From an uncultured Chlamydiae bacterium (GTDB taxonomy: Bacteria; Chlamydiota; Chlamydiia; Chlamydiales; SM23-39), in the NCBI GenBank assembly GCA_963730605.1, contig CAVSSM010000004.1:1-64000 (forward strand): DNA of 64,000 nt, given 5' to 3'. Positions within the stretch are counted from its first letter, which is position 1. The number at the start of each line of letters is the position of its first letter. The notes beneath the pieces were generated by a model that was given only the letters and a program-made list of their open reading frames with translations, had not been told where the DNA came from and did no database searches. The translations under genes and the position numbers were made by a program. Positions 1 to 64,000 of the stretch are shown here, in pieces.

Positions 1-1
1 G

Positions 2-1935
2 GTGGAGTAGGGATGGAAAACCCACCCCCCTCGTCAAACCGGACTGGCGGGTTTCCCGCATCCGGCTTCCTTCGTAATCTCTCGCCATTGGCTTTCACGC
101 AAACATTCGCTTGCTCAGTTGTATCACTCCTAACCGTCTCATCTCGCGGTACCATGTTTTGCTATCCGGTGATTTCTTCCACCCTTTCTGTGAACGCCTT
201 TGCAGGAAGCGATATACTCGCCCATCTGTGTAGGCATTAATCGCACTAAAGGTTTTGCTCGGATAGCCCTTGTGAAAATATTGCCCCCAACCTCGCAGAT
301 ATTGATTCAAGGTCTTCACTACTTCCTCGACTGATTTACATCCATTCTTCGAACTAGTGATTGTCTTGATCTCTTCTCTGGCCTTATTCAGGCTTTTCTT
401 CGACGGTTGTTCCTTGCAATATTGTCTCCAAGGGGCTCTTTTGAAACTTTGCCGCCGCATGGTGAACCCTAGAAAATCTAACTCTTCCTTAGGTTTCGTT
501 AGATCCTTGATCTTTGTTTTCTCCCGATTGATTGTGAGTCCAAATCGCCCTTCTATTTCTCCTTCAACCCATGTTATGATTCTCTTTGTGAGATATCGAG
601 CCATGATGACGAAGTCATCTGCATACCTCACCAGCACTGCTTTTGCCGTGGTTCCAGGTCCTTGCGTTCCATGGAAAACCTTGTCAAACCAGTGCAGGTA
701 AATGTTTGCTAGAAGAGGCGAGATCACGCCCCCTTGGGGCGTGCCTCGATCATTCGGATTCATCGGTTTCCCTTCTTCCCAAATGGGGGCTGTTAACCAT
801 TTGCGGATCAACTTGAGTACTTGTTGATCCGCAATTCTTCTCTCGACTGCCTTCATGAGTTTGTCATGTGGAATCGTATCAAAGTACCCCTTGAGATCCG
901 CATCGTAGACTTGCGTTTTATCCTTGTGGATCGCGTCTTTGATTGCATCAATTGCTTGATGGGCCGACCTTTCGGGCCTAAACCCAAATGAGCATTCCAG
1001 GAAATCCTGTTCAAAGATAGGTTCGATGATATAGAGCAACGCTGCTTGCACCACTCGGTCTTTTACCGTGGGTATTCCCAGTGGTCTCAGTTTGCCGTCG
1101 CTCTTAGGAATATATGTTCGCTTGACTGGCTTGGGCTGGTAGATTCTGTTGCGTATTTCCTCTTGTATTCCCTTGAGGAATCCACTGACACCTTCCGGAC
1201 TTGTTTCAATGCTTCGTATCGTCACATTGTCAACTCCAGCTGCCCCTCCATTCCGCTTAACAACTTTCCAAGCTTCTCGTAGCAGGTCCTCTTTACTCAG
1301 GTGCCCGTACAAGGTGTAGAACCGAAATTTCGGTTCTCGTTTGGCCTTCTGGCCCAGTTTCTCCCTCAATGAAGCAATGCCAGAGATTACTCTCTGTTCC
1401 GTAGTAGTTTCCAATCGGCTCACTCCTTTGTTTCAAAACACAATTACGATAAGGTCCCTTCGCTCCAGAGTCATTACTTCCTTCTTCGCTAATATGGACC
1501 TCTCCGACTCCCTCTTCGATCTCACAACGGTTATTCATTCCCATCGCTCGTTTTCCCAAGTATGGCTTCGCCGATTCACTCATTCCAGTTCACGGCCTCA
1601 TTACTCCAACTTGGACCTAAAGGGTCTCCCAAGTTCCTGACTGAACTTTCATCGCGCGTCCTCCCCTTCCAACCCCGGCAGATCTCCGAGTTGCTTTCAC
1701 CTAGTCTTCACTCAGAGTATTGGTTTCCCCCGCATATGAGGGTTGACCATCTGCATTTAATTATCTAACGAGGCCACATCAGGTTCACGCTTTCGCATTG
1801 GGACTCACGACTTTGTTGACCGAGGCTCCAGGCGTAGAGTTACCTCGTTCACCCGCTCGGCTTCCTACATGTCTAGGTATTTGTCATGGTCAACTCCTTA
1901 CAGCTAACTAGTTCAGCCAAGCTTGCTTGGCGCAC
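2..1935 (-). mobile_element. Group II intron (bacterial class F-like), apparently full length
   Basis: Minus-strand 5' end GTGCG at 1935-1931; domain V/VI AAGCCGGATGCGGGAAACCCGCCAGTCCGGTTTGACGAGGGG...CCTACTCCAC at ~68-2; RT ORF inside. Class assignment is inferred from the KAKREPKFRFYxLY N-terminal motif. Confidence 0.93.
95..1423 (-). CDS. ltrA: Group II intron reverse transcriptase/maturase (no HNH endonuclease)
   Basis: RPLGIPTVKDRVVQ, GTPQGGVISPLLANIYL and YADD motifs, maturase X domain (LNQYLRGWGQYF); 442 aa. Confidence 0.97.
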   Translation of the reverse strand: MSRLETTTEQRVISGIASLREKLGQKAKREPKFRFYTLYGHLSKEDLLREAWKVVKRNGGAAGVDNVTIRSIETSPEGVSGFLKGIQEEIRNRIYQPKPVKRTYIPKSDGKLRPLGIPTVKDRVVQAALLYIIEPIFEQDFLECSFGFRPERSAHQAIDAIKDAIHKDKTQVYDADLKGYFDTIPHDKLMKAVERRIADQQVLKLIRKWLTAPIWEEGKPMNPNDRGTPQGGVISPLLANIYLHWFDKVFHGTQGPGTTAKAVLVRYADDFVIMARYLTKRIITWVEGEIEGRFGLTINREKTKIKDLTKPKEELDFLGFTMRRQSFKRAPWRQYCKEQPSKKSLNKAREEIKTITSSKNGCKSVEEVVKTLNQYLRGWGQYFHKGYPSKTFSAINAYTDGRVYRFLQRRSQKGWKKSPDSKTWYREMRRLGVIQLSKRMFA

Positions 1936-2022
1936 ATACGAATGATAAAAATTTATCTTTCTTCTCATCGTGCCTATCGTTTCATCGTTCAAATCGTTGC
2001 TCCTGCGATGCCGTGTACGGTC

Positions 2023-3570
2023 TTATTTCACCTGGATGGCGGGAGCGACTCGTCGGAATAGGAAGACGACGACGGCGATCCAGCCGAGGCAGACAGCCGC
2101 GGAAACGGCGCTTGTCATGCCGAGGATTTCCGAGCCGAAGATGAGTTGAAGCCCTAAGATGCAAATGGAGACGAAAGCCTTGGCCGACCGGTAGGCGAAG
2201 ACGTCGATGATCGCCTTGGCCCGGAATTTTTCGTCCAGCTTCATCGGGATGTAGAGCATTTCCCGCACCACGCCGAAAAGGGAAAAATCGACCGACTTGA
2301 TGAAGATGTAGGCAAATGAGACGATAGCGAAACTAGGGATGGCCATGGCGAGGACGGCATTTCCAAGAAGCATCAGGGGGAGGAAAAGATGGCTTCCCCG
2401 CACCCCGAAAATGTGAACCATCAAAAAGCCCCCGAGGAACTGCAAGGCTAAACTGAGGGCATTGGTCAAGCCGATCATCCGGCCCACATACTCGGTACGG
2501 AGGTCCTTTTCAAGAATGTTCAGCTCAAGATGGGCATTGAACTGATAGTCCATGAGACCCACCGAGACTTGCATGAAGATGACAAGAAGGAGTATGGCGA
2601 TCAAAAACGGTGAGCGGCGGATGAGGGAAAAGGCAACGCTTGCCCGAGGATCCAGGGTAAGGTCTTGGCTAAAGGAGCTATGTTGGATCGGACTCCTTTT
2701 GAAAGCTGCGCTATAGCTGAAGTAGATGATGAGGTAAAGAGGGAGGGTGCAAAGAAAAAGCTTTTCCGAGCCGATGTCGACCGCAAAAAAACTAGGGAGA
2801 AGGCTGCCGGTAATGGCTCCAAGAGTGCCCATTCCGAAGATGAACCCATAAAGATATTTGGCTCTCGTTGATGGGATCGTGCTGTGGATCATCGACCAGA
2901 GCTGTTTGAACATCAAGACGATGTAAATATCTTTTATAATGAATTGGACGAAGATGAATTTAGGGAAGAGGTGGAGAATCGAGGCTGAGAAAATATGGAC
3001 GGCGGTGACGATCCCCCCGACGGCGCCGATCATCTTCAGAGGGCCTATCTTGGGTAGGAAGCGGTTATAGAGAGTGACGATAAAGAGATTGATGGGGACG
3101 GAGATAAGCCAGACCCAGGGAATCGCATGAGAAGAGAAAGTAGAAAGAAAAATAGCGCTGCTGGAGGGCCTTGTGGCTGCGTATTCGGCGGAGATCGAAA
3201 ACCCGGCAAGAGCCACGAAAAAGATAAACAACTTCTCTTGACGGGTAAACCGCTCGTGAATGAAAAATCGGTTTTGGTGCGACGCCCCACCCCAAAAACG
3301 ATGCGTTTTTGGGGACCCCGGTGGCGGCGGCGGTTTTGACTCAGATTTTTCATCTTCGCTTCCGAGGCGATTCGCTGCGCTCATCTGCTCCGCACTGCGA
3401 AGGTCCACTGGACCTTCTCGTGTTTCCGCAGCCTTGCCTTTGTCAATGTCCCTCGCTCCAGCCGAAAAATCTGAGGAGCTGCTTCGCTCAAAAACAGTCC
3501 CCCGGACTATTTTTGAGTGTCCGCAGTGCCCAATTCCCGTTTTTTCAATCACTCCCAGTATAAAACTCAT
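2023..3570 (-). CDS. NTT/TLC-like (Npt family) nucleotide transporter with a 105-aa N-terminal repeat-derived insertion
   Basis: ~12 TM segments; motifs REMLYIPM..EKFRAKAIIDV and AKYLYG; ATG at 3570 overlaps the stop of the upstream HD gene (ATGA). Confidence 0.8.
   Translation of the reverse strand: MSFILGVIEKTGIGHCGHSKIVRGTVFERSSSSDFSAGARDIDKGKAAETREGPVDLRSAEQMSAANRLGSEDEKSESKPPPPPGSPKTHRFWGGASHQNRFFIHERFTRQEKLFIFFVALAGFSISAEYAATRPSSSAIFLSTFSSHAIPWVWLISVPINLFIVTLYNRFLPKIGPLKMIGAVGGIVTAVHIFSASILHLFPKFIFVQFIIKDIYIVLMFKQLWSMIHSTIPSTRAKYLYGFIFGMGTLGAITGSLLPSFFAVDIGSEKLFLCTLPLYLIIYFSYSAAFKRSPIQHSSFSQDLTLDPRASVAFSLIRRSPFLIAILLLVIFMQVSVGLMDYQFNAHLELNILEKDLRTEYVGRMIGLTNALSLALQFLGGFLMVHIFGVRGSHLFLPLMLLGNAVLAMAIPSFAIVSFAYIFIKSVDFSLFGVVREMLYIPMKLDEKFRAKAIIDVFAYRSAKAFVSICILGLQLIFGSEILGMTSAVSAAVCLGWIAVVVFLFRRVAPAIQVK
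3247..3562. repeat. Composite nested palindromic element (outer element with terminal inverted repeats, inner 3340-3475 palindrome, REP-like hairpin 3288-3322)
   Basis: Outer IR GTGAATGAAAAATCGG / CCGTTTTTTCAATCAC; inner IR CTCAGATTTTTC / GAAAAATCTGAG centred on GAAGGTCCA-C-TGGACCTTC; TTTA direct repeat at both ends on the minus strand. Confidence 0.8.
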
Positions 3571-4880
3571 GCGGGGACCCAATTTTCGAGAAATTCGATG
3601 AGGCTCAGATCCCGCTCCGGAGAGATATAAACCCAGTTCGATTTTTTCGAAGGGACTTTCAAAAGAAGCTCGGAACAATCGCTTGCTTTCTGGATGACGA
3701 CATGGCGCCTTGCGACGGGAAATGAGAGGCGGCCCTGTGGCGGCTGGACCTTATGGAATTCCCAGTCAATGTCCTTGTCGGGAATTTTCTCATTTGTTTT
3801 GAATTCTTTGAGGTCCCGTTCGATCATCGCTTCAGGCAAGGAGATCGCCCGGAACCGCTGCTTTCGGTAAATGATGCAGCGGGCGTCGTCATGGCCGGGC
3901 AGGGCCTGGTCTCGCGCAGCCTTATTCAATGAAGAGATGATGTCGGTATCGCTTAAGCTTAAAAAATCGTCGAGGGTTTGAAACATTTTTGATGAGTAAT
4001 TGGCGCGCATATAGCGTCTTAAATGGAAATGATAGGCTTTTACGGAAGAGTACTGGTAGATCCTCCGATGCATAAAATGGCGCGCCAGAAGAAGAGCTTC
4101 GCACGACTCGAGCCCGTTTTCATCGATGCCGAGCTGCAGTTCGTCTGCCCCATGGTCTGCTGAAGGGAGGATTCGGAGCATTTCGATCAGTTGGTGGTAA
4201 TCGAAAAGACCGTAAACGACGCCAGTGCTCCTGGCATCGCGAAGAAGATAGTCGATCCGGTCAGCGCCGAAAAAGTCGCCAGTGATCAGCTCCGAAACAA
4301 TCCGCTCCCAGGGGGTGAACGACTTTCCCGTTGCGGCTTTCCACCTCCCCTCCCCGACCGAAATTTTCTTGATGTCTTCCACGATGTCCCGTTCGACAAG
4401 ATCTTTCATGTATGTGGGAACGCTCTGGAGCTTCTCCCAAACGGGGCGCAAATAAGGGCTGTCGATAATCTTGAGAGTCCAACTCTCATGGCCCTGCTGC
4501 CCCAAAAAATCCGTTTCGGCGACATGCGAAAACGGGAGATGGCCGAGGTCGTGGCAAAGAGCCGCCATCCGCAGCACGCGGCGCCAATACAGGTAGTCGG
4601 CAGAGCCTTTCCTTGGGACAAAATGAAACACGTCGGCCCGGACTGATTTGCAGATCTTGTCGAACATCAGTGAAACGAGGTACATGACGCCGAGAGAATG
4701 TTCGAACCGGGTATGGGTCGCTCCAGGATAGACCAAATAAGCGATCCCAAGCTGATGGATATAGTGGAGCCTTTGGAAGGGAAGCGAATCGATCAGATCC
4801 TTTTCAAATTCATCGAACGGGATAAATCCATGGACAGGATCGTAAATCTTTTTTTCGGCATGAAGAAAATCTTTAACCAT
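3567..4880 (-). CDS. HD-domain phosphohydrolase (SAMHD1/YwfO-like dNTP triphosphohydrolase family)
   Basis: IYDPVHG, FQRL..I.QLG, HTRFEHSLG, ALCHDLGHLPFSH, ADRIDYLLRD; probable start MVKDF at 4880. Confidence 0.9.
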   Translation of the reverse strand: MVKDFLHAEKKIYDPVHGFIPFDEFEKDLIDSLPFQRLHYIHQLGIAYLVYPGATHTRFEHSLGVMYLVSLMFDKICKSVRADVFHFVPRKGSADYLYWRRVLRMAALCHDLGHLPFSHVAETDFLGQQGHESWTLKIIDSPYLRPVWEKLQSVPTYMKDLVERDIVEDIKKISVGEGRWKAATGKSFTPWERIVSELITGDFFGADRIDYLLRDARSTGVVYGLFDYHQLIEMLRILPSADHGADELQLGIDENGLESCEALLLARHFMHRRIYQYSSVKAYHFHLRRYMRANYSSKMFQTLDDFLSLSDTDIISSLNKAARDQALPGHDDARCIIYRKQRFRAISLPEAMIERDLKEFKTNEKIPDKDIDWEFHKVQPPQGRLSFPVARRHVVIQKASDCSELLLKVPSKKSNWVYISPERDLSLIEFLENWVPA

Positions 4881-4882
4881 AG

Positions 4883-5070
4883 TATACCGCTCGTGATTGA
4901 AAAATCGGTTCTGGCGACGCCCCACCCCAAAACCGATGCGGTTTTGAGGACCCCGGGTGCGCCATCGGGCAGCCACTGAATTTGTGTCCCGCCTGCTTCC
5001 CTTGCAAAAGAGCGAACCCCCGAGCTTTTTCAAGTATCCGCAGCCTTGCCATATTCCCGATTCTTCATGT
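4883..5070. repeat. Second copy of the outer palindromic element with REP-like hairpin
   Basis: TATACCGCTCGTGATTGAAAAATCGG...GCGACGCCCCACCCCAAAA...GGACCCCGG closely matches 3247-3322; the right arm TCCGCAG...ATTCCCG matches 3517-3545. Confidence 0.8.
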
Positions 5071-5116
5071 TTTTTGAGTTAGTCCCCATGAAAAGCAACC
5101 CTTCACCCCAAGAATC

Positions 5117-6118
5117 TCAGGGCCGCGGGAGGCTCTCGTGGATGTAGGTAGCGCTGACTCGAACAAACTCAGCCTTCCTTTGCAATTCCTTGATATTGCG
5201 GGCTCCGCCATAGGTCATACCGCTGCGGATCCCTCCAAGGAGGGCATTGATGAGGTCACAGGCGCTTCCAGACACCGGCCCCCAAAAATCAATCCCTTCG
5301 GCGACAGTCTTGGCTTTGAGCCCCCCATAAAATTCATTTTGAAAATCGATGGAGGCCTGGCCGCGGAACTTCGCTTCCACTCCGCCATGCCCCCCTTTTC
5401 GTTTGGGCGCGGCCGACTCTTGGGTCAGGGCAAAGAGCTTGCCGATCATGACGGTGCTGGCCCCGGCGGCTAAAGCGAGGACGACATCGCGGCTGGTCCT
5501 GATTCCACCATCGGCAATCAGCGGCACTCTGAGCTTTTCTGCGATGAGGGCGCAGTCTTGCACAGCGGTAAATTGAGGGATCCCAAATCCCGTCACCATG
5601 CGGGTCGTACAGGCGGCTCCCGGCCCGACCCCTACTTTTACGGCATCGGCTCCTGCGTTGACGAGGTCATGATAGGCCATTGCAGTGCAAACGTTGCCTG
5701 CGATGATCTCTTTATCGGGATGCCTTTTCTTGAGCTCTTCAATATGCTGGAACATCCGGTCGGAGTGTCCGTGGGCCACGTCGATGCAAGCGCCAACGGC
5801 GCCTAGCTCGAGGAGTTTGGAGGTCTCTTCGATTTTTTGAATCCCGCACGAGATGAACGTTTTGTCTTTATATTTTTTGACCCATTTTTCCTGTTCTTCC
5901 AAAGGGAGGAATCGATGGAGAATGGGAATGGAGCCAGACTCAATGAGGATATCAGCCAGCTCCTGGCTGATGACGGTATCCATATTCGCAGCTAAAACCG
6001 GCATGTTGACTTTGAGTTTTTTCGTCAGCCAGCTTTCCAGCGAGGGCTCAGTTCGAGAAGGAATGTTGTTGAATTGAGGAACAAGAGCAACATCATCATA
6101 GGTAAGGGCGCGGCGCAT
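5117..6118 (-). CDS. IMP dehydrogenase / GMP reductase family protein lacking CBS domains
   Basis: [61 protein letters not shown] before ATG 6118. guaB versus guaC is not resolvable by eye. Confidence 0.88.
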
Positions 6119-6293
6119 ATTTTCTCCTAAACTATGGATTCTATCGAATCTCTCGTATTTAGAACGAGCCCCCATTTTTACCGGGATAGATTCTTGCTCA
6201 TCCCAATATTAATTTTTACAAAATTTTATCAACTTATATTTACTTTTATTTACTATTTATATAAAATTAATATCAGTTAATTAGGATTGTAAT

Positions 6294-7343
6294 ATGTCAA
6301 CAAACCCATTATCAGCATCAGAACATTCTCTTCCCTTATTTGTGAAGCCAGAGGAGTCATATCAGGATAAAACTGAGCCCTCAGCGACCGCTCAAAAACG
6401 GCCCGGGAACTCGATCAGGGAGCTGACTGATAACTTCTTCCGCGATTTCCCATGGGCAGGGCTCTCCCACGCCAATATCAATCTCCTTGGGCAGCCGGCG
6501 CCTGCCTTGAATCTGACGGGATCCCTTTCAAGCCTTATCACGAGCGGCGCGTTCCTCGGACCCATGGCGGCTCAATTTCTGTTTGGATCGGCTCCGATGG
6601 TGATCTTAGCAGCGGGCGAGACGATTTACAGGAAATTGAAAGGCGAGACGCTCCCTCCGGAGGAAATAGCGAAGATCTGGGCTCCCCCAACAGCCGCTGC
6701 GCTCGCTATCCCGATGTGGGACATCGGGCAATTGATCGGCGCTCACCTCGGGGCGACAAGCTCGCTTTTTCAAAGTTCTCCCCAATGGTTCGGCTTATCG
6801 ATCGCGGCAGGGATAATCGCCGCTCCGTTTGCTGGCGTCTTGGAGGGATTCACTCAATGGAGCGTCAAGTATCTCTTCGATGTGGCGACCAATCCCGTGA
6901 CGCGGGAGATGTGGCGTCAAGACCCTGCCCTGATGGGAAAAGTCTTGGTCAAGGAATTGCTGTTGAACGTGACCATTGGCGCGATCCCGGGAGCTATTTG
7001 GCAGGTCGTATTCTTCTTTGCTATGGCAGGCCTTACGGTAGCGCTTGGGCCGGTGGGTGGGATCATCCTCGCCGCACTTCTTGTCGGACTCGCAGTCATG
7101 CTCTGCAACTTTGTCTGCACTCACTTGATCAATAAGGCAAGCGGCGCCATCGACCATTGTATAGGATGGGATACGGAATTGGAAGAGCTGAAAAAACGGA
7201 GCAGAGATAAGTTGTCCACGAAAATCGAGGAATTCCCAACTAAGAATAATGTGGACTCGTCAGAAGCTGAGAACGATGTGGACTTCCAGGAAGTCCAGCC
7301 CCCTCAAACCGGCGAAGCGGGCAACCAAGGCCTGTCGGGATAA
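6294..7343 (+). CDS. Hypothetical multi-pass membrane protein (lineage-specific, possible Inc/effector)
   Basis: 349-aa ORF, Ser/Pro-rich N-terminus, several long hydrophobic stretches, acidic tail, very AT-rich upstream region. Confidence 0.7.
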   Translation: MSTNPLSASEHSLPLFVKPEESYQDKTEPSATAQKRPGNSIRELTDNFFRDFPWAGLSHANINLLGQPAPALNLTGSLSSLITSGAFLGPMAAQFLFGSAPMVILAAGETIYRKLKGETLPPEEIAKIWAPPTAAALAIPMWDIGQLIGAHLGATSSLFQSSPQWFGLSIAAGIIAAPFAGVLEGFTQWSVKYLFDVATNPVTREMWRQDPALMGKVLVKELLLNVTIGAIPGAIWQVVFFFAMAGLTVALGPVGGIILAALLVGLAVMLCNFVCTHLINKASGAIDHCIGWDTELEELKKRSRDKLSTKIEEFPTKNNVDSSEAENDVDFQEVQPPQTGEAGNQGLSG

Positions 7344-8569
7344 TGGAATAAGATCACGCTAATGACAGACAGCCCCGTTAGGCCTCCGAGAAGGAGAAAG
7401 GCCGCCTGGTAACTTCCGGTCAAATCGATGAGCCAGCCAGTCAGCACGGGAGCGATAATCCCGGCTAAGGAAAGGCAGCTCGAGGTGATTCCTTGGGACA
7501 ATCCCGAGCGCTCTTTGGCGATATCGATATTGACGCTGAAAAATGCGGGTTGCGGCATGAGACCAAATCCAAGGCCTAAGCTGAGCAAGATTAAGGAGCT
7601 GCTCAGCGTCGAGGTAAATCCCAGAAGCACAAAACAGATAGCGGCGAGCAGTTGACTGCTCCAGATCACATGGGAGCGGGCGATCCGGCTGCTTCCTGTC
7701 TTTTTGTAGAGCGAGTCGGAAATGATTCCCCCGGCCTTCAAGAAAAGAGCGCCGATGAGCCAAGGGATGGTCAAGTACCAGCCTACGCTCTTCAAGTTCA
7801 GTCCGTGCTGCGATAGGAAATACCCGGGCAACCATAACGTGGCAAAAAAGAGCATGTATCCAAAAGCAAAGTAAGCGGCGTTGTTGGCCATCAACGCGGG
7901 GTGGGTCAAGAGAAACCGCCAATTGATGGGAGATTTTCCCTGGGTCCCTTTGGCGCTGTCGATCAATTTTCGTTCAGCCTCGCTTACAAATTTGCAATCC
8001 TGGGGTTTGTCCTTAAAGAGCATGTACCAGACGACAGCCCAGATCATTCCGATGGCGCTGATCGCGAAAAACATGGTTCGCCAACCGAACTCGGCGACAA
8101 GATAGGAAGTGATGGGAGCGCCGGCCACCGATGAAAGCGGAATGGCGACGAGGCCTAAAGATAATGCCCTCGCCCGTTCTTGGGGAGGCAGCCAATCGCT
8201 GACGGAGCGGGTCATCGCAGGGAAATGGGGACCTTCGGCGACGCCAAGAAAAAAACGGAGCCCCACAAAGCCCCAAAACCCGGTCGCGAACCCCAAAAGT
8301 CCTACACAAAGGGACCAGCTGATCGCGGCAAGAGGCCAGACGATACGCGTTCCCCATTGATCGACGAGCCATCCTCCAAAGGCCGTCAACAGACAATATC
8401 CGAGGCCAAAGGCCGAAAGGATCATGCCAAACTGGGTGTCTGTGAAATGAAATTCCGCCTTAAGCTGACCGATCACAAAGGATATGGCCGACCGGTCGAT
8501 AAAATTCACAAGGGTGATGAAAAAAATGAGTCCCGCAATCACCCACCGATAGTGCGTTGTCTTTATCAT
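7304..8569 (-). CDS. MFS transporter (ACS/D-galactonate-like)
   Basis: VNFIDRSAIS, GGWLVDQWG, LRFFLGVAEG..FP, WLPPQERARA; start MIKTTHYRW overlaps the upstream stop. Confidence 0.9.
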   Translation of the reverse strand: MIKTTHYRWVIAGLIFFITLVNFIDRSAISFVIGQLKAEFHFTDTQFGMILSAFGLGYCLLTAFGGWLVDQWGTRIVWPLAAISWSLCVGLLGFATGFWGFVGLRFFLGVAEGPHFPAMTRSVSDWLPPQERARALSLGLVAIPLSSVAGAPITSYLVAEFGWRTMFFAISAIGMIWAVVWYMLFKDKPQDCKFVSEAERKLIDSAKGTQGKSPINWRFLLTHPALMANNAAYFAFGYMLFFATLWLPGYFLSQHGLNLKSVGWYLTIPWLIGALFLKAGGIISDSLYKKTGSSRIARSHVIWSSQLLAAICFVLLGFTSTLSSSLILLSLGLGFGLMPQPAFFSVNIDIAKERSGLSQGITSSCLSLAGIIAPVLTGWLIDLTGSYQAAFLLLGGLTGLSVISVILFHYPDRPWLPASPV

Positions 8570-9525
8570 GTTGTTAACACCTTTTTGCGATCCGCTTCTT
8601 CTTTTCTCGTTCTGTAAAGGATATACAAGTTGCTGCCTACGATTACGACCGTGCCAACCAGCGTATAGGCATCCGGTGTCTTGTTCCACCAAGTAAAGTC
8701 GAGCGCCACAACCCAGAAAAAAGTCGAATAATCGATCGGCGCGAGGATCGAAGCTTGGGCGAATCGGAGGGATTGGGCAATGGCATATTGAGCCCCTGCG
8801 GTTAAGGCGCCAACGACCGCAAAAAGGCCCCAATGGGACCATAGCATCGGTTTCCAGACGAGTGTAAAGCGAGGCGGCAAAAACCCTGGCAAGGCATTGG
8901 AGATCAAGGCTAAAACCATCATCGCCGCGAGCATCACAACGTTCGGGTAAATCGCAATCGCTAGGCTATGTTCCGTAGAAGCAAGGCGCCTCATTAAGAT
9001 TTTATTCAACGCCCCTAAAAAGGTCCCAAATAGAACGAGGAGGGCGGCCGATTCGAGGATATGGGATCCGGGGCGCATGGCGATCACGACTCCGACAAGT
9101 CCGATGCCCACTGCGATCCAGCGCTCCGGGGGGACCTTTTCCTTCAACATGATGGCGCCGAGGATAATCATAAAGAAAGGAGAGGTGTAACTGAAGGTGT
9201 AGATCGTCGTTAACGATGCGAGGGAAAAAGCGAACATGAAAGAGAAAGTATAGAACAAGTTGATGGTTAGGCGGGTTAAGTGCCTTGAAGGGTGTTGCGT
9301 ATAGAGCACCTTGCGCGGGCCGCCATGAAAATAGGTTGCGATCAAAAGAGGCACAAGCCGTGTAAAGGCGCGAAGAAACGTTGCCTGGCAGACGCTATAA
9401 GTCCCCATCAAATGTTTGATGAAGGCGTCCGATAATGGATAGAGCGCCAATCCTAAGATCATCAACGCGACCCCTAAGACGGCCCGGTTGTGGAGCCTCC
9501 GATCTGCGCTCTCAGCAATTGTCAT
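8566..9525 (-). CDS. DMT/EamA family permease
   Basis: Two EamA repeats; LKEKV..RW.AV.IG..GV, ASILAPIDY. Confidence 0.9.
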   Translation of the reverse strand: MTIAESADRRLHNRAVLGVALMILGLALYPLSDAFIKHLMGTYSVCQATFLRAFTRLVPLLIATYFHGGPRKVLYTQHPSRHLTRLTINLFYTFSFMFAFSLASLTTIYTFSYTSPFFMIILGAIMLKEKVPPERWIAVGIGLVGVVIAMRPGSHILESAALLVLFGTFLGALNKILMRRLASTEHSLAIAIYPNVVMLAAMMVLALISNALPGFLPPRFTLVWKPMLWSHWGLFAVVGALTAGAQYAIAQSLRFAQASILAPIDYSTFFWVVALDFTWWNKTPDAYTLVGTVVIVGSNLYILYRTRKEEADRKKVLTT

Positions 9526-9580
9526 AGTTCTCCCGAAAATGCATCAACAACCCTACCAAGAAATTTGCTTAAGTAAAAGA

Positions 9581-9715
9581 AAAATCGGCTGGAGCGTGGC
9601 CACGACAGGCTTAGGGAGTGTTCCGTCTATCGAAGCGATGTTTGGGGACCCCGGTTCCACCCCAACCATCGAAGCGATGTTTGGGGACCCCGGTTCCGGG
9701 ACAGAAAAATCTGGG
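9581..9715. repeat. Palindromic-element copy containing a 30-bp direct repeat (9629-9658, 9668-9697) of the REP-like hairpin
   Basis: ATCGAAGCGATGTTTGGGGACCCCGGTTCC twice; flanks TCGGCTGGAGCG and GAAAAATCTG match the inner element at 3340-3475 in reverse orientation. Confidence 0.75.
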
Positions 9716-9807
9716 CGCAAATTCCTTTGAAAACTTTTATAGTCGGGTACTAGCGTGAAAGAATTCCATTTGCTATTATTTTAAATACCAGTTTCTGGAG
9801 GAGTGGA

Positions 9808-10440
9808 ATGCGATATTTACCGTTTTTATTTGTTGCCGTTTTCGCTGTAGGTTGCTGCAGCCGTTGTAAAGATCAAAGCTCGACGCGCTATCATGAAGAT
9901 GGCCGCGCAAAGCCTGTCGCCGCGATGCCTGCGATCATCGATACAACTTCTTTCGATGTTCCCTGGAGTATCTCGGAAGAGTTGACATCTTCGATCGCGC
10001 AAATGATTTCGAGGGGCGGTCAAATTATCATCCAATCTCAAGACGATTTTGCGATCGCATCGAATCCATTCGGCGGCGATCTTTCCTGGATGAAAAGGGA
10101 ATTCCAAAATCAAGAATTCGCAGTTTTTCTGGAACTTGTCGAACATGAATTTGTCCCTTCCTCCAATAACCCCTCAGACAGGGACTATGCCAATAACCTC
10201 AAGATGGGCATTCGGGTGAGAGTCATCGATTTGCGCGGGTCCGATCCAAAGATCGTTCTCCAGGAAATGATCCGCGACTCCTATTACATCCCCAAAACCT
10301 ACTTTCCAGTCGATTACAATACCGTTACTTGGGGGACCGAAGACTACAAGGATTCTCCAATGGGAACCGCTCATGCCAAGATCGCCCAGGAAGTCGCTTT
10401 GCGGGTGAGCGAGTATATCCTTTTGGCCAAAAGTAGATGA
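9808..10440 (+). CDS. Chlamydial lipoprotein (CT253-like)
   Basis: Lipobox AVGC; RYHEDGRAKP; synteny with the CPBP protease as in Chlamydia. Confidence 0.8.
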   Translation: MRYLPFLFVAVFAVGCCSRCKDQSSTRYHEDGRAKPVAAMPAIIDTTSFDVPWSISEELTSSIAQMISRGGQIIIQSQDDFAIASNPFGGDLSWMKREFQNQEFAVFLELVEHEFVPSSNNPSDRDYANNLKMGIRVRVIDLRGSDPKIVLQEMIRDSYYIPKTYFPVDYNTVTWGTEDYKDSPMGTAHAKIAQEVALRVSEYILLAKSR

Positions 10441-11294
10441 ACGGGCTCGGCAGCATCATAGGGTTCGGGGTCCTGACCCTCGTCGTCCTCTTTGTTGCGT
10501 GGAAGACGAATTATTTCGCATTTCTCAAAGAGGAGGTGAAATGGGAATTTCCCATTCGCTGGGTTCACATAGCGATTGTCTTTGCGATTTATTTTGCTGG
10601 CGTCATTTTCTTGAGCCCGCTGCTGATCGCCGTACTTCGGCGGCTGCTAACATCTTCGCCTGCGATCGCTCTAGCAACCTGGCTGAACTTCCTCAGCTCG
10701 TTTTTTATCTTAGCGTTCATTGCCATTTATTGCTCCATACTGCCTCGAAACGTTGCTTGGAAGATCTGGCGGCGGAGCGACCGGGCTTTTTTTATCCAGG
10801 ATATCGGATTCGCATTTCTTTCCTTCATCATTGCATTCCCGCTCGTCATTTTTATCAACGAGACTCTCGATCTCATCCTTTCCCGCTTTTTTCAAATTGT
10901 CGAACTGCCGGACCAACTGGCCGTCCGCTTTTTGAAAATGACTTTCGAATATCCCCGATATTTTTTCCTTTCTCTCGTATCGATCACGGTATTCGCCCCG
11001 ATGCTCGAGGAAGTGCTATTTAGGGGATTTCTCCAATCGTTCATCCGCCAGCATCTGGGAGTGAAATCGGCTATCCTCATTACTGCCCTTTGCTTTTCTT
11101 TTTTCCACTATTCCCCGGAGCAAGGGATGTCCAATATTTCGATCATCGGATCGCTCTTCCCCCTCGCCCTTTTTCTGAGCTACGTTTACGAAAAGCAAGG
11201 ATCTCTCTTTGCCTCCATGGTATTGCATGCATGTTTCAATTCGATTAGCGTCTTGAATTTATATTTTCTCGGCGGCTTTCCGAAGGCGATATAA
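10437..11294 (+). CDS. CPBP/CAAX family intramembrane metalloprotease
   Basis: APMLEEVLFRGFL, FSFFH, LHACFN motifs. Confidence 0.92.
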   Translation: MNGLGSIIGFGVLTLVVLFVAWKTNYFAFLKEEVKWEFPIRWVHIAIVFAIYFAGVIFLSPLLIAVLRRLLTSSPAIALATWLNFLSSFFILAFIAIYCSILPRNVAWKIWRRSDRAFFIQDIGFAFLSFIIAFPLVIFINETLDLILSRFFQIVELPDQLAVRFLKMTFEYPRYFFLSLVSITVFAPMLEEVLFRGFLQSFIRQHLGVKSAILITALCFSFFHYSPEQGMSNISIIGSLFPLALFLSYVYEKQGSLFASMVLHACFNSISVLNLYFLGGFPKAI

Positions 11295-11295
11295 C

Positions 11296-11458
11296 TAACC
11301 CGGTACGCAAATAGGAGACAATTTATGCAGGTAAACGGAGATTGTTCAGATCAAGGCGCCCGATGCAGGCAACCCCGAAGTGGGTTGTCGAAGCAGGGCA
11401 ACGCAGAGATGGACAATCTACGTCCTGAAGAAATGTCTCATGTTTGCATAGCGGGTTA
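11296..11458. repeat. ~163-bp palindromic (RPE/MITE-like) element
   Basis: Imperfect IR TAACCCGGTACGCAAATAGGAGACA / TGTCTCATGTTTGCATAGCGGGTTA; central GGCAACCC-CGAAGT-GGGTTGTC hairpin; fills the whole intergenic space. Confidence 0.8.
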
Positions 11459-11460
11459 AT

Positions 11461-12189
11461 ATGCGTTTAAAATCTTTCGGACTGTCCGACATCGGTTTAG
11501 AGCGGCAAAATAATGAAGATGTGTGGGCATCTCTCCCTGAAATTGGATTTTTTGCTCTGGCGGATGGGATGGGGGGCCATAAGGGTGGAGAAGTGGCCGC
11601 AAAAGAAGCAGTCAACTTTCTTCTCGATGAGGTTCGGGGGATAAAATCTACGAACTGTATGGAAATCGTGATCGAGATGCGCCATGCGATCGAAAAAGCC
11701 AACCGGTTGATTTATCAGATGGGGCAAAAATCGGAAGAGCTGACCGGGATGGGCACCACCCTTTGCTGCCTCTTTTGGACCGATGAATTCGTCGTCTATG
11801 CCCATATCGGAGATAGCCGCATCTACCGTCACAAGATGAAGCGCCTGGAACTTTTGACCCAAGACCACTCGCTTCTCGCAAGATGGCTTGCTACGGGTAA
11901 GTTGGCCGAAGAATGCGAAACCCCTTTTCCTTATAAAAATGTGATTACACGCGCCTTAGGAACAGCCCAACGGGCCAAACCGGAGATCTCCGTCCTGCCC
12001 CATTCACTGAACGACCTCTATTTTCTCTCTTCGGATGGACTTCATGACGTCCTTTCCCTCGGAGAGATGGAAACTTTGCTTAACGACTCGGGCGATTTGG
12101 CAACCTCATGTAAAAATCTGATTGAAATGGCGAAATTTAAGGGCAGTTCTGATAACATTACCCTCCTCATGATCCAATCGGAACCCTAA
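11461..12189 (+). CDS. PP2C-family Ser/Thr protein phosphatase
   Basis: RQNNED, ADGMGGH, MGTT, HIGDSRIY, SDGL, DNIT. Confidence 0.95.
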   Translation: MRLKSFGLSDIGLERQNNEDVWASLPEIGFFALADGMGGHKGGEVAAKEAVNFLLDEVRGIKSTNCMEIVIEMRHAIEKANRLIYQMGQKSEELTGMGTTLCCLFWTDEFVVYAHIGDSRIYRHKMKRLELLTQDHSLLARWLATGKLAEECETPFPYKNVITRALGTAQRAKPEISVLPHSLNDLYFLSSDGLHDVLSLGEMETLLNDSGDLATSCKNLIEMAKFKGSSDNITLLMIQSEP

Positions 12190-13307
12190 TGGACCGGATC
12201 TATCTAGACAATAATTCAACGACAGCTCTCGATCCGCGTGTTTTCAAGGCGATGCTCGCCGAGTTGAGCGGACCGGCCGGCAATCCTTCGAGCGTCCATT
12301 GGTTCGGCCAGCAGGCGAAAAATCGTCTGATGATTGCTAGGCAAGCGGCAGCTTCCTTTTTCAAAGCAAAGCCTGAGGAAATTACTTTTACTTCCGGCGG
12401 CACCGAAAGCCTCAATCTCATGCTCCGTGGGCTAAAGCCTCTCGGCCATCTCATCACCACCCCCATCGAGCATTCCGCGGTGTACCGGACGATCCAGTCG
12501 CTAGAAGCCCAAGGACTCTCCGTTACCTATATCCCAGTATGGCTTTGGGGAGCTCCTCTTCCGGAACAAATTGAAAGCGCGATTAGGCCCGATACTCGGG
12601 CGATCGCCCTCTCCGCCGCGAATGGGGAAACGGGAGTCGGGATCGAACTACCGTTGATTGCCAGTGTGGCCGAAAAACGGGGAATCCCCCTCCTTCTCGA
12701 TTGCGTGGCTTTTGTAGGCAAAGAGCCGCTGCCGATCGATCCTGGAATTACAGCGATCGCCTTAAGCGGACATAAGTTTCACGCCCCGAAAGGAGTCGGG
12801 CTTTTATTCCATCGCAGCTCTCTCAAGCTCGCTCCGTTGATTACTGGCGGCAACCAGGAGTATCAGCTTCGCGCGGGTACGGAAAATCTTGGGTCGATCT
12901 TAGGTCTAGCTGAGGCTCTCCGTATCCTAGAGGAGAGGCAAGCGGAGATCACCGCCCATATGCACGATCTAAGACTTCATTTTGAAAATGGCTTGAAGCG
13001 TTCCCTGGAATCCATTGCGATCCATGGGGAAGGTCCTAGGATCTCCAATACATCGAATATCGCATTTTTAGGGGTCGACGGGGAGACGCTTCTCATGCAG
13101 CTCGACCTTGCCGGAATCGCGGCCTCCCATGGTTCCGCTTGCTCCTCCGGGGCTCTGGAACCGTCCCGCGTCCTGACCCAAATGGGGGTCGACAAAAAAA
13201 CAGCGCGCAGCTCGCTCCGCTTTTCGGTCAGCAGAATGAATACGCGCGAAGAGATCGACCGCGCCCTCGACACAATCATTCCCATCGCAAAAAAATTGAA
13301 AAGGTAG
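12189..13307 (+). CDS. iscS: Cysteine desulfurase (NifS/IscS-like)
   Basis: IYLDNNSTT, GNPSS, FTSGGTES, SGHKFHAPKG, GSACSSG. Confidence 0.92.
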   Translation: MDRIYLDNNSTTALDPRVFKAMLAELSGPAGNPSSVHWFGQQAKNRLMIARQAAASFFKAKPEEITFTSGGTESLNLMLRGLKPLGHLITTPIEHSAVYRTIQSLEAQGLSVTYIPVWLWGAPLPEQIESAIRPDTRAIALSAANGETGVGIELPLIASVAEKRGIPLLLDCVAFVGKEPLPIDPGITAIALSGHKFHAPKGVGLLFHRSSLKLAPLITGGNQEYQLRAGTENLGSILGLAEALRILEERQAEITAHMHDLRLHFENGLKRSLESIAIHGEGPRISNTSNIAFLGVDGETLLMQLDLAGIAASHGSACSSGALEPSRVLTQMGVDKKTARSSLRFSVSRMNTREEIDRALDTIIPIAKKLKR

Positions 13308-14084
13308 AAGAGGAGAACGAGAGCTCGATTCTTTTTCTTTTAGGGATGACTAGAGAACCAGAACCCTCTCAATAAATCGAATATAATAATCCTCGTCGCA
13401 AAGAGCCTCAAGCATTTCGACAGGAAATAACCTCCCCCGTTTGATCAGTTCATCCGGGAAAATGGGATTTCCACTCGCTACGTCATAAGGAGAAACGATC
13501 GGATCGACACCTTTTTTAATGGGCATTGACACCGATCAACACTCGGTTCCTTCAGTCTTAAAAAAAGAGATCGCCCTCGAAGCTTTTTACGCAAATTTAG
13601 CCAAACAATATCCAAATGGCGCGGCCCTGGCAGGCAGCGCCCACATGGTAGACTTGGCTGGTATTTACCTCAATCGGCCGCCCATTTACGGTGAAAACAT
13701 CAACAAGCATCACGACCAATACTGATCGGAGGTGGCACATTTTAAAAATATTGCCGTCTTTCTTTTCGGCGTCGTGATGCCGCAAACGTTGAAATTTCCC
13801 ACGGAAATCGTGGAACGCGCCTTCCTACAACAATCCCTTTGAAAAAAGGATCCAAACATTCGATAGCCACACACACACGCGGCAATCTTTACAGGAGACC
13901 TAATCACAGCCGTGCGCTATGTTTTAACCTGCTCTTCCATTCGAGAAGGAAAATTCCCTCTTTTTCCCATAGAAACAATCGTAGTGGAATAATGCCCCTC
14001 TCCATGCAAAAGTCCTGCAATAGCGAGTCTCCATCTCAAAACAAGAAGCCTGGGGGGGGGGGAAATGCCCGGGCTTTTCCTAAT

Positions 14085-14976
14085 TCACGATTTCAACCCC
14101 GCTAGATCCCGCGCTAATAGAGCGATGGCCGACCAGTCAAAGGCTTCCCGGCCCAAGTTCATGCTGGTTAACAACTTTTCATGCAGCTCGCTAAGAATGG
14201 GCATCGGCACCTGGTTACGGTCTGCACAGCCCTGAAGAAGCCGAATGTCCTTTAGCCCCAGATTCAAGGCAAATCCTCCCTCAGCAAAACTACGCTTGCA
14301 GATCATGGGAGTATAACTGTGAAAAGCCAGGCAATCAAAAAGAGAACTTCCCCAAATTTCCGCGGCCCTCTCCGTAGAAATTCCCCCTTTTTCTAACATA
14401 GCTGCCGCTTCAGAAAAAGTTTCAATCAGACTGAGAATCATGAAATTATTGCATAGCTTAAACAGCGACGCTTGACTGGGACGTTCGCCTAAATCGAAAA
14501 TCTTGCGGCTCATCGCCTGCAAAATGGGAGATGCTGTTTTCTTAGCTTTGAAATCGCCTGCGAGAAAGATCCATAAAGACCCTTCCCTTGCGCGCTCTGG
14601 CCGTCCCGATGACTGGAGCTGCCAGAAATGCTATCCCTTTCTCCTTATGCTTCTTTTCCAAAGAATCGCTTAAGTCAGGAGAAACTGTGCTCATGGAGAT
14701 GTGAATCGAAGGCTTTTTGGAAGATTGCATAAGTCCAGACGGCCCCTCTACAATCTCGTGCAAGGCGTCATCATTTGCAACCATGCTCACTAAGATATCG
14801 CATAATGCCGCTAGCTCAGCCGGAGATGGAGCCCACTTGCTCCCTTTTTCAAGTAGAGGGACAGCTTTATCTTTTGTTCGATTGTAAGCCCAAAGAGGGA
14901 ACCCCGCTTTTAGAATATTCAGCGCCATGGGGAGGCCCATGTGGCCAAGTCCAACAAATCCCACTCGAGTTTCCAT
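14085..14976 (-). CDS. NAD(P)-dependent oxidoreductase (3-hydroxyisobutyrate dehydrogenase family), split by a frameshift near 14600
   Basis: GFVGLGHMG, YNRT, MSTVSP in the first ORF; KLCNNF, GFALNLGLKD in the second. Confidence 0.85.
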
Positions 14977-14994
14977 AATCTCCTCTAGCCTGCG

Positions 14995-15435
14995 TTACGA
15001 TTCCAATTTGCTAATTTTCAGCTTCCAATGATAGCAGGGTTCAGTGACTTTCTCTTGAATTCTCCAACCACTCTTGGTCCTGATGCATTTGTCATTGTAC
15101 CATACTCCCCATAACATGATTTCTTCGCCGCGTGGCGGCAATTCTAAGGGATTGTGACACAAACAGCGTACGGAGGCATGATCTCCATAAATTTTGATTT
15201 GGAAATTTGCGAGCACATGTTGACGAGGCAAATCTCCTAAGTTCTCTTTGAGAAATTTCTTGATTGTTTTTAGATCTGCGTGAGGTCCTTTAGCTTGAGA
15301 AAAATCGATGCGCGCATTCGTCGTAAAAATCCGATCCAAGGCATCTATATCTTTTTTATCGATCGCAGTCGCATACTCGGTCAGAAGATCCATGATCTCA
15401 AGCCGATCAGAAATTTCTTCTAGGGACATCACCAT
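14995..15435 (-). CDS. SnoaL-like / NTF2-family protein
   Basis: ISDRLEIMDLLTEYATAID, WYND..IRT..GWRI. Confidence 0.85.
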   Translation of the reverse strand: MVMSLEEISDRLEIMDLLTEYATAIDKKDIDALDRIFTTNARIDFSQAKGPHADLKTIKKFLKENLGDLPRQHVLANFQIKIYGDHASVRCLCHNPLELPPRGEEIMLWGVWYNDKCIRTKSGWRIQEKVTEPCYHWKLKISKLES

Positions 15436-15501
15436 GATGCATCCTCTGGATTAAATATTGACAGTTATTCTATTCTTCTTGAAATATAAACGCAACTAGG
15501 C

Positions 15502-15516
15502 TAGACGGTTAGTCTA
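15502..15516. promoter_or_regulatory. Putative antitoxin operator palindrome TAGAC-N5-GTCTA
   Basis: Inverted repeat just upstream of the Phd-type gene. Confidence 0.4.
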
Positions 15517-15530
15517 ACAAAAGGTTATGT

Positions 15531-15779
15531 ATGCGTACTGTGAATATGCATGAGGCTAAAACCCACTTTTCAAAGTTGGTTGATTCGGTCATCAAGGGAA
15601 ATGAAATTGTAATTGCTATAGCAGGAAAACCGGTGGCCAAACTGATCCCTATCGAGAAAAAACCAAAACGTCGTCCCGGCGCCCTTAAGGGGAAAATCAA
15701 AATCGCCAAAGATTTCGATGCTCCCCTTCCTGAAGATATTCTCTCAGATTTTGAGGAGCTGGTAGACATCATTCAATGA
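15531..15779 (+). CDS. Phd/YefM-family antitoxin
   Basis: VNMHEAKTHFSKLVD...G.EIVIA..GKPVAKL; C-terminal PG.LKGKI.IA.DFDAPLP. Confidence 0.9.
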   Translation: MRTVNMHEAKTHFSKLVDSVIKGNEIVIAIAGKPVAKLIPIEKKPKRRPGALKGKIKIAKDFDAPLPEDILSDFEELVDIIQ

Positions 15780-15845
15780 GAAATCCGGGTCTTTTTCTTT
15801 TTCAGAAGCTTTGGTATGCTGCCAGCAATCTAAAGGAGATCGATA

Positions 15846-16193
15846 GTGGCAAAGTTCATTGAAAGAAGTATCGCCAAAGCTGAGTTGCTCCCTTTGGAAT
15901 TAAAAGGACATGTCTCTCTTGTGAAAGCTGTAGTCGACGTGAAACGGAGAGTCATGATTGCTGGAACGTCTATGCATTCAGATGCAGAATCACTGCTTCT
16001 AGAACAAGGTTCCGAACAAGCCGATTTGTGGGGAATCAACCTCTATCTAAAAAAATCGCAGGGTGAGTGGATCGAATATGATTCCATGATCAACTTAAGA
16101 CCCTGGCAGGATAACGATTCTCGAGGCGTTGACGATCCAACCATCCGACAGAAAATACGAGAGATCGTAAATTGCTTGGTTGAAGAACAATGA
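15846..16193 (+). CDS. DUF5674-like protein
   Basis: VKAVVDV, MHSDAE..LLE.GS.Q.DLWGINLY, IEYDSMINLRP..NDSRGV. Confidence 0.8.
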   Translation: MAKFIERSIAKAELLPLELKGHVSLVKAVVDVKRRVMIAGTSMHSDAESLLLEQGSEQADLWGINLYLKKSQGEWIEYDSMINLRPWQDNDSRGVDDPTIRQKIREIVNCLVEEQ

Positions 16194-16531
16194 CTTCGCA
16201 GCATTTGATTCTAGCGGCTGAGAGCTGGTCTAAGTTTTCTCTTGAGGAACAATTGGGAAATATTGGGAGCGAGGTGAGCCGCGCCATTAAAGCTAAAGAA
16301 GATAGGGAATATTATTGGGGAGCCGTCTCGCGAGCCATAGATCTTTTCTATCTCACGATTGCCGACTCTCGTTGGAAAGGACGTTTGAAGGAGATCGTCC
16401 GAGCAAAGGAACTATTTTGCGCTGCCGCCCTGGGCAGTAATGAATTCAAAACGACTTTAGAAGATCTAGATAAATACTTTACCTACTTTGCCCTTCTTGC
16501 TCGGACTAGCAAGAGAGTTAATTCTGTATAA
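16190..16531 (+). CDS. Conserved hypothetical helical protein, translationally coupled to the DUF5674-like gene
   Basis: ATGA overlap; W..FSLEEQLGNIGSEVSRA motif. Confidence 0.7.
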   Translation: MTSQHLILAAESWSKFSLEEQLGNIGSEVSRAIKAKEDREYYWGAVSRAIDLFYLTIADSRWKGRLKEIVRAKELFCAAALGSNEFKTTLEDLDKYFTYFALLARTSKRVNSV

Positions 16532-16550
16532 TTCCGAATAGATCATCCAC

Positions 16551-17201
16551 CTATTGAATTTTTTGGTTTTTGCGGATTTCGGTCAGCAGTTCGATGTCGG
16601 CCGAGGCAACGCCAAGGCCTGAGAGGGTGGGAAGGATCAGCTTTGGGAGGGAGATCTCGCGGAACGCCCGGCCGGCGCCTTCGGGGAAAGCCGTCACATC
16701 ATCCATTAAAATCACCGCGTCGCTCTTTAAGAATTGGGACCAATTCTGATAGCGCCTTTGTGCGCTCCGATAGGAGTGGGCCCAGTCGATATGTAGGATG
16801 TCGATCTTACGCTTCCAATTCTTGGACACATGCTGGAAAGGACCAATAATCAGATGAATGTTTTTCACGTAATTGAAGCGGATCGCATGGGAAATATTGT
16901 TAAAGGCGCTATCGATCGCTAAGCTCTTGTCGGCGTAATTGCCATCTTCGAACCAATCGACCCCAAATACATGCCCCCGGTTCCGATAGGCAAAGGCGAG
17001 TGTGGAAAGTCCCCGATCGAACCCTAAATCGACAGTCGTTTTTGGCCTGAGCCGCTGCACAAGCCACATGGCAAACTCCTTGTTCCCCTTCCATGTGCTT
17101 TGAATCGAATCGATAAAAGAAGTAGCGCGATTTGCCGGCGGCTGCCTTTTAGGTCTAGCGACAGTAGTCGCATGGCGCATAGGAATTACAATCGAGGCCA
17201 T
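16551..17201 (-). CDS. Class I SAM-dependent methyltransferase (Methyltransf_24-like)
   Basis: VDLGFDRGLST, GVDWF, IDILHIDWAHSY. Confidence 0.8.
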   Translation of the reverse strand: MASIVIPMRHATTVARPKRQPPANRATSFIDSIQSTWKGNKEFAMWLVQRLRPKTTVDLGFDRGLSTLAFAYRNRGHVFGVDWFEDGNYADKSLAIDSAFNNISHAIRFNYVKNIHLIIGPFQHVSKNWKRKIDILHIDWAHSYRSAQRRYQNWSQFLKSDAVILMDDVTAFPEGAGRAFREISLPKLILPTLSGLGVASADIELLTEIRKNQKIQ

Positions 17202-17239
17202 TTCTTACCCACGAGGAAGTGATAATATAATCCTTTCGG

Positions 17240-18466
17240 TTATTCTTGAAAAGAGCGTACCGAGATCATTTTGACTCCCCGCAAAGTGGGCTCTTGGACT
17301 GTGAAAAGATAGGGACCTATCGTGACCGTTTCTCCTTCCACAGGTAGGTGATCTAGGCTCTGGATGATGAGATCGCTTAAAGTATCTTCTGCGGCAAAGG
17401 TAAGGTTTGCTTGGAATTCGCGGTTAAATGCCTCTACGGTCATATCGCCGGGCAAGGTGCGCTCGAGGTGGAGATGTAGGATAGTAGCGGCCGCTGCAGC
17501 CTGCTCTGTCGCCTCGGGACCAAAAATCTGGGCCATGATCTCATCGAGGCTAAGGAGGCCGCAGGATTGTCCCGAATCGTCGAGGACGATCGCAACGCTC
17601 TGATTGTTGCGGCGGAACTGCTCCAAAATATCGAGAATCGATGTCCCCTTGGTGACAAACCAAGGGGGCCTTGCGTGGTCGATGATGCGCCGAGTCTCTT
17701 CCACTCGCAAGAAATCCCGCAAATGTGCGACGCCTACAATATTGTGATGGATGCGATGATAGACAGGAACGATCGGGACATAGTGGATGCTTAAGAGATG
17801 GCGCACGTCAGCCACAGTCGCAGTCGTCGGCGCCATTTGAACGTTCGCAAGCGGGGTCATGAGCTCACCAACGGTCAGGGTTTTTAGCTGGAAAATCCTC
17901 CCTGCAATTTTATTGAACTCATCCTCGCTTCCCTTCTCTTTCTCCTCGAAGGCCATCCTGACCTCTTCTCTGGAGAGGAAAAGCGGAGTGTCAACGGGCT
18001 CTCTCATGAGGCGATGGATGAGGCGGGAGAGGGCATCGAAGGTCCAGATCACCGGTGAGAGGATCCGGGCAAGAGCCGCCATCGCGGGAACCAAAAGCAT
18101 GGCTGCTTGTTCAGGGTGGCGCCTAGCTGCAAACATCGGGGAGAGCTCGGCGAACACAATGACGATGATGGCCTGGGTAATCGGGGAGAGGTCGGGATTT
18201 AAATGGATCGACTCATAGAACCTGCGCGAACATTCGGAACCGATCTGGAGGGCCATGTTGATGCCAATCAGGGTCGTCCCGAAAAGACGGGAGGGGCGGT
18301 TTAAGAGATAATTGAGCCAAATCGCCCTTTTCTTTCCAATGCTGACATAATATTGAAGGCGCACCTTGTGAAAGGAGATGCAAGCCATTTCAAACAGAGC
18401 AAAGACGCCTTGCACAGCGATAGATAAAAGCGTAAAGAGCAAGAAGGGAAGCCAGTGGGGGGTCAC
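17240..18466 (-). CDS. CNNM/CBS-domain (HlyC/CorC-like) protein
   Basis: N-terminal DUF21-type TM region, CBS pair, CorC-like C-terminus. Confidence 0.88.
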   Translation of the reverse strand: MTPHWLPFLLFTLLSIAVQGVFALFEMACISFHKVRLQYYVSIGKKRAIWLNYLLNRPSRLFGTTLIGINMALQIGSECSRRFYESIHLNPDLSPITQAIIVIVFAELSPMFAARRHPEQAAMLLVPAMAALARILSPVIWTFDALSRLIHRLMREPVDTPLFLSREEVRMAFEEKEKGSEDEFNKIAGRIFQLKTLTVGELMTPLANVQMAPTTATVADVRHLLSIHYVPIVPVYHRIHHNIVGVAHLRDFLRVEETRRIIDHARPPWFVTKGTSILDILEQFRRNNQSVAIVLDDSGQSCGLLSLDEIMAQIFGPEATEQAAAAATILHLHLERTLPGDMTVEAFNREFQANLTFAAEDTLSDLIIQSLDHLPVEGETVTIGPYLFTVQEPTLRGVKMISVRSFQE

Positions 18467-19704
18467 TTGGGCCCCCCCAGCCGCCTCACATAGATGCGGC
18501 GGATACGGTTAGGATCCGCAGCTAGGATGTAGAACAAAAATTGGTCGTTTGCGTACTTTGTCCCAGGCGTAGGTATGTCTCCGAGCTGTTCGATCAACCA
18601 CCCTCCGAGAGTCAGGATATTCTCATGGGTTTTGAGGGGGATGCCGAAAATTTCCCGAAATTCGGTAAGTTCGAGTTTCCCGCTCGCGATGATCACATCG
18701 TCGGTAGACCGGGTATATCGGCTCTTCGCATCCCGCCTATCGGAGATCTCGCCAACCATAGCCTCGCTTAAGTCCTCTTGAGAAATGAGCCCGGAGACAG
18801 CGCCGTACTCGTCAACGACGATAGCCAGGCTCTCCCCTCTCTCCCGCATGTTGCTAAGTAGCGTCCAACATCTCGTCGATTCAGGGACGTAGTACGGTTT
18901 TTTCAGGATCGGGATGAGATCGCTAGGAGATGCGATCTTGTTTTGATGAAAAAAGAAGCGCTTGGTCGATAGGATGCCGAGAAGATGATCCAAATTTTCC
19001 TCGCAAACGGGAACGCGCGTCGTCTCGAGATCCACGAAAAGGTGCTTGAGCTTTTCCAAAGACTCGTCAATCGAATAAAAGAGAATCTCGTCTCTCGGCC
19101 GCATCCTTTCCTTGACGATGGAGCGCTGCAGATCGAGAGTTCCGCTCATCAGCCTGACCTCTTGAGGAAGAAGGATCCCCGTTTCTTGAGAGGTTTTTAA
19201 GACGTGGCGCAATTCATCTGCCGAAATTTCCTTCTCTTTGCGGAAGAAAAAGAAAAGAACTCGAGAAATCCAACCGGTCGCTTTCGTCAATGGGTTGCGG
19301 ATCGGCCTGAGGATGCGGGTAGCTGATGAAATAAATGGAGCTGTCCGATAGGCGACTGCCGCGTTATTGGTCATGGCGACCGATTTGGGCAAAACTTCCC
19401 CGAAAATGAGGGTGAGGGCGAGAGGCACCCCCACTTTTAAAAGCCAACTGGGAAACGCGTTGAATAGGGACGAAACAGTATTTTGGACGAGCAGGTTTGC
19501 CAAGACATTGAGCATCAGGATCGTGACGAGGATGTCCCTGGGGCGCGACATCATTTTGGCAATCAGCGCCAGCCTGGGATCCCCTCTCCCCTTGTACGAC
19601 CTGAGGGTCAATGGCGATAAGGAAAAGAGGGCTGTCTCGGCAGCCGAGAAATAAGCCGAAGAGAAAAGCAAAAGGATCAAGAGTGCGATGAGGAGCGCAG
19701 TCAT
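18463..19704 (-). CDS. CNNM/CBS-domain (HlyC/CorC-like) protein
   Basis: FSAAETALFSL, IFGEVLPKS, AIVVDEYG; probable start MTALLI. Confidence 0.9.
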   Translation of the reverse strand: MTALLIALLILLLFSSAYFSAAETALFSLSPLTLRSYKGRGDPRLALIAKMMSRPRDILVTILMLNVLANLLVQNTVSSLFNAFPSWLLKVGVPLALTLIFGEVLPKSVAMTNNAAVAYRTAPFISSATRILRPIRNPLTKATGWISRVLFFFFRKEKEISADELRHVLKTSQETGILLPQEVRLMSGTLDLQRSIVKERMRPRDEILFYSIDESLEKLKHLFVDLETTRVPVCEENLDHLLGILSTKRFFFHQNKIASPSDLIPILKKPYYVPESTRCWTLLSNMRERGESLAIVVDEYGAVSGLISQEDLSEAMVGEISDRRDAKSRYTRSTDDVIIASGKLELTEFREIFGIPLKTHENILTLGGWLIEQLGDIPTPGTKYANDQFLFYILAADPNRIRRIYVRRLGGPK

Positions 19705-30963: not shown

Positions 30964-33765
30964 ATGACAACTCTTTCTACCGCCTACGATCCGAAACTTG
31001 TCGAAGAAAAGTGGTCTTCCTTTTGGAAAGAAGGGGGCTATTTCAAAGCCGATCCCCTCTCGGAAAAACCTCCGTTTTGCATCGTCATTCCCCCTCCCAA
31101 CGTGACGGGGGCTCTCCACATGGGACATGCCCTTGTAGATACGGTCCAAGACATCCTGATCCGCTGGAAGAGGATGCAAGGCTTCGAAGCCCTTTGGGTT
31201 CCAGGAACCGACCACGCCGGCATTGCCACCCAAACCGTCGTTGAGCGCAACCTTTTCGTCCAAACCGGAAAACGGCGAAAGGATATGGGCAGGGAAGAGT
31301 TCTTGGCCCTTGTCTGGGATTGGAAAGAAAAATGCGAGGGCCAAATCTTAGGCCAGCTCGAAAAGCTCGGCTGTTCTTGCGATTGGTCGCGTCTTCGGTT
31401 CACCATGGACGAAGGGAATAACCGCGCGGTTCGCACCGCATTCAAGAAGATGTTCGACGACGGGCTTATCTACCGCGGCGATTACCTAGTCAACTGGGAC
31501 CCTGTACAGCAGACGGCTCTTTCCGACGACGAAGTGGAACATGAAGAGAGGCCGTCCTTCCTTTGGCATATCCGCTATCCCCTCGCAGACGGCGATTCCA
31601 TCACCGTCGCTACCACCCGTCCCGAAACGATGCTCGGCGACACTGGCGTCGCAGTCCACCCTAGCGACGGACGCTACGCGGCCTATATCGGCAAGACTGT
31701 CCGGCTGCCTTTGATGGACCGGGAGATTCCCGTGATTGCAGATCCTTTCGTCGATCCGGCCTTCGGGACCGGCGCTGTGAAAATCACCCCTGCCCATGAT
31801 TTCAACGATTTCGAAATGGGGATCCGCCATCATCTACCCCGCATCAACATCCTAACGCCCGATGCCCGCATCAACGAGGCGGGGGGATCGTTTGCCGGCC
31901 TTTCTGTGGAAGAGGCCCGGATCGCCGTTGTCCATGAACTGAAAAAACAAGGCTTTTTAGTCAAAGTCGATCCCCATTTTCTCCGAGTCGGCGTTTCCTA
32001 CCGATCGAAAGCCGTGATCCAGCCCTATCTATCCAAACAATGGTTCGTCAAAATGACCTATTTCAAGGATCGGCTCATTTCGGCCGTGAAGGAAAAGCGG
32101 ATTAAACTCATCCCTCCCTATTGGGAAGAGACCTATTTTCATTGGATCGAAAACTTGCGGGATTGGTGCATTTCGCGCCAGCTTTGGTGGGGCCACCGGA
32201 TCCCGATCTGGTATGGCAAAGGCGGCGAAGTCCTTTGCTGGGAAGGAGCTCACGCTCCCCCTGAGGCTGAAAAAGACCCGTCCTATTGGACACAGGATGT
32301 TGATGTTTTGGACACTTGGTTTTCATCTGCCCTTTGGCCGTTCAGCACGCTCGGCTGGCCGGCAAAAACCCAGGAGCTCAAAAAATTTTATCCCACATCG
32401 GTCTTGGTCACTGCCCACGACATCCTCTTTTTCTGGGTCGCCCGGATGATCCTGATGGGAGAATACATCATGAAGGCCCCCCCTTTCCATGAGACATTCC
32501 TCCACGGGCTCATCTACGGCAAATCGTACTGGAAGAAAAACTCGGACGGCTCGGCGGCCTACATCATGGGCGAAGAGAAAATGAAATATGATCTTGGCTC
32601 TTCCTTGTCGGCGGACGTTGAATCGAAATGGGAAAAGATGTCCAAGACGAAAGGCAATATCATCGACCCCCTTGAGGTGATCTCGACCTTCGGCACCGAC
32701 GCTCTTAGGATCGCCCTCTGTTCCAGCCTCACTCATGCGCGGCAGATCGACCTGGACCGCAGGAGATTCGAAGAGTATAAGAATTTCGCCAACAAGATCT
32801 GGAACGGCGCCCGTTTTGTCTTCCTCAACCTCGAAGGGCTCGCTCTTGAATCAGGCATCGACCGGCAGCTCTTTACCCTTGAAGACCGATGGATCCTCTC
32901 CGTCTTGAACCGGACGATCCGCGAGATCAACCAAGCCTTAAGCCACTACTCTTTCGATAGGGCCGCGGCAAGAAGTTATGAATTCTTCTGGAATGATTTT
33001 TGCGCAGTGTATCTGGAAACCGTCAAACCGGTCCTTTTCGGGCGGACGGGCTCATCTGAGCTCAAAACCAACAAACAAAAAATCCTCATCGTCCTCCTCC
33101 TCAGCTCAATCCGCCTCCTCCACCCGATTACTCCCTTCATTACTGAGGAGATCTTTTCGCTTCTCAAAGCGGCGTTCCCCCATCTTCCTCTCCTGAATGG
33201 CGATCCGTATCTCTACGACGCAAGCGTCGCTTTAAGCTCTCCTGCATGCATCGTAACCCCTTATCCTAAAGTTCTCGAGGAGTCCGATATCGATCCCGAA
33301 ATCGAAAAAACCTTTACCGCCATGAACGATCTCATCCGGGCGATCCGCAACATTCGCACCGAGATGCAAATCTCCCCCGCCGAAAAGACGGATCTTTATT
33401 TTTCCGGGGACAAGTCAGCCGAATGGGAGCTGGCTGAGGCTCACCAGGAGATCATCCTCGCCCTGACCCCCACGGCAAAGATCCTCTTTTCAAAGAATGA
33501 GCCCAAACTTTTCGGAAGCTCCGCTCTTTGGGGCAGTTTGAAACTGACGATCCCCATCCCCGAATCTCTCAAGGCAAAAGAACGCACTCGCCTCGAGAAA
33601 GAAAAAGAAAAACTCGAGAAGATGAGAGTTGGAACTGAGGCGAAACTCGCGAACGCAGAATTCCGTACAAGGGCTCCTCAAGAAATTGTCAATCAACTCG
33701 AGCAAAATCTTGCTCAGACAAAGAGGCAACTGGGCGACATTCAAGAACAACTAAAAAGGCTTTAG
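30964..33765 (+). CDS. valS: Valyl-tRNA synthetase
   Basis: PPPNVTGALHMGH, TTRPET, DWCISRQLWWGHRIP, KMSKT. Confidence 0.98.
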   Translation: MTTLSTAYDPKLVEEKWSSFWKEGGYFKADPLSEKPPFCIVIPPPNVTGALHMGHALVDTVQDILIRWKRMQGFEALWVPGTDHAGIATQTVVERNLFVQTGKRRKDMGREEFLALVWDWKEKCEGQILGQLEKLGCSCDWSRLRFTMDEGNNRAVRTAFKKMFDDGLIYRGDYLVNWDPVQQTALSDDEVEHEERPSFLWHIRYPLADGDSITVATTRPETMLGDTGVAVHPSDGRYAAYIGKTVRLPLMDREIPVIADPFVDPAFGTGAVKITPAHDFNDFEMGIRHHLPRINILTPDARINEAGGSFAGLSVEEARIAVVHELKKQGFLVKVDPHFLRVGVSYRSKAVIQPYLSKQWFVKMTYFKDRLISAVKEKRIKLIPPYWEETYFHWIENLRDWCISRQLWWGHRIPIWYGKGGEVLCWEGAHAPPEAEKDPSYWTQDVDVLDTWFSSALWPFSTLGWPAKTQELKKFYPTSVLVTAHDILFFWVARMILMGEYIMKAPPFHETFLHGLIYGKSYWKKNSDGSAAYIMGEEKMKYDLGSSLSADVESKWEKMSKTKGNIIDPLEVISTFGTDALRIALCSSLTHARQIDLDRRRFEEYKNFANKIWNGARFVFLNLEGLALESGIDRQLFTLEDRWILSVLNRTIREINQALSHYSFDRAAARSYEFFWNDFCAVYLETVKPVLFGRTGSSELKTNKQKILIVLLLSSIRLLHPITPFITEEIFSLLKAAFPHLPLLNGDPYLYDASVALSSPACIVTPYPKVLEESDIDPEIEKTFTAMNDLIRAIRNIRTEMQISPAEKTDLYFSGDKSAEWELAEAHQEIILALTPTAKILFSKNEPKLFGSSALWGSLKLTIPIPESLKAKERTRLEKEKEKLEKMRVGTEAKLANAEFRTRAPQEIVNQLEQNLAQTKRQLGDIQEQLKRL

Positions 33766-33804
33766 CATCTCGTAAAATCTCGGATGACCCTCTTCAGATC
33801 CTTT

Positions 33805-34091
33805 CTACAACGTAGAGGAATGCTGATCTCTCACTTCAACATTTGATGCGCCCGCCTGCCGTCTTCCATATGTTTTGGTTCGGCAGGCAATCCCTGCCTT
33901 AATATAAAGGGAATTCCTCGATTCTCCGAAAGGTAAAAAATAAAATTTTATCGGTTTTTTTTCGCAATTCGATTCGATTATTTTCTGAAATTGATGTTCA
34001 TAGTCCTTATTGAGACATCCCATCAAAATGGCAATGTTTTGCTTATTCGAAGTTTGCGCCGTAACCATATTGTACAAAGTCGAGCTGACAT
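33805..34091 (-). CDS. Small hypothetical AT-rich gene (RBS-associated ATG at 34091 is out of frame with the main ORF)
   Basis: 90-aa ORF, RBS AGGAG and consensus promoter upstream. Confidence 0.45.
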
Positions 34092-34118
34092 GATTCTCTC
34101 CTAGCGTTTATTCACAAC

Positions 34119-34147
34119 ATTATAGAAAAAGTAAATTTATTTTGCAA
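34119..34147 (-). promoter_or_regulatory. Sigma66/70-type promoter TTGCAA-17-TATAAT
   Basis: Direct reading of the minus strand. Confidence 0.65.
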
Positions 34148-34227
34148 TATTATTCATATAATATTATTTATTTAAACACTTTTTTAATTAACTATGTAGA
34201 AAAAATTTAAAAAAACTCCTTCAGCTC

Positions 34228-35595
34228 TTAACTAGTCGTAGTCTTCCGTTCGAATTTGAGGAGTTTTTCGAATTCGCGCGTCTCGGCTACAACGATCGCC
34301 GATAGGCCCAAAAGCCCGACCAGGTTCGGAAACGCCATCAGCCCATTCATGATATTGGCAAAACTCCAGACAGCGTTCAGGCTCGAGGTGGCTCCCGGGA
34401 TAAGGACTAGGGTAAACAAAACTCGGTACCAGCGGACGGCAGAGAGCCCGAAAAGATACTCGGTGCACTTTTCCCCGTAGTAGGCCCAGCCGAGGATCGT
34501 CGAATAACCGAAAAAGATGAGCGATAAGATCACAAGGGTTGCCCCAAAAGGAATCGCGCTTTTGAAGGCTTCCAAGGCGAGATGCGCTCCATTTAAAGTG
34601 GCGCCATCGGGACCGGGCTGGCCCAAAAGACCACTCACGGCAATCGCAAGGCCAGTGATGGTGCAGATGATGATCGATGTGATGAACACTCCGCTCATCG
34701 ATATGAGCGCTTGCCTGCCAGGGACGTCGGTCTTCGCGGCCGCCGCAGCGATCGGGGCTGTCCCCAATCCCGCTTCGTTGGAAAATACGCTCCTCGATAC
34801 ACCGAATTGAATGGCCATCATCAGCGTCGAGCCGGCAAATCCCCCCGCCGCGGCCTTCCCTGAAAAGGCCTGGATGAAGATTTCCTTGAATGCGGCGCCG
34901 AGCATGTCAAAGTTGAGAACGATGAGGAGAAGACCTCCGAGAATGTAGAAGAGAGACATGGCTGGCACAAGCCAGCTCGACATCTTGCCGATGCTCTTGA
35001 CCCCGCCGAAAAGAGCTGCGCCTGTAACGGCGGCAAGGACGATCCCGATCCAAAGGGGATCGACATACTCCTTAGCCGCGGCGGCAATCGAGTTGGCCTG
35101 AACCATGTTTCCTGTCACCAAGGCCGTGAGCGCACCGGCTATTGCAAAAAATACTGCGAGGCCTTTCGATTTCAAACCCTTCTCGAGATAGATCATCGGC
35201 CCGCCGCACATTTCCCCCTTCTTGTCTTGGGTCCGATATTTGACGGCCAGGATGGCTTCCGCATATTTAGTCGCCATGCCGATCAAAGAGGCGACCCACA
35301 TCCAAAAGAGGGAACCCAGCCCTCCCAGCGCAATCGCGGTAGCGACGCCTGCAATGCTCCCGATCCCAATCATGCCCGCAAGCGCCATCATCAGCGACTG
35401 GAACTGGCTGATATCTCCTTGCGCCGCGCCATCTTGCCGGGTTAGAGCCAATTTGATCGAATAGCCCAAATAGCGAAATTGGATCCCTCTCAGCGCATAC
35501 GTCAAGTAGAGGCCGACCGATGTTAGAAGAAACAAGAGCGGAGCGCCCCAGACCCAGTTTTCTATCCGAGAGAGCCACGATTCGAATGGGGACAT
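34228..35595 (-). CDS. Sodium:alanine/glycine symporter (AGCS family)
   Basis: FWMW, KYAEAILA, GGPM.YL, RSVFSNEAGLG, GWAYYGE. Confidence 0.93.
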   Translation of the reverse strand: MSPFESWLSRIENWVWGAPLLFLLTSVGLYLTYALRGIQFRYLGYSIKLALTRQDGAAQGDISQFQSLMMALAGMIGIGSIAGVATAIALGGLGSLFWMWVASLIGMATKYAEAILAVKYRTQDKKGEMCGGPMIYLEKGLKSKGLAVFFAIAGALTALVTGNMVQANSIAAAAKEYVDPLWIGIVLAAVTGAALFGGVKSIGKMSSWLVPAMSLFYILGGLLLIVLNFDMLGAAFKEIFIQAFSGKAAAGGFAGSTLMMAIQFGVSRSVFSNEAGLGTAPIAAAAAKTDVPGRQALISMSGVFITSIIICTITGLAIAVSGLLGQPGPDGATLNGAHLALEAFKSAIPFGATLVILSLIFFGYSTILGWAYYGEKCTEYLFGLSAVRWYRVLFTLVLIPGATSSLNAVWSFANIMNGLMAFPNLVGLLGLSAIVVAETREFEKLLKFERKTTTS

Positions 35596-35670
35596 AATTT
35601 CTTCCTAAAATTAATTTCGAAGGTCTATGATATAAAGCGTTCGACTTTTTGTCCCTCGCAAAAAACCATA

Positions 35671-36705
35671 TTGGACGTAAGAAATTTTTCTATGAACTGT
35701 CTGCCCTCTCCCATCGCGCTGAAACGGCAGTTCCCCTCTCCCTCCTTTCCCCTGCAGGCTCGCAAAAAGGCGGAAGAGATCCTTTTGGGCAAGGAAAACC
35801 GGCTCGCAGTCTTAGTGGGCCCTTGCTCGATCCACGACGTGGAAGCCGCCTTGGATTATGCGGGGAGGCTCAAAATCATCGCCGAGAAAGTCGAAGAGAC
35901 CTTATTTCTCGTTATGCGCGTATTTCTCGAAAAGCCCCGTACAAGGTCCGGGTGGAAAGGGATCTTGTACGACCCTCATCTCGACGCCTCGCACGATATA
36001 GGTTCGGGGCTAAAAGTTGCCAGGGAACTCCTCGTCAGCCTGGCCGAGCTCGGAGTGCCGGCCGCTACAGAACTCCTCGACCCTCTCGCCTCCTTCTACT
36101 TTGACGATCTCATCACATGGGGGATGATCGGAACCAGGACCTCCGCCTCCCAGGTCCATAGGCAAATGGCCTCGCGGCTTCCTTTCCCGGTCGGCTTCAA
36201 AAACGATCTGCTCGGATTTCTTGAACCTGCGATCTTGGGGATCCTATCAGCCCGAAAGCCCCACTCCCAGATCGGCCTCGACCCCTATGGAAGGGTCAGC
36301 AGGGTCGAGTCGAAGGGCAATCCCTTGACCCATCTTGTCCTCCGCGGCTCGGACAAGGGGCCTAATTGCGATGCGGCCTCTCTGGTCTATGCCCTCAAAC
36401 GGCTTGCCGAACACCAGTTGGATGCGCGGCTCCTTGTCGATTGTTCTCATGGCAATTCGGGGAAAAACATCGAGCGGCAAAAAGAGGCGTTCCTTTCCTT
36501 GATCGAGCATGCCTCTTCCGGCAGCCGCGGCATCGCGGGCCTAATGTTGGAGAGCCATCTTTTTGGCGGGAAACAACCCTACACCGAAGACTCTTCAAAC
36601 CTTGCCTATGGAGTATCGATTACCGACCCCTGTCTTTCTTGGGAGGAAACCGAGGAGCTGCTCCTGTGGGCCAACGAGAAGCTGTCCCTAGTCCAGATAA
36701 AATAG
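35671..36705 (+). CDS. DAHP synthase (class I-alpha, AroF/G/H family)
   Basis: GPCSIHD, EKPRT..GWKG, PVGFKN, VDCSHGNS, YGVSITDPC. Confidence 0.93.
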   Translation: MDVRNFSMNCLPSPIALKRQFPSPSFPLQARKKAEEILLGKENRLAVLVGPCSIHDVEAALDYAGRLKIIAEKVEETLFLVMRVFLEKPRTRSGWKGILYDPHLDASHDIGSGLKVARELLVSLAELGVPAATELLDPLASFYFDDLITWGMIGTRTSASQVHRQMASRLPFPVGFKNDLLGFLEPAILGILSARKPHSQIGLDPYGRVSRVESKGNPLTHLVLRGSDKGPNCDAASLVYALKRLAEHQLDARLLVDCSHGNSGKNIERQKEAFLSLIEHASSGSRGIAGLMLESHLFGGKQPYTEDSSNLAYGVSITDPCLSWEETEELLLWANEKLSLVQIK

Positions 36706-36719
36706 CCTCCACGACAATC

Positions 36720-38513
36720 CTAATGAACTATGATGAGATTCACATTTGCCAAAACTGCAAGCCCGGCATCGGTGGTCTGAAGGCCCCGGCTTAGGCTAAG
36801 GTTGGTGAGTTTTGCCAAAGTTGCCAAAGAAGCAAGCCCGGCATCAGTGATCCGATAGCACCATCTCAGAGTGAGGCTGGTGAGATTCTCCAAATTTGCC
36901 AAAGACGCAAGCCCGGCGTCGGTGATTTGACAGCACCAGCTCAGATCGAGGCTGGTGAGATTTGTTAAATTTGCCAAAGACGCAAGCCCGGCGTTGGTGA
37001 CCCGTTCGCACCCTGCCAGGCTGAGGCTGGTGAGATTTGCCCAAGTTGCCAGGTGCTGCAGCCCATTGTCGGTGATCAGATAGCAGGATGCCAAGTTGAG
37101 GCTGGTGAAATTTGCCAAAGAAATTGCTAGGAGCTGCAGCCCGGCGTCGGTGATACCGCACCCTGCCAGGTTGAGGCTGGTGAGATTTGCCAAAGTCGCC
37201 AGAGATGCAAGACCGACATCGGTAATATCGCACTCTGCCAGGCTGAGGCTGGTGAGATTTGCCAAATTTGCCAGAGATGGAAGACCGACATCGGTAATCC
37301 GAAGGCATCCTTTTAGATCGAGGCTGGTGAGCTTTGCCAAAGTTGCCAAAGACGCAAGCCCGGCGTCGGTGATCCGTTCGCACCCTGCCAGGTTGAGGCT
37401 GGTGAGATTTGCCAAATTTGCCAAAGACGCAAGCCCGGCGTCGGTGATTTGATAGCACCAGCTCAGATCGAGGCTGGTGAGATTTGCCAAAGTCGCCAAA
37501 GACGCAAGCCCGGCGTTAGAGATTTCATAGCATCCTGCCAGGCTAAGGCTTGTGAGATTTGCCCAAGTCGCCAGAGATGCAAGACCGACATCGGTAATAT
37601 CGCACCCTGCCAGGTTGAGGCTGGTGAGATTTGCCCAAGTCGCCAGAGATGCAAGACCGACATCGGTAATATCGCACCCTGCCAGGTTGAGGCTGGTGAG
37701 ATTTGCCAAATTTGCCAGAGGCTGCAGCCCAGCATCGGTAATCCGACGGCATCCTTCCAGATCGAGGCTGGTGAGATTTGCCAAATTTGCCAGAGGCTGC
37801 AGCCCAGCATCGGTAATCCGACGGCATCCTTCCAGATCGAGGCTGGTGAGATTCTCCAAATTTGCCAAAAACGCAAGCCCGGCGTTAGAGATTTCATAGC
37901 ATCCTGCCAGGCTAAGGCTTGTGAGATTTTTTAAATTTGCCAGGTACTGCAGCCCGGTGTCGCTGAGATTGCCGTTTCGTGCATTAATTTCAATAATGTT
38001 AGGAAAACGCAAAATAATATTTTGCAGCTCTGAATTAGTAATGTCACTGTTTGATAAATCAAGTTTTAACGGTATTAACTTTATTGAAAGATTTAGATTG
38101 AATGCTCTGAAAAAATTTGGATCGACTGCTCTGAGTTCTCTAATCTCTTTCAAGGTAATCGGATATCTGCCTGTCACTTTGTCTTCGAAACGACGAATGG
38201 CGGCCATAAAAGGGTTTTTAGCCAGGTTTTGCTTCTGTTCTGTCGAAGCGAGGGCTGCATTGTCTCTCCGGTTTAAAAATTTCTGGATGTTTACCAATAC
38301 TTCGTCGGGCATTGAAGAAAGAGAGGGAGGAGGGGGGCGCCTGAGTAAGCGCAAGCAGCGGCTTACGAAATCCGGCATCCACGCGAGTGTCTGGCCCATT
38401 ACAGTAAGTCCCAAAACTGATACAGGATCTGAAACTCTTAGATACTTAGCGGCCACCCCCGTTATCCCTATACCAACCCCAATTTTTACAGCCGCATTAA
38501 TCTTCACAAGCAC
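36720..38513 (-). CDS. F-box-like + leucine-rich-repeat protein (putative effector)
   Basis: LSSMPDEVLVNIQKFL followed by ~16 cysteine-containing LRRs (L.NLTSL.L.GC..ITDAGL..L); DNA-level ~72-78 bp repeats. Confidence 0.88.
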   Translation of the reverse strand: MLVKINAAVKIGVGIGITGVAAKYLRVSDPVSVLGLTVMGQTLAWMPDFVSRCLRLLRRPPPPSLSSMPDEVLVNIQKFLNRRDNAALASTEQKQNLAKNPFMAAIRRFEDKVTGRYPITLKEIRELRAVDPNFFRAFNLNLSIKLIPLKLDLSNSDITNSELQNIILRFPNIIEINARNGNLSDTGLQYLANLKNLTSLSLAGCYEISNAGLAFLANLENLTSLDLEGCRRITDAGLQPLANLANLTSLDLEGCRRITDAGLQPLANLANLTSLNLAGCDITDVGLASLATWANLTSLNLAGCDITDVGLASLATWANLTSLSLAGCYEISNAGLASLATLANLTSLDLSWCYQITDAGLASLANLANLTSLNLAGCERITDAGLASLATLAKLTSLDLKGCLRITDVGLPSLANLANLTSLSLAECDITDVGLASLATLANLTSLNLAGCGITDAGLQLLAISLANFTSLNLASCYLITDNGLQHLATWANLTSLSLAGCERVTNAGLASLANLTNLTSLDLSWCCQITDAGLASLANLENLTSLTLRWCYRITDAGLASLATLAKLTNLSLSRGLQTTDAGLAVLANVNLIIVH

Positions 38514-38546
38514 CTTCTTGAATGAATTATTTTAAAAATTAATGAA

Positions 38547-38575
38547 ATTATAACAGATGAAAAAATACAATACAA
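38547..38575 (-). promoter_or_regulatory. Sigma66/70-type promoter TTGTAT-17-TATAAT with extended -10 TG
   Basis: Direct reading upstream of the LRR gene. Confidence 0.6.
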
Positions 38576-38594
38576 TAAGTATTTACAAGTGTAA

Positions 38595-39980
38595 GGGATT
38601 GTCTGAGGATAACTCGTACACTTTCATAGGGAAATACCGATTCTTACCATTGGAGAAATGGTATAATTCCAGTCACCACGAAATTCATTGAAGGTGATCG
38701 CAATCTCTCGAAAATCTTCATCGCTAATCTCTCTGCCTTTTTCATACTCTCTGAAGTCGATTTGGGCTTGAATTTCTAGCCCTTTGGTCGTTTTTGTGCT
38801 ACCGATTAACTGCACGATCGCCTCACGGGTGATCAGCGGCACCCCTCTCCAGTTCTGAGAAATATAGCTGAACATCTTGTGTTCGATTTTATTCCATTTA
38901 CTTGTCGCTGGCGGGAAATGACATACATGAATTTCTAACCCCAATTCATTTGCCAGTTTTTGCAGTTCCCACTTCCAAAGCCTCACCCTATTGCCATTGC
39001 TGCCACCACAATCGGCAGTTATCATCAACTTGGAGGCATTTCGATAGTCTTTTTTTCCTATTTTTTGCCACCAACTACGAATCGTATTTACAGCAAATTC
39101 AGCAGTGTCGCTCGTAATTCCAACACTGACCCAGCCCTTATTTTTGCCAATATCATATACCCCATACGGGGCCACTTTCCCCGCTTCTTTGTCGGGAAAA
39201 TCATGAACATCGACCTTAACTGGCTCTCCTCGCTTGAGGTCATGGACGAATGGAGTTCAGAAAGATTTATGCGACGGATGATTTGGACTGGTTGCCTCAG
39301 AAGAACGAGTGGGTGGGCCTACGGTCTATCATCAAATTAGACTCGGTGAGATGGGCAGAGGGCAAAAGACAACAGGAAATCAAGTATTACATCAGCAGTT
39401 TACCACCCGAAGCGGAAACCCTCTCTCGTGTGATTAGAGGGCATTGGAGCATTGAGAGCAGATGTCATTGGGTATTGGATGTGGTATTCGCCGAAGATCG
39501 CAATCCGATAGTAGAAGGGCACGCTCCAGAAAATCTGAGGGCTGTGAACTTGTTAGCGGCAAAAATGTTGAAAGAGGAAAAATCGTGTAGAAAGGGCATT
39601 AGAGCCAAACGGTTTAAGGCGGCGCTTGATAATGACTACCTACACAGGGTGTTGCTGGCCGCTAACTTTTGATGCGCTCGCCCTGGTTTTTGTTGGATAT
39701 CTTTGATCCCCAAATAGATTGTCGAACGACTAACTTTAGTAGCGGCATGCACCAATGTTACTCCGCCCTTTCCAAGTGCTAACGCTTCAGCGGCACACCA
39801 CAAGCGACGGCTTTTTTCGTTCAATGAGTGATTGACTCGAAGATATTTTGTTCGGATTATGTTCTGAGAAACCACGCTCTCTACTCTGAGGGCAGGAAGA
39901 GTAGCATCAATATATATTTTTATCTATGGAAATTTGAAAAATTTCCTATGAGAGTGTACGAGTTATCTTCAGACAATCCC
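38595..39980 (-). mobile_element. ISAzo13-family IS, disrupted
   Basis: ~40-bp IR GGGATTGTCTGAGGATAACTCGTACACT / AGTGTACGAGTTATCTTCAGACAATCCC; TAA on both flanks; transposase pieces 39875-39686 (LNEKSRRLWCAAEA) and ~39245-38624 (PYGVYD, DTAEFAV, SKWNKIEH). Confidence 0.9.
39250..39685 (+). mobile_element. ISAs1-family transposase 3' fragment with right end
   Basis: YYISSL, IRGHWSIE..HWVLDV.F.ED; right end TGATGCGCTCGCCCTG. Confidence 0.85.
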
Positions 39981-39983
39981 TAA

Positions 39984-40200
39984 GCATTGGGAGATTAGCG
40001 GCTTTAGCCATCCGCTAATTTTGCTCAACAGCGGGATGACTTCTTTGCGCTCATCTCCTGAGGCCCGTGCTTGTAACGACCAAGGGTTGCCCTAAAGCAT
40101 CAACAAGCAGGTGGCTCGTTACTCCCTTCCCCTTGTATCCATAGTCAACCTTCTCGCCGCCTCCCTTCCCTCCGGAAAAAAAGACAGCGTAATCCCATCT
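39984..40200 (-). pseudogene. IS5-family transposase remnant (not in the ORF track)
   Basis: Manual translation gives GKGGGEKVDYGYKGKGVTSHLLVDALGQPL and GDERKEVIPLL across frameshifts. Confidence 0.7.
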
Positions 40201-40205
40201 CCTTT

Positions 40206-40317
40206 CTTGCCTATGGAGTGTCGATTACCGACCCCTGTCTCTTTCTCTCTCTCTCTCTTGGGAAGAGACGGAAAAGCCGCTCCTCTCAGCCAGAGAGCAT
40301 CGGTCCGAGAGAAATAG
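40206..40317 (+). repeat. Degenerate duplicate of the 3' end of the DAHP synthase gene (36601-36705)
   Basis: CTTGCCTATGGAGT.TCGATTACCGACCCCTGTCT...CTTGGGA...GCTCCT...AAATAG in both; a (CT)n expansion in the copy. Confidence 0.85.
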
Positions 40318-40318
40318 G

Positions 40319-40939
40319 TTATTCTTCTTCTAGCGGTTTATCCATTTTTTTTTGGGGTTCTAGATCTGGGATAACCCCGGCACTTTCAAGTTCGTTTTGA
40401 GGTACTAGATCTGGGATAACCCCGGCAAATTCAAGTCCTCTGGCGATAAAAGCAAGGCCGAGCCTGTGGCCGATATTCGCGCGATCGACATCTTTTTTCA
40501 GCTTTTCGCAGATAGGGATAGCCAGGGCTGTACACTTGGTACCCTTTGGGATGACGATGACATTGCCGAACTGTCTTTGTATCTTGGTTTCATCTGTATC
40601 CGTGACACAAAGAATACCGGGACGCCCAGTCTGAGCCTCGAAATCATCATCACGATTGCCCGTGGATGAATTTTCCCAACCCAAAGCATAATCAACAGCC
40701 GTCGCAATATGAGAAACATCAAGAAGATAAAGATCGTGCTTGGTAGTAAAGGATTTGGACTCTTCCGGTTCGATGTCGAATCGCCCCCCATCCCCCCGTA
40801 CGCCATTGATCGTTGTGCCGTGAATTCCAATTAATTTATCACTTGAAATATTGGGCATTTTTTGTTTAAACCACAGATTACTCAGGTGTTCTGCACCTCT
40901 TTTTCCTATGAAAAGGCTTCTTAAAATACTCAGCGTCAT
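40319..40939 (-). CDS. Hypothetical protein, possible ADP-ribosyltransferase-like fold, with a C-terminal 15-aa duplication
   Basis: RBS AGGAG; IGIHGTT, LYLLD...AVDYA; LE.AGVIPDL.PQ twice. Confidence 0.6.
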   Translation of the reverse strand: MTLSILRSLFIGKRGAEHLSNLWFKQKMPNISSDKLIGIHGTTINGVRGDGGRFDIEPEESKSFTTKHDLYLLDVSHIATAVDYALGWENSSTGNRDDDFEAQTGRPGILCVTDTDETKIQRQFGNVIVIPKGTKCTALAIPICEKLKKDVDRANIGHRLGLAFIARGLEFAGVIPDLVPQNELESAGVIPDLEPQKKMDKPLEEE

Positions 40940-41032
40940 AAACTCTCCTTAATTTACTTGTTATTAATACATATATTATAACATAGAACATTTATTAATT
41001 AAAGAGTTATTTTATTTATAATTACATTTTTA

Positions 41033-41479
41033 TTAGCGGGATAAACCCTTGTTTCCCACATCGATGAGCTTCGTCCAGAATTGATGTTCCCACTCGCCGG
41101 CGACCTCCCCTTTTTCCGAGATTGCTTGCACCCGATAAGTCAGGATCCGCCGGTCAATGCCGCCGGCAGCCTGCGGGAAAAAGAAAGCGGTGTAGTCCGT
41201 CTCCTTTCGATTGGCTGGCAGATCGTCTCTTTGGGAATCGTCCCAGAAACGGATCGTCAGATGGAGTTGCAGCCCCTTTTCGAAAACGCTTCGAGGAAAA
41301 TCCCAACTCACTAAAAGACGCTGCCCTACAGGCGCATCCTCTTGCCGAGGGTCAGGCGTCCGGATGTGGCTGCTGGCCAGATAATCCCGGTCGATCCATT
41401 CTTGCTGGACATTGAAATGGTTCTTATAGCAAGAAGCGAGGTTGATTGCGGCGAGGATTAGGAGTATCTTAAAATACAT
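41033..41479 (-). CDS. Chlamydial conserved lipoprotein-like protein
   Basis: MYFKILLILAAINLASC lipobox; YLASSHIRTPDPR, W.HQFW. Confidence 0.7.
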   Translation of the reverse strand: MYFKILLILAAINLASCYKNHFNVQQEWIDRDYLASSHIRTPDPRQEDAPVGQRLLVSWDFPRSVFEKGLQLHLTIRFWDDSQRDDLPANRKETDYTAFFFPQAAGGIDRRILTYRVQAISEKGEVAGEWEHQFWTKLIDVGNKGLSR

Positions 41480-41984
41480 GAATCTCAAAAGTGGGCCCGA
41501 AAGCGTTGCCGGCGTTATTTTCAATCCTGAACGGACAGCTGTTCTCCTCATCCAACGCCGCGACGTCCCTGTCTGGGTGCTCCCAGGCGGCGGAGTGGAA
41601 AAGGGGGAACTGCCGCAGGATGCCATCGTACGGGAAATTTTGGAAGAAACCGGCTTAACTGTCAAAGCCGAGAGACTCGTCGGCATCTACACCCCGATCA
41701 ACCGGCTCGCTCGCCATACGCTCCTTTACGAATGCACCTCATTGAGCGGCGACCTTACTCTCTCCAATGAAACAAAGGGCGTTTCTTTCTTCTCTCTAAA
41801 CACTCTTCCGCCACTTCCTCCTCCTTATCAGGAGTGGATCGACGACGGAGCCGCCATGGGTCCTACCCTGATCAAACCCCTAACATCCGTCACCTATTCG
41901 GCCTTGCTCAAGAATCTCATGCTCCATCCCATTCTCGTCATCCGGTTCCTTTTAGCCCGCCTCGGATTCGCGATCAATTCTTAA
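41478..41984 (+). CDS. NUDIX hydrolase
   Basis: RRDVPVWVLPGGGVEKGE......REILEETG. Confidence 0.9.
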   Translation: MNLKSGPESVAGVIFNPERTAVLLIQRRDVPVWVLPGGGVEKGELPQDAIVREILEETGLTVKAERLVGIYTPINRLARHTLLYECTSLSGDLTLSNETKGVSFFSLNTLPPLPPPYQEWIDDGAAMGPTLIKPLTSVTYSALLKNLMLHPILVIRFLLARLGFAINS

Positions 41985-42012
41985 AGAAGGTTCAAAATTT
42001 CCCATGCACTAA

Positions 42013-42181
42013 TAACCTGAGTTTTGGGTTCATTTGCCTGAGCTTCAATTTCTTTCGGCATCTTTTTGACTTTTCGCCTCGGCAAGATGCTCGTCCCGAT
42101 ATTGCTCTCGGCTCCAAAGCGCAAAAATATGCTCGAAATATCCTTGAATCTCATAGACAAATGAACCCAAAACTCAGGTTA
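42013..42181. mobile_element. 169-bp MITE/RPE-like palindromic element
   Basis: Perfect 24-bp IR TAACCTGAGTTTTGGGTTCATTTG / CAAATGAACCCAAAACTCAGGTTA; CTAA on both flanks. Confidence 0.85.
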
Positions 42182-42198
42182 CTAAGCGCGGCTGTAAA

Positions 42199-42504
42199 TT
42201 GTCTTTTGACAAAGGCGAGGCTGAAGTGGATCTTGAAGCAAGCACACTGCGCATTCAACGCAACGATCATTCCCCTGTAGTATTTGACTTGAATACTAGA
42301 AATATTCCCCATGCTGGCGGGGATGTCTATGTAGCCCATACAGTGCTTGGCACTTTGCCTCAGGGGAATCACCAGGCAGAGTTTGCCGACCCCTCCGTAC
42401 AAATCTCAACAATCCTGTCTCTTGTATCAGAAGAACAAGCTCGGACCTGCGATCCCACACCCCGCAAAATTTCTAAGGTGAACAATCAATGGGTTGTGGA
42501 GTAA
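42199..42504 (+). CDS. Hypothetical protein, possibly 5'-truncated by the palindromic insertion
   Basis: 101-aa ORF without a good start or RBS. Confidence 0.4.
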   Translation: MSFDKGEAEVDLEASTLRIQRNDHSPVVFDLNTRNIPHAGGDVYVAHTVLGTLPQGNHQAEFADPSVQISTILSLVSEEQARTCDPTPRKISKVNNQWVVE

Positions 42505-42509
42505 GAAAG

Positions 42510-43442
42510 TCAAAACCTCGTCTGAAGGGTACTAATTTGAATAGCCCTTTCGAAAATCTCTTTCGAGCCAGAGGAGAGCGTCCCCGACTTGAACTTATAA
42601 TCCTCGGAGAGAAAATCGAGCGGCTTTCCTTTTAGATCGGTGATGTTCCCTCCCGCTTCTTTCAAGATCACGGCGCCGGAAGCATAGTCCCAGACGCTTC
42701 CGCTCTCTCCGCTAGACGCGTAGATATTTCGGCTCCCTTCCGCGATCATGCAAAGCCTAAGACCGCAACTGCCCACGTTCTTGAAATCTCGCTTTAGCAT
42801 TTTGGGGGTAAGCTCCATGCCTAAAAGAGAGGTGTAAAACAAGTGGACAAAGGAGGATTTCCGCGAGGAGATAACCGGACGGACCACTTTCGCTTTGCCT
42901 TCGACGCGGATCCGTTTCAGCGCCCCGTTTCTCACCTGCTTATAGGCTCCGCATCCAAGGACAGCCAAGTACATTTTCTTTGCCACCGGATAGTAATTCA
43001 CTCCCAAAACCGGCTCGCCGAAATGTAAAAGGGCGATGTGGATCCCGAAATCTTTTCCTCCGGCGATGAAAGATTTCGTCCCATCCAGAGGATCGACCAC
43101 CCAGGTCCATTCGGCCTCTCTCCAGCGGGCGATGGCCTTTTCCATCATTTCTCCATCGATTTTCTCTTCGGTCAAAAGCCCATAATCGGGAAAGGCTGCT
43201 AGAAGCTTTTTACAAATCGCCTCGTTCGATTGCAGATCGGCGATCGTCACTGGCGTCTCTCCCTTCAGCTCGGTCTCGAGGTCGACGCCCCGGTTCCAAT
43301 ACTGAAGCAGGATACTCCCCGCCTCTCTTGCAGCCTCCCTGGCCGTCTCCAGTTCTTTTGGGTAGGAAAACACCGGAGCCTTCTCCTGTTTAGAGAATAG
43401 GCAAGAGACGAACAAATTCAAAAGCAACAAAATCCTCAACAT
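42510..43442 (-). CDS. Inositol monophosphatase / CysQ family protein with signal-peptide-like N-terminus
   Basis: PVTIAD, LTEE, WVVDPLDGTKSF, WDYASG.VI..EAGG. Confidence 0.9.
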   Translation of the reverse strand: MLRILLLLNLFVSCLFSKQEKAPVFSYPKELETAREAAREAGSILLQYWNRGVDLETELKGETPVTIADLQSNEAICKKLLAAFPDYGLLTEEKIDGEMMEKAIARWREAEWTWVVDPLDGTKSFIAGGKDFGIHIALLHFGEPVLGVNYYPVAKKMYLAVLGCGAYKQVRNGALKRIRVEGKAKVVRPVISSRKSSFVHLFYTSLLGMELTPKMLKRDFKNVGSCGLRLCMIAEGSRNIYASSGESGSVWDYASGAVILKEAGGNITDLKGKPLDFLSEDYKFKSGTLSSGSKEIFERAIQISTLQTRF

Positions 43443-43775
43443 ACTGCGGCCATAACCCAAAAAACTTAACCACAGAGAGCAAGAGAGCTCACAGAAGCGC
43501 GAAGCGCGCGAAACTGCTTCTATTCTTTCTCTCTTGTGCTCTGTGTTCTCTTCAGACTTTCGTACCCTTTGGGATAAATGTCCTCATATTTCTCGCTCCT
43601 CCAGAGCCTTTCAACGAACACGTTTTCAGAAAACTCGCACATCGCGTATATCCATTTCATTGTAAAAAATTATCCTTTTTGAAAAGTCAAGTCAAAAAAC
43701 GAGACTATAGATTCCAAGTCCAATGAAGTCAAGGCTATCCCCAAGTTGCTCAGGAGCGACATACCGGTCGCACTC

Positions 43776-43810
43776 ATGTGCGATTTTCCGCTTCGGAAAA
43801 CTCGCACATC
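43776..43810 (-). terminator. Hairpin downstream of atpK (possible terminator or REP-like element)
   Basis: ATGTGCGATTTTCC-GCTTC-GGAAAACTCGCACAT. Confidence 0.5.
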
Positions 43811-43821
43811 GCGTAAAATCC

Positions 43822-44244
43822 TTACATCAAAAGCAGCGCGAAGACGAAGGCGAACAGGGCGAACGATTCGATAATGGTGATCGACACAAGCGTCTTCCCG
43901 TAGATAGCGGGCTGTTTCGCCGCGGCTTGGATCGCAGTCGCGCAGCACTTGCCTTGAAATAAGGAGGAAGCGATGAGAGCCAGGCCGACCACAAACCCGA
44001 TTCCGATCGCGCTGACTCCGGTGAGAGTGCCCGCTTTGATGGCGTTTTTCATCATGACCATGAGGATCAGGCCGTAGATAGACTGGGATGAAGGGATCGC
44101 TGAGAGGGCGATGAATTTGGCGTGTCCTTCATCGAAGCGAGACATGATGGCGTGGGAGGCCATGCCGGCAATGCCGCATCCAACCGCGCTTCCAAAACAG
44201 CCGAGACCCATCACGATCGCGGGGCCTATCATATCGAAATTCAT
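43822..44244 (-). CDS. atpK: V-type ATP synthase subunit K (c)
   Basis: Four TM segments, PSSQSIYG, IIESFALF. Confidence 0.92.
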   Translation of the reverse strand: MNFDMIGPAIVMGLGCFGSAVGCGIAGMASHAIMSRFDEGHAKFIALSAIPSSQSIYGLILMVMMKNAIKAGTLTGVSAIGIGFVVGLALIASSLFQGKCCATAIQAAAKQPAIYGKTLVSITIIESFALFAFVFALLLM

Positions 44245-44252
44245 AAGTTCTC

Positions 44253-46175
44253 CTATTTAACTTTGCGTATTCTAAGTGGATTGAAAAGGCGCCCTCCCCC
44301 CTCGAAACAAAAACGGTACCATTCCAGGAAGTTGAGGCGGAGGCCATGGATCGTCGCCGACATAGTAGAAAGGCTGATGTTGATCAAATGGCCAAAGAGG
44401 ACGACAAAGATGGTTGCGATGACGCCGAGCTCAATTCCGAGGGTCGTATTCACCGTATTGGCCATCACCATGCCCGCGAGAGCCAAAGCGTAGAGGCGAA
44501 GGTAGGAAAGGACGTCCGAAAAGACCTGAATGCCGTTTGTCAACTCGACAATCGAGAGCCATTTTTTTCCTTGGAAAAGGGAGGCGATAAGGACGATGGC
44601 GGGCCCGACGGCGAGGAACTGTAACCCGAGGAAGCGGGCCAAAGACTGCGAAATCAGACCGGTGAAGTTCGCGATCGAGGCGGCGCCTAAATAGACCGGG
44701 AAATACAAATATCCGCCGATCATGAAGAGGATCCATCCGAGCCCAGCGGGATTCCGGAGCAGCCATCGGCAAAAGGAGGTTGTGAGATGGACGATCCCGA
44801 CAAGAAGCGAGAGTTCGAGAAGGATGTTGTTGAAAAAATCTTCAAGCGCTTTGTATTTGATATGACCCTCTTTCCTATAGGCCGTCTTTACGAGGAAATC
44901 ATGTCCGTCGGCAGCGTCTTTGACGCCCGGATAATCTTTGAGATAGGAATGATAGACCTCGTCTTTTTGCTCTAGGTGATAACCGGCTTTTTTTTCCGCA
45001 AGGAAGTCAATGAATGACGTCTTGCGGAGGGGGTTTTCCGCTCCGATCTCAATCCCGAAGTAAGAAGCGGTGACGCATCCCCAGACGATGCAGGAGATGG
45101 AGAGAAGCATGAATAGCTTCGCGAACCGCTTCAGGGTGCCCGGCGCGTCTTTCGGAATTTTCCATTTGAGGATCAGGGCGATCACAAGGAAGATGAACCC
45201 ATAGCCGGCATCCGAGATGATCATGGCAAAGAAAAGAGCAAAAAACCAAAGGATCCAAGCAGAGGGGTCAAGGTCTGTGGAAGCGGGGACGTCGTAAATA
45301 TAGATGAGGTCTTCGCCGAGTTTCGAGATTCTTTTGTTTTCGACGCAGGTGGGAATCCTGTCCGCCGCTTCGATCGCGATCTCTTCGCATTGGACGTTCA
45401 GGTTGCTGAGCAGGCCAAAGAGGGCCGCCGTACGGTTTTCAGGGACCCAGGCCTCGATCGCGAATACGGCGTCGCCAAGAGGGGTCGTTGCGTCGTGTTT
45501 GGCAAGGTTCAAAGTATATTTATTCAGACAGTCATTGAAGCCGTTTTGCAGCTCGGGGAGGGCGTTGCAGAAGAGGCGAAGATCGGCTTCGCACCGGGCG
45601 AGCTCGCCCTGCGCAGTCAGGAGCCTTTCCTTCAGTTCTCCGACGGGAGCGTCGATCAGGATCTCGATCATTTTGGGATATTGGACCCGCTCTTTGTTTA
45701 CGCTCACGAAATAATCGAGATCATATTCGGTGCCGACGAAAATAACCTCAGAGGGGAGGACCATCTCCCGGGCAAGATCGCTTTTCATGCAGAAGAATTG
45801 GATGACCCGTTTGCCAGCGCTTTCGACCTCGGCAAGATCCATCTTGGAAAAGTCGCCGAAGATGGCGATCCGGGAGATCTCGGCTTTCAAGATCCGCTGC
45901 TCTTCGAGAAGCCTCTCCTCATCCGCATGCAACTTCAGGATTGTTTGCGCAATGAGGAGAGGCTCGAGCGGAGGGGCCTCTTTAGGATGGATGAAATGGT
46001 GTTTGGCAATCTTGATGGCGGTTAGGATCGTCTTTGCGTCCTCTGGCAGCTCAATGGCTTTTTTGTGGGAAAGGCCGATGAACTCCAAAAAGCCAGCCCG
46101 TTGGGCCAAGGTGAAAAAGCGGTCTGTCTCGCTTTTACTGCCCCAAAGGAGGTATTTATGCATTTTGATGATCAC
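44253..46175 (-). CDS. atpI: V-type ATP synthase subunit I
   Basis: FFAMIISDAGYG, SDVLSYLRLYAL, HGLRLNFLEW. Confidence 0.95.
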   Translation of the reverse strand: MIIKMHKYLLWGSKSETDRFFTLAQRAGFLEFIGLSHKKAIELPEDAKTILTAIKIAKHHFIHPKEAPPLEPLLIAQTILKLHADEERLLEEQRILKAEISRIAIFGDFSKMDLAEVESAGKRVIQFFCMKSDLAREMVLPSEVIFVGTEYDLDYFVSVNKERVQYPKMIEILIDAPVGELKERLLTAQGELARCEADLRLFCNALPELQNGFNDCLNKYTLNLAKHDATTPLGDAVFAIEAWVPENRTAALFGLLSNLNVQCEEIAIEAADRIPTCVENKRISKLGEDLIYIYDVPASTDLDPSAWILWFFALFFAMIISDAGYGFIFLVIALILKWKIPKDAPGTLKRFAKLFMLLSISCIVWGCVTASYFGIEIGAENPLRKTSFIDFLAEKKAGYHLEQKDEVYHSYLKDYPGVKDAADGHDFLVKTAYRKEGHIKYKALEDFFNNILLELSLLVGIVHLTTSFCRWLLRNPAGLGWILFMIGGYLYFPVYLGAASIANFTGLISQSLARFLGLQFLAVGPAIVLIASLFQGKKWLSIVELTNGIQVFSDVLSYLRLYALALAGMVMANTVNTTLGIELGVIATIFVVLFGHLINISLSTMSATIHGLRLNFLEWYRFCFEGGGRLFNPLRIRKVK

Positions 46176-46786
46176 GGAGCCGCCTCCGCCTTGCGCTTTT
46201 GGATTTTTCTTTTTGCGACTTTTGCTTGGGCCACTGCCGCAAGCTGCTGATCGCCGAGGAAAATCCGGATCTTGCTGATGTTCGCCTGCGACCTTGGGAT
46301 CAAAATTTTTTCAAAGAGGTTCACTCGGATCGAAACCTCGCGCAGCTCCTTTTGCAATGCCCGCTTCTTTTCGAGTGCGATCGTAATTTTTTCCCGGATC
46401 GTAACGAGCTCCCGAAGAAGCTCTGTGGCCCGGTCTGTCCAGGCGGGCGTGTCGAAGAGAAAATATTCGGGATCCCTGAAGACCACTTTTTCCAAAATGG
46501 GGATTTCGACGCCTGCGATATTCTCATACTTTTTTTTCACATGGAGGACATCGGCATACTCGAGAAGATTGACTGTGACCTTTTCAAGAAGAAAAGGGGA
46601 AACGCCGTCCACCTGTTTGCGAGATAGTTTCAAATCGTCGGAGAGCCTCGCGATTTCCATGTCGGCGGCCATGACTTCGAACTGGAGCATCGCTTTTTTG
46701 AGCTGAAGAGTAGGAAGATACCGCTGGAACTGCGTCAAGCGCGTTTGCTGGCTGCGCAGCTCGAACTTTGTCAGTTTCAAGGTCAT
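46172..46786 (-). CDS. atpD: V-type ATP synthase subunit D
   Basis: [20 protein letters not shown]. Confidence 0.93.
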
Positions 46787-48099
46787 GAGATGATGGGTAG
46801 CTCCTTCGGCCAATACTTATCAGAAATCTGCTTTTTCACTCCGATCTCTTCTAATTCAAAGCATTCGGCCAGTGTCAGCCAGCCGAGATCGAGCGCCGCT
46901 TCTAAAGAGAGGTTCACATCCAGGTCCATCATCCTCTCCTCGAAGAGAAATGAATAGCGGAGGAGCTTTTCGTCCCAACGAGAGAGGCGAAATCCCATCG
47001 CTTGCCGCTCGCGCGCCTTTTTCGAATCGGCATAAAGGCGGATCATGGTATTGGCAAGGTCGCCGTGGTCTTCCCGGGTCACTTTCCCGATCACCTGCTG
47101 CTTGAGCCGGGACAATGAGCCGAAGGGGTCGATCGATCCGTCATGAAGGTAAAACTGTCCCTCGGTGATGTATCCGGTGTTGTCGGGGATCGGATGAGTG
47201 ACGTCGCCGCCGGGCATCGTGGTGACGGCGATGATCGTGATCGAGCCGCTCCCTTCGATGTCGACCGCCTTTTCATATCGGAAAGCCAGGTCGGAATAGA
47301 GAGAGCCCGGATAACCCCGGTTCGAGGGGATCTGATCCATCGTGATCGCGATTTCTTTGATCGCATCGGCATAGGCGGTCATGTCGGTCATCAGGACCAA
47401 GACCGTTTTCCCAGCAAGGGCGAATTTTTCCGCGACCGCGAGGGCCATGTCAGGGACAAGGAGGCACTCTACCGGAGGATCGGTGGCTTGATGGATGAAC
47501 ATGACGGTTTTTTCGATCGATCCCGCTTTTTCGGCATTGTCGATAAACGCCTGGGTATCGTCGAAACGGAGCCCCATCCCTGCGAGAATCACGACATCGG
47601 CATCGGTCTGGTTGGCGATCCGCATCAAAAGAGGGTTGTATGGTTCTCCCGCGACCGAAAAAATGGGGATTTTTTGCGATTTGACAAGACAGTTGAAAAC
47701 GTCGATCATCGGGATATTGGTCCGGACAAGCTCCCTCGGAATGATCCTCCGGGTCGGGTTGAAGGAGGGCTGGCCGATATCGACGCTCTCTCCCACGATT
47801 TCCGGACCTTCGTCTATGGGGTCGCCGGCGCCGTTCAAACGGCGCCCTAATAGGTCATCGGTAAAGGTCGCCGCTATTTGCCTCCCAAGAAAGGTGACTT
47901 TGTCTCCCGTAGAGATCCCTCGGATATTTTCGAAGACCTGCAGGGTGACGAGATCTTCATCGAATCTAAGAACCGATGCGAAAGTGCTTGTGCCGTTCGC
48001 TTTATGGATCCGAGCCACCTCTCCAAGGGAAATACCGACCGCTGCGACCGTGATGAGGTTGCCGCGCATATCGATGATCCGGTCGTATACTTTTCTCAT
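46783..48099 (-). CDS. atpB: V-type ATP synthase subunit B
   Basis: [35 protein letters not shown]. Confidence 0.96.
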
Positions 48100-49892
48100 G
48101 CTTTTCTCATCGTTCTCGTTTTCGCATCGATCTTTTGTTCCGCTGCGTGAATGGCCGCCTTATACGCTTGCGACTGGAATGGGAGGAAGTTGATGTTCTT
48201 GATATCGTTTTGGAGAGTGAGAAAAAAGCTTCTCGCCTCATCGTGCGCATCAAAATCGAATTCGACATCGAAAATTTTCTGGATCAAGCGGAACATTTCG
48301 ATTTGGCGCTCGAGAGGACAGTAGGCGTCTTCCTTATCGAAAGCGTTTTGCTGCAAATAGGCAAACTCATAAAGCTCCGATTTGAGGAAGATGATCATAT
48401 CGATGAGCGCCACCCCTTCTTCGCCCACCACCTCCATTCTTTTGCCAATCTCATCCCCTTTGCGAAGGATCTCCGCTGCTTTGCGGACCCGATCCGCCCA
48501 CTTGGCATACCGTTCATTGAGATTGGCCCCCGCCTCGTCCAAATATTTCGTCCAAGAGATGAGCGGATCGATCGCTGGATAGCGGCGAGCGTCCGACCTG
48601 GCCCTCGAAAGCCCGTGGAACGCTCCGACGATGGCAAGAGACGCCTGAGTGACCGGCTCTTCAAAGTTGCCGCCGGCCGGCGATACGCTGCCGCCGATCG
48701 TCAAGGAGCCTATCCGGCCGCCCTTCGTCTCGACGACTCCCGATCTCTCATAGAAAGAGGAGATGCGGGAAGCGAGATAGGCGGGGAAAGCTTCTTCGCC
48801 GGGAATCTCTTCGAGGCGGCCCGACATCTCGCGCATGGCCTGAGCCCAGCGGGAGGTCGAATCGGCTAAGAGAAGCACATCGATTCCCATCTGGCGGTAA
48901 TATTCGGCGATCGCGGCCCCCATGTAGACGGAAGCTTCGCGGGCGGCGACCGGCATCGAAGAGGTATTGCAGATCATGACCGTCCGCTTCATCAGGGAAT
49001 CGTTCGTATGGGGGTCGGTCAGCTGCGGAAACGTGCGGAGAACCTCGACGATCTCCCCTGCTCTCTCCCCACACGCTACGATGACGACGATATCGACGGC
49101 CGAGTACTTCGAGAGATGGTGCTGCATGACGGTTTTTCCGGCGCCAAACGGGCCCGGAGAACAGAACGTCCCCCCTTTGAGGACAGGGAACTGGGTGTCG
49201 AGGATCCTAAGGCCGGTATCCATCATGCGGCTCGGCTTGATTTTTCTCCCTTCGAACAGGGGGTTCTTAACGGGCCATTTTTGGACCATGGTAAAAGAAA
49301 CCGTCTTCCCCGATTCATCCACCCCTTCGGCCACTTCCGTGTCGATCGTGTAGGTCGCGGCCTTAGCGACGCGTGTGATCTTCACCTTGCCGAAATAAGA
49401 AAAGGGAACCATGATGAGGTGCTGAAACCTCCCCTCAGGAACGAAGCCGAGGGTCTCTCCTCGAGAAAGGACGTCCCCAGGTTTTGCGACAGGGGTAAAA
49501 TCCCATTTTTTCTCCCGGTTCAAAGGTTTGATATAGACGCCGCGGGAAAGATATACGCCGGTCGCATTCGCCACCTCTTCCAAAGGGTTTTGCAATCCAT
49601 CGAAAATGGAGGTGAGGAGGCCTGGGCCAAGCTCCGCTTCGAGTAAATGGCCCGCGAAATGGACCGGCGTCGCGAACTTAACGCCGCGTGTATCTTCGAA
49701 TACCTGCATCTTCGCCTCTCCAGAGGCGATTTCGATCACCTCGGCGAGAAGTTGGGAATGGCCGACTTTGACGTAGGCGACCTCTCCTTGGCGGATCGAG
49801 CCGTTGAAGCGAACGTGCAAGAGGTTGCCGAACGCTTGGACGACAGTCCCGGAAGCGTGCTTTGATGATGGATCGGACTCATTCATATTCAC
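48096..49892 (-). CDS. atpA: V-type ATP synthase subunit A
   Basis: [36 protein letters not shown]. Confidence 0.97.
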
Positions 49893-50655
49893 TCAATTTT
49901 TCTACTTCTAATCTTCCCTTCACTCGATCGAGTTGAAACCAGTTGTCGATGATGAGGAACCGGGCCGCAATCCCTAGAACCTGATCGATCGAAAACGGGG
50001 CCTCTTCATCTTCCATTTCTTCGATTTTCTTTAAACGGTACTCCAAGAGAGCACGATCTAATTTTTCTGGATCGTGGGCATTTTCTACAAACAAGATTTT
50101 CAAATCTTCGTATTCTTTCGGTGGGATGAAATCTGCCGCGTCTTTTTGAGCCAGGATATTTGCGATGAAAGGATCTGCCGGATCCTCGAACTGCAGCTCC
50201 CTTAAGAGATCGCGGTGAGCCGCCCTTGCTCTTAGCGCCGTTAAAATCAGCGCCCGCTCCCTTTCAAAACGATAGTAGCGGCTCAAAAAACCCTTCAAGG
50301 AATCCTCTGATTCGCGAAAAAAGGAGGCGAAAAGCGATGGAAAGGCCTTTAACCTCTCTTTTGGCGACTCATGACGGTCCAAAAATTCCGTGAGGTACAA
50401 AGGAAGCCCCTCCTGCAAGAGCATGGCCTCCTCGAGTTCCTGCCCACTGAGATTTCCCCTCTCGTCCAAAGGCATCCCGAGCCATAAGGCGCGGATATTA
50501 TAGAGATCGATCGGCCGGAGCAAGGCCTGGAACTTTTTTAAATCGGGAGGCGTTAGGTTCAAAGAAAAAAGTCTTTTTAGCTCCTTGAACGTCATTTCGG
50601 GAGCCGCCTTCAAGCTTAAGGGAGGAAGGGCGGGAAGAAGAAAATAATAATACAC
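49879..50655 (-). CDS. DUF2764-like V-ATPase-associated protein
   Basis: Position between subunits E and A; YYF...LP.L N-terminus. Confidence 0.8.
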   Translation of the reverse strand: MYYYFLLPALPPLSLKAAPEMTFKELKRLFSLNLTPPDLKKFQALLRPIDLYNIRALWLGMPLDERGNLSGQELEEAMLLQEGLPLYLTEFLDRHESPKERLKAFPSLFASFFRESEDSLKGFLSRYYRFERERALILTALRARAAHRDLLRELQFEDPADPFIANILAQKDAADFIPPKEYEDLKILFVENAHDPEKLDRALLEYRLKKIEEMEDEEAPFSIDQVLGIAARFLIIDNWFQLDRVKGRLEVEKLSEYE

Positions 50656-50662
50656 TGATGCC

Positions 50663-51307
50663 TTATACGCTAAAAATAAGATCCCGGAAATCGCGCCGTA
50701 TGTACTGGGCGATCACTTCCCTCACCGCTTCATCGGAAATGTCGATCGTGATTTTTCTCTCTTTGAGCCGGACTTTAGCCCCTCCGGCAAAGCCGCCAAC
50801 GGCGATCCCCTCTTTTTTGAGGCGATCTAAGACCTGGGCAGCTAAAAGGGAGCTAATCGTTCGGGGCGCGATCGATTTCGGGATCACGGCGACAAAATCG
50901 TCATCGATCCCCTTCTCCTCCATCGCCTTCATAAACGCATTGAGAATGTGGGCGACGGCTTTCGGATCTCCCATTTCCTTTTCGACAAGGCTGAAAAGCT
51001 CGCGGTTGAAAAGTTCATGTTCGATCTCTTGCTTCATCCGCTCGATCCCCTGGCGGCATGCCATCGCAAGGGACGATTCGAAGATTTTCTTTCTTTCCTC
51101 GATCTCTTTTTCAGCCTTGCGGATCTCCATTTCCGCTTTTTTCTTCGCCACTTGTTCGATTTCAGAGGCAGCGAGATGGGCGTTTTCGACGATCTCCCTC
51201 GCCTCTTGCTTAGCCGGCTCCAAGGTCTCTTTCCGGAGCGCGTCGCAAATCTTTTGGACTTTGTCCTTTCCTGTCTCCAATCCTTTCACCGGGGCCTCCG
51301 CTAACAA
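50663..51307 (-). CDS. atpE: V-type ATP synthase subunit E
   Basis: KVQKICD.LR.ETLEPA; helical N-terminus; operon position. Confidence 0.88.
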   Translation of the reverse strand: MLAEAPVKGLETGKDKVQKICDALRKETLEPAKQEAREIVENAHLAASEIEQVAKKKAEMEIRKAEKEIEERKKIFESSLAMACRQGIERMKQEIEHELFNRELFSLVEKEMGDPKAVAHILNAFMKAMEEKGIDDDFVAVIPKSIAPRTISSLLAAQVLDRLKKEGIAVGGFAGGAKVRLKERKITIDISDEAVREVIAQYIRRDFRDLIFSV

Positions 51308-51548
51308 TTCCTCATCGATTCTACACCTCGCTCTATTTTTTTACCTAAAAAACGCGAGTTCTCGCGTTAAAAATGCTCCAAAAAATCTCCAAAAACTGAT
51401 GAAGTTCCAATCCCTTTTCAGTCTCTAACTCCTTCTTACAAAGAGGGTTTTTGAAATTTCTAGAAAAAATTGAGAAAAAATTATATAAACTGGTATTTAC
51501 GAGTCGTAGGACTTCGGTTATGCTGTTTTTCAAACCTGGAGAGTTAAA

Positions 51549-51776
51549 ATGAAAAAAATCACGATGTTAATAGCAGTGCTAGCGATGGTGGGAAGCAATT
51601 CTGCTTTTGCCCAAAATAACAATATGGGGAAAGGCTCTGCTGCCAGTGCAAACACTAGCTCTAGCAACGGTTATATGAGCTGGCTAGTCGGGCTGGGCTC
51701 GTTGGCAGTGCTTGGGACAGTTGTCGGCCTTTCAGCCGCTTCTGCTTCCTCCACGCCATCTACCTTTGGCCACTAG
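51549..51776 (+). CDS. Small secreted/membrane protein, His-terminated
   Basis: RBS GGAG, AFA signal cleavage motif, C-terminal hydrophobic helix. Confidence 0.75.
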   Translation: MKKITMLIAVLAMVGSNSAFAQNNNMGKGSAASANTSSSNGYMSWLVGLGSLAVLGTVVGLSAASASSTPSTFGH

Positions 51777-51862
51777 AAGTTTAAACCAGATCCCTCCTTG
51801 CCCAGCCTCTCTCTGATTGCCTGAAAGTCGGCGATATGAGATAAGGGGGCTTAGGGGGGATT

Positions 51863-52120
51863 ATGATTCGTCGAGCATTGCTTGTCGTCCTGGCTCTCGC
51901 TTTTCTCTCCACGGGCTTTGCCCAGGAGGCCGTAAGCCGAGAGAGAGCTGCGCGGCGCGGTGAAAACGCCGGTTACGGTTCCAGGAATGCTACCGTTTTA
52001 TCCATGATGGGCTGGGGGGTTGGCTTAGCTGTTGGAATTGCAACGCTTTGCGCATTGATTCCAATCAGTGAAGCATCCACCGCTCATGTAAGCTCAACCT
52101 CTAGCACTACCTCTCACTAA
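51863..52120 (+). CDS. Small secreted/membrane protein, His-terminated
   Basis: GFA signal cleavage motif, C-terminal hydrophobic helix, STTSH tail. Confidence 0.75.
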   Translation: MIRRALLVVLALAFLSTGFAQEAVSRERAARRGENAGYGSRNATVLSMMGWGVGLAVGIATLCALIPISEASTAHVSSTSSTTSH

Positions 52121-52130
52121 GACACATTAT

Positions 52131-64000: not shown

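Follow-up and report, generated by a model that had tools for sequence, protein, structure and literature searches.

The question raised by this locus is how a long palindromic stretch came to lie, open and in frame, at the very start of a bacterial gene, and what has kept its frame open. In the window (the whole stretch of chlamydial DNA that was analysed, 64,000 nucleotides), a gene for a putative nucleotide transporter carries 315 nt directly after its first three codons (M-S-F), which are in frame and contain no stop codon. The original prediction drew on the Rickettsia palindromic elements (RPEs), which Ogata et al. reportedly described in 2000 and 2002 (as cited in PMC10969869 and PMC3733652), and proposed that this lineage has an analogous, repeat-driven process of peptide insertion, at work here through successive nested insertions under selection for frame.

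The anatomy of the insert was established by deletion and by comparison with orthologues. Removal of the insert from the transporter gene restores MSFTRQEKLFIF, and the orthologue of the sister species G003, in which the TA site is empty, reads MRFTAQEKLFIFF (MRFTAQEK), which bears out that exactly 315 nt were added in frame and without a stop. The transporter ATG (3570) and the stop codon of the upstream HD gene overlap as ATGA, as had been predicted, and all features of the proposed three-layer build were found, namely the outer inverted repeat (3256-3271/3537-3552), the inner palindrome and the REP-like hairpin (Table 1). The insert folds with -128 kcal/mol (z = -5.8 against 100 shuffles), a stability in keeping with a palindromic RNA. 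Covariation gave no support to the consensus fold, with two-sided change in just 1 of 97 pairs, because the family copies are too alike; a search of window positions 1-10000 against Rfam returned no match for the insert, the sole match being a group II intron fragment (Table 1). One detail had to be corrected: the target duplication is TA and not TTTA. Nine of 12 aligned copies of the element end in GGTA-TA and the transporter copy alone among the 12 in GGTT-TA, the apparent TTTA resulting from this single changed base.

Table 1. Features of the transporter locus and their positions in the window; the 5' and 3' ends of the insert are given in coding orientation
Feature	Position	Strand	Remarks
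Group II intron reverse transcriptase/maturase gene	2..1423	-	RVT_1 and GIIM; Rfam Intron_gpII at 2-70
Transporter host gene, distant NTT/TLC-family (ATP/ADP-translocase-like) MFS	2023..3570	-	515 aa with insert, 410 aa without
Modular MITE	3246..3562	-	313 nt plus both TA target copies; net 315 nt = 105 codons; codon 3/4 of transporter gene
Terminal inverted repeat, 3' end	3246..3271	-	Includes TA target copy 3247-3246; 19/24 against IS630 left end
45-nt (15-codon) REP-like hairpin module	3284..3328	-	Stem-loop 3290-3314; missing in 219- and 203-nt members
Inner 136-nt arm	3340..3475	-	Closed by 12-bp inverted repeat (3340-3351/3464-3475)
Central 66-nt hairpin module	3368..3433	-	27 genome matches; also in another MITE family
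51-nt (17-codon) hairpin module	3480..3530	-	Hairpin 3487-3517; missing in three 264-nt members and the 219-nt member
Terminal inverted repeat, 5' end	3537..3562	-	Includes TA target copy 3562-3561; 16/24 against IS630 left end
HD-domain phosphohydrolase gene	3567..4880	-	Upstream of transporter; its TGA overlaps the transporter ATG, overlap kept in G003
Second MITE	4883..5079	+	Same terminal repeat and REP-like module; between HD gene and IMPDH/GMP-reductase-family gene

Contigs from other sequencing runs confirmed that the insert is not an assembly artefact. A contig of run X2 spans one insert junction with 3 differences in 545 nt, contigs of run X5, a strain ~96% identical with the insert at the same site, span both junctions (23/677 and 28/716 differences), and the joint of an X7 contig leaves out exactly the 315 nt, that is, an empty allele. 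Together with the orthologues that lack it, these bridging contigs and the X7 skip show the insert to be real, recent and polymorphic among relatives; it differs by ~3% from the family consensus. The second MITE of the window is absent in X7 and is replaced in X5 by ~235 other letters, so the spacer upstream of the HD gene has been struck independently.

The host gene scores 36.6 bits with PF03219, above the cut-off, and lies far below the cut-off of TIGR00769, which makes it a distant paralogue of the ATP/ADP translocases. Its best solved relatives by sequence and fold are NTT1 of C. pneumoniae and AtNTT1 of Arabidopsis (9j3n, E 1.7e-19), and ATP/ADP translocases are its top Foldseek matches; as these matches share 15-18% identity, the label nucleotide transporter is fair but distant, and the substrate would be a nucleotide judging from homology and from the HD-phosphohydrolase neighbour. 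MFS N-termini are cytoplasmic and tolerant of tails, and ATGA overlaps couple translation. In the predicted structure residues 1-105 have a pLDDT below 50 and the core is modelled confidently as helices; the 105-aa insert peptide is thus predicted to be disordered. The transporter core has some match in all 61 genomes searched, and among the 29 best orthologue loci, the closest being that of G003 (93% identical), 27 cover the N-terminus and none of these 27 shares the extension. Nor is a translation start downstream of the insert apparent: in-frame starts within the insert lie at residues 7, 55 and 63, no ATG follows it before residue 180, and TTG/GTG codons, present at 114 and 119, fall in the first membrane helix. 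Unless the RNA is processed, the full transporter must therefore bear some or all of the peptide, which is presumably translated, and transport function is probably retained.

The insert belongs to a family of repeats. Six full copies of the whole three-layer composite, 92-96% identical and with net lengths of 315 (four times), 310 and 316 nt, are present in the genome (G000). The copies end in TA-TACC...GGTA-TA, are multicopy, have terminal inverted repeats and encode no transposase, as expected of a MITE. An empty TA is found in the orthologues of the transporter, the secretin and RlmM (G003) and of RecD2 (G002); the empty sites of the sulfatase and of Wzc are not TA in the relatives compared. 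On these sequence features the transporter insert is best classed as a TA-targeting MITE of IS630 type and not as an RPE proper. At the DNA level the element has matches in 13 of the 36 same-family genomes and in none of the 24 that belong to other families in the order, and an exact terminal-repeat scan gave 20 loci, of which all phylum-labelled ones are Chlamydiota. Peptide searches gave five matches each; the four examined were copies from this or a near-identical genome, plus one diverged copy in P0005. In this protein, from another genome, a 55%-identical version of the insert peptide lies close to the N-terminus, suggesting that inserts of this kind can be retained and diverge over time. 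At three loci of related genomes (L129, L131 and L134) the element end adjoins an in-frame ATG that opens a long open frame; here the element may target or recreate gene starts and may supply a purine-rich leader.

The transporter is not the only gene affected. Six of the 12 two-ended family copies lie in frame in genes, all six using the same frame: in addition to the transporter (105 aa after residue 3), these are RecD2 (105 aa at residue 337; peptide in 0 of 4 orthologues), a type II secretin (88 aa after the signal peptide; 0 of 3), a sulfatase fusion (88 aa; 0 of 2), a Wzc-like protein (73 aa; 0 of 4) and an RlmK-like methyltransferase (105 aa near the start), whose single distant orthologue (G014) has an alignment that stops short of the insertion site. 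In the RecD2 copy (L065:1858-2186) a micro-inversion has turned round the loop within the 51-nt hairpin compared to the other copies, and the frame stays open. The remaining six copies comprise two at stop codons, which add short tails, three that are intergenic and one at the SpoU/RlmM junction (L066:1148-1471; G000 C7:123653-123964), which has +1 and -6 changes. There the SpoU stop overlaps a terminal-repeat TTG that is in frame with RlmM, and the element may have supplied a new coupled start or may have damaged the gene. Partial family copies are in frame in dnaX and in one hypothetical protein. In-frame insertion has thus occurred repeatedly in unrelated intact genes and is missing from their orthologues.

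Other families of elements behave likewise. Searching for the pattern of paired TATAC ends yielded 86 candidates, of which 80 fell in multi-member groups, and 106 full elements once extended. Members of other MITE families lie in frame in genes for a CT351-family outer-membrane protein (89 aa; 0 of 4 relatives), the E2 subunit of a 2-oxoacid dehydrogenase (68 aa; 0 of 6) and a fused E1 subunit (54 aa). The 45-nt REP-like module, alone or as a dimer, lengthens nadK (+25 aa; 0 of 29 relatives), plsX (+12 aa; 0 of 28 informative relatives) and priA (+13 aa; 0 of 4 informative relatives), each a single-copy gene with one match in G000, and similar candidate inserts occur in murG, menE, ackA, suhB, tamB and msrB (genes named by profile matches). 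In MsrB (L239:316-1128; G000 C5:65815-66627) the REP-like hairpin codes for about ten tandem units of 12 aa each ahead of the catalytic domain, and the SuhB-like inositol monophosphatase (L118; G000 C1:697556-697703) has three spaced hairpin-coded units. A hairpin-like stretch is also in frame in L125:234-1193 (G000 C7:79733-80695), whose matches to AAC(6')-type acetyltransferase and cupin are weak and well below cut-offs, and a MITE lies just upstream of a P-type proton ATPase of plant/fungal type (L067; G000 C7:170163-172787; TIGR01647 above cut-off). Altogether 57 of 202 repeat loci fall in long open frames, a figure that includes many upstream of true starts or in shadow frames, which were left uncounted. 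Repeat-driven peptide insertion in this lineage, as put forward in the original prediction, is borne out by the many genes affected.

The role of selection was then considered at the level of frame and of sequence. A script called 8 of the 106 full MITEs gene-internal, 7 of them in frame and open; the eighth (C1:412465) is a gene junction on inspection, and the in-frame sulfatase copy was overlooked. These calls, and the estimate that ~80% of the genome is coding, come from a purpose-made, rough hexamer gene model. Lengths are divisible by three in 7 of 8 gene-internal elements compared to 43 of 83 others (p = 0.07) and, at cluster level, in 18 of 38 (p = 0.08). Among 5000 dinucleotide shuffles of the consensus, 46% keep at least one of the six frames open (7% for a given frame), so that an open frame by itself does not show that selection has acted on the element. 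For six element-bearing hosts (five in frame and RlmM), dN/dS against G003 is 0.09-0.19. When coding copies are compared with the family consensus, 9 synonymous and 34 non-synonymous changes are counted, which is about neutral and not lower than in non-coding copies (15:35), and selection on the peptide sequence is rejected on this basis. Against X5, the insert codons show 0 synonymous and 6 non-synonymous changes and the transporter core codons 18 synonymous and 14 non-synonymous (p = 9e-5 against a neutral share of 0.76), counted from 40 of 125 difference rows in contigs that vary in depth and may mix strains; in the X5 contig physically joined to the insert, the core split alone is 7 to 8 (p = 0.046). 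The host genes are under purifying selection and the insert peptide drifts neutrally. The in-frame survivors and the neutral peptide changes together argue that host survival filters for frame and that the peptide is a passenger, so the proposed selection for frame stands as far as it acts through the host and falls as far as it concerns the peptide.

It could be argued that the insertion inactivated the transporter, leaving a young pseudogene that is still open by chance of a recent event. A strong hairpin begins ~8 nt past the ATG, the recency of the insertion (~3% from consensus) limits the power to detect relaxed selection, and every intact copy has one of its six frames open, which means that any lone in-frame case needs no selection. 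We nevertheless regard an inactivated transporter as unlikely, given that the site is common to a strain ~4% divergent and the core has a synonymous excess. Amino-acid changes on this branch are not in excess either, with 11 against 14 on the G003 branch for the transporter, 14 against 9 for the secretin and 14 against 33 for the Wzc-like protein, and thus no general excess in element-bearing hosts in comparison with G003. Moreover, the single-copy genes nadK, plsX and priA bear in-frame inserts that relatives lack.

The order of events can be read from the modules. They are far from single-copy: the 45-nt REP-like, central 66-nt and 51-nt modules have 124, 27 and 15 matches in the genome. The REP-like module occurs as tandem repeats elsewhere and solitary in housekeeping genes, 28 of its 124 matches falling outside longer repeats, and the inner 136-nt arm is confined to the composite family (11 of 11 matches in long repeat loci). 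Shorter members of the family include three of 264 nt without the 51-nt module, one of 219 nt that also lacks the 45-nt module, and others of 203 and 161 nt with other parts missing. The modules that vary among copies have sizes that are all multiples of three (51, 45 and 6 nt), and contigs of related strains show module loss and tandem gain somewhere in their genomes, one joint stepping back 45 nt. Such variation is what would be expected if the layers had been inserted one after another into the transporter gene, each held in frame by selection. Yet the composite is already whole at six G000 sites and at a seventh in G003 (94% identical), where it lies elsewhere and the transporter site is empty, which argues for insertion in one step; the one empty allele observed, that of X7, omits all 315 nt, and no target duplication flanks the 51-nt module. 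Successive nested insertion at the transporter is therefore very improbable, and this part of the original prediction has to be given up. Removal of the insert from the RNA by splicing, or its bypass by ribosome hopping, with the protein left unaltered, is hardly credible, for although the paired ends of the insert form one long stem that brings the flanks together and the genome has a group II intron maturase, the element has neither intron features nor an Rfam match, and a bypass would make frame irrelevant, yet the gene-internal survivors are in frame and open.

A candidate for the mover came from a terminal-repeat search, which identified an IS630 element of 1121 nt in 14 copies (99.9-100% identical) that codes for a 347-aa transposase (NF033545, 218 bits; cut-off 100); 13 of the copies have TA at both sides. 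Its left end matches the ends of the MITE copy in the RlmK gene at 21/24 and 17/24 bases; the close match is found at one MITE end only, with 16-18/24 at the other. The ends of two other IS630 groups in the genome differ from those of the MITE. These groups (G000 C1:429562, and C1:18178 with its copies; 6 and 9 matches) have CTAG-type ends and often adjoin or sit inside each other. The MITE ends thus match an autonomous IS630 of the same genome (21/24 at the best end), and from this terminal-repeat match we infer that the MITE is likely mobilised in trans by the intact 14-copy IS630. The lone hairpin modules in nadK, plsX and priA are without terminal repeats, so IS630 alone is not a sufficient explanation for them. 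A RAYT was considered as their mover and rejected, as a profile search of the genome (83% complete) found no RAYT gene flanked by REP hairpins. The only Y1_Tnp (PF01797) match is weak and adjoins a broken TnpB-like frame; of the three modules, just a single 51-nt copy lies in the vicinity, at a distance of 2 kb. The locus concerned (L236; G000 C2:394036-397197) looks like a broken IS200/IS605-like remnant, in which the weak match lies beside TnpB-like fragments.

Taken together, we hold it probable (about 0.8) that an IS630-type MITE built of hairpin modules was pasted whole into the transporter gene, that its frame was kept by host survival and that its peptide is a neutral passenger. Hairpin modules would be gained, lost and swapped among related MITEs, giving rise to a non-autonomous composite of the IS630/Tc1-mariner type. 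The intact IS630 transposase would recognise the shared terminal repeat in trans and paste the whole composite at a TA. Most gene-internal insertions would break their host and be purged; survivors would be those with a length divisible by three that come to be read in the only open frame among the six, at a site tolerating an extra hydrophilic loop, such as an N-terminus, a position past a signal peptide or a linker. In the transporter, ribosomes ending the HD gene would reinitiate at the overlapping ATG and translate across the insert, and the product would be a transporter with a disordered 105-aa N-terminal tail and an intact membrane core.

The available parts of the literature report working genes that contain palindromes in frame for Rickettsia (PMC10969869, PMC1458961), where RPEs measure ~105-150 bp (table in PMC3184786; PMC10969869) and 53 of 526 palindromic elements of R. 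bellii lie in coding genes (PMC1458961), as well as for Wolbachia (PMC4224334), the REPs of O. terrae (PMC3733652, with a list of intragenic REPs in its Additional file 3) and the BRE of Bordetella (PMC3184786). As far as these descriptions go, the chlamydial elements resemble RPEs and WPEs in being multicopy palindromes, in frame in unrelated and apparently working genes of an intracellular-type bacterium, with one peptide common to many hosts; priA has been struck in Wolbachia too (PMC4224334). They differ from RPEs in size (up to 315 nt, 105 aa), and from both in having modules common to several families and a matching intact 14-copy transposase. Two pneumococcal elements are also alike by the available description (PMC3049150): RUP has terminal repeats like those of IS630-Spn1 and a proposed movement in trans, and BOX is a composite whose internal modules vary in number and which often provides the stop codon of a gene, as two chlamydial copies do. 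Gene overlaps of BOX, however, are mainly described at 3' ends or as BOX-encoded frames (PMC3049150), whereas whole chlamydial copies lie inside RecD2, the secretin, E1/E2 dehydrogenase subunits and others. The intragenic REPs of Opitutus terrae and R. conorii (PMC3733652) and the Bordetella BRE and ERIC fusions (PMC3184786) are reported, in the portions available, as short hairpins, single or dimeric, that add 12-30 aa to housekeeping genes. The lone 45-nt module in nadK, plsX and priA is similar, but the chlamydial hairpin doubles as a cargo module of TA MITEs. By analogy, then, a chlamydial lineage shows the phenomenon known from RPEs and WPEs, its inserts being larger and a transposase being available as a candidate mover. 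No report of in-frame palindromic insertion in Chlamydiae was found in the literature searched, most subscription journals being beyond its reach.

The literature consulted, as far as available, names no mover for coding palindromes of the Rickettsia/Wolbachia type, whereas the chlamydial elements come with a candidate. Because their inserts, which are larger (up to 105 aa), are recent and strain-polymorphic and have a counterpart in an intact multicopy IS630, the identity of the mover, the filtering for frame and any cost to the host protein are each testable in E. coli. Annotators of these chlamydial genomes should be wary, since MITE peptides distort the starts and lengths of genes as well as their 'novel domains'. 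More tentatively, an RPE-like life cycle may be in progress, in which an active IS630 moves MITE lineages that have been shaped to be frame-neutral, with an open frame and with total and module lengths divisible by three, and inserts of 54-105 aa erode to remnants of 12-25 aa (nadK, plsX, priA) or expand by slippage as in msrB; we consider this possible but doubtful. The modal length is divisible by three in 9 of 12 multicopy clusters, four of the nine sharing a size of 162 nt, and a frame is open in 26 of 38 clusters compared to 16.5 expected. The clusters are related, however, and the count is inflated by survivors in genes; in the largest family (20 copies), all frames of the representative are closed. 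If frame-neutral MITE lineages do exist, the 80% of the genome that is coding would have been opened to insertion.
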